The notes beneath the pieces were generated by a model. It was not told the origin of the DNA. It worked only from the letters and a program-made list of their open reading frames with translations, and searched no databases. Made by a program: the position numbers and the translations under genes. Positions 1 through 64,000 of a DNA stretch of 64,000 bases are shown in pieces. Positions within the stretch are counted from its first letter, which is position 1. Every line of letters starts with the position of its first letter. Origin of the DNA: a plasmid; assembly GCF_054482525.1 (NCBI RefSeq), contig NZ_JBTHVG010000004.1; one strand, 5' to 3'.

Positions 1-1077
1 GTGTATAAATACACGGCACAATCGCTCCGCCATAAGCGACAGCTTGTGGCAGGTCTGAAGAATACTCCATATAACGCAGTACACTGGTGTCAGTTAGCAC
101 CCGAAGAGCAGATCCGTTTCTGGGAAGACTATGAAGCGGGAAGGGCGACCACTTTCCTGGTTGAACCGGAAAGGAAGCGCACGAAGCGTCGTCGTGGTGA
201 GCACTCCACCAAACCCAAATGCGAAAATCCGTCCTGGTATCGTCCTGAGCGCTATAAGGCGCTGAGCGGGCAGCTCGGGCACGCCTACAACCGTCTGGTG
301 AAAAAGGACCCGGTGACCGGCGAGCAGAGCCTGCGCATGCACATGTCTCTGCATCCTTTTTACGTGCAGAAACGAACGTATGCCGGTCGCAAATATGCTT
401 TCCGTCCGGAAAAACAACGCCTCCTCGATGCCGTCTGGCCGGTTCTGGTCAGCTTCAGTGATGCGGGCACACATACCGTAGGCATGAGTGTTTCCCGTCT
501 GGCCAGAGAAATCAGCCCGAAAGACAGCAAGGGGAAGGTTATTCCGGAACTGGAAGTGACGGTCTCCCGCCTTTCCCGTTTGCTGGCCGAACAGGTACGT
601 TTTGGTGTGCTGGGTGTTTCAGAGGAAACCCTGTGGGACCGTGAAACCCGCCAGCGTCTGCCACGTTACGTCTGGATAACACCGGCAGGCTGGCAGATGC
701 TGGGCGTCGACATGGTGAAACTTCACGAACAGCAGCAGAAGCGGTTGCGTGAAAGTGAAATCCGCCAGCAACTCATCCGGGAAGGCGTACTGCGTGAGGA
801 TGAAGATATCTCCGTACATGCGGCCAGAAAACGCTGGTATCTGCAGCGCAGCCAGGATGCACTGAAACACCGTCGTGCAAAAGCGGCAGCCAGTAAGCGC
901 GCCAGACGTCTGAAGAAACTGCCTGCCGACCAGCAGATTCATGAGATGGCAGAGTATCTCAGGAAGCGTCTGCCGCCGGATGAAGCCTATTTTTGTTCCG
1001 ATGACCATCTGAAGCGACTGGCCATCAGGGAGTTGCGTCAGCTTGAACTGACGCTGGCTGCGCCACCGCCGCACTAG
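1..1077 (+). CDS. repZ: Plasmid replication initiator (RepZ/RepA1-like, I-complex); ORF open to window edge, true start may lie upstream
   Basis: 358-codon ORF beginning at position 1 (GTG); basic initiator-like protein; followed by DnaA box and hairpin-rich origin-like region; fits IncI1 backbone order. Confidence 0.7.
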   Translation: MYKYTAQSLRHKRQLVAGLKNTPYNAVHWCQLAPEEQIRFWEDYEAGRATTFLVEPERKRTKRRRGEHSTKPKCENPSWYRPERYKALSGQLGHAYNRLVKKDPVTGEQSLRMHMSLHPFYVQKRTYAGRKYAFRPEKQRLLDAVWPVLVSFSDAGTHTVGMSVSRLAREISPKDSKGKVIPELEVTVSRLSRLLAEQVRFGVLGVSEETLWDRETRQRLPRYVWITPAGWQMLGVDMVKLHEQQQKRLRESEIRQQLIREGVLREDEDISVHAARKRWYLQRSQDALKHRRAKAAASKRARRLKKLPADQQIHEMAEYLRKRLPPDEAYFCSDDHLKRLAIRELRQLELTLAAPPPH

Positions 1078-1980
1078 ACAGCACCATTCCTTCAGCACTG
1101 AATCATCGCCAGCCCCTCCGGGGCTTTCGGCGCTGATTCCGCTCAGCCCAAAATCTGCAGTAATCACCTTAAATCCCCTCAGAGGGGCATATCTGCCCAT
1201 AAAACCACGTATCAGTCATCAGAACATGGCCACGTTGTTTCAGTTATCCACATAAATCCGCAAACAAAGAACTTTAAAAAGCTGCAAACCTGAAACAGCA
1301 AACCTGCAATATAGTCCTAACCCCATTATTTAATCCCCTGCGTTGCTTCGCCGCAGGGAAAGTCTTTATCTCTGAAACCACTGTGAACAAATACAAAGAG
1401 GCCTTCGCTTGCAGCGGCCAAGGCCTCGCCGCTCAGAATCTAAAAGCACCTCCCACGCTAACGCGCGGGCCCCGAACCTCACCGTTCTGAAACCACCGCG
1501 AAAACATCAGGAATAAAAAACACCACACAAACGCAGCACCGTGCCCACCCCTCATAACTGAAAAGCGAAGCCGCCCCCGCCCGAAGGGCGGGAACAACAT
1601 CGCTTTTAATTATGAATGTTGTAACTACATTGTCATCGCTGCCAGTCTTCTGGCTGGAAGTCCTCAGTACACGCTCGTAAGCGGCCCTGACGGCCCGCTA
1701 ACGCGGAGATACGCCCCGACTGCGGGTAAACCCTTGTCGGGACCACTCCGACCGCGCACAGAATCTATTTCATGGCTGAAAGCGGGTATGGCTTAGCAGG
1801 ATGGGGATGGGTAAGGTGAAATCTATCAATCAGTACCGGCTGACGCCGGGCTTCGGCGGTTTTGTTTCTGTGCCATATGTAACAACGGAGTGCCGCCTTA
1901 CATGCGCTGACGCGCATTATTTGCCTTGTTTCGTCTGAAAGTAATCACTATGATTAAATATGATTAACAGCTAATCGGAT
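1078..1980. other. Putative vegetative origin / CIS region downstream of rep gene
   Basis: non-coding about 900 bp with DnaA box, GC-rich hairpin cccgccc-gaa-gggcggg near 1576-1592 and short direct repeats gcaaacctg; origin sits downstream of rep in IncI1/IncFII-type replicons. Confidence 0.4.
1244..1252 (+). promoter_or_regulatory. DnaA box (TTATCCACA) in putative oriV
   Basis: perfect 9-mer ttatccaca about 170 bp downstream of rep stop. Confidence 0.5.
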
Positions 1981-2265
1981 ATGCAAATGAAAAACAATAC
2001 CGCACAGGCAACAAAAGTAATTACCGCGCATGTGCCATTACCTATGGCTGATAAAGTCGACCAGATGGCCGCCAGACTGGAACGCTCCCGGGGCTGGATT
2101 ATCAAACAGGCGCTTTCTGCATGGCTTGCCCAGGAGGAGGAGCGTAATCGCCTGACGCTGGAAGCCCTGGACGATGTGACATCCGGACAGGTTATCGACC
2201 ATCAGGCTGTACAGGCCTGGGCGGACAGCCTCAGTACTGACAATCCGTTACCGGTGCCACGCTGA
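1981..2265 (+). CDS. RHH (CopG/RelB/ParD-like) antitoxin
   Basis: 94 aa; stop overlaps start of downstream RelE/ParE-like ORF (shared position 2265); small acidic C-terminus. Confidence 0.65.
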   Translation: MQMKNNTAQATKVITAHVPLPMADKVDQMAARLERSRGWIIKQALSAWLAQEEERNRLTLEALDDVTSGQVIDHQAVQAWADSLSTDNPLPVPR

Positions 2266-2540
2266 TGGAACTGAAGTGGACCAGTAAGGCGCTTTCTGAT
2301 TTGGCGCGGTTATATGATTTTCTGGTGCTGGCCAGTAAACCTGCGGCCGCCAGAACGGTGCAGTCCCTGACACAGGCTCCGGTCATTCTGTTAACTCATC
2401 CACGTATGGGGGAACAGTTATTTCAGTTTGAACCCAGGGAGGTCAGACGGATTTTTGCTGGCGAGTACGAAATCCGTTACGAACTTACTGGCCAGACTAT
2501 TTATGTATTGCGCCTGTGGCACACACGAGAAAACAGGTAG
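2265..2540 (+). CDS. RelE/ParE-family toxin
   Basis: 91 aa; translationally coupled to upstream RHH gene; C-terminal ...YVLRLWHTRE typical of RelE/ParE fold proteins. Confidence 0.7.
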   Translation: MELKWTSKALSDLARLYDFLVLASKPAAARTVQSLTQAPVILLTHPRMGEQLFQFEPREVRRIFAGEYEIRYELTGQTIYVLRLWHTRENR

Positions 2541-2645
2541 ATTGTGTGTGGGGACAACTTAACATAGCCTGCAGATATTAATTCTGGAACATTATTATCA
2601 GGCCAGATATTTTGCATTCCATTAAATAATCTTGTAGGAGATAAA

Positions 2646-2927
2646 ATGAATTACGATGAAATAACGAAAATTACCGCTGAACGTATTAGCGACTACATGA
2701 CTGAAGCAGTTAATACAGACTCTATAGCCGTTGCGGAAATGTTTCATAACGCTGCATGGGGAGTGCGAACATTGTGGTTTGAACTCGTCACAAAAATAGA
2801 TATAGATATACATAAAAAGAACAGGTATGCGAGTTATGATCTTAGAAGGAAAATCGAAATGCAGCATGAAGAGTTTCAGAAAATGACAGAGCGCGAGCAA
2901 GTGCCTTTATTGAAATCGCCAGAATAA
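2646..2927 (+). CDS. Hypothetical protein (AT-rich island)
   Basis: 93 aa ORF preceded by SD-like aggagataaaATG; AT-rich. Confidence 0.4.
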
Positions 2928-3118
2928 TAGAAACAGAACAAGTACATTGCTGTATTGTTTTTTCCTTGAATATTGAATCGCGGTGCCCATGTACTACGAT
3001 TCCTTTCGTGTCATTTATCATTGCACACTTTCCCTGACTGAGCGTAAAACACTGACTACTTTCCCCTCAAACTCCTGGACGGCGAATGCAAAATTGGTCT
3101 GTTCCAGCCTAGAATATG

Positions 3119-3388
3119 TTACTTTTTCATGACCGAACCCGAAATTTTGCGCGTCAACAAGAGACGTTGTGTAAACTCAGTCCTTTTATCTGGCAGGTTA
3201 ACCCCTATCAATCTTAGGATGAAACCACGCCATCCTCTGTTTGCCTTGTTATTAATTTCATAAAGACGATTGTTTTCCTCTCGTAGTTTTGTCCACTCTA
3301 AACAAAGTGTTATATAATCCAGTTCTGTGATGTGTTTCACTTTTCCATTGACAGTTACAGTGTTTATTCCATTTCCTGTGATCATCAT
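3119..3388 (-). CDS. Hypothetical small protein, translationally coupled to upstream membrane protein gene
   Basis: 89 aa; start overlaps stop of 3385..3918 ORF. Confidence 0.35.
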   Translation of the reverse strand: MMITGNGINTVTVNGKVKHITELDYITLCLEWTKLREENNRLYEINNKANRGWRGFILRLIGVNLPDKRTEFTQRLLLTRKISGSVMKK

Positions 3389-3918
3389 CTTATGCCTTTT
3401 TTATCTTCATTTGGGACCGTGCTTTTCTTCGGAGTATCATTATTCGTTAACTGCTGTTTATCAATAAAATTCCTGATGTTATCAAGTGCTTCCTTTGTTT
3501 TTAGAATGCGCTTGATATCCATTTCATCCCGCCCGGTCATTCTTTTTCCGGACAAAAGACGCTCAAGAAGCTCCTGTTTCGCATCAGGAGAATCTTTGGC
3601 GAGATCCATCAGGTTAAGCAAATCTTCACGATCGAGAGGAAAGAAGTATTTTACAAAATACTTGAAAAGCGAAAGAAAGTAGTATGCTGTCCATGCAATA
3701 CAGAAACCGATTCTGAGAAACTCATTGTCAACTATACAGAAATACAGGTATATAATCAGGAGAATAGGTAAAATCCATAATACTATAGCTAAAAAAATAT
3801 ATACGGGGATCAGGCGTCTGTATGCCCGTTCATGTTTATTTAGGATGAATAAAATCTTCTCCGCTTCTGAATCACACATAACATTCTCTTCCCATTTTTT
3901 CTGATACGTAATGTCCAC
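3385..3918 (-). CDS. Hypothetical membrane protein (two predicted TM helices, charged C-terminal domain)
   Basis: 177 aa; hydrophobic stretch LIPVYIFLAIVLWILPILLIIYLYFCIV followed by second hydrophobic segment. Confidence 0.45.
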   Translation of the reverse strand: MDITYQKKWEENVMCDSEAEKILFILNKHERAYRRLIPVYIFLAIVLWILPILLIIYLYFCIVDNEFLRIGFCIAWTAYYFLSLFKYFVKYFFPLDREDLLNLMDLAKDSPDAKQELLERLLSGKRMTGRDEMDIKRILKTKEALDNIRNFIDKQQLTNNDTPKKSTVPNEDKKGIR

Positions 3919-3934
3919 CTGTTATCAGGAGTGT

Positions 3935-4537
3935 TTATTGCCCAGAAATATTCTCCTGCTGTGCCTGCATCCTGAGCCACTTTTGTTCTAATGTCGCCAG
4001 TCTGCGACCGGCACTCTGTGCTTCAGAGTCTGAGACCTGCCCTTTGGGGTGACCATCCAGGCCATAACGTGGGACGCCGGCGACAGCTGTCCGCTGCAGA
4101 TATACGCGGCGGGATGTGATGCAGGACACTGCACAGAGCCATTCGTCCATGGTCAGTTCTGTCTCCGGGTGTTCTGCCAGAAATGCCGAAATATCATTGT
4201 TTATGCCAATTTTCAGGGGAATAAATCCACCACCTTCAGCACGAAGATGAGGAAACAGGGCCTTTATTTTTTCCACGCACTCGTGAGTATACTCACGGGT
4301 CCAGTGGGAGGGACGTGGAAAACGGTGTCTTTTCTTTTTCTTCTTCCTGGCTGGCGCTTCGGGGATATGTGTTTCGACGGCAGATGAATTTATTCCGGCG
4401 GGGGCTGATTCTGCCGTCTGTTCAGTAAATACAGGTGCGATAATATCTGTTTTTTCGGATAAGGACGGTGGCGAAAAAGTACGACGTTTTTTCACCACAA
4501 TGACGGGAGTTTTCCTTTCTTCCTGATATTTTCCCAT
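3935..4537 (-). CDS. finO: FinO/ProQ-family RNA chaperone-like protein
   Basis: 200 aa; Lys/Arg-rich N-terminal half and C-terminal region resembling FinO fold (..EWLCAVSCITSRRVYLQRTAVAGVPRYGLDG..). Confidence 0.6.
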   Translation of the reverse strand: MGKYQEERKTPVIVVKKRRTFSPPSLSEKTDIIAPVFTEQTAESAPAGINSSAVETHIPEAPARKKKKKRHRFPRPSHWTREYTHECVEKIKALFPHLRAEGGGFIPLKIGINNDISAFLAEHPETELTMDEWLCAVSCITSRRVYLQRTAVAGVPRYGLDGHPKGQVSDSEAQSAGRRLATLEQKWLRMQAQQENISGQ

Positions 4538-4712
4538 AAATACCTCGGCTATGTTGTTCTACTTCCTTATAATATCATAGTTCAAAATTTAATAAACTTT
4601 CTGTTATGTAATATCCCTTGATAATTTACGAAGATGACTCTGTACCCTGCTATGTGAATCAGGAACGTTTATAGCAGGATACAACGGATTGTTACTTACA
4701 CAGTAAGATTTA

Positions 4713-5765
4713 CTAAGGTTTGTTTTCTTCTTTTCTTATATTTATCTGGTAATCCTTATCAACAATGCCTGCTCTACTGTTTGCATTAATCATTGCTGGT
4801 CTGATCCATATTAGTTTGTTATTTTTCCTGCGAATATGTCCTCTGCGTAAGTGCATCCTTTTCGTCCCACCGGATTTTCCTGTTCCAGTATGATTACTTT
4901 GCACCTTAGTTTCAGACAGTTGCAATACTTTATAAGTATATGAAGGGCGCTTGTTTTTTTCAGGTGGCTGAACTTTACGACCATTTATGAATTTTCTTTC
5001 TGGTTTAGTGCTAAGTGTGACAGGACACACATTTTCGCAATTTAACACGCTACATGCCTGTATGAAAGCCTGTAGTTCATCGCGAGTATCCATAATAATT
5101 TGCGCATATAATCTTTCAATACTTCCCACCTGCTTTATCAAATCATCTTTAAATTCCATGCTTGTTATAAAAGGCTCTGCTTTGAAGTGTGCTGCATTAT
5201 ATTTGGCTACTCCATTCTCTTTTAATGTGTCGATTACAAGCCTGGATGCAGGCAATGTCCTGTCAGGTTCGTATTTAGTGAGTTTGTTGTTATATGGGAA
5301 AAACATTCCACCGACACCAAGAATCCATATTTTTAAATCATCAGACCATGAAACAGGAAGGATAAACACTCCGCCATCAATATAAGTGTTAAGGATTGAA
5401 TTACATCCCGGGATGGGTTCAAAACTCTGTCTGGCCTCCCAGCACAGGGCAATTCTTCTGGATGATGGTGATATATTAAAATCACCTATTTGGGTTTCTA
5501 CATTGTCTTTGAACCATGGTATTTCAAATGTTACAACTGGATATGGTAATCGTGCCAAATCGAAATGCGTCTGGCGGTATTCTTCTGGTTCAATAATATC
5601 GCAGCAGTTCGGTAAGATGAACTTAACACTACTGTCCAGCATATCAATGACCTGACGCATAATATATGATGTAAGAGGTGCATTTGACCTTAATCCTTTT
5701 TCCATGACAGACAGGTCTTTTATGGCTTCCTTAGTGTAATTTAGTGGAGTAATTGTATCTTTCAT
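4713..5765 (-). CDS. Hypothetical protein, AT-rich cargo; C-terminal basic motif shared with 39354..40445 product
   Basis: 350 aa; AT-rich relative to flanks; C-terminal TGKSGGTKRMHLRRGHIRRKNNKLIWIRP. Confidence 0.6.
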   Translation of the reverse strand: MKDTITPLNYTKEAIKDLSVMEKGLRSNAPLTSYIMRQVIDMLDSSVKFILPNCCDIIEPEEYRQTHFDLARLPYPVVTFEIPWFKDNVETQIGDFNISPSSRRIALCWEARQSFEPIPGCNSILNTYIDGGVFILPVSWSDDLKIWILGVGGMFFPYNNKLTKYEPDRTLPASRLVIDTLKENGVAKYNAAHFKAEPFITSMEFKDDLIKQVGSIERLYAQIIMDTRDELQAFIQACSVLNCENVCPVTLSTKPERKFINGRKVQPPEKNKRPSYTYKVLQLSETKVQSNHTGTGKSGGTKRMHLRRGHIRRKNNKLIWIRPAMINANSRAGIVDKDYQINIRKEENKP

Positions 5766-5977
5766 TACGTTTTCTCTGGATATCTGATTACTATACAGGT
5801 ACGGCTACTTACGTAGCTCTGCCACCAGAAATACTCAGCCAGTAGGTTCCTGGCTACGGCAGAAGATGTGTGGATTTAGCTCGTACACAGGAGGCTGTTA
5901 CAGGTATCCACGATACCTGAACTGACGATTATTCTTGGAAATAATCAGCCATCCGCGCCGCTTTACTCAGGCCCCCT

Positions 5978-6568
5978 TTACGGGACGCTACTTTCATTTA
6001 TCTGTACGCGAACCTCTATTCCTGCGTCATGACAGGCCTGCAGCCACTGCGCCACTTCCAGCGGATCGCCCTCCAGGCGTACCACCCTGCCTTCTTTATT
6101 CCATAACTGCAGACAGGTGCTGCCGTCGAGACGCACCACAAAATCCCCACGGCAGGCCTGATACGTTATGCCGTTCAGCTCCACCGCCAGATCAGTGGCA
6201 GAAGTGCCGTCTGCGGGCAGACCTGCTGCCGGGACCAGCGGCAGTACGACGACTTCTGCCGCACGCTGTTCTGCCCGGAGGCGGTCCTGTTCTGCCAGCA
6301 GCAGAGGCTGTGCCACGGCCCGGCCGGCGTCCGTCAGCTCCACTGCCAGCTGCAGGTTCGGAGCGCGCAGGGTACGCAGCCAGCCGGCATCCTCCAGACG
6401 ACGGCAGGAGGCGCGCAGGTTTGGCCCGTAGACCGGGGCTTCCCCGCTTCGCTCCAGCACCCGTTCTATGTCCCGCGTCAGCACGGGTCCCGGCCGTTTT
6501 TCATCAAGGGCAGCCAGCACAATCAGCACTCTCCGCTGCAGTGGCGACGGTCGGCGGCTCTGAGTCAT
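5978..6568 (-). CDS. Hypothetical protein with putative N-terminal winged-helix DNA-binding domain (GC-rich gene)
   Basis: 196 aa; start overlaps stop of 6568..6822 ORF; high GC; opposite-strand 255 aa ORF is Pro/Arg/Ala-rich and judged spurious. Confidence 0.5.
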   Translation of the reverse strand: MTQSRRPSPLQRRVLIVLAALDEKRPGPVLTRDIERVLERSGEAPVYGPNLRASCRRLEDAGWLRTLRAPNLQLAVELTDAGRAVAQPLLLAEQDRLRAEQRAAEVVVLPLVPAAGLPADGTSATDLAVELNGITYQACRGDFVVRLDGSTCLQLWNKEGRVVRLEGDPLEVAQWLQACHDAGIEVRVQINESSVP

Positions 6569-6822
6569 TAACTGTCACCCTCCGACCAGATGAGTTTTTT
6601 GAGGCGCTGATAATCGGTATCGATGCGTTCCCGGGCCTGTGCGTGATTGTTCTGTGGCGCACCATGAATGGCCAGTTCATACCACAACCACAGCAGAGCT
6701 GAGGCCCTCAGTTCATTGAGGCACCTGGCGCTCTGGCTGTCCAGCCCACATTCACGGATATTTTTTTCCGCTATTCGGGTCAACTGCTCATAGCTGAGTG
6801 AAAACACCCTTTCTTCATCCAT
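6568..6822 (-). CDS. Hypothetical small protein, first gene of a two-gene operon
   Basis: 84 aa; translationally coupled to downstream 196 aa gene; palindromic operator-like sequences just upstream. Confidence 0.45.
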   Translation of the reverse strand: MDEERVFSLSYEQLTRIAEKNIRECGLDSQSARCLNELRASALLWLWYELAIHGAPQNNHAQARERIDTDYQRLKKLIWSEGDS

Positions 6823-6865
6823 CCTGCATGCTCCATCTGATAATGTTCCGACAGCTAAAAATCAT

Positions 6866-6965
6866 ATCATGCATGATTTGTGTGCTCTTGATTTATGATA
6901 ATATCTGATATGGTTTTTTCATCAATGATGAAAATCATATCAGATATGATTTTATGTGTGTTTTT
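6866..6965. promoter_or_regulatory. Cluster of palindromes/inverted repeats (operator-like or recombination site)
   Basis: perfect palindrome atcatgcatgat; inverted repeats atatctgatat / atatcagatat; near-palindrome aaaatcatatcagatatgatttt. Confidence 0.4.
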
Positions 6966-7389
6966 TATTATCATATTATTTGCGTCTTTTCTGCCGCGCA
7001 GATCCGGTTTCCGGCGGTTACGGATCTCCCACTTCCCCCACACAACGCCACCTCCCGTCAGCACAACATGTGGTGCCTGATTCAGCTGCTGATGACACTA
7101 TATGTTGTGTCATCTCCCTGACCTGTGATGCGCCGCGCAGGGGCGGAAAACAGCGATATGATTATTTCCTCAGCGTGATACACTTCCGGAAAGTTGTGAT
7201 ATTCAGGAAAGTCGGATCTGACGGAAGCGGCTCTCCGGTAATTTAACGGCGTGGTTATATGGATGCTTGTTATCATGGTGATGATGATAACGGCATGATG
7301 TTATCAGACGGCGTGACGGTAAGGGCAGTGATGACGGATGACGTTATCGCATGACCGTCCCTGCCCGGAAAAGAAAAAAGGAGTCACCC

Positions 7390-7803
7390 ATGTTTTTTAT
7401 TGAGAATGAAGGTCAGGCTGTCGCCGGAACGGATTACTGGCAGTCTGTACAGGCGCAGGCCGGATATGTCTACCTCAGCTGGAATGCCGGCGCAGCCAGG
7501 CTGCTTGTCCCGGATGCGGCAAAACATTTACTCAGGGAGATGCGGGGGGCTGAGTACGTCATCATCAGTAAGGGAACGCTGGATGGCCGCGATGCGCTGG
7601 AACTGGTATTTGAAGACGGCAGCGATGCGCCGTTCGTGATCCACATGCTGAGTGAGCAGTGCGATCGCCTGCTCCCCGAAAACAACCAGGGCGGGGGTTT
7701 TGTTGTCACCGTCTGGACGCGTGGCGGTAACCAGCTCCGTTATCCGGGAAAGTACCGGGTTGTGGAAAAACTGCCCGACGTTTCCCCGTGGAGTGAACAC
7801 TGA
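7390..7803 (+). CDS. Hypothetical protein encoded immediately upstream of resD
   Basis: start chosen at Met14 of the track ORF, preceded by SD aaggag; stop lies 1 bp before the resD ATG. Confidence 0.5.
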   Translation: MFFIENEGQAVAGTDYWQSVQAQAGYVYLSWNAGAARLLVPDAAKHLLREMRGAEYVIISKGTLDGRDALELVFEDGSDAPFVIHMLSEQCDRLLPENNQGGGFVVTVWTRGGNQLRYPGKYRVVEKLPDVSPWSEH

Positions 7804-7804
7804 T

Positions 7805-8584
7805 ATGCAGCACCTGCCGGCACCGATCCACCATGCCCGGGATGCCGCTCAGCTTCCTGTTGCCATCGATTATCCGGCAGCGCTGGCACTCCGCCAGATG
7901 TCGATGGTTCATGATGAACTGCCAAAATACCTGCTGGCCCCTGAAGTGAGCGCCCTGCTCCATTACGTCCCGGATCTGCGCCGCAAGATGCTGCTGGCCA
8001 CACTGTGGAACACCGGTGCGCGCATTAATGAAGCACTGGCGCTGACGCGGGGGGATTTTTCGCTCACGCCTCCGTATCCGTTTGTGCAGCTGGCCACTCT
8101 GAAGCAGCGGACCGAAAAAGCCGCCAGGACGGCAGGAAGAATGCCCGCCGGTCAGCAGACTCACCGGCTGGTTCCGCTCTCCGACGCCTGGTACGTCAGC
8201 CAGCTGCAGACGATGGTGGCCACACTGAAAATCCCCATGGAACGGCGTAATAAACGAACAGGCAGGACAGAGAAAGCGCGGATCTGGGAAGTGACGGACA
8301 GAACGGTCAGGACCTGGATTGGGGAGGCGGTTGCCGCCGCTGCCGCTGATGGTGTGACGTTCTCTGTCCCGGTCACGCCACATACGTTCCGCCATTCCTA
8401 TGCGATGCATATGCTGTATGCCGGTATACCGCTGAAGGTCCTGCAGAGTCTGATGGGGCATAAGTCCATCAGCTCAACGGAGGTCTACACGAAGGTGTTT
8501 GCACTGGATGTGGCTGCACGGCACCGGGTGCAGTTTTCGATGCCTGAGTCCGATGCGGTGTCTATGCTCAAAAGAATTCCATAA
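7805..8584 (+). CDS. resD: Site-specific tyrosine recombinase ResD (plasmid multimer resolution)
   Basis: start at internal Met (MQHLPAP...) of the track ORF; near-identical over most of its length to the F-plasmid ResD sequence as I recall it; C-terminal ..HTFRHSYA..LMGH.S...YT tyrosine-recombinase motifs. Confidence 0.85.
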   Translation: MQHLPAPIHHARDAAQLPVAIDYPAALALRQMSMVHDELPKYLLAPEVSALLHYVPDLRRKMLLATLWNTGARINEALALTRGDFSLTPPYPFVQLATLKQRTEKAARTAGRMPAGQQTHRLVPLSDAWYVSQLQTMVATLKIPMERRNKRTGRTEKARIWEVTDRTVRTWIGEAVAAAAADGVTFSVPVTPHTFRHSYAMHMLYAGIPLKVLQSLMGHKSISSTEVYTKVFALDVAARHRVQFSMPESDAVSMLKRIP

Positions 8585-8595
8585 GCTCTGACTTT

Positions 8596-8745
8596 TTTAA
8601 ATCCCTTTCGGATATCTCATGGATATATTATCGGTATTTCATATTCTGTTGACATGCAGGACCGGTATAGAGTAAAAAAACATCTATTGAGTACCTCTTG
8701 GATATCCGAAAGGTGTCTTATGGGGGCTTTATGGGTATTACATGT
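8596..8745. repeat. Iterated GGATATC/GGTAT-like repeats upstream of parA (centromere/operator-like)
   Basis: ggatatctcatggatatattatcggtat ... ttggatatccgaaaggtgtc; same motif recurs at 9412-9490 and 9806-9905. Confidence 0.4.
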
Positions 8746-8763
8746 GGATTCTGGAGATACACT

Positions 8764-9408
8764 ATGCCTGTTATTGCTAATACGCATCCCAAAGGTGGTG
8801 TGGGTAAGACAACTTCATCCGTAAACATTGTTGGTGAAATGAAGTCTGATACAGTTGATCTGGATACTCATACCGGGCTTTCTATCATTCTGGGGCTGAG
8901 ACCTGAAGGAAAAGAAATTTCCGTGAAAGTACCCAAAACAGTGGATGAGTTAATCGAAATTATGACTCCCTACAAGAACAGCGATAAGACGTTACTTATT
9001 GACTGTGGGGGATTTGACTCAGATCTTACCCGTACTGCGATTGCCTTTGCAGACTGCGTTATTGTCCCTTCAAAAGACTCCCTGACTGAACGTATTGGTT
9101 TGATGCATTTTGATGGAGTACTGGACGAAATCAGCTCTATCATGGGGACCGATATAACTGCTCACCTGTATCTCTGTAAAGTTAATCCTAACAAGAAGAA
9201 ATTCCCTAAGCTTGATGCAATCCTGCCATCGTTCAAACATCTGAAGCTGATGAAGAGCCGCATTTCTGCTCGTGCAGAATTTGAGGATGTCATTGAGACT
9301 GGGATGGGAATCACTGAGTCTGTTCATGGGCGCTATTCGGCAGGAGGTAAGGAAGTTATTGCCCTGATCGAAGAAATCAATCATCTGATTGAAAATAACA
9401 AACAGTAA
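8764..9408 (+). CDS. ParA-family partition ATPase (small, type Ib-like)
   Basis: deviant Walker A KGGVGKTT at N-terminus; start at Met23 of the track ORF. Confidence 0.8.
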   Translation: MPVIANTHPKGGVGKTTSSVNIVGEMKSDTVDLDTHTGLSIILGLRPEGKEISVKVPKTVDELIEIMTPYKNSDKTLLIDCGGFDSDLTRTAIAFADCVIVPSKDSLTERIGLMHFDGVLDEISSIMGTDITAHLYLCKVNPNKKKFPKLDAILPSFKHLKLMKSRISARAEFEDVIETGMGITESVHGRYSAGGKEVIALIEEINHLIENNKQ

Positions 9409-9411
9409 GGT

Positions 9412-9490
9412 GTGTCTATTGGGTATCCATATAGTATCCTTTGGGCTTTTAATGGATATCTTTTAAGTATCTAACAAACATCCTGGGTTA
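9412..9490. repeat. GGGTATCC/GGATATC repeat cluster between parA and partner gene
   Basis: gggtatccatatagtatcc ... atggatatcttttaagtatct. Confidence 0.35.
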
Positions 9491-9494
9491 TCTC

Positions 9495-9803
9495 ATGAGC
9501 AAAGCGAAATTTAGTGCACAGGCTGAAAAACTGAAAAACCTGGTGGATTCTGCCAGATTACAAACTTCTTCTTCTGCCGTAACAGCAACAGCCCCGTCTC
9601 AGCCAAATGAAGGTGCAGAGGAAGTTTCAGGTCGTCCCGTGGCTGCCAGGACGAAGGCTAAGAATCTTAAGGCCATACCGCTGTCGTATTTTGAAGCTCA
9701 TGCGGAACTTAAAGCGACCAGTAAAACATCTCTGGATTTTAGCTCATATATTATTGAGGCTATAAGAGAGAAGCTTGAACGTGATGGTGCAATAGGTCAA
9801 TAA
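9495..9803 (+). CDS. Small partition partner protein (ParG/RHH-like centromere-binding candidate)
   Basis: 102 aa immediately downstream of parA; C-terminal ..SLDFSSYIIEAIREKLERD resembles ribbon-helix-helix. Confidence 0.55.
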   Translation: MSKAKFSAQAEKLKNLVDSARLQTSSSAVTATAPSQPNEGAEEVSGRPVAARTKAKNLKAIPLSYFEAHAELKATSKTSLDFSSYIIEAIREKLERDGAIGQ

Positions 9804-9805
9804 AC

Positions 9806-9905
9806 TATCGGATACCTTAAGGGTATCTGATGTGTGTCTTTTAAATGCGTTATGGGGATTCTTCACATACCTAAAGAGTCCCCATTAGACATCTTTCTGT
9901 TTATG
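9806..9905. repeat. GGATACC/GGGTATC repeat cluster downstream of partition pair
   Basis: cggataccttaagggtatctgatg. Confidence 0.35.
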
Positions 9906-9959
9906 GTGACATGATTCGTCACCGCTTTCCTTTCCTCTCAGTTTCACCATTTCATTCCT

Positions 9960-10200
9960 TTTCCCCTAACCTGAACCATGATGTCCACGATGTTTTTATA
10001 TTGCATTTATGTATCACATATAACCTTCATAATGTTTTTGTATCTATGATTTCCTCTGGTCTTAAAGTTGTGTGTACAATGTACATGCAATTTATCGTGT
10101 TTTTATGTTGCATTTGTCCTTTCAGAAAGACCGTTTTTTCATTATAATTGAATATACATTGCATGTATGAAGCATGTTTGTTTTTTCTATTTGTTTATGA
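9960..10200. promoter_or_regulatory. AT-rich repeat-containing region upstream of parM (parC-like centromere/promoter candidate)
   Basis: short repeats of tgcattt / atgcaat / tgtacatgcaattta / atacattgcatgtatg. Confidence 0.35.
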
Positions 10201-10216
10201 GCAACGGAGACTGGTT

Positions 10217-11197
10217 ATGAAAATCTTTATTGATGATGGTTCTACCAACATTAAACTTGCCTGGTTGGAGGATGGTGACGTGAAAACGTTAATCAGCCCT
10301 AACAGCTTTAAACCGGAATGGTCTTTTAGTTTACTGGATGATGCTGCCCCGGCTAATTACGAGATCGACGGCGAGAAGTTTTCATTTGATCCATTAAGTG
10401 CTGATGCTGTCGTAACGACTGAAACACGCTATCAGTACAGTGATGTGAATGTTGTGGCCATTCAGCATGCGCTACAGCAGACCGGCCTGAAAGCGCAGCC
10501 TGTTGATGTCATCGTCACATTGCCGATCTCTGAATACCTTGACGCCAACAATCAGAAAAATAAGCAAAACATTGAAAGAAAGAAAAAAAATGTGATGCGT
10601 GAAGTACGGGTGCAGGGGAGTGATGCATTTGTTATTCGCAGTGTTTCCGTTCTTCCTGAAAGTATTCCCGCTGGTTTCAGTGTTCTTGCGGGGCTTGAGG
10701 ATGATGAATCCCTTTTGATCGTAGATCTCGGTGGTACAACTCTTGATGTGTCGCATGTTCGTAGCAAAATGACAGGGATTACAAAAACCTGGTGTGATCC
10801 AAATATCGGCGTGTCCCTGATTACATCCGGGGTTAAGGAACAGATGGCTGTACATGCTAATACAAGAGTGAGCTCATTCCAGGCTGACAATATCATTGTG
10901 CACCGTAATGAACCTGACTACCTTTCCCGTCGCATTTATAATGCTGAACAGCGTGAGTCTATCATTAATGTTATCAATGAACGGCAGAAGTTGCTTATTA
11001 AACGAGTTAATGATGTCATCAGCCGTTTCACCGACTATACACATGTAATGTGTGTTGGTGGTGGGGCTGAAATTGTGGCCGAGGCTGTGAAGAACCTGAC
11101 TAAGGTTCCTGATGAGCGCTTTTATCTGAGCTCATCCCCGCAGTTTGATTTAGTCATGGGAATGATAAAAATGAAAGGTGGTGTGACTAATGAGTGA
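10217..11197 (+). CDS. parM: Actin-like segregation ATPase ParM/StbA
   Basis: start MKIFIDDGSTNIKLAW with SD ggaga; strong similarity along its length to R1 ParM as recalled (..DLGGTTLD.., ..GGGAE..). Confidence 0.85.
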   Translation: MKIFIDDGSTNIKLAWLEDGDVKTLISPNSFKPEWSFSLLDDAAPANYEIDGEKFSFDPLSADAVVTTETRYQYSDVNVVAIQHALQQTGLKAQPVDVIVTLPISEYLDANNQKNKQNIERKKKNVMREVRVQGSDAFVIRSVSVLPESIPAGFSVLAGLEDDESLLIVDLGGTTLDVSHVRSKMTGITKTWCDPNIGVSLITSGVKEQMAVHANTRVSSFQADNIIVHRNEPDYLSRRIYNAEQRESIINVINERQKLLIKRVNDVISRFTDYTHVMCVGGGAEIVAEAVKNLTKVPDERFYLSSSPQFDLVMGMIKMKGGVTNE

Positions 11198-11606
11198 TGA
11201 AAATAAATCCAGACGCTGCTCATTTGAACTTTTCCCGGATGAACGGACAGGAGATAAGATAGCAGATGAGCTCATTGCAAATGAAAAACTGAAGGAGCGG
11301 GGACGTTTCATGCGCGCGATGTTAGTTACTGGTGCGGCGTTTGCAGCTATAGATAAACGTCTTCCTTTGCTGATATCGGAGTTACTGACAGAAAATACGA
11401 CTCTGGATGATATTAATAAGGTGATTTCCAGCGTGATACCAGGTGCTTTTTCGGTTGAAAAGAAATTGCTTGAATTACTGGAAAAACAATCTGGTCTCCA
11501 TACGTCTGTGGATTGCAGTACTCCTCCTACAGAGCAGAGTCTGTCGAGAAATGACGGTGAAGACCAGACCAGAAGAAACGCTGAAAATATGTTCGGAGAT
11601 GACTGA
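11190..11606 (+). CDS. parR: ParR/StbB adaptor protein
   Basis: 138 aa overlapping parM stop; N-terminal region resembles R1 ParR. Confidence 0.7.
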   Translation: MSDENKSRRCSFELFPDERTGDKIADELIANEKLKERGRFMRAMLVTGAAFAAIDKRLPLLISELLTENTTLDDINKVISSVIPGAFSVEKKLLELLEKQSGLHTSVDCSTPPTEQSLSRNDGEDQTRRNAENMFGDD

Positions 11607-11607
11607 A

Positions 11608-12882
11608 CTAACCCAGCCTGGCCAGGGGAATATCTCGCCATTTAGTTGTATAACACTGACTCAACATTTCCCGTTTCATTTGCCATTCAGGGGCGGTTCC
11701 TCGCCCCGCAAACCACACTTTCCCTTTTCCCGACTGGTTCAGTTCATCGAGTGTTTTCATTAACTTTTCACTGTTTTTACGGGGCTGGATTTCATCAAAT
11801 AATCCCGGCTGCGCTATACCCGATGGTGTGAAATCAGCCAGCATGACTCCTGCCTTCATATAGCGGTACCCTTCACGCCAGACATGGTTTAAGGCTCTGC
11901 ATGCGGCGGCAATAATGTCCCGGCTGTCCTGTGTGGGCAATGGAAGCTTTTCCACAGCGGCATTGCTGTAACAGGGTTCTTTTACTGCAAAGGGGGATGT
12001 CCGTACAAATGTCGTCACCTGCCGGCAATACTGAAGCTCCCCACGTAGTTTCTCTGCGGCCCGCTCTGCATACTGAACAACAGCCTGGTGCATGGCATCT
12101 TTGTCTGTGATTCGTTCACCAAAACTGCGACTACAGACAATCTGCTGTTTTGCCGGTGGTGCTTCTTCCAGGGATATGCAGGACTCGCCGTTGAGTTCGC
12201 GTACCGTACGCTCAAGAATGACGCTGAAGTTTTTCCGGATGAATGCCGTGTTAGCCTGCGCCAGCTGCAGTGCTGTGTTAATACCCAGTGCATTCAGCTT
12301 TTCCGTCAGTCTGCGTCCTACTCCCCAGACCTCACCAACTGGCTGCAGCCCCAGTAGCTTCAAGATCCGATTACGGTTTTCTGCCGTCAGCGCGACCACA
12401 CCGGAAAACTGTGGCCATTGCTTTGTTGCCCACTGTGCACTTTTAGCCAGCGTTTTTGTAGGCGCAATGCCCACCCCCATGGTGAGTCCTGTCCAGCTCT
12501 TTACCTGTTCCCTGAGCTGATGACCAAAAACCTCCGGAGAGATGCAACGGTTCACCCCCCGCAAATCAATGAACATTTCATCAATTGAGTAGGGCTCAAC
12601 TGCGGGAGAAAGCGACTCCAGAACAGCCATAACCCGTTGGCTCATGCTGTGGTACAGCGCATAATTGCTGGAAAATACATGTATTTTCTTCTCCAGGCGC
12701 ATTTGTCTCACCTGAAACCAGGGCTGCCCCATTCTGATGCCAAGGGCTTTTGCCTCCGGGCTGCGCGCGATCACACAGCCATCGTTATTGCTGAGTACGA
12801 TGACCGGTTCGTTGCGAAGGTCCGGGCGGAAAACTTTTTCACATGAGGCGTAGAAACTGTTGATATCAGCCAGTGCAAACAT
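11608..12882 (-). CDS. impB: Error-prone Y-family polymerase subunit ImpB (UmuC-like)
   Basis: 424 aa; N-terminal MFALADINSFYASCE..VLSNNDGCV typical of UmuC/DinB family. Confidence 0.9.
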   Translation of the reverse strand: MFALADINSFYASCEKVFRPDLRNEPVIVLSNNDGCVIARSPEAKALGIRMGQPWFQVRQMRLEKKIHVFSSNYALYHSMSQRVMAVLESLSPAVEPYSIDEMFIDLRGVNRCISPEVFGHQLREQVKSWTGLTMGVGIAPTKTLAKSAQWATKQWPQFSGVVALTAENRNRILKLLGLQPVGEVWGVGRRLTEKLNALGINTALQLAQANTAFIRKNFSVILERTVRELNGESCISLEEAPPAKQQIVCSRSFGERITDKDAMHQAVVQYAERAAEKLRGELQYCRQVTTFVRTSPFAVKEPCYSNAAVEKLPLPTQDSRDIIAAACRALNHVWREGYRYMKAGVMLADFTPSGIAQPGLFDEIQPRKNSEKLMKTLDELNQSGKGKVWFAGRGTAPEWQMKREMLSQCYTTKWRDIPLARLG

Positions 12883-13319
12883 CAGCGTAACTCCCGCGTC
12901 CTGTGTATCACGTGAGTGACAACACCAAAAATACAGATGTTTTCCGGATACAGTGTGCGGAACTCCGGGCTGTCTGAAACCGGCTCCAGTGCCGGGCGTG
13001 GGCGCAACAGCAGTCGTTTGACGGTGAACTCACCGTCGATCTCAGCGATAACGATGTCCCCGTGTTGTGGTTTTTCGGCCCTGTCCACTACCAGCAGATC
13101 ACCATTCTGCACGCCAGCCTGGTTCATCGATTCACCGCTGGCGCGCAGAAAGAAGGTGGCTGCAGGTCTGCTGATGCAATAGCTGTTCAGATCCAGTTCC
13201 TGCTCAGCATAATCAGTGGCAGGCGAAGGAAAACCGGCCTGGCAACGATCGGCAAACAACGGGCGCACGTAACTGTCATCGCCTGAAGGGTCAGCCGGAC
13301 GGTGATAAACGGTACTCAT
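12882..13319 (-). CDS. impA: ImpA (UmuD-like, LexA/S24 peptidase fold)
   Basis: 145 aa; overlaps impB start; S24-type motifs. Confidence 0.85.
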   Translation of the reverse strand: MSTVYHRPADPSGDDSYVRPLFADRCQAGFPSPATDYAEQELDLNSYCISRPAATFFLRASGESMNQAGVQNGDLLVVDRAEKPQHGDIVIAEIDGEFTVKRLLLRPRPALEPVSDSPEFRTLYPENICIFGVVTHVIHRTRELR

Positions 13320-13564
13320 GCTGCAGGCAGCCAGCTGTCGTCCTGCCAGATTTCTTCCAGCAGAGACAGGATACGTTCTTTATCCTTGTCTCTGCGGGCT
13401 CCTGTGACAGATACAGACGGGGCGCTGCCCTGGTCTATACGCAGCCAGATTTCCGGGTAGTGTGGTTTCAGACGTTGTTCGATTTCATTCTGTAGCGCCT
13501 GAAGTGTGCCTGATTTGAGGTTTTTTGTGCTCTGGCGGTCGAAAAGAATTTCAATGCGGATCAT
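13316..13564 (-). CDS. impC: ImpC, small first gene of impCAB operon
   Basis: start taken at internal Met (MIRIEILF..) so that the LexA box lies upstream; overlaps impA start. Confidence 0.65.
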   Translation of the reverse strand: MIRIEILFDRQSTKNLKSGTLQALQNEIEQRLKPHYPEIWLRIDQGSAPSVSVTGARRDKDKERILSLLEEIWQDDSWLPAA

Positions 13565-13586
13565 GTTCTCATCTCCCTTTTCTATT

Positions 13587-13602
13587 GCTGTATGCATATA
13601 CA
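13587..13602 (-). promoter_or_regulatory. LexA box (SOS operator) for impCAB
   Basis: ctgtatgcatatacag = CTGT-N8-ACAG, about 25 bp upstream of impC start. Confidence 0.6.
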
Positions 13603-13957
13603 GTATTCTAATAACTGAATCCACACACAGTCAAATGTCATTATTGTGACTAAAAAACGCTCAATTCTCTGAGGGTGTGGCGGTATGCCTGCTGTGGACT
13701 GCTGTGTCCAGCTTATCCACAGCATTTTGCGCACGGTTCTGTGAATAAAATACCTGGTTACCCAGGCCGTGCCGGCACGTTAACCGGGCTGCATCCGATG
13801 CAAGTGTGTCGCTGTCGCCGGCCTCCTCACCCGGTCACGTTTCGTCGTTCCTCCTCCACGCGCTGCGGCTTCGGGGCCGCACCTGCATTCGTATGCGGTC
13901 GCCCGGTTACAGGTGCGGCACGGCCTGATGGAGGCCGCATGTGAGAGGAGAATTCCC

Positions 13958-14884
13958 ATGCCAAACTGGTGCTCAAATCGTATGCATTTTTCTGGTGAAC
14001 CGGCACAGATTGCTGAGATTAAACGACTGGCCAGCGGTGCAGTCACACCGCTTTATCGCCGCGCCACAAATGAAGGTATTCAGCTGTTTCTGGCCGGAAG
14101 TGCCGGACTTCTGCAGACCACTGAAGATGTGCGGTTTGAACCATGCCCCGGACTGACGGCTGCCGGGCGTGGCGTTGTATCGCCGGAGAATATCGCGTTC
14201 ACCCGCTGGCTGACATACCTGCAGGACGGTGTACTGCTGGATGAGCAAAACTGCCTGATGCTGCATAAACTCTGGCTGCAGAGCGGTACTGGACAGTGTC
14301 GCTGGGAAGGATTACCGGACGATGTCAGGGATACCATCACCGCACTTTTCACCGCAAAAAGAGGTGACTGGTGTGGCTTCTGGAGTAACGAGGATGTATC
14401 GGTGTGGTGGAACCGTCTGTGTGACAACGTACTGCCGGAAAAAACCATGCCGTTTGACCTGCTGACGGTTCTGCCCACCCGCCTGGATGTTGAAGTGAAT
14501 GGCTTTAACGGTGGTGTTCTGAACGGTGTTCCTTCTGCATATCACTGGTATACGGAACAGTATGGCGTGAAGTGGCCTGTGGGGTATGAGGTGAATATCA
14601 GTAGTCAGGGAGACAACTTCATTCAGGTGGATTTCGACACGCCGTGGTGTCAGCCGGAAAGCGACGTTATTGCAGAATTAAGCCGCCGTTTCAGCTGCAC
14701 GCTGGAGCACTGGTACGCCGAACAGGGCTGTGATTTCTGTGGCTGGCAGTTGTATGAGCGCGGAGAGCTCGTTGATGTGCTGTGGGGGGAACTGGAATGG
14801 TCTTCCCCGACAGATGACGATGAGCTGCCGGAAGTCACCGGACCTGCGTGGATAGTCGACAATGTGGCGCATTATGGCGGATGA
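13958..14884 (+). CDS. Hypothetical leading-region protein
   Basis: start at internal Met (MPNWCSN..) preceded by SD gagaggaga; Trp/Cys-rich. Confidence 0.5.
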   Translation: MPNWCSNRMHFSGEPAQIAEIKRLASGAVTPLYRRATNEGIQLFLAGSAGLLQTTEDVRFEPCPGLTAAGRGVVSPENIAFTRWLTYLQDGVLLDEQNCLMLHKLWLQSGTGQCRWEGLPDDVRDTITALFTAKRGDWCGFWSNEDVSVWWNRLCDNVLPEKTMPFDLLTVLPTRLDVEVNGFNGGVLNGVPSAYHWYTEQYGVKWPVGYEVNISSQGDNFIQVDFDTPWCQPESDVIAELSRRFSCTLEHWYAEQGCDFCGWQLYERGELVDVLWGELEWSSPTDDDELPEVTGPAWIVDNVAHYGG

Positions 14885-15268
14885 AGTATGACGGAGACGG
14901 GCGGGAAACCGCCCGTTTCTTTTCCGACAAAGGATGTCGCCGTGCTCCTCTTTTTACTGCGCCGGCTGACGCGGCGCGGCATAAACGCTGCCTGTGGTCA
15001 GTGTCCCGCGTCCGGCCGGGCACGGGACGGGCGCTTTTACCGCTCCCGGCTGGCATCGGTGACAGTGTACGCCAGCCCGTCGCCCTTTTCTGATGAACGC
15101 CCTTCAAGCCGCTTTCGCGGCATATTCTCGCCGTCAAAAAGACGACGGCTGCGATATTCCACGGTCGGCCTGACCCGTTACCGGACGCGGTGAACAGCCC
15201 ACAGGCAGCGGGGAACGGGCACCACAGGGGTGCCCTCCCGGTGCCCTCTGTAAGAGAAGGAGTTTCGT

Positions 15269-15952
15269 ATGTCCCGTTTTGTCCTCGGTAACTGCATCGA
15301 TGTTATGGCCCGTATTCCTGATAACGCCATTGATTTCATCCTCACCGACCCTCCATATCTCGTCGGTTTCCGTGACCGTTCCGGGCGCACCATCGCCGGC
15401 GATAAAACCGATGAGTGGCTGCAACCGGCCTGTAATGAAATGTTCCGCGTGCTGAAAAAAGACGCGTTAATGGTGAGCTTCTACGGCTGGAACCGCGTCG
15501 ATCGCTTTATGGCCGCCTGGAAAAATGCGGGATTCAGCGTTGTTGGTCACCTGGTCTTCACCAAAAACTACACATCGAAGGCCGCATATGTGGGCTATCG
15601 CCACGAATGCGCCTACATCCTGGCAAAAGGCCGTCCACGTCTGCCACAAAAACCGCTGCCGGACGTGCTGGGCTGGAAATATTCAGGCAATCATCATCAC
15701 CCGACGGAAAAGCCTGTTACCAGCCTGCAACCGCTGATTGAGAGCTTCACACACCCGAACGCAATTGTGCTGGACCCGTTTGCAGGCAGCGGCTCAACCT
15801 GCGTTGCAGCCCTCCAGTCCGGACGCCGGTATATCGGTATCGAGCTGCTTGAGCAGTATCACCGTGCCGGACAGCAACGACTGGCTGCCGTACAACGGGC
15901 CATGCAGCAGGGGGCCGCGAATGATGACTGGTTTATGCCGGAGGCTGCGTAA
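15269..15952 (+). CDS. Orphan DNA N6-adenine/N4-cytosine methyltransferase
   Basis: 227 aa; catalytic DPPY motif (LTDPPYL) near N-terminus, FAGSGST SAM-binding motif near C-terminus; no adjacent restriction gene. Confidence 0.8.
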   Translation: MSRFVLGNCIDVMARIPDNAIDFILTDPPYLVGFRDRSGRTIAGDKTDEWLQPACNEMFRVLKKDALMVSFYGWNRVDRFMAAWKNAGFSVVGHLVFTKNYTSKAAYVGYRHECAYILAKGRPRLPQKPLPDVLGWKYSGNHHHPTEKPVTSLQPLIESFTHPNAIVLDPFAGSGSTCVAALQSGRRYIGIELLEQYHRAGQQRLAAVQRAMQQGAANDDWFMPEAA

Positions 15953-16174
15953 ATGAACTATGCCGGACACGAAAAACTTCGCGCCGAAGTGGCGGAGGTG
16001 GCCAATGCCATGTGCGACCTGCGTACAACCATGAATGAGATGGAGCGGCGGTACAGCTTTAATGCTGACACCCTGCCGGAACGTCTGGTGCGTCAGACGT
16101 TGTTTCGCGCAAACCGCCTCCTGATGGAGGCATATACCGAAATTCTTGAACTGGATGCGTGCTTCAAAGATTAA
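15953..16174 (+). CDS. Hypothetical small protein
   Basis: 73 aa; start abuts methyltransferase stop. Confidence 0.45.
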   Translation: MNYAGHEKLRAEVAEVANAMCDLRTTMNEMERRYSFNADTLPERLVRQTLFRANRLLMEAYTEILELDACFKD

Positions 16175-16186
16175 GGAGGAGACGAA

Positions 16187-16621
16187 ATGTACGGAACATG
16201 CGAAACGCTCTGCCGTGAGCTGGCAGCAAAGTATCCGGGAAACACGCCGCTGATGCTGCTTATCTGGTCCCCGGAAGAGATTCAGGCACTGGCCGACGGT
16301 ATGGAAATTTCTCTGACCGATCATGAAATCAGGACTGTCCTGGCGCACCTGGAGGACATCCCGGAAGACCAGCGGATGGAGTCCGGTATTTCTTCCGCCG
16401 CTGCGATGGAGATTATCAGCAACGTGAGCGAAAACCGCCTGGTGACCGTCTCTGCTGAACTGCTGGCGTCCCTGATTCAGACCGCTGAACAGGCACTGTG
16501 GAAACGTGAATGGGCCGCCCGTGATAACGGCCTTGCCGTCCCGGAATGTGTTACCCGCCGTCAGGCAGTGATTAATCAGGCCCGCACCCTGCTGAAAAAC
16601 AACACACACGAAAACAACTGA
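16187..16621 (+). CDS. Hypothetical protein
   Basis: 144 aa; SD aggaggagacgaaATG. Confidence 0.5.
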
Positions 16622-16671
16622 TGTTATCGCCGCCTGCCCTGCGGGCGGCGATACAGGGAGAACGCTTAATC

Positions 16672-17442
16672 ATGAACAAAACGCTGAATGCACTGGTTTG
16701 TCGTCACGCCCGTAACCTGCTGCTGGCGCAGGGCTGGCCGGAAGAGACGGATGTTGACCAGCGAAATCCGAACTATCCGGGCTGGATCAGCATTTACGTG
16801 CGGCTGGATGCGCCCCGGCTGGCGACGTTACTTATCAACCGTCACGGCGGCGTACTGCCACCGCTCCTGGCCTCCGCCATTCAGAGACTGACCGGAACCG
16901 GGGCGGAACTGGTACTGTCCGGCAGTCAGTGGCAGTCGCTGCCGGTACTTCCGGCAGACGGAACGCAGGTGTCTTTCCCGTATGCCGGAGAATGGCTGAC
17001 CGAAGACGAAATCAGGGCTGTTCTTGATGCGGTGCACGATGCGGTACGAAGCATCTGTTACCAGGTGGCAGAAGATGCGCGGCGTATCCGTGCGGCGCTG
17101 ACCACCACCGGTCAGACGTTGCTGACCCGCCAGACGCGCCGCTTTCGCCTGGTCGTGAAGGAAAGCGATCACCCCTGCTGGCTCGATGAAGATGACGAAA
17201 ACCTGCCCGTGGTGCTCGATGCCATCGTGAACCGGGGAGCACGTTTTTCGTCGGTGGAAATGTACCTGGTCAGCGATTGTATTGAGCATATCCTGTCCAG
17301 TGGGCTGGCCTGCGATGTGCTGCGTATACCCGATGAACCGCCCCGCCGCTGGTTTGACCGTGGTGTTCTGCGGGAGGTGGTCCGGGAAGCCCGGACCGAA
17401 ATCCGCAGCATGGCGGATGCCCTGGCAAAAATCCGGAAATGA
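16672..17442 (+). CDS. Hypothetical protein
   Basis: start at internal Met (MNKTLNAL..) of track ORF 16621..17442. Confidence 0.5.
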
Positions 17443-17507
17443 TGACACTGGCGGGGTAAATCCCCGCCTTTTTCCTGCCGGTCCCCGGACAGAGCACAAA
17501 GGAAGTC

Positions 17508-17842
17508 GCCGCCGGCTCCGCTTTACCCGGCCATGCGGGGCATGGCCTTGTGGTTTTTCAGTTATGTGGCCTCAGCGTCGTGTGCGGGCTGTGCCGTGCC
17601 TCCATCTTAGCCGGGCTGGCGTTGATGCAAGGGTACGCTTCGCCGCTGCGGTCACCCGGTCCCTCCTTCCCGTCTGCCGTGATTTTCCGGTCGTTCACCC
17701 GCTCAGATTTCGCGGTCTCACCCTGCAACTCCCGTCAGCCGTGTGCGTCAGGCTGCGGCTTCCCTTGCGCCCCTGCATCCCCGCCTGTTCGCCCGGCTTT
17801 TATGGAGGCACGGCACCGCCCGGTGTCGCGGAATATGTGAAC
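17508..17842 (+). promoter_or_regulatory. Leading-region repeat family A copy 1 (ssi/Frpo-like single-strand promoter element)
   Basis: about 335 bp GC-rich element nearly identical to 24457-24788; immediately upstream of klcA-like gene. Confidence 0.5.
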
Positions 17843-17858
17843 AACGGAGGAAAACATC

Positions 17859-18284
17859 ATGCAATATGCGAAACCTGTCACTCTGAATGTTGAAGAGTGC
17901 GACCGTCTCTCCTTTCTGCCGTATCTGTTTGGCAACGATTTTCTGTATGCCGAGGCGTATGTGTACGCGCTGGCGCAAAAAATGATGCCGGAATATCAGG
18001 GAGGCTTCTGGCACTTCATCCGCCTGCCGGACGGTGGCGGTTACATGATGCCGGATGGCGACCGTTTCCACATGGTGAACGGTGCAAACTGGTTTGACCG
18101 TACCGTGAGTGCTGATGCCGCAGGCATCATCCTTACCTCCCTTGTGATTAACCGCCAGTTGTGGCTGTACCACGACAGCGGGGATGCAGGACTGACCCAG
18201 CTTTACCGGATGCGCGATGCGCAGTTGTGGCGTCACATCGAATTTCACCCCGAATGCAACGCGATTTACGCGGCTCTGGACTGA
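17859..18284 (+). CDS. klcA: KlcA/ArdB-family anti-restriction protein
   Basis: 141 aa; recalled resemblance to KlcA/ArdB; sits directly behind repeat A. Confidence 0.6.
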
Positions 18285-18330
18285 TTAACGGACGGGGCGG
18301 CAATGCCGCCCCTGTAAAGGAGACGAGAAC

Positions 18331-18753
18331 ATGTACTGTACTGTTAAAGAAATTATCCGCGAAGTGCTGGATACAGACGTGCCGGACAGTGAATGCGTTT
18401 TTGCCGTGGTGCTGACCCGTGGGGATGTGCGTCACATAGCCCAGGACTGGAACCTGTCAGACGATGAGCTGGAAACCGTCATGCAGCGGCTGGACAATGC
18501 CTTTGAGCATGGTGCGGATGTCAGCGTTGTTCACGACGTTGTTCGTGAACTGATGGAAGAAAAGCGCGCCAGCCGTCATGTGACAGTCCCGGCGGTGATG
18601 CTGGAAAAAGTGATGGCGCTGGCAGGCAGTGAAATGAAGCGCCTGTATGCCGTCGGGAGTGAGAACGGGGGCGACGGTGACGCATTCGTCAGGGAGGAAC
18701 GCGAAGCAATGGACGTTGTGTTACAGGCGCTGGACGGGGAGACGATGTCATGA
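18331..18753 (+). CDS. Hypothetical leading-region protein
   Basis: 140 aa; SD aaggagacgagaacATG. Confidence 0.5.
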   Translation: MYCTVKEIIREVLDTDVPDSECVFAVVLTRGDVRHIAQDWNLSDDELETVMQRLDNAFEHGADVSVVHDVVRELMEEKRASRHVTVPAVMLEKVMALAGSEMKRLYAVGSENGGDGDAFVREEREAMDVVLQALDGETMS

Positions 18754-18941
18754 ATATCAGCACAGAAACCCGCGAAATTCTGCGTAATTACAGGGCCGTG
18801 ATTAATGCGCGGCGTCGTGAAATGGGGCAGAAACCGCTCACCACCGCGCAGATTGTTGATGAAATCTGCGATTTTGTGGCGAATCAGCAGGCGGTTTTCC
18901 TGGGCGGTCACTACATCTTACAGGGCAGCAGAAACAGGTGA
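18750..18941 (+). CDS. Hypothetical small protein
   Basis: 63 aa; overlaps upstream stop. Confidence 0.35.
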   Translation: MNISTETREILRNYRAVINARRREMGQKPLTTAQIVDEICDFVANQQAVFLGGHYILQGSRNR

Positions 18942-18974
18942 TACAGGGGCAGGCGGTGGAGGCCGCCTGTCAGC

Positions 18975-19700
18975 CCGCGCGAAAACCCCTGGCAGGCTGA
19001 CGCCTGCCGGAAACGCGGGGTGCAGCGCCTGCGGCGCTGCCGGCCCGGCTTTCCGGTCAGAAGGTAGTGTATGGCTGTATGCCAGGAACAGATGTGATAT
19101 TCCGTGACACTGTCACCGTTTATGGTTGTCTTTTATTGCGCCCACTTCGGCTCCCGGCTGCCTGGCGGCATCCGGTCGTCAGGCCCGACTCCGACAGGCA
19201 GCTGCTGGCGCACCCGCCAGTCTCCGCCGAACCCGCTGGCGCGGTTTCGGGCTGCCGCTACGGTCCGATGCGTGAAAACCCGGGCTTGCAGCGACCGTTA
19301 CGGTCGCGCCGCCCCTGTCGCGCCGTGACCTGCGCTCCCTGCACACCTGACGGTGTGTGAGGAAACTGCGCCTGATGGCGCAGCAGTCCTCCCTCCTGCC
19401 GCCACCCCTGCGGCCTGTTTCCCGCTGTGGACTTTCCGGGGGGCAGACGTAACCCCCTCCCGTTCCATCTGTCCAGGGTGAGATGCACCGGCCACAAAAT
19501 TTTTAGCCATGAACCCGGCAAAAAATTTTGCGTCCGCCCCCGGACAGCTGTCCCGTGAGGCGGTAAACGGGCCCCCATCGGAAAGGTCCACTGCGGGGAG
19601 AAACCCCGAAGAAGTGGACGGCAGGAGGAGCTTTCGCTCCTCTGAAGGGGCACATGAACGTCCCGTCGCCGGTATCCGGTTTATCTCACATCTTTCAGTC
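18975..19700 (+). promoter_or_regulatory. Leading-region repeat family B copy 1 (ssi/Frpo-like) upstream of ssb
   Basis: about 700 bp element with long near-identical stretches at 25355-26030 and partial copy at 28546-28895; ends at SD caggaggtt of ssb. Confidence 0.5.
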
Positions 19701-19711
19701 AGGAGGTTCTT

Positions 19712-20239
19712 ATGAGTGCACGTGGTATCAACAAGGTCATCCTCGTCGGGCGTCTGGGCAATGATCCGGAAGTCCGTTACATCCCCAACGGGGGCGCAGT
19801 GGCAAACCTGCAGGTGGCCACATCAGAAAGCTGGCGTGACAAACAGACGGGGGAGATGCGGGAGCAGACGGAATGGCACCGCGTGGTGCTGTTCGGCAAG
19901 CTCGCGGAAGTGGCAGGTGAATATCTGCGCAAGGGTGCGCAGGTCTACATCGAAGGTCAGCTTCGCACCCGTAGCTGGGAAGATAACGGTATCACCCGTT
20001 ACGTCACTGAAATTCTTGTTAAGACCACGGGCACCGTGCAGATGCTGGGACGTGCACCACAGCAGAACGCTCAGGCGCAACCGAAGCCTCAGCAGAATGG
20101 GCAGTCACAGAGTGCTGACGCGACGAAAAAAGGTGGCGCGAAAACGAAAGGCCGTGGACGTAAGGCCGCGCAGCCAGAGCCTCAGCCGCAACCGCCGGAG
20201 GGGGAGGATTACGGGTTTTCAGACGACATCCCGTTCTGA
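19712..20239 (+). CDS. ssb: Single-stranded DNA-binding protein
   Basis: 175 aa; OB-fold N-terminus, Gln/Pro-rich linker, acidic tail ending DDIPF. Confidence 0.9.
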
Positions 20240-20296
20240 TCGGGCTGACTGTGACAACCGCCCCGCCCTGTGCGGGGCATCACCGGAGATATGAGG

Positions 20297-20530
20297 ATGA
20301 GCGAATATTTCAGAATACTTCAGGGACTGCCGGACGGCTCCTTTACCCGCGAACAGGCGGAAGCCGTTGCCGCACAGTACCGGAACGTCTTTATCGAGGA
20401 TGATCAGGGAACGCATTTTCGCCTGGTTGTCCGTCAGGATGGCACGTTGATCTGGCGCTCCTGGAATTTTGAGGACGGTGCCGGGTACTGGATGAACCAG
20501 TACATCAGGGATTTCGGGATTCTTAAGTAA
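20297..20530 (+). CDS. Hypothetical small protein
   Basis: start at internal Met (MSEYFRIL..) of track ORF 20270..20530. Confidence 0.45.
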
Positions 20531-20582
20531 GAGAGGTGCCGGACGCGCAAACGTCCGGCAGGACATAAGCAATTATAAGGGG

Positions 20583-22547
20583 ATGATTATGCCTGTAACG
20601 AAGTGTGAACCAGAAACCACCCGCAAAGCAAGCCGTAAATATGTAAAAACGCAGGAAACTGCACTGTCTGCCCTGCTGGCGCAGACGGAGGAAGTGAGCG
20701 TGTCGCTGGCCTCACTGATTAAGTCACCGCTGAATGTGCGCACGGTGCCGTATTCTGCGGAGTCCGTCAGCGAACTGGCTGAGTCCATTAGGGGCGTTGG
20801 CCTGCTGCAGAATTTGGTCGTGCATACCCTGCCTGGTGACCGTTACGGTGTCGCCGCAGGTGGTCGCCGACTGGCTGCACTCAACATGCTGGCAGAGCGT
20901 GGCATCCTTACGGCTGACTGGCCTGTACGCGTGAAAATTATTCCGCAGGAGCTGGCGACTGCCGCATCAATGACTGAAAACGGTCATCGTCGGGATATGC
21001 ACCCTGCCGAACAGATTGCCGGATTCCGTGCAATGGCGCAGGAAGGCAAAACGCCTGCACAAATCGGTGATTTGCTGGGCTATTCGCCCCGCCATGTCCA
21101 GCGAATGCTGAAACTGGCTGACCTTGCGCCTGTCATCCTCGATGCGCTGGCAGAAGACCGCATCACCACAGAGCACTGTCAGGCGCTGGCGCTGGAGAAC
21201 GACACCGCGCGTCAGGTGCAGGTGTTTGAAGCCGCCTGCCAGTCGGGATGGGGCGGTAAACCGGAAGTACAGACCATTCGTCGTCTGGTGACCGAAAGTG
21301 AAGTGGCGGTGGCGGGGAACAGTAAATTCCGCTTCGTGGGGGCTGATGCCTTCTCGCCAGACGAACTGCGCACCGATTTGTTCAGCGACGACGAGGGTGG
21401 CTATGTGGACTGCGTGGCGCTCGATGCCGCCCTGCTGGAAAAACTCCAGGCTGTCGCAGAGTTCCTTCGGGAAGCCGAAGGCTGGGAATGGTGCGCCGGA
21501 CGCATGGAGCCTGTCGGTGAGTGCCGTGAGGATGCCGGAACATACCGCTGTCTGCCGGAGCCGGAAGCGGTGCTGACGGAGGCAGAAGAAGAACACCTGA
21601 ACGAACTGATGACGCGTTACGACGCGCTGGAAAACCAGTGTGAGGAATCCGACCTGCTGGAAGCAGAAATGAAGCTGATTGACTGCATGGCGAAGGTCAG
21701 GGCGTGGACGCCGGAGATGCGTGCCGGAAGTGGCGTGGTGGTGTCCTGGCGTTATGGCAACGTATGTGTCCAGCGTGGTGTGCAGTTGCGCAGTGAAGAT
21801 GACGCGACTGACGACGCTGACCGCACGGAACAGGTGCAGGAGAAAGCGTCAGTGGAGGAAATCAGCCTGCCGTTGCTGACGAAAATGTCCTCAGAGCGCA
21901 CGCTGGCAGTCCAGGCGGCACTCATGCAGCAGCCGGACAAATCTCTGGCACTGCTGGCATGGACGCTCTGCCTGAATGTGTTTGGCAGCGGGGCGTACAG
22001 TAAACCAGCACAAATCAGCCTGGAATGTGAACATTACTCGCTGACCAGCGATGCGCCATCGGGGAAGGAAGGTGCCGCATTCATGGCGCTGATGGCAGAA
22101 AAAGCCCGTCTTGCTGCCCTGTTACCGGAGGGATGGTCACGGGACATGACGACATTCCTGTCACTCAGTCAGGAGGTGCTGTTATCCCTGCTCAGCTTCT
22201 GCACTGCGTGCAGCATCCACGGTGTTCAGACCCGTGAGTATGGTCACACGTCACGCAGTCCGCTGGACTCGCTGGAAACCGCTATCGGCTTTCACATGCG
22301 CGACTGGTGGCAGCCGACAAAAGCAAACTTCTTCGGACACCTGAAAAAGCCGCAGATTATCGCAGCCCTGAATGAGGCAGGACTGTCCGGTGCCGCACGG
22401 GACGCGGAGAAGATGAAGAAAGGCGATGCCGCTGAACATGCAGAGTTCCATATGAAAGACAACCGCTGGGTGCCTGGCTGGATGTGTTCACCACGTCCAC
22501 AGACGGATGCCACTGAACGCGCCGATAACCTGGCTGATGCCGCCTGA
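20583..22547 (+). CDS. ParB/Srx N-terminal domain (ParB-like nuclease) protein of the leading region
   Basis: 654 aa; ParB-like N-terminal domain, HTH-like segment. Confidence 0.65.
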   Translation: MIMPVTKCEPETTRKASRKYVKTQETALSALLAQTEEVSVSLASLIKSPLNVRTVPYSAESVSELAESIRGVGLLQNLVVHTLPGDRYGVAAGGRRLAALNMLAERGILTADWPVRVKIIPQELATAASMTENGHRRDMHPAEQIAGFRAMAQEGKTPAQIGDLLGYSPRHVQRMLKLADLAPVILDALAEDRITTEHCQALALENDTARQVQVFEAACQSGWGGKPEVQTIRRLVTESEVAVAGNSKFRFVGADAFSPDELRTDLFSDDEGGYVDCVALDAALLEKLQAVAEFLREAEGWEWCAGRMEPVGECREDAGTYRCLPEPEAVLTEAEEEHLNELMTRYDALENQCEESDLLEAEMKLIDCMAKVRAWTPEMRAGSGVVVSWRYGNVCVQRGVQLRSEDDATDDADRTEQVQEKASVEEISLPLLTKMSSERTLAVQAALMQQPDKSLALLAWTLCLNVFGSGAYSKPAQISLECEHYSLTSDAPSGKEGAAFMALMAEKARLAALLPEGWSRDMTTFLSLSQEVLLSLLSFCTACSIHGVQTREYGHTSRSPLDSLETAIGFHMRDWWQPTKANFFGHLKKPQIIAALNEAGLSGAARDAEKMKKGDAAEHAEFHMKDNRWVPGWMCSPRPQTDATERADNLADAA

Positions 22548-22598
22548 TGAACAACCACACCGCCCCGCCGGAGACGGGGCGGCAGAGGGAGAAATACG

Positions 22599-23036
22599 AT
22601 GATGAATACCGAACTGACACTGAATGCCCTGCAGTCCATGAATGCCCAGGAATATGAAGAAATCCGTGCTGCGGGAAGCGATATGCGCCGTAATCTCACT
22701 CACGAGGTGATGCGTGAAGTGGACGCACCAGCTAACTGGATGATGAACGGAGAGTATGGCAGCGAGTTCGGGGGCTTTTTCCCCGTCCAGGTTCGTTTCA
22801 CGCCAGCCCACGAACGTTTCCACCTGGCATTATGTTCGCCGGGAGACGTCTCTCAGCTCTGGATGCTGGTTCTGGTGAATGGTGGTGGACAGCCTTTCGC
22901 CGTCGTTCAGGTGCAACATATCTTCACGCCTGTCGCGATCAGTCACACGCTGGCGCTTGCCGCGACACTGGATGCGCAGGGATACAGTGTTAACGACATC
23001 ATCCATATCCTGATGGCAGAAGGAGGTCAGGCATGA
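22599..23036 (+). CDS. psiB: Plasmid SOS inhibition protein PsiB
   Basis: 145 aa; near-colinear similarity to F PsiB as recalled (..[13 protein letters not shown].., ..[35 protein letters not shown]..). Confidence 0.9.
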
Positions 23037-23752
23037 GCGCACGTTCACGGGCACTGATCCCCCTCAGCGCAGAACAACAGGCCGCCATGCAGGCGGTGGC
23101 TGTCACAGAACAACGTCGTCGTCAGGGACGCACACTTTCAGCATGGCCTTATGCCACCGCTTTCTTTCGCTGCCTGAATGGCAGTCGCCGGATTTCGCTG
23201 ACCGATCTCCGCTTTTTTGCCCCTGCGCTGACGAAGGAGGAATTTCATGGCAACCGTCTCCTGTGGCTGGCTGCCGTGGATAAACTGATTGAAAGTTTTG
23301 GGGAAGTCTGTGTTCTTCCCCTGCCATCCGATGCGGGGCACCGTCTGTTCCCGTCCGTGCCTTTTCGTGAAGGTGAGCGTCGTCGTCAGAAAACCACGCT
23401 GACAGAGCAGAAATACAGCCGCCAGCGGGAACGTGAGGCAGAACGACGGGAACTGGAATACCAGACATGTTTTGCTCAGGCGCAGATTGACCTTGCGTTT
23501 CATACTCCCGCCACGGTCGGAAGCTGGTTGTCCCGCTGGTCTGGTGTTGTTGAGGAGCATGATCTGGAAACGATTTTCTGGGGGTGGTGCGGGCGTTTTC
23601 CGTCACTGTCATCATTTGACCGGTTTTTCTGGCAGGAGGAACCACTCTGGCGGCTGATTTTTGAAGCCGGTGAGGCCGGTCGTGGTGCACCGATACAGGT
23701 ACGTGCACTTGAGCAGTGGATGATCCCGAACAAGCTGGAGAACGTAATATGA
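23033..23752 (+). CDS. psiA: PsiA
   Basis: 239 aa; overlaps psiB stop. Confidence 0.75.
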
Positions 23753-24345
23753 TGAAATCAGACGAAAAATACCAGGTTCCCGCGTGGATGCGACCTCTGT
23801 TGCCGTTGCTCTGCAACACCGGGGGGAACGATCCGGAAGAACTGCTGAATGATACAGAAACCACTGCCAGTGCGAATGTTGTCCGTTATGTACTGATAGT
23901 TGCTGTGCGGTCGCAGGTTGATCTGCTGCAGCTTCTGTACAGGAAAGGGCTGTTGCGCACAGAGATACCAGGTGGCTTTTCACCGGAAGAAGCGCAGGCA
24001 CTCCTGGATAATCTGGTGCGCAGCCATATCAGCAAGGCGCTGTCGGGCGAGCGAATGGCAGCCCGTGACAGAAATGCCGATCTGGCCTGGATTAGACAGC
24101 AACTGGTCGATGCCGCCTGGTTTGTCCGTGCCACACTGGAAGCGCATGGGATGAGCGTCGGAAATGAGAGTCCCCCTGCTCCGCCGGAGACAATGCCGGA
24201 CATACAGACACGGGAACTGGTGATGTTGATCAAGCGACTGGCATCATCGCTGAAAGCGGTGAAACCGGACAGTTGTGTGGTGCGTGAAGCGCAGGACTGG
24301 CTGCGCGACAGAAAACTTGTGGATATCACAGATATTCTCCGGTGA
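23749..24345 (+). CDS. Hypothetical protein
   Basis: start at internal Met overlapping psiA stop. Confidence 0.45.
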   Translation: MMKSDEKYQVPAWMRPLLPLLCNTGGNDPEELLNDTETTASANVVRYVLIVAVRSQVDLLQLLYRKGLLRTEIPGGFSPEEAQALLDNLVRSHISKALSGERMAARDRNADLAWIRQQLVDAAWFVRATLEAHGMSVGNESPPAPPETMPDIQTRELVMLIKRLASSLKAVKPDSCVVREAQDWLRDRKLVDITDILR

Positions 24346-24456
24346 ACCAGGCATGTATATTTTACGCAGGGACATGCCGGTCATGATCGTTTCGTTCCAG
24401 GGGTGGTCTGGAGATCATGCGGTGTGCTCCCTGCTCTCGCCGGAATAAGGACGTCG

Positions 24457-24788
24457 CCGCCGGCTCCGCTTTTACCCGGCCATGCGGGGCATGGCCTTGT
24501 GGGTTTTCAGTTATGTGGCCTCAGCGTCGTGTGCGGGCTGTGCCGTGCCTCCATCGTAGCCGGGCTTCTGCGGGCGGGTTGCAAGGTAAGGTGAACCGCT
24601 GCGGTCACCCGGTCCCTCCTTCCCGTCCGCCGTGATTTTCCGGTCGTTCACCCGCTCAGATTTCGCGGTCTCACCCTCCAACTCCCGCCAGCCGTGTGCG
24701 TCAGGCTGCGGCTTCCCTTGCGCCCTTGCAACCCTGCAGGCCCGGCAAAGATGGAGGCACGGCACCGCCCGGTGTCGCAGAACATGTG
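24457..24788 (+). promoter_or_regulatory. Leading-region repeat family A copy 2 (ssi/Frpo-like) upstream of ardA
   Basis: near-identical to 17508-17842. Confidence 0.5.
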
Positions 24789-24806
24789 ACTATGGAGGAT
24801 TCGGGA

Positions 24807-25307
24807 ATGTCTGTTGTTGCACCTGCTGTATACGTTGGAACCTGGCACAAATACAACTGTGGAAGCATCGCCGGACGCTGGTTTGACCTGACCACGTTTG
24901 ATGATGAGCGCGACTTTTTCGCCGCCTGCCGTGCTCTTCACCAGGATGAAGCCGATCCTGAACTGATGTTTCAGGATTATGAGGGATTCCCGGGGAATAT
25001 GGCCTCTGAATGCCATATCAACTGGGCCTGGGTTGAAGGCTTCCGCCAGGCACGGGATGAAGGCTGCGAAGAGGCTTATCGTCTCTGGGTGGAGGATACC
25101 GGTGAGACGGATTTTGACACCTTCCGCGATGCCTGGTGGGGCGAGGCTGACAGTGAGGAGGCTTTTGCGGTTGAGTTCGCCAGTGATACCGGCCTGCTGG
25201 CTGACGTGCCGGAGACGGTGGCGCTCTATTTTGACTATGAGGCGTATGCGCGGGATTTATTCCTGGACTCCTTCACCTTTATTGACGGTCATGTGTTCCG
25301 TCGGTGA
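24807..25307 (+). CDS. ardA: Anti-restriction protein ArdA (DNA mimic)
   Basis: 166 aa from internal Met (MSVVAPAVYVGTWHKYN..); very acidic; matches ArdA as recalled. Confidence 0.9.
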   Translation: MSVVAPAVYVGTWHKYNCGSIAGRWFDLTTFDDERDFFAACRALHQDEADPELMFQDYEGFPGNMASECHINWAWVEGFRQARDEGCEEAYRLWVEDTGETDFDTFRDAWWGEADSEEAFAVEFASDTGLLADVPETVALYFDYEAYARDLFLDSFTFIDGHVFRR

Positions 25308-25354
25308 TTTACTCCCCCGCTCCGGCGGGGGTATGGCCTGCCAGGCCGCCGGAA

Positions 25355-26030
25355 AACCCTGGCAGGCTTACGCCTGCCTGAAATGCAGGAGGGCCGCGCC
25401 TGCGGCGCTGCCCTTCCTGCCCGTCATGGTGTGAGGCATTTTTCTGTTATGTCGTTTCTGTTGTTCTGATTTCCGGAGGCGGGGACACCTTCGGCTCCCG
25501 GCTGCCTGGCGGCATCCGGTCGTCAGGCCCGACTCCGACAGGCAGCTGCTGGCGCACCCGCCAGTCTCCGCCGAACCCGCTGGCGCGGTTTCGGGCTGCC
25601 GCTACGGTCCGATGTCTGAAAAACCAGGCTTGCAGCGACCGTTCCGGTCGCGCCGCCCCTGTCGCGCCGGAAACGGCGCTCCCTGCACACCTGACGGTGT
25701 GTAAGGCCACTGCGCCTGATGGCGCAGTCAACCCTTCCGCCGCCACCCCTGCGGCCTGTTTCCCGCTGTGGACTTTCCGGGGGCTGGAGTAACCACATCC
25801 CGTTTCAGCAGTCCAGGGGAAGATATACCGTCCACAAAATTTTTAGCCATAAACCCGGCAAAAAATTTTGCGTCCGCCCCCGGACAGCTGCCCCGTGACG
25901 TGGTGACGGACGCCCCATCGGAAAGGTCCACTGCGGGGAGAAACCCCGAAGAAGTGGACGGCAGAAGGGGCTTTCGCCCCTCCGGGGAGCAACCGGTCGG
26001 CCCGGCGACCTGATTCAGCAGAAGGAGACG
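25355..26030 (+). promoter_or_regulatory. Leading-region repeat family B copy 2
   Basis: long identity with 18975-19700; ends just upstream of ORF 26036. Confidence 0.5.
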
Positions 26031-26035
26031 TTTTC

Positions 26036-26470
26036 ATGACTGTCAGCAGCACGATTTCCGTTTTTTGCCGCGACGGGGTGTTCCGTACCGTTTACTGCCA
26101 CCTGCACGGTGAGCCGACCTGGAACGGTCGCATCCTGCATACCCACTATGCCACCGGTCAGCAGGCCGAAGCCCTGGTTGAACACGGTGATATCCGTTGC
26201 CTCGGTCCCCGTTGCGACAAACCCGCCGGGCATACGCTTCAGAACCCGGTGGACGGTGTGACGGCTTATTACGGACGTGACAGTGGTTTCCGGATGGACA
26301 GTGAGGCGCGTGAGTACCGTTCTTTCAGGGAGGCTATTGCCACTGAAAGCACTGAAGAGGTGCGCTTCCATTATGTGTTCATCGACGGCTACTGGAAGGT
26401 GATGTACCGCACGCCGGAAGGCTGGAAGATGAAAGCGCTCGCGCTGGCACTGCGTCGCTGTCCGAAATGA
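26036..26470 (+). CDS. Hypothetical protein immediately downstream of repeat B copy 2
   Basis: 144 aa; SD ggagacgttttcATG. Confidence 0.5.
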   Translation: MTVSSTISVFCRDGVFRTVYCHLHGEPTWNGRILHTHYATGQQAEALVEHGDIRCLGPRCDKPAGHTLQNPVDGVTAYYGRDSGFRMDSEAREYRSFREAIATESTEEVRFHYVFIDGYWKVMYRTPEGWKMKALALALRRCPK

Positions 26471-26562
26471 AAAAAGGCAGGGCGATAAACCCTGCCTCTC
26501 TCCGCCGGCGCTTCCCCGCCAGGAAGTCCGGCATCTCAATCACTATCTATGGAGATTATGCC

Positions 26563-26829
26563 ATGAGACCATCAATTATCTTCGCAACCGCCGAGTATGT
26601 AAAGCGTCTGCGTGAAGAGTGCCTGCGGGAGAATAAACCCCTGCACCGCCATACCCGCTTCAGACGTCAGGAGCTGGCACAGGATGAGATTAACCCGGAC
26701 GTCCTGGCGATGAGCGGCCATATCGCCAGACGCTGCAGTGAGCAGAAGCGGGTGCGTATCCCCGCTATGAAAGTCAGCGAATGGGGCCACCTGCTCCGCG
26801 CGCTTGAAATTGAGCGGGTCTGCCACTGA
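26563..26829 (+). CDS. Hypothetical small protein
   Basis: start at internal Met (MRPSIIF..) preceded by ggag. Confidence 0.4.
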   Translation: MRPSIIFATAEYVKRLREECLRENKPLHRHTRFRRQELAQDEINPDVLAMSGHIARRCSEQKRVRIPAMKVSEWGHLLRALEIERVCH

Positions 26830-26893
26830 TTAACCCTTGCCGTCTGCCTGTGCAGGCGGCAGGATACGTTCAGACATCTCACCAGGAGGAACC

Positions 26894-27784
26894 GTGAGTA
26901 AGAAGAAAACCACCACGACGCCCACGCCGCATGATGCCGCGTTCCGGTCGTTCCTGGCGAATCCCGACGTCGCCAGAGATTTTCTGGAACTGCATCTTCC
27001 GGCGGAGTACCGGCAGTTGTGCGACCTGTCCACGCTGAAGCTGGAACCCGCCACCTTTGTTGAGCCGGACCTGCATCAGTACGCCAGCGATATCCTCTGG
27101 AGTGTGAAAACCACCGGGGGTGAAGACGGCTATGTTTATACGCTCATCGAGCACCAGAGCACCGAAAATCTGTACATGCCTTTCCGCATGTTACGTTACA
27201 GTGTGGCGGCGATGCAGAGACATCTGGAGCAGCACAAAACGTTGCCACTGGTGATTCCTGTGCTGTTCTATCATGGTGAGCGCAGCCCGTACCCGTACAG
27301 CATGAACTGGCTGGACTGTTTTGAGAATCCGGCACTTGCGGCTAAAATATACACAAAGCCGTTTCCGCTGGTTGATATCACTGTCGTTGATGACAATGAA
27401 ATCATGAACCATCGCCGGATGGCCGCACTGACGCTGCTGATGAAGCATATCCGCCATCGTGACATGATGGATCTGCTGGACAAACTCCCGCAGGTCATGG
27501 TGGAAATTTCAGACGAGCAGGTGCGTGTTCTGATTCATTACATCGTTAACGCAGGGGACTCTGTATCACCGGAATTTATGCGGGCGCTGGCTGAGCGTCT
27601 GCCGCAGCATGAGGATAAACTGATGACTATCGCAGAACGTCTTGAGCAAAAAGGTCGCCAGGAAGGAGCGCTTGAAAAAGCCCTGGCTATTGCGTGCCAG
27701 CTTCAGAAAATGGGGATGACGCCGGAGCAGATTAAGCAGGCTACCGGACTTTCCGAAGCTGAACTGAAAAAAATCATTCACTGA
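26894..27784 (+). CDS. Rpn-family (YhgA-like, PD-(D/E)XK Transposase_31) recombination-promoting nuclease
   Basis: GTG start after SD aggagg; N-terminal ..HDAAFRSFL.. and ..YTLIEHQS.. motifs typical of Rpn/YhgA proteins. Confidence 0.7.
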   Translation: MSKKKTTTTPTPHDAAFRSFLANPDVARDFLELHLPAEYRQLCDLSTLKLEPATFVEPDLHQYASDILWSVKTTGGEDGYVYTLIEHQSTENLYMPFRMLRYSVAAMQRHLEQHKTLPLVIPVLFYHGERSPYPYSMNWLDCFENPALAAKIYTKPFPLVDITVVDDNEIMNHRRMAALTLLMKHIRHRDMMDLLDKLPQVMVEISDEQVRVLIHYIVNAGDSVSPEFMRALAERLPQHEDKLMTIAERLEQKGRQEGALEKALAIACQLQKMGMTPEQIKQATGLSEAELKKIIH

Positions 27785-27796
27785 TGAGAGCATCAC

Positions 27797-27822
27797 AGCC
27801 CGGCAAAATGCCGGGCTTTTTT
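27797..27822 (+). terminator. Rho-independent terminator-like hairpin after rpn
   Basis: agcccggca-aaa-tgccgggct followed by tttttt. Confidence 0.5.
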
Positions 27823-27846
27823 GTCAGCAGGAGCAGAGAAAACAGT

Positions 27847-28041
27847 ATGACGCTTGCAGAACGTCTTATACAGAAAGGTTTCGACGAAGGTTTTAAAGAA
27901 GGTTTTAAGAAAGGTGCGCTTGAAGTGGCGCGGGAAGCAGCCTGCCGGCTGCGGGATATGGGCTGGACGCCGGAACGGATTCAGGAGGCGACCGGACTTT
28001 CCGGTGAAGAACTGAAAAAGCTGTTTCCTGATGAGCAGTAG
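27847..28041 (+). CDS. Small protein resembling the C-terminal domain of the upstream Rpn nuclease
   Basis: MTLAERLIQKG...WTPERIQEATGLSGEELKKL aligns with Rpn C-terminus MTIAERLEQKG...MTPEQIKQATGLSEAELKKI. Confidence 0.45.
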   Translation: MTLAERLIQKGFDEGFKEGFKKGALEVAREAACRLRDMGWTPERIQEATGLSGEELKKLFPDEQ

Positions 28042-28071
28042 CCTGACATTCTGCCAGGCTGTGAATCACGC

Positions 28072-28323
28072 TCACACATTCCCTGCCGTTTCCCCCAGTT
28101 CATTTTCCAGACGCCTGATGATATCTGCCTTGCGCATCCCCTGCATGTGAGGCAGCAGGTCACGGACTGAAAGTGCCTGGGTGGTCCTCCAGACGGTGAC
28201 GTCCACCTGTTCCGCATTTTCCCAGGCGTGCCATGTTCTCTGCGTCACGCCAAATTCTCTGGCCGCTTTTTCGCGTGACCATAGCATGCTTTTTCGCCAG
28301 ATTCGCAGTTCCCAGCCGGTCAT
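28072..28323 (-). CDS. HTH (Cro/XRE-like) DNA-binding protein
   Basis: 83 aa; ..REKAAREFGVTQRTWHAWE.. HTH; palindromic operators upstream. Confidence 0.55.
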   Translation of the reverse strand: MTGWELRIWRKSMLWSREKAAREFGVTQRTWHAWENAEQVDVTVWRTTQALSVRDLLPHMQGMRKADIIRRLENELGETAGNV

Positions 28324-28337
28324 AAAACACCTTTGAA

Positions 28338-28425
28338 AAAGTGAAAAAACTTCACTTTATTTTATCATCACAATTGCCAAATCAGCGCGATAAATAAGTG
28401 TAAAAAAGTGAAGAAATTTCACTTT
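28338..28425. promoter_or_regulatory. Two copies of palindrome AAAGTGAA-N-TTCACTTT upstream of HTH gene (operator candidates)
   Basis: aaagtgaaaaaacttcacttt at about 28338-28358 and aaagtgaagaaatttcacttt at about 28405-28425. Confidence 0.5.
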
Positions 28426-28545
28426 TTTTGTTTGTAAGTGTCGTGCGGTTTTCTCTGTTTTCACCTGTGCGGGAGTGGTGTGCCAGTGACCACCACATGC
28501 CATTGTTGTGCCGTCGTTTTTCTTCAGTCGCGCCGGATGCGGCGC

Positions 28546-28895
28546 TCCCTGCACACCTTACGGTGTGTAAGGCCACTGCGCCTGATGGCGCAGCTGTCTC
28601 TTGCCTGTCTGCCGCCGCACTGCGGCCTGTTCTCCGCAGACGGACTTTCCGGGGGTACATACACGACCACATCCCGTTTCAGTCGTCCAGGGGAGAGATG
28701 TACCAGCCACAAAACTTTTTGCCGCTGGCGTCAAAAACTTTTGCGTCTGCCCCCGGACAACTGCCCCGTGACGTGGTGAGCGTCCCCCGTCGGAAAGGTC
28801 CACTGCGGGGAAATACCCTAAGACCCGGACGGCAGAAGGAGCTTCGCTCCTCCGGGAAATGACCTGGCTGACCCGGCAGTCGTGACGATGAGGAG
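28546..28895 (+). promoter_or_regulatory. Leading-region repeat family B, partial copy 3
   Basis: matches the 3' two-thirds of copies at 18975-19700 and 25355-26030. Confidence 0.45.
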
Positions 28896-28900
28896 ACAAT

Positions 28901-29752
28901 GTGATGAATCAGACTTTACCCACTGCTGACCTGAATACTGCCGGCACGACAGATGTTATTCCGTCTGTGGCTATCGACCGCATCATCGCGCAGCGTAACG
29001 AAGGTATTGCACTATTCATGCAGGCGATGGAATGCCTGGCGACAGCGCGCAGGATTCTGCTCGATGCGTCAGGTGATATTTTTCTTTACGGGTTTGAAGA
29101 CTGCGTGACTGATTCCGTTCGTCGCATGGATAAGCCGGAAGAAGCGAAAAGGAATATCACCCGTCTTGCCGACCGGAAAATCTGGGACCGCCTGATGACA
29201 GATACGGGCATGTACACCTTCATGAGTTCATGCCAGCGTGATGAGTGGAACAGCCAGCTGATGAGCGACACCTGTCCTGAAATCACCCTGGACAATGTAC
29301 TGGCAACATTCCGCCATCTTAATACCAGCAAGATGCAGACGTTTGAACAGGGACTGATTGATGTCTACCGGAAATTGTCATGGGATTACAGAACCAATAA
29401 TCCCTGCCGTCTGGGCAAGAAAATCATTATTGAAAACATGCTGTACCGCTGGAGTAACGGGCGTGTGACGCTGGACTGCAGCGGACGGGAGGCACTGGAT
29501 GACCTGGTACGTCCTTTTTATCTGCTGGAGGGGCGAAACGTTCCTGACTTCCGGAGCAGCATCGGGGCGCAGTATGGTGAATTTCTCGGGAACGGCGACA
29601 ACGTCGGTAAGCTGTTAGAAGGGGAATATTTTACGGTGCGTGGCTACCAGAAAGGGACCGTACACATTGTCTTTAAGCGTCCTGACCTTGTTGAAAAACT
29701 GAATGATATTATTGCACGGCATTATCCTGGTGCATTGCCGCCACGAGTCTGA
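28901..29752 (+). CDS. Hypothetical protein, first leading-region gene next to oriT
   Basis: 283 aa; preceded by repeat B copy 3 and SD aggagacaatgtgATG; followed by terminator. Confidence 0.55.
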   Translation: MMNQTLPTADLNTAGTTDVIPSVAIDRIIAQRNEGIALFMQAMECLATARRILLDASGDIFLYGFEDCVTDSVRRMDKPEEAKRNITRLADRKIWDRLMTDTGMYTFMSSCQRDEWNSQLMSDTCPEITLDNVLATFRHLNTSKMQTFEQGLIDVYRKLSWDYRTNNPCRLGKKIIIENMLYRWSNGRVTLDCSGREALDDLVRPFYLLEGRNVPDFRSSIGAQYGEFLGNGDNVGKLLEGEYFTVRGYQKGTVHIVFKRPDLVEKLNDIIARHYPGALPPRV

Positions 29753-29761
29753 TTAAACAGA

Positions 29762-29795
29762 AAAGCCCTGGTATTTATGCCGGGGCTTTTTTTTC
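29762..29795 (+). terminator. Rho-independent terminator-like hairpin
   Basis: aaagccctgg-loop-ccggggc followed by T-run. Confidence 0.5.
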
Positions 29796-29837
29796 TGTAA
29801 TCATCATAATCTCAGAACACGATGTGACATTGTCACA

Positions 29838-30179
29838 TCAATTGTTGTTCATATCGATGCCATCTTTCCTGCCTGAATCTGTCTTTTTAGGTGCTGTTTT
29901 AGAGGAAGAACGGCGGGATGGTTTTTTCGATTCTGCTTCCCGAATAATGTCACGAAGTGCCTTCTCTCCTACTTCATACCCTGCATTTTTAAGCGTGTCA
30001 CGAACATCTGCCAGTGTATAACCCTTTGTCCTTACCAGGACAATGATGTCATCACGAATGGCATCAAGAAAATCACGCAATGTTTTCCGTTGAGCGGTGA
30101 GGTCCGGCAATTCCGATAAGGCAGCTTTTGCCAGCTGGATGTCATCATCTGAGTAAAATTTTTTAGAAGCCATTGGCAC
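29838..30179 (-). CDS. Small basic DNA-binding-like protein adjacent to oriT
   Basis: 113 aa; ..KGYTLADVRDTLKNAGYEV.. HTH-like; Lys/Ser-rich C-terminus. Confidence 0.45.
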   Translation of the reverse strand: MPMASKKFYSDDDIQLAKAALSELPDLTAQRKTLRDFLDAIRDDIIVLVRTKGYTLADVRDTLKNAGYEVGEKALRDIIREAESKKPSRRSSSKTAPKKTDSGRKDGIDMNNN

Positions 30180-30184
30180 TTTCT

Positions 30185-30370
30185 CTCCGTTTCATGTTGA
30201 AGTCTGATTTTATCATCAAAAACTGACTCCTGGCAGGGCTGCGCCCTGCTTCTGCCGTCTGCATAAGACTATGATGCACAAAAATAACAGGCTATAATGG
30301 CCTGAAAAACGGGACAGGATGTGCAATTGTAATACCGTCACACGCGACGCTATTACAATTGCCATCTGGT
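30185..30370. other. oriT: oriT region (origin of transfer) upstream of nikA
   Basis: perfect 12 bp inverted repeat gcaattgtaata / tattacaattgc at about 30323-30363 and GC-rich IR gcagggc..gccctgc; immediately upstream of nikA. Confidence 0.6.
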
Positions 30371-30406
30371 CAGGGCTTCGCCCCGACACCCCGTAAGGAG
30401 CCTGAA

Positions 30407-30739
30407 GTGAGTGATAGTGCGGTAAGAAAGAAAAGTGAGGTACGGCAAAAGACAGTTGTCAGGACACTCAGATTCTCTCCTGTTGAGGATGAAACCATCA
30501 GGAAAAAAGCTGAAGATTCCGGACTTACTGTATCTGCTTACATCCGAAATGCAGCACTGAATAAGCGAATTAACTCCCGTACAGATGATGCTTTTCTGAA
30601 GGAGTTAATGAGACTGGGAAGGATGCAGAAGCATCTGTTTGTTCAGGGAAAAAGAACCGGTGACAAGGAATACGCAGAAGTGCTTGTTGCCATAACCGAA
30701 CTTACAAATACATTGCGTAAACAGTTAATGGAAGGTTGA
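30407..30739 (+). CDS. nikA: Relaxosome accessory protein NikA (RHH, oriT-binding)
   Basis: GTG start (MSDSAVRKK..) within track ORF; matches IncI1 NikA as recalled. Confidence 0.85.
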   Translation: MSDSAVRKKSEVRQKTVVRTLRFSPVEDETIRKKAEDSGLTVSAYIRNAALNKRINSRTDDAFLKELMRLGRMQKHLFVQGKRTGDKEYAEVLVAITELTNTLRKQLMEG

Positions 30740-30749
30740 GGATTCTCCG

Positions 30750-33452
30750 GTGAATGCAGTCATTCCGAAAAAGAGAAGGGACGGCAAGTCTTCGTTCGAA
30801 GACCTGGTATCCTACGTCTCTGTCCGGGATGACATGACCGATGAGGAACTGGATTTATCTTCTTCTTCGCAGGCTGAACAACCGCACCGAAGCCGTTTCA
30901 GTCGCCTTGTTGATTATGCGACACGTCTTCGAAATGAGTCATTCGTGGCGCTGGTTGATGTCATGAAGGACGGCTGCGAATGGGTCAACTTTTATGGTGT
31001 CACCTGCTTTCATAACTGTACTTCTCTTGAAACTGCCGCTGCAGATATGGAGTACATTGCCCGGCAGGCACACTATGCAAAAGATGACACTGATCCTGTT
31101 TTTCACTACATCCTTTCCTGGCAGTCACATGAAAGCCCGCGTCCGGAACAGATTTATGACAGTGTACGTCATACGCTGAAATCACTCGGCCTTGCCGACC
31201 ATCAGTATGTCTCTGCCGTGCATACTGATACAGATAATCTGCACGTCCATGTGGCTGTTAACCGGGTACACCCTGAAACGGGTTATCTGAACCGGTTATC
31301 ATGGAGTCAGGAAAAACTCAGTCGTGCCTGCCGTGAGCTTGAACTGAAGCATGGTTTTGCTCCGGATAACGGTTGCTGGGTCCATGCGCCGGGAAATCGT
31401 ATCGTTCGCAAAACTGCCGTTGAACGTGATCGCCAGAACGCTTGGACACGCGGAAAAAAACAAACTTTTCGCGAGTATGTTGCGCAGACAGCGGTCGCTG
31501 GTTTACGCAGTGAACCTGTACATGACTGGTTATCCCTGCATCGTCGTCTTGCTGAAGATGGTTTGTACCTGTCTCAGATGGACGGAAAATTTCTGGTGAT
31601 GGATGGCTGGGATCGCAACAGGGAAGGTGTACAGCTTGACTCGTTTGGTCCCTCCTGGTGTGCAGAAAAACTCATGAAAAAAATGGGTGACTACACGCCA
31701 GTGCCAAAAGACATTTTCAGCCAGGTGGAAGCACCAGGACGCTATAATCCGGACTTCATTGCAGCTGATGTTCGCCCGGAAAAAATCGCTGAAACAGAAA
31801 GTCTGCAGCAGTATGCCTGTCGTCATCTTGGAGAACGTCTGCCGGAAATGGCACGGGAAGGACGGCTGGAAAACTGCCAGGCTATTCACCGCACACTGGC
31901 TGAAGCGGGATTATGGATGCGTGTTCAGCATGGTCACCTGGTTATCTGTGACGGTTATGATCATAACCAGACTCCCGTTCGTGCTGACAGCGTATGGTCA
32001 CTGCTGACGCTCGACAATGTGAATCAACTCGATGGTGGCTGGCAGCCTGTACCAACAGATATTTTCCGCCAGGTTACGCCAACAGAACGCTTCCGTGGTC
32101 GTCGTATGGAGAGCTGTCCTGCGACCGATAAAGAATGGCACCGTATGCGTACAGGTACGGGGCCGCAGGGGGCTATCAAACGCGAACTGTTTTCTGACAA
32201 AGAAAGTCTGTGGGGATACAGCATCAGCCATTGTAGCCCTCAGATTGAAGAAATGATCACACAGGGTGAGTTTACCTGGCAGCGTTGTCATGAGTTGTTT
32301 GCACAACAGGGACTGATGCTACAGAAACAACATCACGGGCTTGTTGTCGTTGATGCCTTTAATCATGAGCAAACGCCGGTGAAGGCCAGCAGCATTCATC
32401 CTGATCTGACTCTGGGGCGTGCAGAGCCACAGGCCGGACCTTTTGTGAGTGCCCCAGCAGATTTGTTTGACAGGGTGCAACCTGAAAGTCGCTATAACCC
32501 GGAGCTGGCTGTCAGTGACAGGTACGGGGTCAGCAGTAAACGTGACCCAATGCTGCGCCGGCAGCGACGTGAAGCCAGAGCTGAGGCCCGTGCTGACCTG
32601 CGTGCCCGCTATCTGGCATGGCGTGAACAATGGCGTAAACCAGATCTGCGTTATGGGGAACGTTGTCGGGAAATTCATCAGGCATGCCGTCTGCGGAAGT
32701 CACACATTCGTGCGCAGTACGATGATCCGGCATTACGTAAGCTGCATTATCACATTGCAGAAGTTCAGCGAATGCAGGCATTGATCAGGCTGAAAGAAGA
32801 CATCAGGGATGAGCGGCAGAAACTTATTGCTGACGGGAAGTGGTATCCACCCTCTTACCGTCAGTGGGTCGAAATTCAGGCTGCTCAGGGAGACAGGGCT
32901 GCTGTATCGCAGCTGAGAGGCTGGGATTATCGCGATCGCCGTAAAGATAAGTCACGCACAACGACAACAGACCGCTGTGTCGTGCTTTGTGAACCGGGCG
33001 GAACGCCGGTATACGGTAATACCGGTGATCTCGAGGCCCGTTTGCAGAAGAACGGGAGTGTTCGTTTCCGTGACCGTCGGACGGGAGAGTTTGTCTGTAC
33101 GGATTATGGTGACAGGGTTGTTTTCCGTAATCACCATGACCGCAATGCGCTGGCAGATAAACTGGATTTGATTGCACCGGTATTATTCGGGCGTGATCCA
33201 CGCATGGGTTTTGAACCAGAAGGAAACGACAAACAATTTAACCAGGTCTTTGCTGAAATGGTTGCCTGGCATAATGTGACAGGCCGTACCGGTCACGAAG
33301 ACTACAGGATTACGCGACCGGACGTGGATCATCACCGTGAAGGAAGTGAACGCTACTACCGCGATTATATCGCGGCGAACAGCAACGATGACGCATCACT
33401 GCCTCCGCCGGAGCAGGATAAACTCTGGGAACCGCCTTCTCCGATGAGATGA
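30750..33452 (+). CDS. nikB: Relaxase NikB
   Basis: 900 aa; follows nikA; N-terminal relaxase region with conserved His cluster (HTDTDNLHVHVAVNRV). Confidence 0.9.
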   Translation: MNAVIPKKRRDGKSSFEDLVSYVSVRDDMTDEELDLSSSSQAEQPHRSRFSRLVDYATRLRNESFVALVDVMKDGCEWVNFYGVTCFHNCTSLETAAADMEYIARQAHYAKDDTDPVFHYILSWQSHESPRPEQIYDSVRHTLKSLGLADHQYVSAVHTDTDNLHVHVAVNRVHPETGYLNRLSWSQEKLSRACRELELKHGFAPDNGCWVHAPGNRIVRKTAVERDRQNAWTRGKKQTFREYVAQTAVAGLRSEPVHDWLSLHRRLAEDGLYLSQMDGKFLVMDGWDRNREGVQLDSFGPSWCAEKLMKKMGDYTPVPKDIFSQVEAPGRYNPDFIAADVRPEKIAETESLQQYACRHLGERLPEMAREGRLENCQAIHRTLAEAGLWMRVQHGHLVICDGYDHNQTPVRADSVWSLLTLDNVNQLDGGWQPVPTDIFRQVTPTERFRGRRMESCPATDKEWHRMRTGTGPQGAIKRELFSDKESLWGYSISHCSPQIEEMITQGEFTWQRCHELFAQQGLMLQKQHHGLVVVDAFNHEQTPVKASSIHPDLTLGRAEPQAGPFVSAPADLFDRVQPESRYNPELAVSDRYGVSSKRDPMLRRQRREARAEARADLRARYLAWREQWRKPDLRYGERCREIHQACRLRKSHIRAQYDDPALRKLHYHIAEVQRMQALIRLKEDIRDERQKLIADGKWYPPSYRQWVEIQAAQGDRAAVSQLRGWDYRDRRKDKSRTTTTDRCVVLCEPGGTPVYGNTGDLEARLQKNGSVRFRDRRTGEFVCTDYGDRVVFRNHHDRNALADKLDLIAPVLFGRDPRMGFEPEGNDKQFNQVFAEMVAWHNVTGRTGHEDYRITRPDVDHHREGSERYYRDYIAANSNDDASLPPPEQDKLWEPPSPMR

Positions 33453-33574
33453 CAGATGAAGCTTTATTAGTTTCGTTATAGAATGAAAAAATCACCAATA
33501 TTAAATATGGGTGTGGTGGTAAAAATAAATATGTTAGGCAATGTTAAGTAACTCTATTGACGGAATCATGTTTT

Positions 33575-34393
33575 ATGAGCACTAATCTTGCTTTTCGTTA
33601 TGCAAGTGTTGAAACTTTTTTTAAAATGATTGAAAACCAAGAATTATGGTTTACCGATCTTCGGAATATGAATGATCCGGAAGAATACTCGGCTGGCTAT
33701 GAAATAGTCAAGAGAATAATAAATGAGGAATTTCCAGATTGCATTAGACTATTAGAAGAAGTATCACCTAATAAGATAGACGAAAATTTTAAGATATTAA
33801 TTTGTTGTTTCTGTTCTGATGGAGATCGTTCCAACATGTGGAGCGAGTATGGTGATAATGGCAAAGGCGTTGCTATTGGTTATGATAAGAATATTATAAC
33901 CCAAAATCATATTTTGGCTCGGTTTGAAGAACATTTTCAACCTATTAGTGGTAGAGTTGTCTTTCATCCTGTTATCTATTCAGAAGAACTGTTTCGAGAA
34001 TATGTAAGAAACGCATTGCATGATTATATTAATCGCTCAAGTTTAAATATTAAATATGCACGTGGCATACTTCATGCACATCTTATCAGACTATGTTCAT
34101 TATATAAGAGAGAGAGTTTTGAATGTGAAAATGAGGTCCGAGGACTTATTGAAGTAGATGAACGTACATTCCCACCATACAAACTTGAAAAACGTAGTAC
34201 TGATTACGGAATTGCGTATTATACTAAGGTGAAATTTACCTGTAACAATATTACGGCAATTAGAGAGATTGTGTTGGGGCCTTTATTTGAACAATCTGAT
34301 GAACAGCTTCGGTCAAAATTAGATGATCTAGGGTTAAAGAATATAAAAATTAGACGTTCCATATGTACCTACAATGATGTGGTTAATCTGTAA
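33575..34393 (+). CDS. DUF2971-like protein (uncharacterised; AT-rich insertion between nikB and trbC)
   Basis: N-terminal W-F-T-D-x4-N-D-P-E-E motif as I recall for DUF2971; ATG at 33575 chosen (track ORF starts at TTG). Confidence 0.55.
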   Translation: MSTNLAFRYASVETFFKMIENQELWFTDLRNMNDPEEYSAGYEIVKRIINEEFPDCIRLLEEVSPNKIDENFKILICCFCSDGDRSNMWSEYGDNGKGVAIGYDKNIITQNHILARFEEHFQPISGRVVFHPVIYSEELFREYVRNALHDYINRSSLNIKYARGILHAHLIRLCSLYKRESFECENEVRGLIEVDERTFPPYKLEKRSTDYGIAYYTKVKFTCNNITAIREIVLGPLFEQSDEQLRSKLDDLGLKNIKIRRSICTYNDVVNL

Positions 34394-34397
34394 TCTG

Positions 34398-34426
34398 AAT
34401 GCTGGTATCTAGTACCAGCATTTTTA
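34398..34426 (+). terminator. Rho-independent terminator-like hairpin after DUF2971-like gene
   Basis: palindrome gctggta..taccagc followed by ttttt. Confidence 0.5.
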
Positions 34427-34465
34427 AATAGGTTTTTTGCGGGAAGACCAAAGTATGGTCACAGT

Positions 34466-36757
34466 TCAGTACATTCCGTCCCAGTCCGGACGGTTGTTTT
34501 TTTTATGATGAAACCCGTTTACAGGACGCCCTGTCGGGTGGTTATTGTCCTGTGGAAGCGTTAACAGGTTTATACCGGCTCTTTCTGCTCTCACTGATAT
34601 CTGATTTTCCTCATTTGTTTCAGGTAGTTCTGGTCTGTTCAGTGTGATATAGCGAATTCGTCGCTCTTCCCGGGTGGTCGTTTTAAGCGTATTCACCGCT
34701 GTTTCCCATAAGGCACTTTCACGTGCGTTGATATCCGTGTCGTACTCTTCCAGCATTGCCATAGCCGCCTGACGTCCTGCAATGCGTTGCTGGAATGTAT
34801 CCACGATCGTGTGCGGCTCTGTGCGAATTTTTCGTCTTTTTCTGGAGGGTTTTGCAGTCAGGACGCCAATGATGGCACTGACATTTTCCGGTGACGGTAT
34901 TCGACGTTGAGTAGTACGGGGAACAAGACGGCGGAGACGGTCCAGGCGTGGCGCATCCACGCTGATATACCTGTTTATAACAACGGGATCGCTGCTGCAG
35001 CTTTTCTCATCGTCAGGGATGAAGAATGATGCTGATGGTACGGTTTCTCCCCGGAAAATAGAAAAGAACTCGCCAGGATGAAGTTCAATCAACTCCTGAA
35101 CATTTATCTTGCTTTCCATCAGGATGCTGATTTGTGGGCTGTCAATCCATGATTCACCAAATATGCCGTCCTGACGCTGCAGGTTGTTCATCCTCGCCCT
35201 GGCTTCTTCACCGGCGGCGCTTTTCAGCGTTCTGGCCGTACTACCCTCGCTGACAATCCTGCCGGCAAATTTTGTCCCCGTGTTCTGCATCAGTGTTGCA
35301 GTATTCGTGGCTGTTGTCTGTCCTTCTATACGTTCCTGGTCCTGTGCCATCAAAATCAGAGCAAAATCCAGTGAACGCACCTGAGTGGCTTCCACAGCAA
35401 TACGGTCCGTATAGTATGCCCCCACTTCATCAAGGAAACACAGATAAGGGAAACGCCCCTTATATTTTTTGACTTCCAGTGCATCGGAATCAGTTCCTTC
35501 GAGGCGGTAGCCCAAATCACGGGCGAGAATCATACTTTTCTGGGTGATAAACATTCGTCCAAGAGCAGACGTTGTATGCGCTGATGTATCCAGAGCGGGG
35601 ATCATTACCATCAGAATCCTGTCGCTGTGAATGCTGTCACGGATATCGATATCACCGGAATCTTCAGCAAAAATATCCCCGAATGCTTCCGTGAATGTGC
35701 TGAAAGTTTCAGAAAACTGCCCGGAGAGATAAGCATGTTGTTTTCTGGGTTCTTCCGTCCAGGCTGATGGTGTCCTGACCAGCGACAGGTCGAAACCGGG
35801 AACGTCCTGAAGGTAGTTACGTAACGGTGCGATAGCTTCTTCCGGCCACTGATCATCGAGGCCACGACAGTAAAGTTTGGCCATCCCTTCGAGAGTCATA
35901 TGTTCACGGAGCATCTGCAGCGACATTGTTTTGCCTTCGCGCACACACCAGAATTTAGTACCAAATACCAGTGCCTTATTCATGGCAATGGCCCGGGACT
36001 GCCACTCGCCCCCCTGGACGTTCTGGGGCAGCATTGACTGCATTGTCTCCGCTGTGAATGCCTCAGTGCTGTAACAGAAGGGATTCCAGGTATTTGACTG
36101 AGGACGCGTTTTTTCACCACTCAGAATGATTTCACTGCGGGATTTTCCTCCGTTCATGAAGTTAATGACTTCCACATCGTCTTCACGTCCAAAGCGTCTG
36201 GCCAGATACCAGATCGTTCTTGCCGTATCATTCTGTGCCTTGCCATCGACAAGGGTGAATCCTCTTGCCCAGCAAAGTGGGTTAATCGCCCAGGCAAAGA
36301 TGGTTTCCGTTTTACCGCCACCGGTGGTGGCGAAAAACATTATATGGCGGGTCAGATCGTCCATACTCAGCCATAACTCCCTGCCAATATCCCTGACGCG
36401 TTGATAACCAACATAGAATATGCCGCTGGCCGGTGATTCCAGAATGACCTCATACTGGAACAGGGTTGGCCAGAAGCTGAAAAGACTTCTTTTAATCATT
36501 CTGTCCTGTGACGGGTCAGCACATTCCAGCGTCATGGGCATACGAAGAGGGCAGCGCCATCGCTGCAGACTAAATACCAGCATTGTTATCAGTGTGAACA
36601 ACAGACATGCCGGTAATGCAAGTGGCCAGATAAAACTGGCCACAAGACTTGCCACCAGGCAAAAGCCATAGATATTGAGACTCTGGAGTGCATTCCAGAC
36701 AGGATTTCCCCAGGCTGTACGGTGTAAAAGCTCGGGGTTAACGCGATGTTCACTCAT
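34466..36757 (-). CDS. trbC: TrbC (DotL/IcmO-like type IV coupling protein)
   Basis: 763 aa; N-terminal TM segments; Walker A FFATTGGGKTE. Confidence 0.85.
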   Translation of the reverse strand: MSEHRVNPELLHRTAWGNPVWNALQSLNIYGFCLVASLVASFIWPLALPACLLFTLITMLVFSLQRWRCPLRMPMTLECADPSQDRMIKRSLFSFWPTLFQYEVILESPASGIFYVGYQRVRDIGRELWLSMDDLTRHIMFFATTGGGKTETIFAWAINPLCWARGFTLVDGKAQNDTARTIWYLARRFGREDDVEVINFMNGGKSRSEIILSGEKTRPQSNTWNPFCYSTEAFTAETMQSMLPQNVQGGEWQSRAIAMNKALVFGTKFWCVREGKTMSLQMLREHMTLEGMAKLYCRGLDDQWPEEAIAPLRNYLQDVPGFDLSLVRTPSAWTEEPRKQHAYLSGQFSETFSTFTEAFGDIFAEDSGDIDIRDSIHSDRILMVMIPALDTSAHTTSALGRMFITQKSMILARDLGYRLEGTDSDALEVKKYKGRFPYLCFLDEVGAYYTDRIAVEATQVRSLDFALILMAQDQERIEGQTTATNTATLMQNTGTKFAGRIVSEGSTARTLKSAAGEEARARMNNLQRQDGIFGESWIDSPQISILMESKINVQELIELHPGEFFSIFRGETVPSASFFIPDDEKSCSSDPVVINRYISVDAPRLDRLRRLVPRTTQRRIPSPENVSAIIGVLTAKPSRKRRKIRTEPHTIVDTFQQRIAGRQAAMAMLEEYDTDINARESALWETAVNTLKTTTREERRIRYITLNRPELPETNEENQISVRAERAGINLLTLPQDNNHPTGRPVNGFHHKKNNRPDWDGMY

Positions 36758-37820
36758 GGCCAGACTCGCTGTCGGTGGTTTTCAGGAATAAATTAAGCGT
36801 GCCAGTTTCCTGCAGAATTCCTGTAGGCAGATGCCAGCCGGTGTCGGACAGCACCCATGGGGTACCGGCAAATCCGAACTTACGGAAGGCGACATTGTTA
36901 ACATCAATCGCAGCTCTGGCTGCTTTCAGGCATGTTTCATCTGCAGGCGTTGTTTCTTCTGATGGCGTCATCATTCCGTTATCTGCGGAATACAGTCGGT
37001 GCCAGCCGGCAGCACGTTTCTGAGCATCTTTTTCACACAGCAGTGGTGCCACACGGTCGGTGGATTCCTCTCCACCAATAACTGAAACCGGGTAGATAAC
37101 GACATTGAAGTCGCTGGCCAGGCGTTTTAAGGCCGGCTCCAGAAGTCTGCAGTTAGGACAGGCAGGATCGAGAAATGCGAACAGGGTTCGTTCATGACCG
37201 GATGACAGGTTGATGGTAAACATGCCCCGATCGGCGTTCCGCTTCAGAACAGTAGCCAGATTATGTCGCGCAGCTGCGGCTTCCGGATTTTTGCTTGTGA
37301 TTGTTTTCTCCGGGACCTGGACGTCTTTTTTCGGGGGAACCGGGAGTTGAATGCCTTCATTTAATGGCACAGTGTGATTCAGGTGAGGGGGTAGCAGTCG
37401 TGGCTCACCTGCTGTCTGTACTGCTTCAGGCGTTGTATCATCCCAGAATACACGATCAACATAGCGGAACAGAGAGAAGCCAATCGTTGCCATTACGAAC
37501 AGCACAACGCTGGCGATTATGCCACGGAACAAAGGTGTTCTGCTGAAGCGGCGTTCCATCAGATATTCAAGGCGCAGGCAGGAATCAATAGCTGTAAGTA
37601 TCTGGTCAGCGTTATGCTCCTGTTTATCAATCAGGACGGTTTCTCTGTTACGGGTGCCCATGGCGTCAAAGGCTATATGAATCAGTTGATTATTTCGTGT
37701 TACCAGCCCTGACAGGGCATCCCGTGGAAGGACAGCAATAATTTCTGTCCTGCCATCCGGCCAGATTGCCTGCACGGAAATATGTTTTGCAATGCGTGTT
37801 GCAAAGTACTCGATTGTCAT
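36750..37820 (-). CDS. trbB: TrbB (thioredoxin-fold disulfide isomerase-like)
   Basis: 356 aa; CxxC motif LDPACPNCR. Confidence 0.8.
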   Translation of the reverse strand: MTIEYFATRIAKHISVQAIWPDGRTEIIAVLPRDALSGLVTRNNQLIHIAFDAMGTRNRETVLIDKQEHNADQILTAIDSCLRLEYLMERRFSRTPLFRGIIASVVLFVMATIGFSLFRYVDRVFWDDTTPEAVQTAGEPRLLPPHLNHTVPLNEGIQLPVPPKKDVQVPEKTITSKNPEAAAARHNLATVLKRNADRGMFTINLSSGHERTLFAFLDPACPNCRLLEPALKRLASDFNVVIYPVSVIGGEESTDRVAPLLCEKDAQKRAAGWHRLYSADNGMMTPSEETTPADETCLKAARAAIDVNNVAFRKFGFAGTPWVLSDTGWHLPTGILQETGTLNLFLKTTDSESGHE

Positions 37821-37838
37821 TTTCAGTTCTCCGGATAA

Positions 37839-39047
37839 TCAGAATTCGTTGTCTGTAGCAGGTGTGCGGGGCAGGATGTCGTCGGTGAGGGACCAGTTGG
37901 TCAGGATGCGGCGTTTCCGGTCGCGATCTGGTTGTGGTTCATCCCAGATAAGACCGAGACTGAGCATATCCCGCCGTAAGCCTTCCACCGCTTCATCAAC
38001 ACAGGGTTCAGGGCAGGGAAGACCAAAACGCATGGCTTCGGCCTCTGCACGTGCAACGGCCACCACGCCAGCGCCTTCAATAAATCCTTTCGTGGTATTG
38101 GCGCGGTGTAATGCATAAAACAGCGTTCTGTCCACGCCTTTCAGCCAAATCCAGTTGGGTGGCGTAAGCCGCAGGTCATGTGCATACAGCCAGACCAGCC
38201 CACTGCGGACGTAGCGATGTTGTTTCAGCCATTGCTGTGCTCCGTTGCTTTTAATCACTCTCTGGAAAGCTGATTTGGCCAGTGAATAAACAGGGGTACA
38301 GAATTTCCCGCTGTCCCGTTTGCTTTTAATTCTGCATGAGAGGTTCAGTGTATCCATGAGCTTTAATGCTGCCTTCCGATCATCCAGGAAATACTGAAGG
38401 CCAAATATGGCAAAGAGCGCTTTTTCATGTGGTGCCATGTCTTTCCAGGACGTTAAAGGTTTACCCAACTGGGCCATGAAACATCGTCTTGCAGCTGCAA
38501 CATCGAGCTGCATATTGGTGATGAGAGTATGCTGTTCGACAAATGCTTCCGGGGTGAGAGCAACCCGCCGTTCAGGTCGTTTACCACCATGAAAGAGTTT
38601 TTTCGGATCACCATCTGCCAGTACAGGGGCGATAGCAGGGGATAACGAAGCAAAGATGTGTGGCAGTCGGGTAATATCTACTGGTCTGCGGGTGAAACGG
38701 CTTTGTCCCGGATGTTGATACCATTCCCACAAACACCAGAGTGTCACAGGTAAGAGGTACATCCACAGAATACCTATGGTCTGTTCCATGACGTTAACCC
38801 ACTGGCTATAGCTTATGTTGGCGGCGTTGTTACCGGTCATGGCAAGCAGGTTGTATCGTGGTGCTGCATAGTTATGAAATGGTCCCCAGTCGACCAGTCC
38901 CCATAAGGTATGAAGAATCAGGCAGCTGGTGTAAACCACTTCCGGCAAGAATAACCATATGACGAATAGCAGCAGGATAAGAAGGACACCAACAGCGCCC
39001 CATATCTGCATAGGATCTTCTGCGACAGGCTGTCGATTGTAAGACAT
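37839..39047 (-). CDS. trbA: TrbA (DotM/IcmP-like inner membrane protein)
   Basis: 402 aa; N-terminal hydrophobic segments; position in trbCBA operon. Confidence 0.8.
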   Translation of the reverse strand: MSYNRQPVAEDPMQIWGAVGVLLILLLFVIWLFLPEVVYTSCLILHTLWGLVDWGPFHNYAAPRYNLLAMTGNNAANISYSQWVNVMEQTIGILWMYLLPVTLWCLWEWYQHPGQSRFTRRPVDITRLPHIFASLSPAIAPVLADGDPKKLFHGGKRPERRVALTPEAFVEQHTLITNMQLDVAAARRCFMAQLGKPLTSWKDMAPHEKALFAIFGLQYFLDDRKAALKLMDTLNLSCRIKSKRDSGKFCTPVYSLAKSAFQRVIKSNGAQQWLKQHRYVRSGLVWLYAHDLRLTPPNWIWLKGVDRTLFYALHRANTTKGFIEGAGVVAVARAEAEAMRFGLPCPEPCVDEAVEGLRRDMLSLGLIWDEPQPDRDRKRRILTNWSLTDDILPRTPATDNEF

Positions 39048-39140
39048 GACAAAGTCTCCATTTCTGGAATTTAAATCAAACGGAAAGGTTAAAAATTTAT
39101 TTGCAGGCGATAAGAGCTAACCAGAGGAATTAGCCGTGTG

Positions 39141-39310
39141 ATAAAAGGATTGTTGCAGATACGAAAGTCGTTAGAATAGCCGCGGACGCTTGAGGCTGTA
39201 TGCCGAAAGCGTTTTGTGGATGGTATACAGCAGAAAGCCCCCTGGAGATTTTTTATCAATCAACCAGGGGCTCTACTGTAATGCCTAGACAACATTATAG
39301 TAGCCTGATA
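39141..39310 (+). repeat. Truncated upstream copy of the pnd (hok/sok-type) leader, direct repeat of 40562-40731
   Basis: about 170 bp roughly 93 percent identical to the leader in front of pndA; contains the mok-frame start atgccgaaagcg but diverges just before the pndA SD. Confidence 0.6.
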
Positions 39311-39353
39311 ATTTAGATATGTGTACATCCTACCGGAAAAGATACTTTTCAGG

Positions 39354-40445
39354 TCATTTATCAATGGGTGTTATTACCACCGGTAGTTTGTTTACGTCTT
39401 CTAAATTAACTGGTACCGGAGGTAACCATATTAATCTAGGTTTACGCTCATGGGCTAGTTCTGGTTTCTTACTTCCTGTCCAGTATGTATGCCAGTGTCC
39501 CCGGCGTATATGAGGACGTTTGCTACCTATTGTTGTCCGCTCTTTCCCTGTGGGTTCTGCTTGGCGATATTGCCGTATGGCTTGCCCCATTCGAATACCA
39601 ACGTCCCACTCCCGAATGTTTTGTGCTGGTAGTTCATGGTGAGTGTGAACATGCTTTTTGTGCTTTTCTGACCGTTTAAATTGATTTTTTTCTTTTATAT
39701 CATTGATCTGTGAACAGATATAAAGCACCATTGATATCTGTGCGTTAAGAAGATTAAACTCCCTGTCTCTGAAATCTTTGAGCTTTTCGTTAACTGTTAC
39801 GACGACTTCACCATCGATACACTCCATCTTTCTGGAGTCAAGAAGTCCTTCACGAGAGTCCTTTATTCTGATGATATTATTGACGACGTCAACATCCTTT
39901 TCTTTTAGCCCTGTAGTTCCTTGACTTTGTTTCAGATCATCAATAATGAAAAGCCGGATAATATTTCCATTATTGTCCAAAAATGGATAAAAGAAAAATC
40001 CATGTATCGGATAGGACGTAGGAAGTATAGTATGCAGATTTTCGGCTGAAACATAGATACTCCATGAAGGGAGTTCCTTGAGGATCTGTGCAGGAATGTT
40101 ATCAACATAGGTGTTAGCCACATCACTGATGATGTCCTCGCTTAGGCGATAAATTTTCTTTGTATAGCGCCAGTATATAAAACACAAAATACTGTGTGGT
40201 GACGATAATTCGTTTCCATGAAATAAAGATTCTAGTTTAGAAGCCAGTTCTTCATTTTTTTGTTGGCTCTGGAGACGACTCATTAGTATGCGTTCTTCAT
40301 CTTTTCTGTCGATAAATAATAATGGATTGTCGCTGCGTTTTTTATTTCGGCATGCAAAGATTTGCTCTTCAAGCCCAGGGATTGTGTTGATGACTTTTTT
40401 TATCTTTTTCAGGAAAATAGGTTGTTTTAACTGCGACATTTCCAT
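39354..40445 (-). CDS. Hypothetical protein, AT-rich cargo; C-terminal motif shared with 4713..5765 product
   Basis: 363 aa; SD aggagatggaaATG; C-terminal TGKERTTIGSKRPHIRRGHWHTYW...RLIWLPPVPVN. Confidence 0.6.
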   Translation of the reverse strand: MEMSQLKQPIFLKKIKKVINTIPGLEEQIFACRNKKRSDNPLLFIDRKDEERILMSRLQSQQKNEELASKLESLFHGNELSSPHSILCFIYWRYTKKIYRLSEDIISDVANTYVDNIPAQILKELPSWSIYVSAENLHTILPTSYPIHGFFFYPFLDNNGNIIRLFIIDDLKQSQGTTGLKEKDVDVVNNIIRIKDSREGLLDSRKMECIDGEVVVTVNEKLKDFRDREFNLLNAQISMVLYICSQINDIKEKNQFKRSEKHKKHVHTHHELPAQNIREWDVGIRMGQAIRQYRQAEPTGKERTTIGSKRPHIRRGHWHTYWTGSKKPELAHERKPRLIWLPPVPVNLEDVNKLPVVITPIDK

Positions 40446-40561
40446 CTCCTAAGGGGATTCTTTTATTAACTAAAATCAGCATAACATGCGTTGTTGTGAA
40501 GTAGAGAACCATGTATTGGGTTGGTTGTTAACTTCAAAAACAACGCTGAATCATTCAAATA

Positions 40562-40731
40562 ATAAAAGGATTGTTACAGATACGAAAGTCGTTAGAATAG
40601 CTGCGGGCGCTTGAGGCTGTATGCCGAAAGCGTTTTGTGGACGGTATACAGCAGAAAGCCCCTGGAGATTTTTTTATCAATCAACCAAGGGCTCTACTGT
40701 AATGCCTCAACAACATTATAGTAGCCCGATA
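40562..40731 (+). repeat. pnd leader copy 2 (functional copy upstream of pndA)
   Basis: direct repeat of 39141-39310. Confidence 0.6.
40570..40640 (-). ncRNA. pndB: Putative PndB (Sok-like) antisense RNA region
   Basis: inferred only from hok/sok organisation (antisense to leader around the mok start); no promoter mapped. Confidence 0.25.
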
Positions 40732-40905
40732 ACCGCCGGAAGGCAATGGAGGGGCTATGATGCCACAGCGAACGTTTTTAATGATGTTAATCGTCGTCTG
40801 TGTGACGATTCTGTGTTTTGTCTGGATGGTGAGGGATTCGCTTTGCGGACTCCGGCTCCAGCAGGGAAACACAGTGCTTGTGGCAACGTTAGCCTACGAA
40901 GTTAA
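40621..40905 (+). CDS. pndC: PndC (Mok-like overlapping leader frame)
   Basis: 94 aa frame overlapping pndA in +1 register, as in mok/hok. Confidence 0.45.
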   Translation: MPKAFCGRYTAESPWRFFYQSTKGSTVMPQQHYSSPITAGRQWRGYDATANVFNDVNRRLCDDSVFCLDGEGFALRTPAPAGKHSACGNVSLRS

Positions 40906-40912
40906 ACGTTAA
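40757..40912 (+). CDS. pndA: PndA, Hok-family type I toxin
   Basis: manual translation MMPQRTFLMMLIVVCVTILCFVWMVRDSLCGLRLQQGNTVLVATLAYEVKR; SD ggagg; not in ORF track because under 60 aa. Confidence 0.85.
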   Translation: MMPQRTFLMMLIVVCVTILCFVWMVRDSLCGLRLQQGNTVLVATLAYEVKR

Positions 40913-40921
40913 CGGGCAACA

Positions 40922-40952
40922 CGGCGGCAGGTTTTCTGCCGCCGCTTTGTTG
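40922..40952 (+). terminator. Rho-independent terminator after pndA
   Basis: ggcggcag-gttttc-tgccgccg followed by ctttgttg. Confidence 0.5.
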
Positions 40953-40983
40953 CGAAGGCTGACCTCATTGCGCCCTTTCTTCT

Positions 40984-41235
40984 TCAATGAAGCGTATCTG
41001 GTATTGTTTCATTTTCCCTGAAGCCGATTAGCTCCAGCCGAATGCCTTTGCCATCGGGGGCCACGTTCTGCATTTCGCAGATACCACGTCGGGTCATGAG
41101 TGTGAAGGCTGTCATTGCCAGCATGGCTAACGCGTTTTCCTCGCTTCCGCTGCGTTTCTCGAGAGCATCGGCAATTTCTTCTATGCTCCCCACCTGAAAG
41201 CAAGAGTCGAATTCTTTACTCCACTTTTCTGACAT
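40984..41235 (-). CDS. Hypothetical small protein
   Basis: 83 aa. Confidence 0.4.
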   Translation of the reverse strand: MSEKWSKEFDSCFQVGSIEEIADALEKRSGSEENALAMLAMTAFTLMTRRGICEMQNVAPDGKGIRLELIGFRENETIPDTLH

Positions 41236-41388
41236 CGGATTTTCTCTCTGTATTTATGGGTAGTTATCGAACTGAATGTGCCAGTTTTTTCAGGAGACGG
41301 CAAAGTTGAGATGATTGGTTCTGATTCAAAGCATGAGTTTCCCCGGTGTGACGGGCATGTCGGGCGGATTTTGAGAAACAACAGATGT

Positions 41389-41419
41389 AAAAAAACCGAC
41401 TGGTGAGGTCGGTTTTTTT
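41389..41419. terminator. Bidirectional terminator-like hairpin
   Basis: aaaaaaaccgac-tggtgag-gtcggttttttt. Confidence 0.5.
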
Positions 41420-41723
41420 ACTGTTCCGTTACAGAGTGGGTGGCTCTGGTCGGAAAAGAACTGTCTATAACTGACTTGTAGATAGTACGTCTGGAATTAT
41501 ATTTCTGCAAGTACTGGATAAGTGTATACTCGGCATGTCAGCTCTGAGGCATGTTCTGTCCGACATATTGTTCAGCGGGAAGAACAGGTTGCAAGTCCTG
41601 GCCAAAACATCAGGTGGTGCTGGTTTTGGTGCTCTGGTCGGAGAAGAACTGTCTATAACTGACACTATAGAAACCGTTGTGACAGGCAGTGTAAGAGCGA
41701 ACAACGGGGTTCTTTCTCCAGTG

Positions 41724-41831
41724 ATGGAGAAGCGGATGATTAATCTGTTAATCATCGTTCTCAGGGCAGTAGTTGCCGTTGCAAACGCGCTGATTGCTGT
41801 TCTGGAACTGATCCGGGAACTTATCGACTGA
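41724..41831 (+). CDS. Small hydrophobic peptide, TisB-like type I toxin candidate
   Basis: MEKRMINLLIIVLRAVVAVANALIAVLELIRELID; GGAG 7 nt upstream of the second ATG (41736); long repeat-containing 5' region. Confidence 0.3.
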   Translation: MEKRMINLLIIVLRAVVAVANALIAVLELIRELID

Positions 41832-41895
41832 TAAGCCTGGAAACGTAACTAAGGGCAGGGAGTTACCGCTTCCTGCCCTTTAACAAAAAGAGATC

Positions 41896-42072
41896 TCACG
41901 TTAAAAATTTGTACCCTTCTTTAACTTCCAGTGCCTGCTCCTTTGACTCAAACATCAGTCTTGTTTTCCCGGGAACACCCCATGAAATGTATTCAACATC
42001 TATCCACCATTTTCCATATTCTTCATATGGCTCGGATATTACTTTTTTGACAAAGGCGTCTACCAGATTCAT
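41896..42072 (-). CDS. Hypothetical small protein
   Basis: 58 aa from internal Met MNLVDAFVKK.. with SD aggaaaaaacaATG. Confidence 0.35.
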   Translation of the reverse strand: MNLVDAFVKKVISEPYEEYGKWWIDVEYISWGVPGKTRLMFESKEQALEVKEGYKFLT

Positions 42073-42463
42073 TGTTTTTTCCTTTTTGTGTTGAAAATAA
42101 TTAATGCCAGAGCACAGCGAAAATAATGAATGCGCTGGCTGTGATAATTGCGATTTTCTCCCATATGATATTTTTCTCATGGGGGTTTCTACGGAGATTA
42201 TTTCTTCGCATTGAGATACCGGTATTCATGTTTTATCTTGGATTTTTGTTTTGTTGTCTGTCTGGCAGGCTGTTCTGCGCCCGTTTGTGACAAGGTTAGC
42301 TTATGGGGTTAAATGGTCACGGACATCATGCGGACGGTTCCCTGTCACATGCCATCTGGTTTTTTCATTCAAATTGAGAGATATTGCTAAGTTGAGTCGC
42401 TTGCGATAGTGGACTCCTGTTTGCAAGTGAGTGCCATTGTTTATTTCATGAAGAGGATTGATT

Positions 42464-42673
42464 ATGAGCATGCCTCCTGCGATAGCTAATACTTTCTTGT
42501 TTGAAATGATGAAGAGTAAATCAAAAGACGTTACACTTGCTGCGATCTATGCATTAGGTGAAGGCCGGTGTCAGGCGGAGAACATTACTCGTGAATTACA
42601 TAGATTGAGTCAAAGTGATGATATGGAAATAAAAATTGCTGCGATTAAAGCACTTGGTCGAATTTATCGGTAA
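42464..42673 (+). CDS. Hypothetical small protein
   Basis: 69 aa from ATG 42464 (track ORF starts at TTG); SD agagga. Confidence 0.3.
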   Translation: MSMPPAIANTFLFEMMKSKSKDVTLAAIYALGEGRCQAENITRELHRLSQSDDMEIKIAAIKALGRIYR

Positions 42674-42744
42674 CGGCATAAGTTATCTGTTGTAATGAAC
42701 AAAAGCCGGCTCATTTGAACCGGCTGTTATGGAGGGAGCTTATC

Positions 42745-43407
42745 TTAAAATACTTCGGCTACAGGTATGCCTGCAATCTGCTCCCACTCCTTACGCTTTT
42801 CCTGAATCAGGCGAGGAAAGTCGACAGGGTAATCATATCCTCGACTTGCCATCGCGTGCATGGTGTTTGATGCGGTTTCTGGATGAGTACACCATGATGG
42901 AATAGGAACCATTGGCAGGTTGATGTATTTCGTATGAATTTCCAGTGTTTTGTCGTCTGTTACAGTACGAGTGAAATTATGAATGTCAAAACCGATAACA
43001 TCCATAATGTTGCCTGGATAAATACGGACATACAACATTGTGCCATTTTTAAGGTCAATACCGAAATAAGCTCCCTGAGTTAAAGATAATCCTTCATACC
43101 CCTTCTCTGGAGAGTAGAAGCCTGACTCTTTTATTGTTTGTACAACTTTTCTTATTTTTTCTCTCCTTGTTTTTGCACGTGAGTACATCCATATGCCTGG
43201 CGCAAGTAATAAGAACCAACTACCAAAAGTGACAACATAATCTTCGACCTTATTTCCGAAATAACGATCAGAACATAGCATTTCGGTAAAGCCTAATGCG
43301 CAGAACAGAAAAAAAGGTATTCCAAGAAAGAAATAAGCTTTTCTTAATACATAATAAAATAGCCACCAGGTTGGAAATCTGTCTGTTGTTTCTTTTTTAG
43401 CTTTCAT
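42745..43407 (-). CDS. excA: Entry exclusion protein ExcA (membrane)
   Basis: 220 aa; N-terminal TM segments; position between pnd and traY. Confidence 0.7.
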
Positions 43408-43477
43408 ATAATGCCTCCCCTCGTACTATCTATTATTTTAATGCCGATGGGGAGGTTGTGCAATATTTATATTGATA

Positions 43478-45715
43478 TTATCCTTTTATTCCGTCCTTGT
43501 CGTCACTTCCTTTTGTATTATCTTTAAGACGATCTGTTTTCATTCCAGGAGTATGTCGGATATTGCGACTTCCTCCAATAAATATTTCTTTAACAGAATT
43601 TGCCATGCTGCCAAGCGTGTTGGCTCCATCACGTCCCCCTAGGAAGTTAATAACATGATCAGGTAGGTAGGCCTGAAGGGCAAATATGGCAGCTACAGTG
43701 GTTGTACAAATTCTGGCGTATATCAGCAAGAAACCAGCAAGACTGAAAATACCGGTCAGCGAATTGAACTGTACGTTAACCAGGGCAGCGCCAAATAATG
43801 CATTCAGTATTGTGCCTACGGCGATGATGGCTACAGAAGCAAAGAAAAAACCAAAGACCATGATGGGCGGCCTTATCATACTATCAATTAAGTATATATA
43901 ACCGTAGGCTGCCCGACTTCCTCTGTCTTCTGATGTCCCGAGATGTGTTGCAGCCCACAGCGGCCCGGCGGTACATCCTATTAATACGCTGACTATCCAG
44001 TTCCCGATGCCTGTCATCCAGAAAATAAACGGAATGAATGGCAGGTAAATTGATAAGGAAAATCCAGCACAGAACATCAGGAACAAAAGAAAATAAACAG
44101 GTGGTGCAAGTGCTTCAAACAGCGCGGTAAGCATCGAAGCGGCACCTGTTAGTGAGTTAAAGAATTTTACAAGAATTGAATCTTTGCCACCGGCAACGAC
44201 AACTCTGGCCGTTGTATATATAGTCCAGATTCCTTCTGCACTTACCATTGTTATATCTCCGATATTTTTCATTTTTATCAGAGGATTAATTTGAGCACTG
44301 GTTGTGCCTGTGCCACTTGTTTCCGTTGCAATCCTGTTAGTGAGACTAACAAGGGGGCCCATAATTTCAGACAAGGCAGATTTCGGATCTTGTGCATTTG
44401 CCATGCGTTGTTCACTGGATGATACTACTGTGCCCAGCGGTGGCGTATAGGAGGAATTCTGCAGTTGCGTCCTATAGGCACTCATGACCGCACTGAATAA
44501 GTCAGTATCACCAACTTCTCCCAGTGATGACATTGAAGTTACAGCTGGAGCTCTGTCAGCCAGCTCTGCCAGACGCTGGTTAGCAGTGGCAAAGGTCTGA
44601 TACCATGCGCCAAGCGTTACCCACCCGTAGGTTGTGAGATAAGATTTAAGAGCCTCTTTTCTGGATTGCTCTCCGTTATCAGTGGGTAGCGATTTTTGCA
44701 CAGCACGTTCGTATTCGTCGGCTGCTTTCTGAATTCGTGTCTCGATATCCGGCAGTGTTCCGTTGCCAGAATTTCTTTTTTCCAGAAATGTTGTCACAAA
44801 CTCACTGGCAGCGTTGTCCATGTCGCTAATCATATTATCCATGGCTGCACGTTGTGCTGAGATAACACCGCTGTATTCGTTTTTACTGAAGGGATTAAAG
44901 AATTTTCCAATCGTCGACTGATCTGTTGTTCCGTTCCCTTCTACTGACAGGCTGGCAGTACCACAGATACCGCTGCCATTGGATATTGTGACAGTGTAAT
45001 TACCACTGGCGGTTTTAGCTGATTCTGTCATCAGTGAAGTCGAGGATTTGGCCGTCTGATTAAAATCATTTAGCCCTGCGTTAACCGCATACTTACACAG
45101 TTCCATTTCAAAAATGCCACGCGCTGCTGTTCGTGTGGATGCCTGAACTGGCTGTACAGTCATTGAATAACCATTTGCGATATTATCAGCGGCAACTTGC
45201 ACCATCACATTGGCGGACCCAACCCCCATTATCGATGCGCCCCATAACATAATGAGCTGAGCGAGACTCCAGCCATTTCCGGTAGGAACGATCATCAGAA
45301 AACCTGCGACGAAACTCAGTATGCCGACAATATCGCGCCCGACGCTGAATACCTGTCCCTGATGCCCCGAACGCACAACATGGCGGATACTAATGAAGAT
45401 ACACCAGACGATAGCAAGTACGGCAATGATATTGTTGAACACCCAGAACATGCTTCCGATCAGGGTGGGGTCGCTGGTTGACAGTGGATTGGTGACCACA
45501 TCACCGAATATCGTGACCAGCGCCTGGCGGGACAGATCGTCAGGATTGGTGGCGGCAGACACAATATCCTGATAGGTCACTGAAGCCATTGCCGGCAGTG
45601 AGGATATAGCAAGGCCTGCACAGAGTGCGCGAAGTAAAATTTTCACAGTAACTCCGGAATAGAATTGCGTATGGGCAAAGGCCACACAGGATTTAATTAA
45701 GGGGGATGGCGACAT
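43478..45715 (-). CDS. traY: TraY, polytopic inner membrane protein (DotA-like)
   Basis: 745 aa with many hydrophobic segments. Confidence 0.85.
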   Translation of the reverse strand: MSPSPLIKSCVAFAHTQFYSGVTVKILLRALCAGLAISSLPAMASVTYQDIVSAATNPDDLSRQALVTIFGDVVTNPLSTSDPTLIGSMFWVFNNIIAVLAIVWCIFISIRHVVRSGHQGQVFSVGRDIVGILSFVAGFLMIVPTGNGWSLAQLIMLWGASIMGVGSANVMVQVAADNIANGYSMTVQPVQASTRTAARGIFEMELCKYAVNAGLNDFNQTAKSSTSLMTESAKTASGNYTVTISNGSGICGTASLSVEGNGTTDQSTIGKFFNPFSKNEYSGVISAQRAAMDNMISDMDNAASEFVTTFLEKRNSGNGTLPDIETRIQKAADEYERAVQKSLPTDNGEQSRKEALKSYLTTYGWVTLGAWYQTFATANQRLAELADRAPAVTSMSSLGEVGDTDLFSAVMSAYRTQLQNSSYTPPLGTVVSSSEQRMANAQDPKSALSEIMGPLVSLTNRIATETSGTGTTSAQINPLIKMKNIGDITMVSAEGIWTIYTTARVVVAGGKDSILVKFFNSLTGAASMLTALFEALAPPVYFLLFLMFCAGFSLSIYLPFIPFIFWMTGIGNWIVSVLIGCTAGPLWAATHLGTSEDRGSRAAYGYIYLIDSMIRPPIMVFGFFFASVAIIAVGTILNALFGAALVNVQFNSLTGIFSLAGFLLIYARICTTTVAAIFALQAYLPDHVINFLGGRDGANTLGSMANSVKEIFIGGSRNIRHTPGMKTDRLKDNTKGSDDKDGIKG

Positions 45716-45742
45716 GCCACTGGTACTGGCATCTGGACGTGA

Positions 45743-46327
45743 TCAGTATTGTTTACTGGTTACGGCAATTAATGTGGCATTGCGCCAGCCATTGCGGTCG
45801 TTCAGAAAATCACGGAAAGTCCCCTGCTCGGGTTCGCTGACTTTTCGTTCATGCAACTGCCAGAGGCGGTATGTAACAATCAGTGCTCTGGAAGCACAAA
45901 GAGCGACGCCTGACAGTATCAACACAAGAGTGCTGATGGCGCGTACCAGAGTCGTAAGAGGTAATGAAGAGGCGGCAAAGAGCATACCACTGAGAAACAA
46001 AGCGATGGCCAGCAGACTCCAGCAACAGAATCGCCATACTGTTCTGCGCCGGCGGAAACGACGATCCAGATCGTCTACTGACATATGGCTGGCCTGCAGA
46101 GCTTCTTCCCACGTGAGGTGGAGTTGCGCCTTTTTATTATTTACCTGACGAAATCTGTCCAGCCTGCGTTTTTGTTGTTCCAGCATATGCTGTACAGAAT
46201 TCGTTATCAGGCGAGTCTCCATCAGCGGAACAAAAATGTTAATAATCCTCCGGGTGGCTATGCGGGTTATGGATGGTGATTTTTTGACGTTTTTCGTCTG
46301 GTCTGAATTTTCCGGTAACTTATTCAT
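45743..46327 (-). CDS. traX: TraX
   Basis: 194 aa; membrane segment; gene order. Confidence 0.7.
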   Translation of the reverse strand: MNKLPENSDQTKNVKKSPSITRIATRRIINIFVPLMETRLITNSVQHMLEQQKRRLDRFRQVNNKKAQLHLTWEEALQASHMSVDDLDRRFRRRRTVWRFCCWSLLAIALFLSGMLFAASSLPLTTLVRAISTLVLILSGVALCASRALIVTYRLWQLHERKVSEPEQGTFRDFLNDRNGWRNATLIAVTSKQY

Positions 46328-46355
46328 TTTTTCAGTCCTGTTCTGACGTCAGCTT

Positions 46356-47558
46356 TCAACGTGCGTTTGCCTGATTGATTGTTTTCTCAAGGCTACCGAG
46401 TTGTTTTTCATAATACTGGCGGGCAGTCAGAGCCAGTTGCTGGCCAGAGATAACATTACCCTGGCGGATCTGTTCTTTCAGATCGTTCAGCTGCCAGTTC
46501 ATTTGCGCAGTGATTCTTACCAGTTCACGGAGCAGGTTATCCCCCTGCATTTCCTGTAAATCCACCAGGTATGCTGTGTTGGCGTAGCGCCGGCCAGCCT
46601 CAAAAGCTTCAAACTCACGGGTACTCATATATCCCCGTGCTTTTGCTTCTGGTGAAGCCACCTGGTCGAAGTAAGCGGCCGCTGAGTCTGACTGCAGTGT
46701 TTCAGCCAGTGCTTTACGTGTGCTTTCATTAGGCGTGCTGTCAGCAATCAACGTCAGTTGGGGATTCGACGCAGAATCAATGATGCCGTTGTATTCGTTC
46801 TGGAGTCCGACGTAGGTTCGCCCACTCTGGGTATTCACTTCTCCTTTACCCAGAGCACGACCGGCAGAGGGGCGGGAAGTGTTTTTCATGTAAGCCGTCG
46901 CTGCATCTATTTGCTTCTGATCCCATGTCAGTGCCGCAGGTGTGTCCGCTGTACCTGCGCCGTGGTAAATCGAGCGTACCTGACTGTCTCCACCTGGTAT
47001 TTCGCCCACAGAAGGACAAACGGCGGTTCCTCCAAAACGTGCATATTCTGCTTCTGTACAGTAACTGGCGTGTATGGCCGCGCCATCATAAGCTTCCCGC
47101 ACGGGAGAGTTTGCTGCGCTGGCCAGACGGTCGCGGATGCTACGGTTGCTCACACCGCCACCTTTACTGAGTTTTGAGGCTGCGGATGCTGAGGCACTTT
47201 TGCTTTCTGTTGCAATCCCTGATGCGGATTCACTGCAGATGGAGTCTGGCACGGTGAAGCTTTTCCGTGCCTCCTCGAGGCGCTGAGTTTCATTACTGAA
47301 AATCATCTGCTGACGTGTCGCCTGTCCGTTCTGGGCAATGACACTTGCCAGCTTTTCAGAGTTCTGATTGATAGCGGTACCCGTGGCTGTCTGGGTACTC
47401 AGTATGTCACTCAGCACACCTTTGATGGCCTCCATTCTGGGGACGACCTGCTGTTCAACGGGACGGCTGGCGACGACGGTGACTGAATAAGCATGAGCCT
47501 GGTATGCCGTTCCATTCAGGATAGCTATAAGGGCTGCGAGTAATGTTTTTCTTTGCAT
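46356..47558 (-). CDS. traW: TraW (secreted/lipoprotein component)
   Basis: 400 aa; N-terminal signal peptide. Confidence 0.75.
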   Translation of the reverse strand: MQRKTLLAALIAILNGTAYQAHAYSVTVVASRPVEQQVVPRMEAIKGVLSDILSTQTATGTAINQNSEKLASVIAQNGQATRQQMIFSNETQRLEEARKSFTVPDSICSESASGIATESKSASASAASKLSKGGGVSNRSIRDRLASAANSPVREAYDGAAIHASYCTEAEYARFGGTAVCPSVGEIPGGDSQVRSIYHGAGTADTPAALTWDQKQIDAATAYMKNTSRPSAGRALGKGEVNTQSGRTYVGLQNEYNGIIDSASNPQLTLIADSTPNESTRKALAETLQSDSAAAYFDQVASPEAKARGYMSTREFEAFEAGRRYANTAYLVDLQEMQGDNLLRELVRITAQMNWQLNDLKEQIRQGNVISGQQLALTARQYYEKQLGSLEKTINQANAR

Positions 47559-48139
47559 TTTATTGTCTCCTGCTCGGGGTGGAGCACAAGGTCAGGAAGG
47601 CTGTCGTATTTTCTGTCTTCAGGTAGTGGGGCCAGTGGGAAACACTGATATCGCCTGGTGATATAACCTTTCCTGTTCCGGTTATCGATGATGCTGAAAG
47701 AACGACGTCTGACGCGCCGTAAGGTGGAAGGGTCAGTATCCATTACAGGCCAGTCACCGGCACTCAGTGCCGGCGTTCCGGGAACGGATGGCCATAACCA
47801 GGTATCATCGGACATCAGCGAAGCCAGCGGTGAAGGGAGTATCCACTGGATGACATGCTGAACGTCGAATGGTGCTTCATCCGGGACAGAAACCTGCCAT
47901 ATTGCCGTTGTTATCAGCTCATCTGTGCTGGACGGCAACAACAGCCGCATGCCTGTAACCTTTCCCTGTGTTCTGGCATCCGAGGCGTATATCACTCTGG
48001 GATTGGGGGCCGGATGTAACCTGAAGACACGTGACGGCAGAGTGAATGAGAAACTGTCACCTTTTACCTCAAGTTTTTTAAGAAATACCTGCCCTCTGGC
48101 AGGTCTCCGGCAGCGTGGGGTGATATGAATTGTACACAT
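47525..48139 (-). CDS. traV: TraV
   Basis: 204 aa; gene order. Confidence 0.7.
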   Translation of the reverse strand: MCTIHITPRCRRPARGQVFLKKLEVKGDSFSFTLPSRVFRLHPAPNPRVIYASDARTQGKVTGMRLLLPSSTDELITTAIWQVSVPDEAPFDVQHVIQWILPSPLASLMSDDTWLWPSVPGTPALSAGDWPVMDTDPSTLRRVRRRSFSIIDNRNRKGYITRRYQCFPLAPLPEDRKYDSLPDLVLHPEQETIKCKEKHYSQPL

Positions 48140-51100
48140 CAGAGATTGTATCCCTGTTTTCGGATGAGCTCCGAGGCCAGTTCTTCAATAACATTGTCAC
48201 TGTTATGTTGGCCCGCCCGGTGCTCAATTAATGACGTTGCAGAACCTCTGGGGAAGTTTTCGGCCAGAATCTTACGTGCCCGAACTGAACCTAACTTATT
48301 TGTCAGTGTTTTACGCAGGGCACTGTCTTTTGGCGATGAGTTCAGCGCCCATAGCTCCAGTGGACCGACGGTAAATTTGAGTATTCTCGCAAGCGTGCCA
48401 CTTTTTACCCTGAATACTCCCAGAACAGGAACACCACTACCATCTGGTGCCGGGCCTTCCGGCATTTTCAGGAAGCGTTTCAGCATAAATTCAGGCACGT
48501 TGAAGTTATCCCTCAGTACGGGGATATCTTCGGGTTTGTAGCGCAGTAACCAGAGAGTATTTGCTGACTTAAGAACGCTTTCCGGGTAGTCCCTCAGATA
48601 CTGCGTACTCAGAACCGTGCGGATAGCAAACTTGCGTTGCTCACGCTCCTGGGTATCCAGATTTTCCCAGATGAAGTCAATGCCCCGGGCGTTATGCAGT
48701 TCATCATAAACTTTTGTCTTAACCTCCTGATCAAGTTGGTTAATACGTTTAAGAGCGATTTCATGGTATTCCCGTGGAAGCTGCTTTAACACTTCATCCC
48801 TGTATTGTGGCAGGGTGAAGTCACCACCGGCGATCTGACCTGCAAGCAGGTACATGATGCCGGTTTTAAGCCTGCCTGCAGGCGTTTTGTCACCGGCAAC
48901 ATTATTCAGATCGACAGCGATGACCCGGGTTTCCGGGTTGATCATAAACCGGGTATACCCGGATATCATGGGGTAGTCGTTATGTCCCTGCTCGAGAGCG
49001 CGGCGGATGTAGTCCAGCAGAAGTTCGTTTGAACCATCACGCTGAACAGTACCGAAAACATCCCTGAGACTGGTATGGCCCAGCATCGAGGACACTTCGG
49101 GAAGCTGGGGCATTGCCTGATAATGTGCCCGCTGAGCCGCCATGATATACCCGGCATTGTGGAGCATATCCCGGACTTCGAACCAGGTTGATCTGGCCCA
49201 CCAGGCTGCATCATGTTTTTCATACAGTCCCGAGTCCTGCAGTGCTGAATCCACCAGTTCTTCCGTTGAGGCGCGATAAAGTCGCGGATTATTTTCACCG
49301 TACTCTTTAAAAGCCAGCTCGATAAGCTGGTTGATAATTTGTCGGGTGTCTCCGGGGTTACAGGGTTGACCGGTACCGGTATCGACACAGAGAGCACACA
49401 GCACAGATGACATGAAATTCTTTTCCGGCGTAATAGGCTTTTTAGCGCCGTACATCACGTCAAAAAGGTTACGGGTGTATTCCGGATCATTGCTCAGAAT
49501 AATACCGACAGCTTCGTCTTTTCTTTCCGGAGGAAGACTGTCGCGAATAAGCTGAACCAGTCCCTGAGCACTGTATCCCTTATCGATATAGGCAATGAAG
49601 GGCAGGTTTTTCTGAGCAGATGATATCTGTATTTCCGACAACGTATTAATCAGAACTGATTTACCCAGTCCCGGATCGCCTGGTGCCAGTTCTGTATGTT
49701 TATTTTGTTGGGATGACGCCAGACCAACCTCAAATGCGGAACCGTCTTCTGTATGTAACATCAGATTCCCTTTGCCTCGCCAGACAGAGCCTGCCCTGTT
49801 AAGCGGGAAAAGCGAGATGGCATGTGACAACGGGGGATACAGGGGAACCGGGCCGGAGCCTCCGGATGCCGCGAGAATGGTATTCACCCAGGCGCGTCGG
49901 GGATCGCCAAATGTTGTCGTGGTGCCACATACGCCCCAGCCTTCAATGGCCGATTTCAGAATGGCCTGGTTTCGTGTGCATATTTCACGTGTTTTTCCCC
50001 ACGTGGAGGCCATGATGGTCATTATGCAGACAGGTTCTTTTTCATCCGTTGCAGCCAGGGTCATAACGGATTCATACATTGGACGAACGGCAGAAATGAA
50101 GCTGCTGTAAGTCAGAAGCGTTTTCTTCAGATTAAGAGCCTTCATCCCGCCGGGCATCAGATCCATTCTGATGCGCCAGGGGACTGCGCGGGGGACGGCA
50201 CGGACCAGTTCGTTAAACGTCTGCAGATTTTGCGGAGGTAAAGTAATCGATACCATTCCGTGCCAGAGTCCGCCCGCCTGAACCAGGTTGCCCTGTGTGG
50301 TCACCTGAGTGTTGAATAACTGCAAATGCAATGAAGGAGCATGTAGTACGGATTCATCGTCAGTCCAGCGATATCCCGCTGGCTGGGCATCTTCAGGCAG
50401 GTGGGGTTGCCAGTTACGCGGTGTGCTGTGCCGTTCTGTCTGACGACGTATTTCACGCCCGACCTCGTGTATATCCAGTAGCCGGAGAATCAGGCCATCA
50501 GATGAATGTCTCAGTGCCTGTTCCACATTATCAAGAAAAGCTTCGTGGCGGATTTTCAGTGCAGATAAGGCCCACTGCCAGGGGGACTGGGCAAAGCGTG
50601 CTTTCGGTACCCGTTCAGCCAGTCTTCTGACAAGCTCATCATGGGCGGTGCGATCGCTGTTGCTGATAAGGTCGGGTCCACTCCAGATCGCCAGCCAGCA
50701 ACGCTCCCGGACCAGCCATGGGGACAGTGTTGTGACTTTCTCATCGACCACATCCTGTAACTGGATACCTGTATTAGCCAGTGAGCGCTTTTGTGGGGCG
50801 ACCATGTCTTCGATTTCTTCTTTCCCCATGTCAGGATCACGCTCAAAAACGAAGCTGATTTTATGACCGCTGTTTTTATATGCCGTATTCAGGCTGTCAC
50901 TCATGCTGGTGATCAGCGATTCCAGTGAACCTGGGCCAGTCTGGTCGGATGCTTCATCCATTTCCCTGAAAGCACCGCTGACTTCAAAGACAGAGAGATA
51001 TTCTCCACGCTTTGTGGCTGCAATATAGGGCGAATTCAGCCATGGGCGGCGTTCACGATCCTGTCTGTCCAGACCAATTACAGTACGTAAATCGCAATAT

Positions 51101-51276
51101 TCAACAAAACTGCTTGCGACAGAGAAACGGGATAGCGTGTTCAGACAGTCTTCGATAGTGAAGATTAAACGGTTTATGTTCATAGGTGAGGGAACTCCGG
51201 ACTTACAGGAGGGAGGTTTGTGCAGTTTGATTTTTTTAATGCCACCCCGCGCTGGAGTGGCATGAAGAAAAATCAA
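48139..51276 (-). CDS. traU: TraU, DotO/IcmB-like (VirB4-type) ATPase
   Basis: 1045 aa; Walker A GDPGLGKS. Confidence 0.85.
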   Translation of the reverse strand: MIFLHATPARGGIKKIKLHKPPSCKSGVPSPMNINRLIFTIEDCLNTLSRFSVASSFVEYCDLRTVIGLDRQDRERRPWLNSPYIAATKRGEYLSVFEVSGAFREMDEASDQTGPGSLESLITSMSDSLNTAYKNSGHKISFVFERDPDMGKEEIEDMVAPQKRSLANTGIQLQDVVDEKVTTLSPWLVRERCWLAIWSGPDLISNSDRTAHDELVRRLAERVPKARFAQSPWQWALSALKIRHEAFLDNVEQALRHSSDGLILRLLDIHEVGREIRRQTERHSTPRNWQPHLPEDAQPAGYRWTDDESVLHAPSLHLQLFNTQVTTQGNLVQAGGLWHGMVSITLPPQNLQTFNELVRAVPRAVPWRIRMDLMPGGMKALNLKKTLLTYSSFISAVRPMYESVMTLAATDEKEPVCIMTIMASTWGKTREICTRNQAILKSAIEGWGVCGTTTTFGDPRRAWVNTILAASGGSGPVPLYPPLSHAISLFPLNRAGSVWRGKGNLMLHTEDGSAFEVGLASSQQNKHTELAPGDPGLGKSVLINTLSEIQISSAQKNLPFIAYIDKGYSAQGLVQLIRDSLPPERKDEAVGIILSNDPEYTRNLFDVMYGAKKPITPEKNFMSSVLCALCVDTGTGQPCNPGDTRQIINQLIELAFKEYGENNPRLYRASTEELVDSALQDSGLYEKHDAAWWARSTWFEVRDMLHNAGYIMAAQRAHYQAMPQLPEVSSMLGHTSLRDVFGTVQRDGSNELLLDYIRRALEQGHNDYPMISGYTRFMINPETRVIAVDLNNVAGDKTPAGRLKTGIMYLLAGQIAGGDFTLPQYRDEVLKQLPREYHEIALKRINQLDQEVKTKVYDELHNARGIDFIWENLDTQEREQRKFAIRTVLSTQYLRDYPESVLKSANTLWLLRYKPEDIPVLRDNFNVPEFMLKRFLKMPEGPAPDGSGVPVLGVFRVKSGTLARILKFTVGPLELWALNSSPKDSALRKTLTNKLGSVRARKILAENFPRGSATSLIEHRAGQHNSDNVIEELASELIRKQGYNL

Positions 51277-52073
51277 TCAACGTATTCTTTTTTGATGAAT
51301 GAATCTGGTGTCAGAATCAGGGCAATCCCGTTCATTTTTTCACGCAGGGGCGAACGACCGGAAGGTGGATAGCGACGAAAAACGTCAGCGAAATCGGCCG
51401 GGCGGAAACTGCGGAATTTATCCTCAACCGCCAGTCTGTTTTGCATCAGTGCAGAGAGCGCTTCCCGTCCCCGCCGGACCCGGAACTTATCATTACTGAA
51501 AACTTCCTGTAATGAACGGCGGTTAAGGGCCACGACTGTGGATGGATGAAGGTCGGGTAGCCACACCATAACGCCCTGTGCTGCGGCATAACCATTCAGT
51601 GAATGCCAGGCGTGGCAGAAAGCACATAAGCTGTAAGGCGGGCCGTCTTCATGAAACAGTTCCTGCTCTTTCTCTGACAACGGCTCTGTACTGGTGATTT
51701 CAGCTTTCTGTACATGGCGGAGTGAAAGACGTCTGGCAGACAGACGGGCCTGCTCAAGCGCCCGTTCAGCGGCTTTTACTGCCGTGTTGTACTTTTCCTT
51801 TTCGCCGGTTGCGACTGGTTCACCACGCCTGATTAACTTAACCAGATGTTCTGTGGCCTTATTAAGACGAACTCGTGTGTCACTGATTGTGTCGGTAAGC
51901 TGTCTGAGTGGCCATGAGTCATCCAGTCTGAAACGGTGCCTGACGTTTTGCCGGCAGCAGATACATCGACCGGGCGTTGTTAATTCCGGTTCCGGTAACA
52001 GTGGCTCCTGTGTATGAACCACATCAATTTCTGGAAAGGGATACAACCACAAGTTTTTAATGCTGTGTTGCAT
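51273..52073 (-). CDS. traT: TraT
   Basis: 266 aa; overlaps traU start. Confidence 0.7.
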   Translation of the reverse strand: MQHSIKNLWLYPFPEIDVVHTQEPLLPEPELTTPGRCICCRQNVRHRFRLDDSWPLRQLTDTISDTRVRLNKATEHLVKLIRRGEPVATGEKEKYNTAVKAAERALEQARLSARRLSLRHVQKAEITSTEPLSEKEQELFHEDGPPYSLCAFCHAWHSLNGYAAAQGVMVWLPDLHPSTVVALNRRSLQEVFSNDKFRVRRGREALSALMQNRLAVEDKFRSFRPADFADVFRRYPPSGRSPLREKMNGIALILTPDSFIKKEYVD

Positions 52074-52245
52074 GAGCAGGCTCCGTACTGGTGTAACGTT
52101 TCACGGCTTCCAGAATGATGTTTGCGATTTCATCGGAACAGCATTCTGCAAAAATGAATTCCTGATCGTCCCGACTGTCGTGGGCAATCACATTGCCGTT
52201 TTCTGTTCGTCGTAACGTTATGTGCTCCGGGCTCCAGGCAGACAT
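52057..52245 (-). CDS. traS: TraS
   Basis: 62 aa; gene order. Confidence 0.5.
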   Translation of the reverse strand: MSAWSPEHITLRRTENGNVIAHDSRDDQEFIFAECCSDEIANIILEAVKRYTSTEPAHATQH

Positions 52246-52308
52246 ATGTGCCTCCTTGTATTGCCGAACAGGAAGGGCACCGGATAAATGCCAGTGCCCT
52301 GGACAAGA

Positions 52309-52713
52309 TTAGCCAATGGAAATTGAGGAAATCCCCAACTGTTTCTGGCTGCGACTCATCATTTCAGGTCCGGCGACAAGTACCGCCCCAATGACGATAG
52401 ATACAATGCAACTAGCCAGTCCCATCCCCCCTTGTTTCCCAACTTTTTTCAGGCCAATCAGGCCCCCGAGAAACAGAATTACGCCGATGAACTGCGCAAT
52501 AGTCAGTGATGATGACTGTGCTGTTTTGGCACCTTGTTCGACATTGCGAACCATATCGGCAAGATCTCCATCGGCAAGAACGGCTTTGGGCAGCAACATC
52601 ATGGGAATGAGCAGCAGGAACTTAGTCAGTTTGCTCCGGCATGACATTACAAACAGTTGTGCGTGGATAAATGCGGCGTACAGACGGGCCGCTACGACAC
52701 GAATACGTGACAT
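52309..52713 (-). CDS. traR: TraR (membrane)
   Basis: 134 aa; hydrophobic. Confidence 0.7.
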   Translation of the reverse strand: MSRIRVVAARLYAAFIHAQLFVMSCRSKLTKFLLLIPMMLLPKAVLADGDLADMVRNVEQGAKTAQSSSLTIAQFIGVILFLGGLIGLKKVGKQGGMGLASCIVSIVIGAVLVAGPEMMSRSQKQLGISSISIG

Positions 52714-52763
52714 AGTTTCTCCTTAAATGGATATATCAGTGGTTTATATGAAGGTGAAAAAAA

Positions 52764-53291
52764 TCAGAAGACGATTCCAATGCTTGCCAGCAGGGCATTG
52801 AGGACACGATCGATAAAGACCAGCAGGACGCCGGCAATAAATTTGACGTTTCCCTTACTGACGGATTCACTGGCACTCAGTGCGGTATGTCCATCGAGTC
52901 CGGCCTTGCGCCAGATGGATATCCCGTTCATTACAAATCCAACACCGGCCAGCTTGGCCAGCGACAGAACTGCATTTGCTGCGCCAGCAGCAGCGCCAAA
53001 CGTCTGAGGTTGTACATATGCAATCGGGCCAAATGAGTCAGCCCTGAATCCCATTTGTACGCCTCCGGCGTTAATCATTGCCGGGAGTGATACGAGCATG
53101 CAGCTGGTTAACATCCCCGCAATAAATTTTCCGGGAGACATTTTTACCGGACCGGCTGAACGGGCGCGGGCAAACAGGGTAATCATGCTGATCACCCCGA
53201 TGAATTCTCCCCAGGTAAACAGGAAATCCATTCCGGCACTGAAAATACTGCTGGCAAAGTTCTCAATGGCGGTCAGGGCATCCATGTTCAT
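52764..53291 (-). CDS. traQ: TraQ (membrane)
   Basis: 175 aa; hydrophobic. Confidence 0.7.
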   Translation of the reverse strand: MNMDALTAIENFASSIFSAGMDFLFTWGEFIGVISMITLFARARSAGPVKMSPGKFIAGMLTSCMLVSLPAMINAGGVQMGFRADSFGPIAYVQPQTFGAAAGAANAVLSLAKLAGVGFVMNGISIWRKAGLDGHTALSASESVSKGNVKFIAGVLLVFIDRVLNALLASIGIVF

Positions 53292-53995
53292 CAGCGTAAC
53301 GTCCCTGCACTGGTGATGATGGTCCGGGTAGTCGGATCAATCCGCTGGATCACCACATTGCCCAGCGTCTGACCTTCTCTGACAGCCCAGGTACTACCCT
53401 GCCAGCGAATCCAGGCCATACCAGTTTCCATCGACATGATTTTCATTCCGTTAAGTACAGACGACGTTTTTTTCTTTGCTGGATGCGGTGTGGAAGAGGA
53501 TTCAGTGACGCTTTTCTGTGTCATTATTCCGTTCAGGCGGCTCCGGATATCATCCAGCTGACGGCGTGTTTCCTGTGCGTATTCTTCATCCTTTTTTATA
53601 GCTTCGCCCAGCTTGTTAATGCTGTCGTGAAGCATATTCAGTGTTGCCTGAATTTTTTCATCGCGGTTATCCAGCTCTGTTTTTACATCCCGGGCAAGCT
53701 GGCTCATATCTTCTCCTGTCCGGACAGTCATAGTCTCAGTGGACTGAACGGAAGGTGATGATTCTTGTGTGGTTTGCCAGGTCTGTACGCCAGCATCCGC
53801 ATCATTAAACGGAGGCATGCCTGTTTCCGATGGCGCTCTCAGGAACAGATACCATATGGCTGCGAGCAACACGATTGCACATAGCCCCCATGTTGCTACA
53901 GATATCCCCCAGACGGAACGTTTCCAGAAGGGGGCGGGTTTCTCTTCGGGTTCACCGAAGCTGCCGGTTTCATCTATTTCTGTTTCAGGTTTCAT
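53291..53995 (-). CDS. traP: TraP
   Basis: 234 aa; TM segment then coiled-coil-like region. Confidence 0.7.
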   Translation of the reverse strand: MKPETEIDETGSFGEPEEKPAPFWKRSVWGISVATWGLCAIVLLAAIWYLFLRAPSETGMPPFNDADAGVQTWQTTQESSPSVQSTETMTVRTGEDMSQLARDVKTELDNRDEKIQATLNMLHDSINKLGEAIKKDEEYAQETRRQLDDIRSRLNGIMTQKSVTESSSTPHPAKKKTSSVLNGMKIMSMETGMAWIRWQGSTWAVREGQTLGNVVIQRIDPTTRTIITSAGTLR

Positions 53996-55284
53996 TATGG
54001 TGTCTCCGGTTGTTCATCATACCGACGTTGCATCACAGCTTTTCTTTGCTCCATGGCTGTCTGCATTCGTGCCTGCGAGCGTTGTTCCGCCTGTGATGTA
54101 CGATTAACTGAAGGGGAAATGCCACTGGAAAGGGAAGATGACCTGGCGTCGTTTGTCATTACCGGGTCAACAAACAGAATTGATACGACTTCATGCTGAT
54201 ACACTTCTACCTGTTTATAGGGCTCACTTTCTGCCTGGCGGGTTAATATCTGACTTCCTCTTTCCGCCATACCACCGGCAATAACGCCCGCAACAGCTTC
54301 ACCACTGGGCATTCCCACGCGTCCGGTAACCGTGCCATAGTTACCCTGAATAACCTGCGTGTTGGCATCTTTATAAAGTGTGCCAATACTGCCCACACCT
54401 CCTAACACTGACGGCAGAATGATATGTTTAAACCAGCGTGTATTCACATTGCTGGCCACGGATGACATCAGGTTGTCTTCCCGTTGAGCATATGCATTGA
54501 CCTTAAGGTCCATGCCGTTCCAGCTCATCCGGTCGAAATGGATCTCCACGCCGTTACCCACCAGTTTGACTCCCGGACTGAACAGCGTTGCCCCTGCCCA
54601 GGGGCCAGCGGGAATGGTTGCGATAACCTTGGATGACGGGTTATCAGAATCCACTGCAGTATCAATATATGCCGGTATACGGGTCAGAGCAGGTATCAGT
54701 TGTATCCCTTTTTCTGCTACAGGCGTGGACAGGCTGGCATTCTGTAATGCGAATTGCTGCGTACCATTCTGCCCTGTTGTTTCTGCCGGAGATTTATTCC
54801 ACATAGTCGTTGCTATGGTTGGTGTACTACCGGCAGGATGCTGATCTTTTATTCTTACAATCAGCTTTTGCAGCCGCTCCATACGTTTTTCACTGGCTGC
54901 TCGATCCTCCTGTGGTGTGCCGGAAGCCTGGCGATGAGCATAGTTTTCCGGTTTTGCTGCAGGCTGTTGTTGCTTTTCCGGAGTGTCCGGAATATCAAGC
55001 CCCTGTGGAAGACTGGCAATGAACGTCTGATTATTGCGGGCTGCAGCTGCGGCCCCTCGTTCATTATCCGCTCTTAACAGTTCACGATAGTGAGGCGTTT
55101 CGGTAACGCTGCGCGTTCCGCCGCTTGCTGCACTGTTAATGTTCACGGCTGACTGCATATCGCTGTTACTCCCTGATAGTTTGGAAAACGCGATATAGCC
55201 GCCGCCAAATAAGATGATGCTGCCCAGTCCAAGCAGGGCAGCCAGTTTCTTTCCGGATTTACCGGCATCCTGTTCAGCACTCAT
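53995..55284 (-). CDS. traO: TraO (DotG/IcmE-like channel component)
   Basis: 429 aa; N-terminal TM; Gln/Pro-rich linker. Confidence 0.8.
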   Translation of the reverse strand: MSAEQDAGKSGKKLAALLGLGSIILFGGGYIAFSKLSGSNSDMQSAVNINSAASGGTRSVTETPHYRELLRADNERGAAAAARNNQTFIASLPQGLDIPDTPEKQQQPAAKPENYAHRQASGTPQEDRAASEKRMERLQKLIVRIKDQHPAGSTPTIATTMWNKSPAETTGQNGTQQFALQNASLSTPVAEKGIQLIPALTRIPAYIDTAVDSDNPSSKVIATIPAGPWAGATLFSPGVKLVGNGVEIHFDRMSWNGMDLKVNAYAQREDNLMSSVASNVNTRWFKHIILPSVLGGVGSIGTLYKDANTQVIQGNYGTVTGRVGMPSGEAVAGVIAGGMAERGSQILTRQAESEPYKQVEVYQHEVVSILFVDPVMTNDARSSSLSSGISPSVNRTSQAEQRSQARMQTAMEQRKAVMQRRYDEQPETP

Positions 55285-55286
55285 GA

Positions 55287-56270
55287 TTACTCCAGTTCTG
55301 GTGTCACGTGAACGGACTGGCCATTCACAGAGAAAGTCAGTAGTGGGGTGACGGGAAGTTTCCAGAGATGAGTTCCGTCGGCAGAGGACAAGGTCTGTTC
55401 AAATTCATCGCGCAACATCGCCCGGGAACGAACCAGAAGGTCATCGCCGTGTTGCCAGATCGTTGTATCCGGGACATTACCTGTGAATTTCAGCCTCTTA
55501 ACTGAAGGGTCCCGGGGAGGAATACCATCCAGAAATGCCTGTAATGTTGCATCATGCAGGGCGATCTTATCCGTCGGGATGGAGACAACTGGGCTGGTTG
55601 GTCCCTGCCGTGGTATTCGCAGATCCAGACGACTGTCCATTTCCTGACTGGATGACGGCGTATCTGTTTCGCCACTGGTTACGTTCAGGATGACCGGTAC
55701 CGACAGACCTTTCAGGTAGACAGAAATATTTCCGGATGCCCATGGCCGCAATGGTGTGATTGTCACCATGTTCTCGTTGTACTGCACATCAAAGAGTTTT
55801 GGTGCCGCGTTATAAGGAGGATCGGATTGTGGCCATGGTGAACCGTTGATATCGGTAAATGTCACCACGCTCAGGTTGTTCATGGCTGTGCGAACAAGAG
55901 GAAGGCTGGCACCGGGGGACAGATTAACTGTCAGAGAGCTGATACGGGGTACAACACTGGTGATGGGCGCATTGATGGCCCGCTCGTTATCCGCCATGAG
56001 ACTGCGTAGTGAGCGAATCTCATCGGCGGAGAGCTCAGAATCAAGCCTTGCCGCATCCTGTACCAGCGGGCTGGCCTGCCCGGGGGCAGGCAGCTCACCT
56101 TTTACCAGTGTTGCCGGAACACCTCCGGTGTTTTGGGAGGTGTTCTGAACGTGATCGCTGGCAGAATTTGTCGTTTGTGGTGTGCGTGCGTTCTGCCATC
56201 CTGCGTTATCTGCAGACGTGGCGGCGCTGCACACCAGGAGCAGTGTGCTCAGTAAATAACGTGATTGCAT
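55287..56270 (-). CDS. traN: TraN (DotH/IcmK-like, secreted)
   Basis: 327 aa; signal peptide. Confidence 0.8.
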   Translation of the reverse strand: MQSRYLLSTLLLVCSAATSADNAGWQNARTPQTTNSASDHVQNTSQNTGGVPATLVKGELPAPGQASPLVQDAARLDSELSADEIRSLRSLMADNERAINAPITSVVPRISSLTVNLSPGASLPLVRTAMNNLSVVTFTDINGSPWPQSDPPYNAAPKLFDVQYNENMVTITPLRPWASGNISVYLKGLSVPVILNVTSGETDTPSSSQEMDSRLDLRIPRQGPTSPVVSIPTDKIALHDATLQAFLDGIPPRDPSVKRLKFTGNVPDTTIWQHGDDLLVRSRAMLRDEFEQTLSSADGTHLWKLPVTPLLTFSVNGQSVHVTPELE

Positions 56271-56280
56271 ATTACTTATC

Positions 56281-56973
56281 TCAGGAGTTCGGTCCGGCGT
56301 TACGGGAGATCATCTGCCGGATTTCCATACCGGATGGTTTCAGTCTGGGGTCAACACGCTGGATGGTGATTTCGAAAACAAAAGACTGTTCTGGCTTGCT
56401 GGTTGTCTGGCCGACCAGACGCATACGGACAGGATACTGGAATGTCCAGAACCATACGCCGTCGGACATTTGTCCCTGTCGTACCAGAACGCCAGCACCT
56501 GTCGTGGCGGTCAGATTCATCTTCTCTTTCTTGATCGTCTCCAGAATGTTAGATGCCTGTAATGCATTCACATATCCGACAAAACCTTCGTCAGAAAAAC
56601 GCGGAGACAGGGAGGAGATCTGTGAACGATAGTGCACAAAATCCAGGTTGAATGCGGTCGCCAGTGCCTGGCTGCCAAAGGCCATTGCATCATTCTGACT
56701 CCATGCTGGCTGACTTGTTGGTGCCAGCCTGACCAGACGACCATTGTCTGTAGCGAAATATTCGCGCTCCACATTCGTTGAGTGCCAGTACTGAATGGCG
56801 TTACCAGTAATACTGATAAGAAGACATGTGCCCGTACATAAAAGCGCTTTTATCAGCGCAGGGACATTATTTGCCCGCTGTTCTGACTGCTTCATAGCCC
56901 TGATTGTGCTCTTCAGTATTTCCGGGTCAGGTGCCGGATGTGATGGCGAGGATGGCTCGGTATTTTCGGTCAT
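56281..56973 (-). CDS. traM: TraM (DotI/IcmL-like)
   Basis: 230 aa; single TM. Confidence 0.75.
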   Translation of the reverse strand: MTENTEPSSPSHPAPDPEILKSTIRAMKQSEQRANNVPALIKALLCTGTCLLISITGNAIQYWHSTNVEREYFATDNGRLVRLAPTSQPAWSQNDAMAFGSQALATAFNLDFVHYRSQISSLSPRFSDEGFVGYVNALQASNILETIKKEKMNLTATTGAGVLVRQGQMSDGVWFWTFQYPVRMRLVGQTTSKPEQSFVFEITIQRVDPRLKPSGMEIRQMISRNAGPNS

Positions 56974-57317
56974 AGGTTGTAGTCCTTCCAGGGATCAATA
57001 TTCCCCGGCAGCTTTTCATTCACCTTGTCCACGACCGCGTCGCAGACCTGGTTTTCCAGCTGCGACAGAATGTCGTCAAGGCTGGGGAACTGGGGGAGGT
57101 TTATGCTGATTTTTTTGATTCGTGACAGACAGGACTGCAGGGATGAGGAAACATCGTTTTCACGTTGTGACCATGCATCCGCAGCTGCACGTGCTCGCTC
57201 ATATCCTGTATTACTACCGGCCTGTGCCGCGCTACCCGCACGACAGGTTGCAGCACTTGCCGTGGATGAAATCAGGATAAGGCCGAGCACGGCAACCAGA
57301 GACTTATGCATGTTCAT
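56970..57317 (-). CDS. traL: TraL
   Basis: 115 aa; signal peptide. Confidence 0.7.
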   Translation of the reverse strand: MNMHKSLVAVLGLILISSTASAATCRAGSAAQAGSNTGYERARAAADAWSQRENDVSSSLQSCLSRIKKISINLPQFPSLDDILSQLENQVCDAVVDKVNEKLPGNIDPWKDYNL

Positions 57318-57334
57318 ATGGCTTCCTTACCGGC

Positions 57335-60300
57335 TCATCGGCCGGGGCTGTGGGAGAGATCCTGATGCAGAGTTTTTTCCTGCCTGTCCTCCGGCTTTTG
57401 GCTGTTGGACCACTGCTGCCATGACTGCTCGAAGCCCAGGTTCCGGTACAACGCATCAGGTTGTTTTTCCGGCGTGTAGACAGCAGCAAAAAGCGGTTCT
57501 TCCCGGGTTTTCAGATGAAACTGCATAAGCTCCGGTGCAGGGCGATTCGTGCTGTCAGCATCGTGGTTTACCGCTTCACCATAACCTGCAAAGCGTAAAC
57601 CTTTGTCGGTCAGCGCATTGATAACCAGCTGACTGTTGTCGGCTGATGGGGTGGCCAGTGCCGGATACAATGTGCCGTTCAGCCGGACCACACCCTGCAG
57701 ATGTTCATCGGCACTCTGGACAAGTAGCAGGTTGAGTTCACGCGTATCCTTATCCACTGATCCCAGAACAGGTGTCAGCTTGTCAGGGGCTGCGCTGGTT
57801 ATTTCTGTTACCTGATTTGCGTTCTGTGGCGCGGAGACCGGATGTCGGTCTTCACCGATAAACAGATGTGAGCCGACGTTTTCTGGCATACGTAACGCTT
57901 TCATCTCTTCGGGCCACCCCTGGCTGATTTGCGCAGCCACTTTCATAAAGGTTTCGACCGGAATCGCCTGAATACGCTGACCTTTATCCGGATTATCATG
58001 TGATACCGAGATCCCGTTGGTAACTGACTCCATGGACCACTTATTCCGGAAACGTGCTTTTTGCTCTCCCGGGAGGATGAATTGTTCGCGGTTCTGAAGT
58101 GTCAGTGTCACCACGTCACCTTTCTGATGGTTTTTGACCAGACTTTCCAGTTGTTCCCCCCAGTAGAGTTTGCTGCCACTGCGGTTTTTAAGCTCAACAA
58201 AGAAACTCTCTCCTTTGCCGGGTGCATATTCAGCACGACCAAAATTGTGCAGTACGGCAGTCACGCTCTCTCCCGGGCGAAGTTTTCCTGGTGGTTCTTC
58301 ACCTTGTGCCGCATCTGCCGTTTTGCCAGGTTCAGCCGGTGATGATGCAGGGACGGTGCTGACGGTTGATGCTTCAGGGGCTACTGGGGACGCCGGGGAT
58401 TGTGTGGCTTCTTTTTCCTGAACAGGGTCTGGGACTGCTGGTTGTTCAGGGGTATTCCGGTTAAGTTCCGGTGTTGGCTTATGGGTGACAACAGTATCCT
58501 TACCGACAGCCATTTCCTTGCGTAATTTTTCGAGCGCCGCTCGCTGATCCGGGAATTTCATGCGCACTTTGATGTTGTGCTCGATGATCAACTGCATCGC
58601 TTTTTGCTTAAAGGCATCACTGCCCGTCAGCTCAATGACACCACCATAAAAATCAGTGGCCACAGCAAGTGCAGCCAGAACACTGCGATCGTCATTGCTG
58701 GCACCGTTGACCATTTCCAGCCGGTTTACCCGGTCAATGAAGGCAGGTTTGCCATCCAGTTTGTACAGGACGGTTCTGTCTGCTCGTTCTTCACCTTCCA
58801 GCGATTTAATGATTTCGTCCAGATTGAGCGATATCGGTGCATCAGGGCGTTCCGGGGCGTAGACAATACTGTCAGGTGCCGGTGTGGTCGTCGTGGTTTC
58901 CGGTGAGGGTGTGGGATCACTGTTCTCATGCGCCTGGGAATCCGTTTTTTTACGCGTAAAAAAGCCACGCGCTTTGTCGAGAAACGATGAAGTATTATCA
59001 GAAGATGATGTGCTCTGAACAGGTTGCTGTGGAGTGGGGTCATCCCGGACAGCCGGTTCTACTGTATCTGTTGTGGCCTGAAGTTCTGACTCATCAGCCT
59101 GAACGTGGCCTGTGTCCGGTTGCGACGGCATATCACTGTTTTCCTGCAGATGCTCAGGATTTTCATTGTTCATCAGCTCCTGATATGTGCTGTAGTTTTC
59201 GTATTCTTCGGGGCCATCTGACTCAGGAAGGAACGGCTCTGGCTGAAGGGGAATGTCTTCAGTTACATGGTTGACCGCCTCTTCCCGGGGAGTATCCGGG
59301 GATATTCCGGTGCTTTGTTTGTCATCAGGCTCCGTCATCACGGTCATTTCCTCTTTGACTGCATCAGGGGAAGGTGATGGCTCGGCTGATTCATTCATGG
59401 TTTCAGATGAGGGACTGTCTTCAGGGGATGCGGTGGTGGCAGCAGGGGCCGGTATTTCAGGTGAAGTGCCGGATTCCTGTTGTGACTCGTTTTTTTCCGG
59501 TTGTGACAGTTCAGCTTCAAATTCACGCCAGTCTTTATCTGTGGCCACCGAGACAACTTTTTCCGGAGGTTCCGCCGGATGAGCGGGTTCATCAGGGGCA
59601 GACGCCGTTGTACTTTCCGGGGACGCCAGTGATTCTGCAGGGGAGTCCTGAACTACAGAGCTTTCCGTTTGCGCCTGAACGTTATCAGCGTGCCGCTCAT
59701 CTTTGCCGTTATTTTCAGTGGCGTGACTGGTAAATGACTGTGTTTCATCAGCAATGTTACTGCTGGAAGCAGCTGGTTGTTCCTGCTGCGTGGCGGACGG
59801 CAGAGAAGGTCCCTGGTCATGGCTGTGCCCTGTATCGGGTGATGTTTCAGGATATTCTGTCGGAGTCATGGTTTTTTCCTCAGTGTGGACCGGTGTAAAA
59901 ACGAGGTTGCCTATCACCAGTGCCTCGCGCATTTCCGGGGTGTTACTGTTGGGGGTGGAAACCCCGATGTGTTCTAACTGGGCGTTGATGACATGCTGAA
60001 AAGCGGCCCGTCCCCGGCTTGCGTCCAGGTCATTGAAATCGGTCAGCCCCTGCGCTTTTTCGGCATCGGTGAACGCAGGAAAGATGACCGATCCTCCTGT
60101 CAGTTCTGCGGCTTTTGTTGCACTGACGATACCTTTGTTAACCCGGATTGCATGATCGTTGTCGGCACAGAAGATAAAGGGGCTTTGCGTCCACTTTTGC
60201 CGGGCATTTTCGGCAACGGCAATCATGTTGCCTCCATCCACCGTCATCAGTACCGGAAGGCCCGTGGCTTCGTGCAGGGAGGCCGCAGTGGCATAGCCCT

Positions 60301-61138
60301 CGGCAAACAGTACCGGCTGACCGTTGCGCGGTGTGCCCAGCGCAAACCAGTTACCGGTTTTCTCCGAATCTATCAGGATGCGGGCATCTTTCCCCCCGGT
60401 GACCGGAATACGCTGGTAAGAGCGTATCGCGCCGTTACGGTTACTGAAGGGAATAACCAGTTCATTTTTGTTGTTTACCCGCACCCCCGGTGCAGCCTGA
60501 ATGCCTTTCCGGGTCAGGTATTCATGTGCTGTGGCCTGCGGCCATTTGTTGATATAGCGGCGGGCATACGCGGCCTGTCGGTTGTACTGTGCTTTCAGTT
60601 CCCGCTCCGCGTCCTCCCTGCGTTGCATTGAATGCGCTTTCAGGTGGAGTCTTGCGCGGGGATCTGTCTGTTCTCCGCCGGAGAAGGTCCAGGTGATCGG
60701 CGAATTATCCGCGCTGCGATAATCCCTGTACCAGCCGGCAGGTCTGCCGTCCAGGAATCCGCGATATGCGCCACTTTTTTGTCCTTTTTTGTCATCGGCG
60801 GTCGGGACACGGTGGATTTTCCCGTCCATGACCGGCAGTTCTTTCAGAACCAGTCCGGCATTCTCCAGAACCTGGGCAAACTCGGTGACCGGATCACTGC
60901 CGTTCATGGAGACGTCCTGTGGCCGGGGCAGCCAGCGGTCCAGCCTGGACAGGTCCGCCCCCGGGCGGGCGAACCAGAGTTTGTGCTCCTTGTCCCAGAT
61001 GACGGGCGTGTGCCCGTTCATCGGGGGATGTGCTTTTTTGAGATCTTCTATTTCATCTGCAGGCACGGCAAGCCAGGTGCGGTAGCGGGATACAGACGGC
61101 ATGAGTGCTTCTCCTGAAAAAAGACGGAAAAAAACCAC
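57335..61138 (-). CDS. sogL: Sog DNA primase (large form SogL; conjugatively transferred primase)
   Basis: 1267 aa; N-terminal primase-like domain, about 350 aa acidic Pro/Ser/Thr/Glu-rich low-complexity linker, C-terminal domain. Confidence 0.85.
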   Translation of the reverse strand: MVFFRLFSGEALMPSVSRYRTWLAVPADEIEDLKKAHPPMNGHTPVIWDKEHKLWFARPGADLSRLDRWLPRPQDVSMNGSDPVTEFAQVLENAGLVLKELPVMDGKIHRVPTADDKKGQKSGAYRGFLDGRPAGWYRDYRSADNSPITWTFSGGEQTDPRARLHLKAHSMQRREDAERELKAQYNRQAAYARRYINKWPQATAHEYLTRKGIQAAPGVRVNNKNELVIPFSNRNGAIRSYQRIPVTGGKDARILIDSEKTGNWFALGTPRNGQPVLFAEGYATAASLHEATGLPVLMTVDGGNMIAVAENARQKWTQSPFIFCADNDHAIRVNKGIVSATKAAELTGGSVIFPAFTDAEKAQGLTDFNDLDASRGRAAFQHVINAQLEHIGVSTPNSNTPEMREALVIGNLVFTPVHTEEKTMTPTEYPETSPDTGHSHDQGPSLPSATQQEQPAASSSNIADETQSFTSHATENNGKDERHADNVQAQTESSVVQDSPAESLASPESTTASAPDEPAHPAEPPEKVVSVATDKDWREFEAELSQPEKNESQQESGTSPEIPAPAATTASPEDSPSSETMNESAEPSPSPDAVKEEMTVMTEPDDKQSTGISPDTPREEAVNHVTEDIPLQPEPFLPESDGPEEYENYSTYQELMNNENPEHLQENSDMPSQPDTGHVQADESELQATTDTVEPAVRDDPTPQQPVQSTSSSDNTSSFLDKARGFFTRKKTDSQAHENSDPTPSPETTTTTPAPDSIVYAPERPDAPISLNLDEIIKSLEGEERADRTVLYKLDGKPAFIDRVNRLEMVNGASNDDRSVLAALAVATDFYGGVIELTGSDAFKQKAMQLIIEHNIKVRMKFPDQRAALEKLRKEMAVGKDTVVTHKPTPELNRNTPEQPAVPDPVQEKEATQSPASPVAPEASTVSTVPASSPAEPGKTADAAQGEEPPGKLRPGESVTAVLHNFGRAEYAPGKGESFFVELKNRSGSKLYWGEQLESLVKNHQKGDVVTLTLQNREQFILPGEQKARFRNKWSMESVTNGISVSHDNPDKGQRIQAIPVETFMKVAAQISQGWPEEMKALRMPENVGSHLFIGEDRHPVSAPQNANQVTEITSAAPDKLTPVLGSVDKDTRELNLLLVQSADEHLQGVVRLNGTLYPALATPSADNSQLVINALTDKGLRFAGYGEAVNHDADSTNRPAPELMQFHLKTREEPLFAAVYTPEKQPDALYRNLGFEQSWQQWSNSQKPEDRQEKTLHQDLSHSPGR

Positions 61139-61191
61139 CGCCGGAAGCCGGGGGTGGCTGGGGGGATAGAAAATCGGGGGAGAAATGTTTG

Positions 61192-61743
61192 TCAGGGTCT
61201 CCAGTCTGTACCCTTATTCCAGCGATCCTGCCAGTGTTCAAGATATTGTGCGGCTACATCCGGCATATTCTTGAGCACAACGACATTCTCTGAATTCTTG
61301 CGTGCAGCAGCACGAGAGAAGTTATAGGAGCCAGTTTCAACCGTGTTTCCGTCAACAATGATGACTTTGTCGTGATGGATGGGGAAGGCATCTACAGTCC
61401 GGAGAGGAATGTCCAGCAGGTTGATATATTTCATCGCTTCCTGACTTGCCCGGTTCGTATTCCCCTTGTCATCAACAACAATACGGACGTCCACTCCGCG
61501 TTTTTTCGCTTTTGCCAGCGCATGCATTACATCCGGGTCGGTGAAGGAATATGCCATCATCCTGATGGAGCTTTCCGCACTGTTGATTGTGTCAAGCACC
61601 AGAGCGGATGCGCTTCCTTCAGGAGAAAAGCCGACCTTCACGGATGGCGTGTCGATCATTGCAAACGATGGTGTCGTGAACAGTAACGGGCATGCCAGTA
61701 GCGATACCCGGAGCAGAGTAACGATAGTTTTTTTACCTGACAT
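61192..61743 (-). CDS. nuc: Nuc, phospholipase D-family (HKD) endonuclease
   Basis: start at internal Met MSGKKTIV.. with signal peptide; HKD motif HHDKVIIVDGNTVETGSYNFS. Confidence 0.8.
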   Translation of the reverse strand: MSGKKTIVTLLRVSLLACPLLFTTPSFAMIDTPSVKVGFSPEGSASALVLDTINSAESSIRMMAYSFTDPDVMHALAKAKKRGVDVRIVVDDKGNTNRASQEAMKYINLLDIPLRTVDAFPIHHDKVIIVDGNTVETGSYNFSRAAARKNSENVVVLKNMPDVAAQYLEHWQDRWNKGTDWRP

Positions 61744-61757
61744 AAAGACTCCAGAAT

Positions 61758-62048
61758 TTAATCGAGGCCAGTCCAGTCTCGTGGTGATTCCGTATGGTGG
61801 CGATACCACCATGGACGACCGGAGGCGATGGCCCCTCTCAGAATGCTGAAAATGCGAGTACAGATCGTCCTGACAGTCCAGCCTGAACGGTCGAGAATGA
61901 CGAAAAATAAAATGATGCCGGTGCAAATCCAGAAGGTTGTTTTGGAGGGAAAGGGGCATATAAACAGATAAATCATGGTGAACGGCAGAGGTACGCCCTG
62001 GATGTTGACTGGCGGTGTTGCATATCGCCAGAAACCTTCTCTTTTCAT
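61758..62048 (-). CDS. traK: TraK (small membrane protein)
   Basis: 96 aa; hydrophobic. Confidence 0.65.
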   Translation of the reverse strand: MKREGFWRYATPPVNIQGVPLPFTMIYLFICPFPSKTTFWICTGIILFFVILDRSGWTVRTICTRIFSILRGAIASGRPWWYRHHTESPRDWTGLD

Positions 62049-63193
62049 GACCGTAACTCCCCTGGCGGGATAAAAAGAATCGCTTCTCTTCGGTCAACTT
62101 CATTCCGGATATACATTTCCAGAATCTGGTCCCGGATACGGCGCTTCTCCTGCCGGATTATGGCATCAATGTGATGCCCCCACTCTGCATGCGGCATTCC
62201 GGAAAGATTGTCGCGAAGCTCATCGTTAATGACGATATATTCCCGGACGGCTTTACGACCACCGTCATTTGTTCTGACCAGAACCTGAACCAGAATGAAC
62301 TGCAACAGTGACAGGACAGCCCAGGCCATCGAATCCCTGATGACAGGGGGAAACAGCCCAAGAAGACGTGCCAGCGTTTCACCAGGAGATTTCGTATGCA
62401 TGGTGCTCAGGCAGTAATGCCCGGTGTTGCCTGCCTGTACCGCTGCGTCGGCGGTTTCGTTATCCCTGATCTCACCAACACCGATAATTTCGGGATTACG
62501 TCGTACAGCAGAACGCAGTCCGGCAGCAAAACTGACCACATCACGCCCGATTTCTGCCTGATGCGGTGGGAGCAGATCGTTTTCATTTCCCAGGATATAT
62601 TCCACCGGGTCTTCATATGTCACGATTTTGGCGTCGGGGAAATTGTCCATAATGTAACGGTACAGTGCTGAACACAGCGTTGATTTTCCTGACCCGGTTT
62701 CACCACATACAAATCCCAGACCGCTTTTGCAGACCATTGCTTCAAGCAGGTCTGGTTCAATGTTCATGGAGAGAATGTCCGGTATTTCTGTCGGGATGAC
62801 ACGCATGGTTATTGAGACTGCTTTCTCCTCTGCACCAGATGTGCCCTGAATGAGGTGAGAGCGTAACCGGATGCGTTCTCCGCGTTTAAGACCATAGCGA
62901 CCGGATGCATCCCCGTTAATCTGTATCGTCCTGTCAACCGGATTGCCTGCCAGAACGCGGGGAACGACTTCCCGACCGAACAGTTCATCAATCAGGGAGG
63001 ACATGAGTGTGGTTGGTAACGTTGCACTGGAACAACGCACCCGTCGGCCAAAGCGACTGACAGATACAGGTGACCCACCGGTCAGATCCACATCACTGAC
63101 TTTATGTGCGGCACACCAGACAAAGAAATGCCGTAATTCATCTGCAGTGAAACGCTGAAACGGAAAAAGACCAAACTCATCAGGAATATTCAT
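62045..63193 (-). CDS. traJ: TraJ, DotB/PilT/VirB11-type secretion ATPase
   Basis: 382 aa; Walker A GETGSGKST. Confidence 0.9.
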   Translation of the reverse strand: MNIPDEFGLFPFQRFTADELRHFFVWCAAHKVSDVDLTGGSPVSVSRFGRRVRCSSATLPTTLMSSLIDELFGREVVPRVLAGNPVDRTIQINGDASGRYGLKRGERIRLRSHLIQGTSGAEEKAVSITMRVIPTEIPDILSMNIEPDLLEAMVCKSGLGFVCGETGSGKSTLCSALYRYIMDNFPDAKIVTYEDPVEYILGNENDLLPPHQAEIGRDVVSFAAGLRSAVRRNPEIIGVGEIRDNETADAAVQAGNTGHYCLSTMHTKSPGETLARLLGLFPPVIRDSMAWAVLSLLQFILVQVLVRTNDGGRKAVREYIVINDELRDNLSGMPHAEWGHHIDAIIRQEKRRIRDQILEMYIRNEVDRREAILFIPPGELRS

Positions 63194-63984
63194 CGGGAGC
63201 CTCCTTCAGTGCCTATAAGCGGACGCCAGTGAGATTTCTGAAGATTGAATTCCGCATGATTTTTAAGGCGACGAACACGATCTCCAGTGACCAGTTTTTT
63301 CCCGTCACCTGTAACGGTTTGCATTTGATCAGAAACATCCGGACGGGTGATCATGCCCTGACGCCAGAGAAGTGAGTACAGCATCATGCCCCGGTAATCA
63401 CGGGTGAGGGTTTTCTGGTTGGCTTCAAGCGTCAGGTCGGCGTTTTGTCTTCCTTCCTGCCATCCCTGCCGTAATGCGGTTTCCCACACTTTTCGTTGCA
63501 CGCTGTCTTCTGGAACGACGCTGCCTTCTGTACCCGGAGTGGCTGTTGTTGAAAGCCCCCGGAGAAGCCAGTCACGCCAGCCCGGTGGATTGCTGACAAA
63601 GCGTTCAGGGCGAATGATGGTCCAGACCCGGGAAGAGGTCCGGATTTGATCTGGCGTGATATGAGCTACGTCCTGTGCTTCATCAATAACCGGTGGTAGC
63701 CAGCCTTCCGGGCTAATCAGTGGCCGGAAATCGTATAAGGCATTAAGTGTGCTTTCCCGGGCGTTGAGTGCCTGAATCAGCTCCCATGAACGCTGAGCCT
63801 TGCCACCACGAAATCCAAGCGTTTTACCTGCGTCGGTCAGCATTTTCCAGCGTGTTTCTGACAGACTATCCGGCTTTTCACTTCGTGGTTTAAGCCATGC
63901 ATTAATGTCAGGTGGTGGCGTATTGACACCACCTGGCGAGATGGTAGGGGAAGAAGAACAACCAGTAAGCAGTATTACTGGCAA
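63190..63984 (-). CDS. traI: TraI lipoprotein (DotC-like)
   Basis: 264 aa; lipobox LLTGC. Confidence 0.8.
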   Translation of the reverse strand: MPVILLTGCSSSPTISPGGVNTPPPDINAWLKPRSEKPDSLSETRWKMLTDAGKTLGFRGGKAQRSWELIQALNARESTLNALYDFRPLISPEGWLPPVIDEAQDVAHITPDQIRTSSRVWTIIRPERFVSNPPGWRDWLLRGLSTTATPGTEGSVVPEDSVQRKVWETALRQGWQEGRQNADLTLEANQKTLTRDYRGMMLYSLLWRQGMITRPDVSDQMQTVTGDGKKLVTGDRVRRLKNHAEFNLQKSHWRPLIGTEGGSR

Positions 63985-64000
63985 AATGAGAGAGGTGAGT

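Follow-up and report, generated by a model that had tools for sequence, protein, structure and literature searches.

The finQ insertion beside the pnd locus of an IncI1 plasmid: an AcrVA2-family gene flanked by a probable leader relic

A plasmid stretch of 64,000 nt (contig NZ_JBTHVG010000004.1; hereafter the window) carries, between the conjugal transfer gene trbA and the toxin gene pndA, an AT-rich, single-gene segment that is bracketed by two copies of the front part of the pnd locus. This arrangement raises the questions of what the gene is, how it came to lie there and whether the supernumerary leader copy still has a role. Our reading, to which we assign a probability of about 85 %, is that the segment is the known finQ module encoding a protein of the AcrVA2 family, that it entered the front of pnd independently of a transposase, and that the toxin-less leader copy is a relic. 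Earlier publications already cover the gene with its phenotype and family, as well as the insertion and the accompanying duplication. A 1,250-bp FinQ insertion after the 173-bp trbA–pndA intergenic sequence, which is duplicated, was described in 2021 (PMC8004404), and finQ alters the length of the trbA–pndC amplicon used in pMLST (PMC2887853, citing the IncI1 pMLST scheme). The published insertion (RD1 of PMC8004404; pMLST variants of PMC2887853) has an anatomy identical to that of the window, with a duplication of approximately 171–173 bp, and its DNA is 100 % identical in many plasmids. These papers label the duplicate 'intergenic sequence' or 'the 5' end of pndC', whereas its nature as pnd promoter, leader and pndB region and the variability of the orphan copy are not noted there; the RD1-defining study drew no link from RD1 to phage-type conversion. 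Our additions are small, namely the match of both repeats to a leader model, the elements of the orphan copy, its mosaicism and a second cargo at the same site.

The direct repeats (Table 1) are each 171 nt long and 92 % identical in an ungapped comparison; a gapped alignment gives 94.2 %, with eight substitutions and two offsetting 1-nt indels. Both match the hok/sok-type leader model RF01794 of Rfam, copy 1 with 84.6 bits (39184–39341) and copy 2 with 132.8 bits (40605–40762), and because both scores exceed the gathering threshold of 59 bits the match is not a product of chance. What is duplicated is the pnd promoter together with the leader at the 5' end of the mRNA, the start of pndC and the pndB antisense region as far as the −10 of pndB; the duplicated segment begins and ends with GATAA. 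The DNA between the copies has a GC content of 38.5 %, whereas the window as a whole reaches 51.1 % and trbA, which borders the insertion site on the left, 51 %. The sole long ORF of this island lies on the minus strand (39354–40445, 363 codons), and the homologues of the outer island ends (39312–39353, 42 nt; 40502–40561, 60 nt) are confined to IncI1-derived DNA. The island is a foreign single-gene segment plus the upstream region of its gene. In copy 1 the pndC-frame ORF spans 39200–39316, no Hok-like ORF follows downstream, and homology is lost after 39311, 16 nt short of where the pndA Shine–Dalgarno sequence would lie. A preliminary description of this DNA had these points right: repeats of about 170 bp and roughly 93 % identity around an AT-rich segment of about 1.25 kb, an upstream copy that keeps the mok-frame start and diverges before the pndA ribosome-binding site, and pndA behind the downstream copy only.

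Table 1. Features in and around the finQ insertion (positions in the window)
Feature	Position	Strand	Basis or remark
trbA, IncI1 conjugal transfer protein TrbA, 402 aa	37839–39047	−	ORF; annotation in matching plasmids
Copy 1, truncated toxin-less duplicate of the pnd front	39141–39311	+	repeat; RF01794, 84.6 bits
Candidate orphan pndB' (Sok-like antisense RNA)	39224–39325	−	approximate, by homology to R1 Sok
Island-specific DNA, RD1 of PMC8004404	39312–40561		1,250 bp, 38.5 % GC
finQ, fertility-inhibition protein, AcrVA2 family (Pfam PF26125), 361 aa	39354–40439	−	annotation, sequence, fold
Copy 2, front of the intact pnd locus	40562–40732	+	repeat; RF01794, 132.8 bits
pndB antisense RNA gene of the intact locus	40645–40746	−	inferred by homology to Sok
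pndA, Hok-family toxin, 51/50 aa	40757/40760–40912	+	ORF; public annotation starts at 40760
Terminator-like hairpin at the end of the pnd mRNA	40922–40944	+	10-bp stem, 8 G-C pairs, T tail

The same description placed the insertion inside the killer locus, and in this respect it has to be corrected: the island does not interrupt pnd, and the intact locus is the downstream one. Copy 2 is 98–99 % identical to the single leader of plasmids with an empty site and folds into the canonical leader structure (z = −3.9). It has the pnd promoter TTGTTA-16-TAGAAT at 40571–40598, an mRNA leader from approximately 40605, and a pndC/mok-type frame that is open across 40621–40905 and overlaps pndA. The predicted pndB promoter consists of a −35 TTGCCT (40741–40746), a 17-nt spacer and a −10 TACTAT (40718–40723), from which an RNA would run from approximately 40711 to approximately 40645. 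PndA matches the NCBIfam HokA model (E=1e-18) and the Hok family model (E=7e-12), neither of which reaches the curated cut-off of its model, and a Hok/Gef family protein is annotated at the pndA position in L001, an empty-site plasmid. Sharing a Hok-family toxin, leader fold, mok-type frame, antisense promoter and hairpin with hok/sok, copy 2 and pndA form an ordinary member of the type I toxin–antitoxin (post-segregational killing) loci exemplified by hok/sok of R1 and pnd of R483/R64. In the IncI plasmid pESBL, pnd is functional (PMC7602700).

A discrete insertion bordered by direct repeats could represent a transposable element or a cassette with site-specific integration, or owe its position to one, and IS hits do occur in this region of other plasmids (ISEcp1 in finQ, IS66 between finQ and pndC, and IS1). 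However, searches of the island for a transposase or integrase ORF, for inverted repeats linking both ends and for a short target-site duplication found none; the preliminary description had likewise seen neither transposase nor target-site duplication. The flanking repeat of 171 bp far exceeds any such duplication and is itself a functional RNA-gene region, and no transposase or integrase gene lies consistently beside finQ homologues. With finQ as the only long ORF, no inverted repeats linking the ends and a repeat of this length, we rejected an identity as insertion sequence or transposon and regard movement by any element of this kind as extremely improbable.

What had been described as unknown cargo is, judged by annotation and sequence identity, finQ, the classical IncI1 inhibitor of F fertility, with an assigned phenotype and a published homology to AcrVA2. 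The annotation 'finQ' appears in hundreds of plasmids, including 100 %-identical ones, the product is identical to the cluster named 'protein finQ', and it shares 83 % identity and the same start with UniProt FINQ_ECOLX, the differences being arranged in patches. The originally proposed product of 363 aa corresponds to the full ORF, but translation most likely begins at the third codon (ATG-TCG-CAG), which gives 361 aa: AGGAG stands 7 nt upstream of this ATG, and the MSQ start is conserved in homologues and in UniProt FinQ, whereas the first ATG of the ORF is not a conserved start. Among the approximately 1,950 PLSDB plasmids that carry the trbA–pnd region, 519 (about a quarter) contain the island, which is therefore common but not universal. 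The preliminary description had named a universal IncI1 arrangement with an assigned function as the finding that would refute its reading; a function is assigned, and universality fails. In 515 of the 519 records the island shows 99 % identity or more, while its flanks vary between 95 and 99 %; the left junction is found in 511 records and the full island in 393.

By sequence and modelled fold, FinQ belongs to the AcrVA2 family, named for an anti-CRISPR protein of Moraxella bovoculi. A phmmer comparison with AcrVA2 (PDB 7ci1) gave E=3.9e-17 over two stretches, including an identical KRPHIRRGHWH block, and the AcrVA2-like family PF26125 is precomputed on all FinQ homologues that we fetched. 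When the AlphaFold model of FinQ (pLDDT 86, pTM 0.85) was compared with the PDB using Foldseek, AcrVA2 (7ci2/7ci1) was the sole significant fold match (7ci2_A, E=1.7e-12, probability 1.0, TM 0.48/0.54), the next match having E=0.14. Across 90 diverse FinQ homologues, W90, H310, R312 and H315 are invariant (motif H310-x-R312...H315); they correspond to AcrVA2 W79, H286, R288 and H291, mutation of which impairs AcrVA2, according to a preprint that also names FinQ as an AcrVA2 homologue and notes lowered F tra mRNA (bioRxiv 10.1101/2022.11.29.518452). The two proteins thus resemble each other in sequence, fold and the W and H-x-R...H residues; both lie on mobile elements, and each is reported to reduce the mRNA level of the operon or gene that it targets. 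They differ in that identity is only about 20 %, the target is the F tra operon for FinQ and Cas12a for AcrVA2, the N-terminal ~80 residues of FinQ are specific to it and common to close relatives only, and AcrVA2 D89 is not conserved, being aligned to Ser in FinQ. FinQ also matches phrog_6160, a family of unassigned function, and it has no meaningful match among the PADLOC defence models.

Inhibition of F transfer has been known as the FinQ phenotype since the 1970s–80s (PMC8744291, citing Ham & Skurray 1989). In the classical reading FinQ acts at the level of tra mRNA (review PMC8744291), and older work described its effect as premature, Rho-independent termination. From this literature, FinQ would lower the amount of F-plasmid tra operon mRNA and so block transfer of a co-resident F-like competitor. 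The mechanism is most likely the one transferred by homology from AcrVA2: FinQ would recognize a nascent target polypeptide, whereupon the target mRNA would be lost, and the conserved C-terminal H-x-R...H motif would be used in this loss. Like FinOP, FinW, PifC, Osa and FipA, finQ is a single gene through which a conjugative plasmid blocks transfer of a competitor; unlike FinQ, which acts at the tra mRNA level, the others are not related to it and intervene at different steps (PMC8744291).

If finQ is an acquired module, the direction of the change has to be considered. The two-leader arrangement might instead be ancestral in IncI1, with the single-leader 'empty' sites arising as deletions by repeat recombination. 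The 171-bp direct repeats could serve as a substrate for such deletion, and the leader of L001 matches copy 1 at a G (repeat position 15) and at the AG of a CCTAGAC site, while the rest is like copy 2. These shared markers are, however, ordinary polymorphisms that are present in other alleles too, and the markers private to copy 1 occur in no single-leader plasmid (best match 97.9 %). Further evidence against an ancestral state is that the island is foreign in composition and nearly invariant while the backbones differ, that finQ homologues reside in unrelated contexts, and that related IncK2/Z plasmids have one pnd and no finQ. An ancestral two-leader state is therefore very unlikely, although occasional secondary loss of the island through repeat recombination is likely.

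We looked for a donor. FinQ homologues of 64–87 % identity lie in unrelated surroundings, namely a chromosomal island of Kosakonia, a Serratia colicin-M contig and metagenome contigs, and blastn homology of these contexts to the island is limited to 39349–40501, that is, to the gene and about 60 nt upstream. Five such contexts scanned with Rfam and blastn had no hok-type leader. The unique ends of the island had no exact match in 100,044 species genomes. They matched five metagenome contigs, two of which are ordinary finQ IncI1 DNA; the other three are remnants rather than donors because they retain only 39178–39341, between an IS1 and an IS256-family transposase. A donor was thus not found among the homologue contexts, species genomes or metagenome contigs.

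The duplication is best explained as the scar of a transposase-independent insertion into the front part of pnd. It may have formed by a duplicative template switch guided by microhomology, as the GATAA at both ends of the duplicated segment would permit, or through one crossover that integrated a circle bearing a homologue of the leader. The divergence of 6–8 % between the two copies in the window is not predicted by simple duplication at insertion unless allele exchange followed, and the orphan copy may indeed have been reshuffled later by homologous exchange with other leader alleles. Recombination within the leader, to which the preliminary description attributed the capture, is plausible from sequence comparison because copy 1 alleles are mosaic and because other cargo is fused into the leader elsewhere. 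The other cargo is a gene for a protein of 328 aa with an RHH domain (RHH/HTH protein), which occupies the same pnd-leader site in approximately 103 PLSDB plasmids. It was rejected as a FinQ relative (BLASTP E=8.7, no PDB match) and had no match in the PADLOC defence library.

Copy 1 continues without a break from the resident left flank, an arrangement also seen in L001. By homology it has a −35 at 39150–39155, a −10 at 39172–39177, a leader from approximately 39184, a pndC-frame ATG at 39200 and a pndB region. Compared with hok/sok and pnd loci it is a fragment that has no toxin, toxin ribosome-binding site, authentic antisense −35 or mRNA 3' end. As the preliminary description suggested, it could on paper still make a Sok-like RNA: a substitute −35 TACACA (39320–39325), contributed by island DNA, stands 17 nt from the −10 TACTAT (39297–39302), and this candidate pndB' would give an RNA from approximately 39290 to approximately 39224 ending in a predicted terminator hairpin. 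The match of this promoter to the consensus (8/12) equals that of the authentic pndB promoter, and the hairpin (−30.3 kcal/mol, against −32.2 kcal/mol in copy 2) has been kept by apparent compensatory changes.

Despite these elements, a relic undergoing decay is the most likely status of the orphan copy, because its alleles are mosaic and variable, one −10 is altered, the 5' stem of the window allele is broken and no intact pnd locus with its allele was found in PLSDB. Copy 1 alleles are polymorphic between finQ plasmids, and in one common lineage the pndB' −10 has changed to TACTGT. The RF01794 match of copy 1 has extra broken pairs, and the minimum-energy structure of the window allele lacks the canonical 5' stem. 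A search of PLSDB with a chimeric query, in which the copy 1 allele was joined to an intact toxin, returned no intact pnd locus with that allele; its best match (97.9 %) was no closer than those of ordinary alleles. Inactivated or relic hok loci, in the form of toxin-less or rearranged copies, exist in E. coli chromosomes. Like these, copy 1 retains a hok-type leader without a working toxin; unlike them, it would be a by-product of cargo insertion and lies in tandem with a working copy.

Alternatively, copy 1 may be a selected functional part, providing a second pndB-like antitoxin RNA, a pnd promoter transcript antisense to the whole of finQ, or both; or, conversely, the pndB' terminator may serve the finQ mRNA, whose 3' UTR would then carry pndB sequence. 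Either arrangement would tie the expression of finQ to the RNA circuit of pnd. In favour of a function are the leader-model score above the gathering cut-off, the predicted pndB' promoter and kept hairpin, and the retained pnd promoter hexamers, TTGTTG-16-TAGAAT also being an allele of functional empty-site loci; moreover, the first terminator-like hairpin downstream on the plus strand is at 40444–40458, just past the finQ start. Copy 1 also accompanies essentially every intact island, an observation that speaks against a relic. However, its persistence is expected regardless, because the only easy route to loss is recombination with copy 2, which deletes finQ too. The polymorphism, the altered −10 and the disrupted 5' stem argue against function, as does a promoter scan that gave no more sites here than in shuffled sequence. 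We consider a selected role unlikely. Even as a relic, copy 1 might retain activity of the pnd promoter, directed antisense into finQ, and produce a pndB-like RNA; nothing indicates selection for this.

The two cargoes allow a broader proposal, in which the pnd front is a shared docking sequence for single-gene cargo swaps upstream of the killer locus in I-complex plasmids (finQ in approximately 519 and the 328-aa gene in approximately 103 PLSDB records). The orphan leader would then not be inert: its promoter would run antisense through finQ, and pndB' would add antitoxin RNA, wiring competitor inhibition to post-segregational killing. We regard this proposal as distinctly doubtful.

As a discovery the locus carries little weight, its parts being published and its length polymorphism being built into the IncI1 pMLST scheme. 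For IncI1 typing and annotation, it should be noted that the 'intergenic' duplicate represents another pnd promoter with leader and pndB region, and that finQ starts with MSQ. FinQ is a convenient and widespread E. coli member of the AcrVA2 family, and its target in the F tra operon, if found, would test polypeptide-directed mRNA removal as a general weapon between mobile elements. A minor point of annotation is that RefSeq at times calls finQ at 259 aa; we considered whether such entries are truncations and rejected that reading.

The repeat search returned one long direct repeat, its two copies 92% identical ungapped and 94% gapped (the differences being eight substitutions and a pair of 1-nt indels that cancel out), bracketing an island with a GC content of 38.5% as against 51.1% for the window and 51% for trbA. 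This repeat is no chance similarity, because RF01794, the Rfam model for hok/sok leaders (gathering score, 59), matches both copy 1, the toxin-less repeat beside trbA, and copy 2, which leads into pndA; the scan of the whole 64-kb window found no further hok/sok-type leader. The island has a sole long ORF. Copy 1 retains the pndC-frame ATG at 39200, and its homology stops at 39311, 16 nt short of where the ribosome-binding site of pndA would lie. Neither a transposase, nor terminal inverted repeats joining its two ends, nor a short target duplication was found in the island ORFs, ends and flanks. The anatomy in the preliminary description was thus borne out: a pnd leader of about 170 bp occurring twice, an AT-rich single-gene segment of about 1.25 kb between the repeats, an upstream copy with a mok-frame start that diverges before the ribosome-binding site, pndA on the downstream copy only, and no visible transposase or short target-site duplication.

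Features of the pnd region and of comparison records (window coordinates unless a record is named)
Feature	Location	Strand	Details
Direct repeat, copy 1 / copy 2	39141-39311 / 40562-40732		171 nt
Island	39312-40561		1,250 bp
Island ORF	39354-40445	-	363 codons
finQ	39354-40439	-	361 aa
RF01794, copy 1 / copy 2	39184-39341 / 40605-40762		84.6 / 132.8 bits
pnd mRNA promoter, copy 2	40571-40598		TTGTTA-16-TAGAAT
pnd mRNA promoter, copy 1	equivalent position		TTGTTG for TTGTTA, as in empty-site plasmids
pnd mRNA 5' leader start, copy 1 / copy 2	~39184 / ~40605
pndC start	within the 171 bp		by homology
pndB antisense RNA	within the 171 bp	opposite	body, terminator hairpin, -10 TACTAT; by homology
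Terminator-like hairpin	40444-40458	+	antisense to finQ
pndA, Hok-type	40757/40760-40912		50/51 codons; 3' of copy 2 only
83-aa hypothetical gene	40984-41235	-	convergent with pndA
AgrB	41387-41474	-	RF02891, 53.7 bits
dqlB, DinQ-like toxin	about 41734-41829	+	offset from L001 annotation
Direct repeat, 33 nt	41443-41475 / 41631-41663		97%
Alternative cargo	L003 1699-3222; L005 2001-3395		trbA-pnd site
Extra hok-type leader; two AgrB copies	L003 4249-4397; 4429-4516, 4675-4762		leader RF01794, 70.5 bits
Kosakonia finQ homologue locus	L006 2956-5086
Metagenome fragments	L019 56-218; L020 1050-1212; L022 3442-3604		human gut

Megablast of PLSDB with the region retrieved 1,954 plasmids, nearly all of them conjugative I-complex plasmids from Escherichia, Salmonella and Shigella, and the island gene is annotated finQ in the 391 records with the complete arrangement. 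The local Pfam-A and NCBIfam libraries held no model for FinQ, and the newer Pfam family PF26125 'AcrVA2-like' is placed on all its database homologues. FinQ aligns with the sequence of the AcrVA2 anti-CRISPR crystal structure (7ci1; E=3.9e-17, KRPHIRRGHWH block identical). Among 1.84 billion cluster representatives scanned, 2,980 relatives were retrieved (E<=1e-3), the alignment being limited to residues ~80-360, and W90, H310, R312 and H315 are invariant among 90 aligned relatives. An AlphaFold model from this alignment (pLDDT 86, pTM 0.85) had AcrVA2 as its only significant fold neighbour in the PDB (E about 1e-12, probability 1.0; next E=0.14). A protein of 363 aa had been proposed; the 363-codon ORF is present, but the true start is most likely its third codon, ATG-TCG-CAG, with AGGAG 7 nt upstream. 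We assign 361 aa because this start is kept in the Kosakonia, Serratia and metagenome homologues, where the first ATG of the ORF is not conserved, and is shared with UniProt FinQ, which likewise begins MS(R/Q)LKQ. RefSeq gives finQ a length of 259 aa in some plasmids (L013 2255-3034, L014 2254-3033, L015 954-1733) despite an intact 361-codon frame.

The literature already covers finQ, its phenotype and protein family, and likewise the insertion and the accompanying duplication, so the reading of the gene as an unknown cargo is wrong. The review PMC8744291, in its account of Ham & Skurray (1989), states that IncI1 FinQ (e.g. of R820a) causes transcription of the F tra operon to terminate at several sites. 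A preprint (10.1101/2022.11.29.518452) describes AcrVA2 as binding the Cas12a N-terminal polypeptide, leading to translation-dependent loss of Cas12a mRNA, with H286, R288 and H291 required, and names FinQ as an AcrVA2 homologue with a C-terminal domain predicted to be similar. PMC8004404 reports no link of the finQ region to phage-type conversion. The ISEcp1-blaCMY-42 insertion within finQ described in PMC4508618 is the one that cuts the gene at 40103 (3704 in the finQ-bearing plasmid L002), with sugE and blc, in ~120 PLSDB records.

In PLSDB, 519 records contain the 1,250 bp specific to the island (515 at least 99% identical, 393 full length). This DNA is also present in 369 of the 5,426 complete E. 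coli genomes, and is full length in 197. Most other plasmids with the region, such as L001, have an empty site consisting of trbA, a single leader and pndA. The arrangement is therefore common without being universal, in about a quarter of the plasmids with this region, and of the proposed refutation, universality with an assigned function, only the assigned function holds.

That the island entered IncI1 by insertion, and was not there ancestrally, is supported by its foreign base composition, its near invariance on differing backbones, the location of FinQ homologues (64-87% identity) in unrelated places (a Kosakonia chromosome, a Serratia contig, metagenome contigs), and the IncK2/Z relatives, which carry a single pnd with different neighbours. 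This reading was already advanced in the preliminary description. DNA homology to the outside FinQ loci covers 39349-40501 only, and no hok-type leader was found near the Kosakonia, Serratia or metagenome homologues. The Serratia homologue shares its contig with colicin M; that of Kosakonia (77% identical) lies beside a CAP12/PCTIR TIR-domain gene in an integrase-bounded chromosomal island that also contains a CbtA toxin gene.

The duplicated target opens and closes with GATAA (G/ATAAAAGG ... CCCGATAA/, slashes marking its ends), and so a microhomology-guided duplicative template switch would fit. The 6-8% divergence between the copies in the window would then require later allele exchange, which does happen, as copy 1 mosaicism shows. 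Alternatively, a single crossover could have brought in a circle bearing a leader homologue. The donor searches were negative: no intact pnd locus with the copy 1 allele was found in PLSDB, and a search of 100,044 species genomes for the outer 42 and 60 nt of the island gave no hit. Three metagenome contigs in which only 39178-39341 is present, comprising the leader of copy 1 and the leftmost 30 nt of the island, were rejected as donors: with IS1 (InsA/InsB) and an IS256-family transposase on its flanks, the fragment is what is left of an IncI1 region with finQ that was cut and moved into a different mosaic.

Elements within the 171 bp are those we take to be present by homology with hok/sok of R1. 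The homology break falls in the pndB promoter spacer, such that the -35 is TTGCCT in copy 2 and TACACA, from island DNA, in copy 1, with 17-nt spacing and an 8/12 match to consensus in both. Because copy 1 has this substitute -35, keeps the -10 and retains the hairpin (-30.3 kcal/mol; copy 2, -32.2), it could on paper make a pndB-like RNA, as had been suggested for a Sok-like antisense, and its pnd promoter could likewise drive transcription antisense to finQ. Selection for such activity is argued against since changes in the window's copy 1 break conserved 5' stem pairs, with loss of the canonical fold, the left junction varies (95.3-100% identity in 511 records, versus at least 99% for the island), and direct comparison shows copy 1 to be a mosaic of leader alleles differing between plasmids. 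L013 carries nearly the resident allele, the pndB' -10 is TACTGT in L002 and L012, and only a T beside the junction (GCCTGATAA) is constant. We read copy 1 as a relic reshuffled via homologous exchange. The terminator-like hairpin overlapping the finQ ribosome-binding site would end orphan pnd promoter transcripts short of copy 2.

In ~103 PLSDB records the space between trbA and pnd is occupied by another segment, of 1.5 kb. Its 328-aa product has a FitA-like ribbon-helix-helix domain at the N-terminus (E=3e-6), together with a weak HTH; a relationship to FinQ was ruled out. The segment is fused in L005 into the pnd leader at ATACAGCAGAAAGCCC, bringing a divergent hok-type 5' leader, and L003 holds a relic of the chimeric leader in tandem with a complete pnd locus. 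The front part of pnd is therefore a joint at which recombination recurs, which is the one modestly new point.

The 83-aa gene is conserved in all site variants and has no NCBIfam family match. Closely downstream of pnd lies a second type I toxin-antitoxin module, in which, through the 33-nt repeat, a stretch internal to AgrB faces the mRNA leader of dqlB, the arrangement expected of a trans-acting antisense RNA. With the extra leader and AgrB copies of L003, the region downstream of pnd is one of amplification and shuffling of type I toxin-antitoxin modules.

Follow-up and report, generated by a model that had tools for sequence, protein, structure and literature searches.

Judging from sequence homology and from analogy with characterized relatives, positions 41387-41885 of the window (the whole 64,000-nucleotide stretch of plasmid DNA that was analysed) very probably hold all parts of an agrB-dqlB module, a type I toxin-antitoxin system on a conjugative plasmid of the IncI1 type, with a role in addiction through a dinQ-like mechanism. 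The module is an ordinary member of a named, annotated and experimentally validated family, and as such it is already known. What the present interpretation adds is, most likely, that two direct repeats in this region are the antitoxin RNA and its target, that the toxin starts at the 31-aa position, that LexA control is absent, and that the module is a second addiction system beside pnd. The features assigned to the module are listed by position.

41387-41475, minus strand: putative AgrB-like antitoxin sRNA gene of ~89 nt, from the RF02891 match and alignment to K-12 agrB and agrA
41387-41421, strand not specified: predicted intrinsic terminator of the sRNA, a perfect 14-bp hairpin (inverted repeat I1, 100% complementary) between a run of A and a run of T
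41443-41475, minus strand: repeat copy 1, template of the predicted 5' antisense segment of the sRNA
41482-41510, minus strand: predicted sRNA promoter, with -35 TTGCAG at 41510-41505, a 17-nt spacer and -10 TACTAT at 41487-41482
41525-41537, plus strand: dqlB -10 box (TATACT, 41525-41530) and putative transcription start G41537
41537-41885, plus strand: predicted dqlB primary mRNA of ~349 nt, made up of a 199-nt 5' UTR, the 31-codon ORF, and a 3' UTR with terminator
41537-41588, plus strand: 5' segment, counterpart of the first 44 nt removed from the dinQ mRNA, with a processing site that is inferred only
41553-41564, plus strand: element 1 (GUUCUGUCCGAC), the partner of the target region when the full-length RNA is folded
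41631-41663, plus strand: repeat copy 2, the predicted sRNA target in the dqlB 5' UTR, which includes element 2 (41637-41649)
41709-41719, plus strand: element 3 (GUUCUUUCUCC)
41714-41720 with 41725-41731, plus strand: hairpin sequestering the Shine-Dalgarno (SD) sequence, carrying GGAG at 41726-41729 and seen in every fold
41736-41831, plus strand: dqlB CDS of 31 aa (MINLLIIVLRAVVAVANALIAVLELIRELID), from the NF041473 match, the RefSeq CDS and the conserved start
41851-41880, plus strand: 3' stem-loop, a presumed intrinsic terminator (inverted repeat I2, 12 bp, followed by TTTAAC)

Identity of the toxin gene and its surroundings

The original prediction had pointed to a small hydrophobic ORF of 31-35 codons, and such an ORF is present, running from ATG 41724 or ATG 41736 to 41831. 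The first ATG opens a frame of 35 aa (MEKRMINLLIIVLRAVVAVANALIAVLELIRELID) that ends at the stop codon TGA (41829-41831). The in-frame ATG 41736 gives the 31-aa form, dqlB, with the same stop. The DqlB peptide is a single hydrophobic helix with a GRAVY of 1.90. Its score with the NCBIfam model NF041473 (DinQ-like type I toxin DqlB) is 67.2 bits, where the cutoff is 35 (E = 8e-19), and the alignment takes in all 31 positions of the model and residues 5-35 of the 35-aa form. With the DinQ equivalog NF041472, the peptide scores 19.6 bits, below the cutoff of 30. The peptide had been assigned to the TisB class, but no match to the TisB family was found for it in NCBIfam or Pfam. The NCBIfam scan to E = 1 returned only the DqlB and DinQ models, and the Pfam scan of the 31-aa peptide gave nothing significant, its single hit being DUF6486 with E = 0.58. 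PADLOC, run on the peptide and three neighbouring ORFs, gave nothing convincing. By its homology, this ORF is dqlB, a DinQ-like toxin gene that already has a name.

The gene had also been taken to be unannotated. However, the RefSeq name for an identical sequence in many plasmids is "dqlB: DinQ-like type I toxin DqlB". In the IncI1 plasmid pEK204, the RefSeq CDS WP_000609148.1 lies at the coordinates corresponding to 41736-41831, and hundreds of identical IncI-type plasmids carry the RefSeq dqlB annotation. A megablast search of PLSDB with the 521-bp sequence returned 1656 records, of which 450 have at least 99% identity, and a more sensitive PLSDB search returned at least 5000 records.

On the minus strand only, the Rfam AgrB model RF02891 matches positions 41387-41474 with its full length (model positions 1-84; 53.7 bits, gathering score 40). 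Together with the match to NF041473, an independent curated model, this bears out the proposal of a second type I toxin beside pnd. The pnd locus itself, which had been named as the nearby type I system, is of the hok/sok type and lies intact upstream, with an Rfam sok match of 132.8 bits at 40605-40762 and a 51-aa Hok/Gef ORF at 40757-40912. The Rfam sok model matches only 39184-39341 and 40605-40762, and not the dqlB region. Downstream, excA is located at 42745-43407 on the minus strand. The flanking arrangement of pnd and excA is the same as in the annotated plasmid pEK204.

The toxin transcript and the question of LexA control

The module was compared with dinQ-agrAB of K-12 and with 16 stretches from diverged plasmids, which covered IncK2/Z, IncI-gamma/K1, pESI, IncX1, IncX3, IncP, IncL, IncM, IncN, IncFIA and an Erwinia plasmid. 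From the sRNA terminator through the toxin terminator, the order of parts in the window follows that of K-12 agrA/agrB-dinQ collinearly, and the predicted dqlB mRNA is collinear with the dinQ mRNA over its whole length. Both promoters and the dqlB terminator were assigned by this alignment with homologues and not by a generic scan. At its threshold, the generic promoter scan listed neither the sRNA promoter nor the dqlB promoter. A terminator-like site was returned on the minus strand, from 41421 to 41387, and the dqlB terminator was missed because its T run is short.

The -35 region of dqlB is poor (TTTCTG), which, like the absence of both promoters from the generic scan, speaks against the reading as a module. 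Among 15 aligned toxin loci, the TAT of the -10 box and the GT at +1 (41537-41538) are invariant. G41537 is aligned with the experimentally numbered +1 of K-12 dinQ; the dinQ numbering was checked against U16-C28, G88-A119, U167-U178 and A182-G187 of PMC5066626.

In K-12, the LexA operator of dinQ (TACTGTATGATTATCCAGTT) overlaps the -10 box. The homologous 20-mer of the window (AAGTGTATACTCGGCATGTC) contains neither CTG nor CAG, in agreement with the original prediction, in which no LexA box had been seen. Positions 41300-41900 were scanned for the CTG-N10-CAG motif and for the sites closest to the 20-nt consensus. Around the promoter (-45 to +25 of the start), CTG-N10-CAG is present in K-12 dinQ and was found neither in the window nor in 13 other dql loci. 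The sole CTG-N10-CAG in 41300-41900 is located at 41598-41613 in the transcribed leader, ~60 nt downstream of the putative start. It matches the consensus at 9/20 positions and lies inside a conserved RNA stem-loop (helix 4), in which 7 of 8 pairs are changed on both sides.

These sites bear on whether the module is a stress-response toxin like the chromosomal dinQ, induced by DNA damage via LexA, and not a constitutive addiction module. The homology to the SOS-regulated dinQ locus speaks for such control, and a weak SOS box has been predicted for dqlB of the IncI1 plasmid pTF2 (HI 11.64, -119 from the start; PMC12211044), roughly where the leader motif of the window lies. However, this motif is downstream of the start and belongs to a co-varying stem, and it is taken here to have arisen as a side effect of the RNA motif. 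The counterpart of the dinQ operator is degenerate, and the homologues act as addiction modules (PMC12365149, PMC12317039). SOS control is very unlikely and was rejected as the main reading on account of the degenerate operator site and the position of the sole motif in a leader RNA stem. Since the dinQ LexA operator is absent and close homologues are addiction modules, post-segregational killing is the most likely role.

The antitoxin RNA and its target

Two repeats of about 32 bp had been described as parts of one long toxin leader. The repeats are real; they are 33 nt long, occupy 41443-41475 and 41631-41663, are identical at 32 of 33 positions, and are separated by 188 nt from start to start. 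They form by far the longest repeat in 41300-41950, and no other segment in the 830 nt upstream matches the target, without gaps, at more than 17/33. The single leader did not stand. Copy 1 is situated upstream of the toxin promoter and inside the divergent sRNA gene, which places it outside the toxin leader. There is no overlap between the sRNA gene and the dqlB transcript. As read from these alignments, copy 1 supplies the antisense segment of a divergently encoded sRNA that acts in trans, and copy 2 is the mRNA target of this sRNA. The target ends 72 nt before ATG 41736; the corresponding distance is 74 nt in dinQ and stays within 68-77 nt throughout the 17 loci compared.

The 5' end of the sRNA (G41475/T41474) was placed by homology, with its start aligned with those of K-12 agrB and agrA. 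The predicted RNA begins with an antisense segment of ~33-37 nt, followed by an internal stem-loop and then the terminator hairpin. It folds at -28.8 kcal/mol (z = -6.4 relative to shuffles), with a 5' tail that is mostly open. No antisense promoter had been identified in the original prediction, but TTGCAG-17 nt-TACTAT is present on the minus strand at 41510-41482. Three parts of it are invariant columns in 16 aligned sRNA genes: TTG in the -35, TA..AT in the -10, and GT where the RNA begins (41475/41474). The hairpin at 41387-41421 would also stop read-through on the plus strand into the module.

In 11 of the 16 plasmid stretches, an AgrB-like gene scoring above the Rfam gathering score is found beside dqlB. 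The other five (IncP, two IncL/M, IncL/M-IncU and IncN) gave no Rfam AgrB match, and the sRNA gene is recognisable by the repeat and the alignment in four aligned stretches of these five. The pairing segment belongs to the more variable parts of the mRNA, yet each sRNA carries the sequence of its own target. The sRNA and the target co-vary across 14 divergent loci and E. coli dinQ. Duplex energies were used for this comparison because an ungapped identity matrix underestimates the cognate matches, which have 1-nt indels in the 5' part. Over 15 loci, cognate duplexes have a mean of -60.2 kcal/mol and non-cognate duplexes a mean of -35.9 kcal/mol, and most of the latter lie between -20 and -45 kcal/mol. 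The cognate sRNA is the strongest partner in 11/15 loci. For the window, the predicted sRNA/target duplex has ~36 bp and -66.2 kcal/mol, and the one position at which the repeats differ (A/G) is accommodated there as a G-U wobble.

The two sRNAs of K-12 served as calibrators, with -63.0 kcal/mol for agrB/dinQ and -46.4 kcal/mol for agrA/dinQ. K-12 agrA does not repress dinQ (PMC5066626). The cross-pairs are weaker than the agrA/dinQ calibrator (-27.5 kcal/mol for the window sRNA on dinQ and -33.3 kcal/mol for K-12 agrB on the window target), and cross-talk with the host dinQ locus is therefore not predicted. The IncL, IncM and IncN sRNAs are likewise predicted to pair with the window target at only -26 to -30 kcal/mol, compared with -66 kcal/mol for the cognate sRNA. 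Most non-cognate duplexes are no stronger than the non-repressing agrA/dinQ pair. It is quite possible, if short of probable, that, from one plasmid group to another, the AgrB/dqlB pairing segment has split into several specificity classes that are orthogonal to each other, as these calculated energies would suggest. We did not find such classes discussed in a non-systematic search of the literature.

Conservation and co-variation also bear on the state of the locus, which might be an inactive relic whose toxin or control has decayed and which is carried passively. Disrupted copies do occur elsewhere, such as a dqlB cut by an IS3 element (locus L008), and in another locus (L003) the nearest sRNA copy matches the target at only 27/33. 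The adjoining pnd could, moreover, make the module dispensable. In the window, however, the ORF, the SD sequence, both promoter motifs and both terminators are intact, and the 32/33 complementarity amounts to full pairing when the G-U pair is counted. Many plasmids of different hosts carry this sequence with 100% identity. The family shows co-variation as well as purifying selection; among ten distinct 31-codon alleles, pN/pS is 0.20, and the variable columns by codon position 1/2/3 number 10/4/19. Decay of the module is thus extremely unlikely, and an intact agrB-dqlB pair is the reading retained here.

mRNA switch, start codon and role of the module

A consensus structure of the toxin mRNA from +1 was predicted using RNAalifold and counted on the alignment of the toxin loci. 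In this structure, 96% of cells are paired, compared with 35-50% when the partners are slid by 1-3 columns. The number of pairs changed on both sides is 29, compared with 17.4 in shuffles (0/500). The supported helices are a stem-loop just 5' of the target, a stem 3' of the target, the SD hairpin, a start-codon hairpin and the terminator. Compensatory changes are found in alignment helix 8 (the SD hairpin), and five pairs are changed on both sides in alignment helix 14 (the 3' stem-loop).

All three mutually exclusive pairings of the dinQ model (1:2, 2:3 and 3:4) can be drawn for the window. The minimum free energy fold of the full-length RNA (41537-41885) contains 1:2 and 3:4, with the 1:2 duplex formed by 41553-41564 and 41637-41649 and a probability of SD pairing of 1.00. 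When ~50 nt are removed from the 5' end, this probability falls to ~0.90. In the truncated RNA, pairing 2:3 (41640-41649 with 41709-41719), which opens the SD sequence, lies only 0.9-1.2 kcal/mol above the minimum. In the same calculation, K-12 dinQ goes from 0.92 to 0.78. The predicted opening in the window, from 1.00 to 0.90, is modest and was counted against the preferred explanation. Blocking of the target, as by bound sRNA, returns the probability to 1.00. Across the loci, cognate 1:2 duplexes average -27.1 kcal/mol and non-cognate ones -20.2 kcal/mol (permutation p < 1e-4, inflated by related sequences), and cognate 2:3 pairings are also stronger than non-cognate ones (permutation p < 1e-4, likewise inflated by related sequences). 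Every folding step predicted by these calculations runs in the direction of the dinQ mechanism, with modest effect sizes.

The GGAG that had been noted before the second ATG is present at 41726-41729, with a spacer of 6 nt to ATG 41736. The Met at 41736 is kept in all loci compared and is aligned with the start of K-12 DinQ. In most homologues, ATG 41724 is replaced (LIKGKRM, LTEKRM, LWRKRM, VWSKRM), and upstream of the conserved Met the frame has stops 2-15 codons before it. Conservation of the frame in related plasmids had been proposed as a check of the ORF; the 31-codon frame is kept, and the extensions to 35 and 98 aa are not conserved. By these alignments, the conserved dqlB start is the second ATG, 41736, which gives 31 aa. 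The longest ORF of the frame in a mechanical call has 98 aa and starts at ATG 41535. It is hardly credible that the real product is this protein or the 35-aa form, with the hydrophobic segment as a mere C-terminal anchor: both upstream ATGs are in frame with no stop between them in the window, many Dql peptides are annotated with longer N-termini according to Kristiansen et al. (PMC5066626), and GenBank CP088824 has an 83-aa CDS in the dqlB frame (locus L003, 900-1151), but the NF041473 match is limited to the last 31 residues, ATG 41724 lies within the SD hairpin and overlaps the GGAG, and the 98-aa ORF was rejected because its ATG 41535 is upstream of the putative mRNA start G41537.

By analogy with dinQ and with the folds described above, the 31-aa toxin would be controlled as follows. 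The full-length dqlB mRNA would be inert, with element 1 bound to element 2 and the GGAG locked in the hairpin at 41714-41731. Removal of ~50 nt from the 5' end, as in dinQ, would free element 2. The freed element 2 would then pair with element 3, so that the SD sequence opens and DqlB may be translated from ATG 41736. DqlB would enter the inner membrane and kill or arrest the cell. In the presence of the AgrB-like sRNA, its 5' 33-37 nt would pair with 41631-41663 and the SD hairpin would stay closed. The resulting sRNA/mRNA duplex is long and could be cleaved by RNase III, as in related systems. For the window, the ends of the transcripts, their processing and the cleavage by RNase III are carried over from homologues, as are the toxicity and the addiction.

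The dql genes (dqlA and dqlB) were defined in 2016 on chromosomes and plasmids of Enterobacteriaceae, and their shared 5' UTR elements were described by Kristiansen et al. (PMC5066626). In 2025, DqlB of the IncL plasmid pOXA-48 was reported as a toxin that agrB neutralises in trans and that kills plasmid-losing cells; in the same study, dqlB was found in 67.4% of IncI1 plasmids (PMC12365149). The agrB-dqlB pair of the IncX3 plasmid pOXA-484 was described in 2025 as a stabilising TA system or addiction module (PMC12317039). In the literature on dinQ and IncI1, we found no experimental study of the IncI1 allele. DqlB was not detected in proteomics of the IncI1 plasmid pTF2 (PMC12211044). This lends no support to the module, but it is what one would expect of a repressed toxin.

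The window peptide is identical to the pOXA-48-type peptide at 25/31 positions and to an IncX3-type peptide at 26/31. The modules of these plasmids have the same architecture as that of the window, with a divergent AgrB-like sRNA, an SD hairpin and a 3' terminator. They also have the same complementarity of 33-35 nt to the 5' UTR, ~70 nt before the start, and the LexA box is absent from both the window module and these relatives. The antisense and target sequences differ, as do the backbone and the neighbours; the window module lies between pnd and excA.

The K-12 dinQ-agrAB locus follows the same four-element 5' UTR logic and has the same SD hairpin and start-codon position (PMC3567139, PMC5066626). 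The LELIR motif is common to the DqlB peptide and DinQ, and identity in the C-terminal half is 11/17. The peptide has 31 aa in the window and 27 aa in DinQ, and the pairing sequences differ. Unlike the K-12 locus, which has two sRNA genes, the window module has one sRNA gene, is plasmid-borne and has no LexA operator.

Similar logic is seen in tisB-istR-1. TisB is a small hydrophobic type I toxin of the inner membrane, and its divergent trans-acting sRNA binds the 5' UTR at a site some way before the SD sequence. The primary tisB transcript is inert and needs 5' processing. The window module resembles this system in the type of toxin, the divergent sRNA and the inert primary transcript, a likeness that draws on general knowledge of tisB. 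However, no sequence relationship was detected using NCBIfam and Pfam, and the window module has no LexA box.

The pnd locus (40605-40912) and, in all likelihood, agrB-dqlB are post-segregational killing systems of plasmids, each built on a small toxin of the membrane, a structured mRNA that is processed, and an antisense RNA. That of pnd is made in cis, overlaps the leader and acts through a translationally coupled leader ORF. In contrast, the AgrB-like sRNA of the window would act in trans via the duplicated 33-nt segment, from a gene that does not overlap the toxin gene. As pnd is already on the plasmid, the contribution of agrB-dqlB to stability could be redundant.

By analogy with its relatives, the module most likely serves in post-segregational killing and plasmid stabilisation alongside pnd. 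If the pairing segments do form orthogonal classes, the IncI1 module would be insulated from the host dinQ/agrB and from the compared IncL, IncM, IncN, IncX and IncP modules, and a co-resident plasmid would therefore be unable to disarm it. Since the segment is also complementary to elements 1 and 3 of its own mRNA, this would constitute a four-way co-evolving recognition code. As this case confirms, a small type I toxin overlooked in older annotations can be found again by reading the sequence alone. IncI1 resistance plasmids of the kind seen here would carry two adjacent RNA-controlled killer modules, pnd and agrB-dqlB, and plasmid-curing or anti-plasmid strategies would have to handle both.

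Invariant nucleotides in dqlB

Two short stretches of the dqlB transcript do not vary in the alignment of 15 toxin loci, which comprises the window, the other dql loci and K-12 dinQ.
41802-41815, dqlB coding region, CTGGAACTGATCCG
41839-41848, dqlB 3' UTR, GGAAACGTAA
Both are free of nucleotide changes in 15/15 loci. This invariance includes the third codon positions of CTGGAACTGATCCG and points to a constraint at the level of the RNA. Part of the invariant sequence forms the UCCG/CGGA helix of the consensus structure, which never varies.

LexA-box-like sites

The dqlB leader contains a CTG-N10-CAG motif (41598-41613), approximately 60 nt downstream of the inferred transcription start. The motif is contained in a stem-loop with compensatory changes. 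For dqlB of the IncI1 plasmid pTF2, a weak 'SOS box' has been predicted at roughly the position of this motif (PMC12211044). The best LexA-box-like sites of the whole window are found elsewhere.
13586-13605, LexA-box-like site, TGCTGTATGCATATACAGTA
13613-13632, LexA-box-like site, AACTGAATCCACACACAGTC
The first matches the LexA consensus at 17/20 positions, and the second has exactly the sequence given for pTF2 as its second impCAB site (PMC12211044). Together they probably make up the impCAB SOS operator.

Neighboring genes and the apparently duplicated pnd leader

The agrB-dqlB module is flanked by two small ORFs, both of which correspond to hypothetical proteins in the annotated IncI1 plasmid pEK204.
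40984-41235, minus strand, 83-aa ORF (WP_001291964.1)
41896-42180, minus strand, 94-aa ORF
The 83-aa protein is found again beside pnd in two IncI-gamma/K1 plasmids, and its ORF had no match in PADLOC. The 94-aa ORF gave only a marginal PADLOC match (PDC-S56, E 0.0068) and is arranged convergently with the dqlB terminator. The hok/sok-type pnd locus and its surroundings contain the following features.
39184-39341, plus strand, second match to the Rfam sok model (84.6 bits, over the full model)
39354-40445, minus strand, 363-aa ORF adjoining this match
40605-40912, intact pnd copy
No Hok ORF lies downstream of the second sok match, which appears to be a duplicated 5' portion of the pnd locus. 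Because the intact pnd copy is present at 40605-40912, the 363-aa gene is bracketed by pnd-leader repeats of approximately 158 bp. The pEK204 annotation has finQ at the corresponding place between trbA and pnd.

Multiple and disarmed modules on other plasmids

More than one dqlB/AgrB module or sRNA is present on some plasmids. Two AgrB-like genes occur on the IncK2/Z plasmid pA17EC0191-3 (positions 402-489 and 707-794 of its locus stretch, L003), the second with an antisense sequence of the IncI-gamma/K1 type; the nearest sRNA matches the plasmid's own target at only 27/33 positions. IncX1-type plasmids (locus stretches L009 and L017) contain a tandem pair of dqlB genes; one encodes 27 aa and the other 31 aa, and an AgrB-like gene accompanies each of them. 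In pLR-58-1_2, an IS3-family element has cut dqlB to 21 codons (positions 1055-1120 of locus stretch L008), and the AgrB-like gene is retained. This locus exemplifies a disarmed module.

Follow-up and report, generated by a model that had tools for sequence, protein, structure and literature searches.

What is the long acidic, low-complexity stretch inside the sog gene of this plasmid, and does it behave as the hypervariable linker, possibly important for transport of the Sog primase into recipients, that a first reading of the sequence took it to be? We addressed this question in 64,000 nucleotides of plasmid DNA (the window; assembly GCF_054482525.1, contig NZ_JBTHVG010000004.1), combining domain searches, structure prediction, and comparisons of alleles and relatives.

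The sog gene and its domain architecture

The gene is sog, encoding the IncI1 conjugative primase, as the sequence-only reading had recognized. It shares 97.6% DNA identity with R64 sog, with no indels and 1255 aa in both, and lies in the R64 nuc-sog-traL order, with a PLD nuclease gene (nuc) upstream and traL, traM, traN, and traO downstream. The allele is 100% identical to sog of the S. Infantis megaplasmid pN55391, and the main cluster at 90% identity holds 10,386 sequences with a representative of 1255 aa. The sogL coding sequence occupies 57335..61102 on the minus strand (1255 aa plus stop) and starts with the ATG at 61102, matching R64 and every annotated IncI1 record; the GTG at 61138, from which the gene caller's ORF begins (57335..61138, minus strand), was rejected as an unused upstream extension. 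Primase activity of Sog and its transfer as a protein into recipients are known from the literature (PMC6112013, PMC8406263). The acidic segment is an already familiar part of this well-known primase, and our analysis changes nothing in the knowledge of Sog. Annotation pipelines give the product no fuller name than “LPD7 domain-containing” or “DUF5710 domain-containing” and leave SogS out.

SogL begins with a primase module (aa 1–395; 59918..61102, minus strand, as are all Sog features below), delimited by Pfam matches and composition, and residues 1–411 are basic (pI 9.4). It carries DUF5710 (60926–61081) and a Toprim_3 match (60008–60307) that falls just below the Pfam cut-off (E 6e-5, 23.9 bits vs 27.2). 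The sequence EGYATA, read at aa 268–273 (60284..60301), is the motif reportedly used by Strack et al. in 1992 to define I/P-type plasmid primases. On the far side of the acidic segment, LPD7 (PF18821; 58520..58777) is matched with E 4.4e-14 and 52.7 bits against a cut-off of 27; the AlphaFold2-confident LPD7 block corresponds to SogS 347–457, with pLDDT of 80–89 in the flanking LPD7. This score above the Pfam gathering threshold, in a protein that has several domains and belongs to a conjugative element, places Sog among the polyvalent proteins. Membership in the TraI/MobP relaxases was rejected: the only NCBIfam match aligns the LPD7 region with the C-terminal end of that model at 16 bits against a cut-off of 250, and it probably reflects shared LPD7-like sequence rather than a relaxase.

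LPD7 is followed by a second, shorter disordered linker rich in P, A, E, and S (SogL 869–932; 58307..58498), recognized by composition and AlphaFold2, and by a beta-rich C-terminal module (SogL 933–1217; 57452..58306), delimited by AlphaFold2 and Foldseek. The protein ends in a low-confidence tail of 38 residues with a net charge of zero (SogL 1218–1255; 57338..57451), assigned from AlphaFold2 and composition. The C-terminal module gave consistent but weak Foldseek matches to the OB-fold ssDNA binders RPA70, hSSB1, POT1, and HIN (E 2e-3 to 3e-2, none reaching 1e-3), a likeness to tandem OB-fold ssDNA binders. Sequence searches of the PDB returned no relative, and Foldseek against the PDB gave nothing for the acidic segment.

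The acidic segment as SogL spacer and SogS tail

The sequence-only reading had described a long acidic, low-complexity stretch rich in P, S, T, E, and D between the primase and C-terminal modules, at 58830–59880 (SogL residues ~408–758). Composition, charge, and the flanking Pfam matches bear this out, and composition, charge-hydropathy, and AlphaFold2 together delimit the segment as SogL 412–757, equivalent to SogS 1–346 (58832..59869). Across residues 412–752 (341 aa scored), P (12.6%), S (13.2%), T (10.9%), E (12.9%), D (7.9%), and Q (6.5%) make up 64% of the sequence compared with 36% in the remainder of SogL, and hydrophobic residues fall to 13.8% from 27% elsewhere in the protein. With 71 D+E against 16 K+R, these residues have a net charge of −55 and a pI of 3.76. 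We compared net charge among 1,299 windows of 100 aa drawn from those parts of the 64 kb that run for ≥200 aa without a stop (mean 0.1, sd 6.1, 1st percentile −20), and those from the segment were the most negative of all (−21 to −25). Comparably acidic stretches in the window occur only on the plus strand, where two long ORFs have ArdA and ParB-like Pfam matches.

The low complexity of the segment (Shannon entropy 3.1–3.7 bits vs 3.6–4.0 bits elsewhere in SogL) is compositional, not repetitive. TRF found no tandem repeats in the segment, a direct-repeat search returned only chance pairs of 12–16 nt, and self-BLAST of six linkers gave no matches to internal protein repeats, which excludes repeats as the origin of the low complexity and also of the variation in length.

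The stretch had also been called disordered, and two predictors agree. On the charge-hydropathy plot it falls on the disordered side (H 0.368, where the boundary for |R| 0.162 lies at 0.471), and AlphaFold2 models SogS 1–346 at pLDDT <50, around 26 (block means 24–33), with essentially no secondary structure beyond two helices of 3–6 residues. Because the AlphaFold2 alignment is shallow (24 sequences), the low pLDDT is supportive of disorder, not conclusive. The segment is thus predicted to be an intrinsically disordered, strongly acidic spacer of ~345 residues. Alignment reveals two local features within it: a basic island, SFLDKARGFFTRKK (58946..58987), conserved only in the I-complex and its nearest relatives, and a conserved motif, D-x-I-x-x-[AG]-P-x-R-P (DSIVYAPERPDAP; 58835..58873), at the C-terminal edge of the variable segment.

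The description of this stretch as a linker holds for SogL and is incomplete for the gene. An in-frame ATG at 59867..59869 (Met412 of SogL), preceded at a distance of 7 nt by a GAGGA Shine-Dalgarno sequence (59877..59881), leaves exactly 844 aa, and SogS is 844 aa long (PMC6112013). Met or Val occupies this position in 25 of 25 aligned I-complex representatives, and the start is also present in IncK2/Z DNA. Met412 is therefore the predicted start of SogS. The start coincides with the first residue of the segment, which would therefore serve both as a spacer within SogL and as the 346-residue N-terminal tail of SogS.

Other ORFs overlap sog in this region: five opposite-strand ORFs between 58577 and 59999, and one, 58726–59043, in an alternative frame of the same strand. 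That any of them is a real gene is scarcely credible. Two, 59253–59582 and 59374–59733, are unbroken in 10 of 10 IncI1 alleles, but premature stops in other IncI1 alleles interrupt 58577–58906 (plus strand), 58987–59274 (plus strand), and the same-strand ORF, and 59754–59999 (plus strand) has lost its stop codon in three alleles. The longest stop-free antisense run, 124 codons, is unexceptional against codon-shuffled versions (100 ± 26 codons, 16% of which reach 124). The overlapping ORFs lack promoter-like sites, substitutions fit purifying selection in the Sog frame, and in IncK2/Z relatives the region cannot be aligned. As had been judged from the sequence, the antisense ORFs have arisen by chance. 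We found no sigma-70-like promoters, and an Rfam search gave no matches; a listing of terminator-like hairpins placed most of them on the non-coding strand.

Conservation within IncI1 and drift between lineages

Hypervariability, which the sequence-only reading ascribed to such linkers, depends on the scale of comparison. Within IncI1 it does not hold: 1,331 of 1,353 matching plasmids carry the segment at ≥95% identity, where it measures 1051 or 1048 nt, and its nucleotide diversity (π 0.011–0.033) is not above that of the flanking primase (0.023–0.058) and LPD7 (0.037–0.048) regions. Conservation of length and sequence, which that reading had itself set against its claim, is thus what we observe among these plasmids. 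Ten IncI1 sequences comprised six distinct alleles, among which the only linker indel was of 3 nt, and dN/dS in the Sog frame was 0.31 for the segment compared with 0.14 and 0.05 for the folded domains. That the segment is as conserved within IncI1 as the folded domains could reflect sequence-specific constraint or simply recent common ancestry.

Two natural deletions, identified by allele comparison, remove larger parts of the segment: one of 336 nt (58906..59241; 112 residues) in E. coli GCA_020469405.1, and one of 504 nt (58910..59413; 168 residues) in CP166758.1, the latter bordered by an imperfect 16-nt direct repeat. A large part of the segment is therefore dispensable, at least for persistence. 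Like the 3-nt indel, both deletions are in frame, which, together with the dN/dS, indicates constraint on the reading frame.

The deletions also bear on plasmid typing. Exact matches at 58850–58870 and 59124–59140 to what we take to be the IncI1 pMLST sogS primers delimit an amplicon of 291 bp (58850..59140; aa 655–751) inside the segment, with an inner length of 253 nt. The published sogS allele length is 254 bp (PMC2887853). The pMLST sogS locus thus appears to sit inside the disordered, deletion-prone segment, and since the natural in-frame deletions remove one primer site, plasmids that carry them are probably untypable at sogS.

Between I-complex lineages and beyond, the claim of hypervariability stands. 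Among 25 I-complex representatives, the gap between primase and LPD7 ranges from 201 to 497 aa with 0–33% identity, and the segment differs in length and sequence more than the flanking domains do; even with sensitive blastn, spacers of IncK2/Z and other I-complex plasmids hardly align at all with the IncI1 segment. Composition, by comparison, is retained, with a pI of 3.70–3.95 and a net charge of −25 to −65 in all 25 representatives. The 40 more distant primase-LPD7 proteins we examined have unalignable gaps of 66–752 aa, net-acidic in 40 of 40, and no relative with both domains lacks a spacer, the shortest being 66 aa. The longest distant spacers are more hydrophobic (0.24–0.30) and may hold extra folded domains. 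Composition kept while sequence and length change is a hallmark of intrinsically disordered regions.

Set against known systems, SogL and SogS of R64/ColIb-P9 share the gene, the operon position, and the internal start of an 844-aa SogS; the gene described here differs from theirs only at the level of alleles. In IncK2/Z and other I-complex plasmids, the Sog homologues (1150–1405 aa) have the same architecture, the internal Met, and a spacer pI of 3.7–3.95, but differ in the primase-to-LPD7 gap (242–497 aa). The Toprim primase/LPD7 “polyvalent” proteins (Iyer et al. 2017), including Pri of the IncM plasmid pCTX-M3, have the same order of primase then LPD7 and are delivered with DNA; for Pri, too, there may be a second, shorter product from the C-terminal part (PMC5512222; PMC6112013). 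The spacers of distant primase/LPD7 proteins are likewise net-acidic, with their own range of lengths; the architecture of conjugative primase-LPD7 proteins seems to include such a spacer as a conserved element.

Possible roles of the segment

We consider it likely that the segment is a disordered spacer of SogL, and tail of SogS, that is selected for its composition and acts as a tether and solubility element. What is selected would be the overall character of the segment, its negative charge, its low hydrophobicity, and its open frame, rather than the sequence itself; every relative would therefore retain the composition, whereas length and sequence would diverge from lineage to lineage, presumably through in-frame indels in non-repetitive, low-complexity DNA. 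In SogL, the spacer would join the basic Toprim primase module to LPD7 and the OB-like C-terminal module as an entropic, electrostatically repulsive tether that maintains the solubility of a very large protein and allows the primase to act away from the module riding on the transferred single strand. An unfolded polyanionic chain would also suit transit through the I-type (Dot/Icm-like) secretion channel. In a transposon screen of pESBL, the SogS-coding part scored 1.00 as “required for transfer”, and the whole of SogL 0.74 as required and 0.26 as non-essential (PMC4288162); in these data the segment is inseparable from the C-terminal module, and the scores may reflect polarity on downstream tra genes.

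Rival readings differ in what they ask of the acidic residues. The segment might act as a recruitment signal by binding to basic patches on TrbA, which is the DotM homologue of IncI plasmids; this would account for abundant, DNA-independent export of Sog. Acidic Glu-rich peptides are bound by Legionella DotM in its type IVB coupling complex, and R64 TrbA has been aligned as a homologue at 23% identity (PMC5802825); trbA and trbC are present in the same 64-kb window, export of Sog runs to hundreds of copies and does not depend on the plasmid (PMC8406263), and the segment is rich in Glu and acidic in every relative examined. Like the E-block signals of Legionella Dot/Icm effectors that DotM recognizes, it is acidic, Glu-rich, unstructured, and part of a type IVB substrate. 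E-block signals, however, are Glu-rich stretches at the C terminus (PMC5802825), whereas the ~345 aa of the Sog segment are internal in SogL or N-terminal in SogS and the C-terminal 38 residues of Sog carry no net charge. TrbA is only a distant relative of DotM, and circulating plasmids tolerate the loss of up to 168 aa from the supposed signal. On balance, we regard docking on TrbA as unlikely. A nucleic-acid mimic, in which the polyanionic tail shields the primase and the OB-like module intramolecularly against nucleic acids of the donor until the transferred strand is met, strikes us as rather improbable. The contrast between the basic primase module (pI 9.4) and the segment (pI 3.8) would suit such a role, as would the OB-fold matches of the C-terminal module, but none of these matches reaches E 1e-3. 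One of the two long ORFs in the similarly acidic stretches, which occur only on the plus strand, matches ArdA, itself a DNA mimic. The acidic tails of E. coli SSB, T7 gp2.5, and T4 gp32 offer an analogy, being acidic, disordered, and attached to OB folds (putative and weakly assigned in Sog), but those tails are short and C-terminal, whereas the Sog segment precedes the OB-like module and is very long. It has also been speculated that Sog coats the transferred strand (PMC6112013).

Two further readings concern selection. The segment could be functionless filler that drifts neutrally and is tolerated as long as the downstream frame stays open, and its unalignability between lineages, wide length range, large in-frame deletions, and a dN/dS exceeding that of the folded domains all point that way. 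Neutral drift, however, would not maintain negative charge and low hydrophobicity in 25 of 25 I-complex and 40 of 40 distant proteins; the dN/dS is still well below 1, and the spacer never falls below 66 aa among relatives with both domains. To filler we give only a small chance. Diversifying selection, for instance for evasion of recipient defenses, would make the segment truly hypervariable among circulating IncI plasmids; the use of a fragment within it as a typing locus and the six alleles in ten sequences could be read in this sense, but the unraised π, the dN/dS of 0.31, and the essentially single length of the segment in nearly all IncI1 plasmids make this very unlikely.

Alongside the composition-selected tether that we favor, a further reading, which takes up the speculative idea that the segment matters for transport, is that the disordered polyanionic chain is what makes Sog an export substrate, whether as a Glu-rich handle for TrbA or as a threadable mimic of ssDNA. 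We judge this quite improbable. If true, it would account for the hundreds of Sog molecules that are delivered independently of DNA in each mating, and both TrbA and the acidic spacers present across primase-LPD7 proteins would acquire a function.

The sog gene and its acidic segment

The segment lies within sog, the IncI1 plasmid primase gene. An ORF caller places the sog-containing ORF at 57335..61138 (-), starting at GTG; the real start of the long product, SogL, is the ATG at 61102, with AGGAG just upstream, giving 1255 aa, the same length as R64 SogL, and this ATG is used in every annotated IncI1 record examined. The gene shares 97.6% DNA identity with R64 sog without indels, is 100% identical to the allele of pN55391 (a 316.8-kb Salmonella Infantis megaplasmid), and is flanked by a PLD-family nuclease gene and traL/traM/traN/traO, matching the R64 order. 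It is the known sog, both products of which were characterised previously. On the minus strand, in 1255-aa numbering, Pfam matches comprise DUF5710 (aa 8-59), a near-threshold Toprim_3 (aa 266-365), and LPD7 (aa 776-861, E 4.4e-14), and an EGYATA primase motif is encoded at 60284-60301 (-). No PDB relative was found by sequence.

Public plasmid records label sog variously as 'LPD7 domain-containing', 'DUF5710 domain-containing', 'DNA primase', 'hypothetical protein', or not at all, and the short product, SogS, is without annotation in those examined. Some IncI1-type plasmids carry a frameshifted sog, with 1-nt indels outside the acidic segment; in CP052804.1 it is split into a 'mobilization protein' and a 'DNA primase', and in NZ_CP051282.1 (137-3904) sog has 14 in-frame stops and no annotated CDS. 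Upstream of sog, a 303-aa ORF (61192-62103, -) is an over-extended call of nuc, whose PLD-family nuclease has 183 aa, and overlaps a small traK-like ORF (61758-62048, -) in a different frame.

A sequence-only reading had described a Sog linker of about 350 acidic, low-complexity residues at 58830-59880, and composition, charge, and coordinates all bear this out. In SogL 412-752 (341 aa), P/S/T/E/D/Q make up 64% of residues versus 36% in the remaining protein, and hydrophobic residues 13.8% versus 27%; 71 acidic and 16 basic residues give a net charge of -55 and a pI of 3.76. Among 1,299 windows of 100 aa taken across every long stop-free stretch of the 64 kb, none is more acidic than those of the segment (net -21 to -25; 1st percentile, -20). 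The only other comparably acidic stretches lie on the + strand at ~21.4-25 kb, where the long ORFs 20583-22547 and 24696-25307 match Pfam ParB (ParB_N, HTH_ParB) and ArdA antirestriction families. Tandem repeats, meaningful direct repeats, and internal protein repeats were not found in the segment; its bias is compositional, not repetitive.

Disorder prediction, which the same reading had proposed as a check, agreed: by charge and hydropathy the segment falls among disordered sequences, and an AlphaFold2 model of SogS, built from an alignment with 23 homologues, shows SogS 1-346 (58832-59869, -, almost exactly the interval first proposed) essentially without secondary structure (pLDDT 24-33). 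The adjoining LPD7 block (SogS 347-457) reaches pLDDT 80-89, and a beta-rich C-terminal module (SogS 522-806) about 70-85. The protein is a known one, and a spacer of low complexity is an ordinary trait for it. A shorter disordered linker, rich in P/A/E/S, separates LPD7 from the C-terminal module (SogL 869-932; 58307-58498, -); among homologues it is less variable in length (61-104 aa).

The opposite-strand ORFs overlapping the segment were earlier judged spurious, and that judgement stands: the longest antisense stop-free run, 124 codons, is of a length that codon-shuffled controls also give (100 +/- 26; 16% of shuffles reach at least 124), and no promoter-like sites or Rfam families were found. 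The segment uses no TTA or CTA codon and only 14 TCA codons. Other alleles interrupt three of the overlapping ORFs (two antisense, one in an alternative frame of the same strand), and a fourth lacks its stop codon in three alleles.

The internal start of SogS

Published work gives sog two products, the 1255-aa SogL and the 844-aa SogS, translation of the latter initiating in frame within the gene (PMC6112013). An 844-aa product requires SogS to start at Met412, so the acidic segment begins at SogS residue 1, a coincidence newly added here. The codon is an ATG (59869-59867) preceded by GAGGA (59881-59877) with a 7-nt spacer. The position is aligned in 25/25 I-complex representatives (IncI1 and related plasmids such as IncK2/Z); four carry Val, possibly reflecting a GTG start, and the start codon is ATG in three IncK2/Z loci. 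One stretch of DNA thus has two roles, as a spacer in SogL and as an N-terminal tail in SogS. A transposon screen of pESBL gave the part coding for SogS a score of 1.00 for "required for transfer", and whole SogL 0.74 required and 0.26 non-essential (PMC4288162). These scores fit a dispensable primase-only part; the segment, the C-terminal module, and polar effects are inseparable there.

Variation within and between lineages

The spacer had also been called hypervariable, which holds between lineages (0-33% identity, gap of 201-497 aa) but not within IncI1, where conservation was found in diversity, length, and identity, the outcome that the same reading had named as its refutation; this contrast is new to the present analysis. 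By sensitive blastn, the 1051-nt segment matches 1,353 plasmids, 1,331 of them at ≥95% identity; 1,327 cover ≥80% of the query, and the length is either 1051 or 1048 nt. Among ten alleles spanning 95-100% identity, segment pi (0.011-0.033) is not higher than that of the primase (0.023-0.058) or LPD7 (0.037-0.048), and the linker has a single indel, of 3 nt. With dN/dS of 0.31, versus 0.14 for the primase and 0.05 for the C-terminal module, the segment is relaxed relative to both, yet purifying selection in the Sog frame is clear. When proteins are clustered at 90% identity, the main cluster (10,386 sequences) has a 1255-aa representative.

Across the 120 I-complex homologues listed, length ranges from 1087 to 1405 aa, with essentially all variation in the primase-LPD7 gap (201-497 aa, versus 61-104 aa for the second gap). 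Twenty-two representatives fall outside the IncI1 cluster (flanking-domain identity to the window's Sog 76-89% for the closest, about 60-76% for others); in these, aa 426-725 retain 0-33% identity with many gaps, versus 50-94% in the flanks. About 450 IncK/B/O/Z-type records match the sog 3' end but not the segment at all by sensitive blastn. Composition is constant across I-complex representatives (pI 3.70-3.95, net charge -25 to -65). Among 40 distant primase-LPD7 proteins, cluster representatives with both domains from a 1.84-billion-protein library, spacers of 66-752 aa are net-acidic in all 40, which adds that an acidic spacer is general across primase-LPD7 proteins. On its C-terminal side the variable part is bounded by a conserved D-x-I-x-x-[AG]-P-x-R-P motif (DSIVYAPERPDAP, 58835-58873). 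Within the acidic segment lies a basic island (SFLDKARGFFTRKK, 58946-58987, -) that could be a short linear motif; it is partly helical, with Ser and Arg invariant across the I-complex. Its conservation reaches no further than the I-complex and nearest relatives, and it is absent from distant relatives.

Natural deletions within the segment are a further addition: two IncI1 alleles of E. coli plasmids carry in-frame deletions confined to it. One, in GCA_020469405.1 (L014, 201-3632), lacks 336 nt (window equivalent 58906-59241) at a 2-nt microhomology, in an allele 99.9% identical to the window's. The other, in the complete plasmid CP166758.1 (L015, 201-3464), lacks 504 nt (58910-59413) bounded by imperfect 16-nt direct repeats encoding PSSET and PSAET. 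No mechanism is needed beyond illegitimate recombination at chance similarities within low-complexity sequence, and in-frame products alone would keep the required C-terminal module intact.

Two sequences that we take to be the IncI1 pMLST sogS primers match the window exactly (58850-58870, +; 59124-59140, -), bounding a 291-bp amplicon with an inner part of 253 nt; they were not found in the literature searched. If their presumed identity is correct, the typing locus is aa 655-751 of the disordered segment. The fragment shows six alleles among ten sequences, and the 336-nt and 504-nt deletions each remove one presumed primer site. The scheme's sogS fragment is 254 bp (PMC2887853).

Possible roles of the segment and the C-terminal module

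The segment is disordered, polyanionic, and conserved in composition, with a basic primase module (pI 9.4) on its N-terminal side and the LPD7 and beta-rich module on its C-terminal side. We infer that it acts through bulk properties, probably as a solubility element and a flexible tether that repels itself, and an unfolded polyanionic chain would suit passage through the I-type secretion channel.

Recruitment of Sog by docking of the segment on TrbA seems unlikely. Acidic Glu-rich peptides are ligands of Legionella DotM, of which R64 TrbA is a distant homologue with a function described as unknown (PMC5802825); trbA is present in the window (37842-39047, -). However, the Glu-rich signals of the Legionella Dot/Icm system are at the C terminus, unlike the acidic segment of Sog. 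Somewhat more doubtful still is intramolecular nucleic-acid mimicry, which would also agree with a speculation in the literature that the transferred strand is coated by Sog (PMC6112013). It is suggested by Foldseek matches of the modelled C-terminal module, which are weak (E 2e-3 to 3e-2, none at E ≤1e-3) but share the theme of OB-fold ssDNA binding. Action through bulk properties is our preferred reading. The trbC, trbB, and trbA genes (34469-39047, -), homologues of the DotL/DotM coupling complex, are >99% identical to R64.

For SogL 933-1217 (57452-58306, -), the best PDB Foldseek matches, all weak, are uniformly OB-fold ssDNA/DNA binders (RPA70, hSSB1, POT1, HIN), a hint that the predicted beta-rich module may consist of tandem OB folds. 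Roughly SogL 950-1255 (57335-58250, -) is almost invariant within IncI1 (pi 0.002-0.011, dN/dS 0.05); near-invariance of these C-terminal 300 residues would be in keeping with a conserved determinant of interaction or translocation. Megablast aligns sog with IncK2/Z plasmids only over its last ~420 nt, at about 76% identity.
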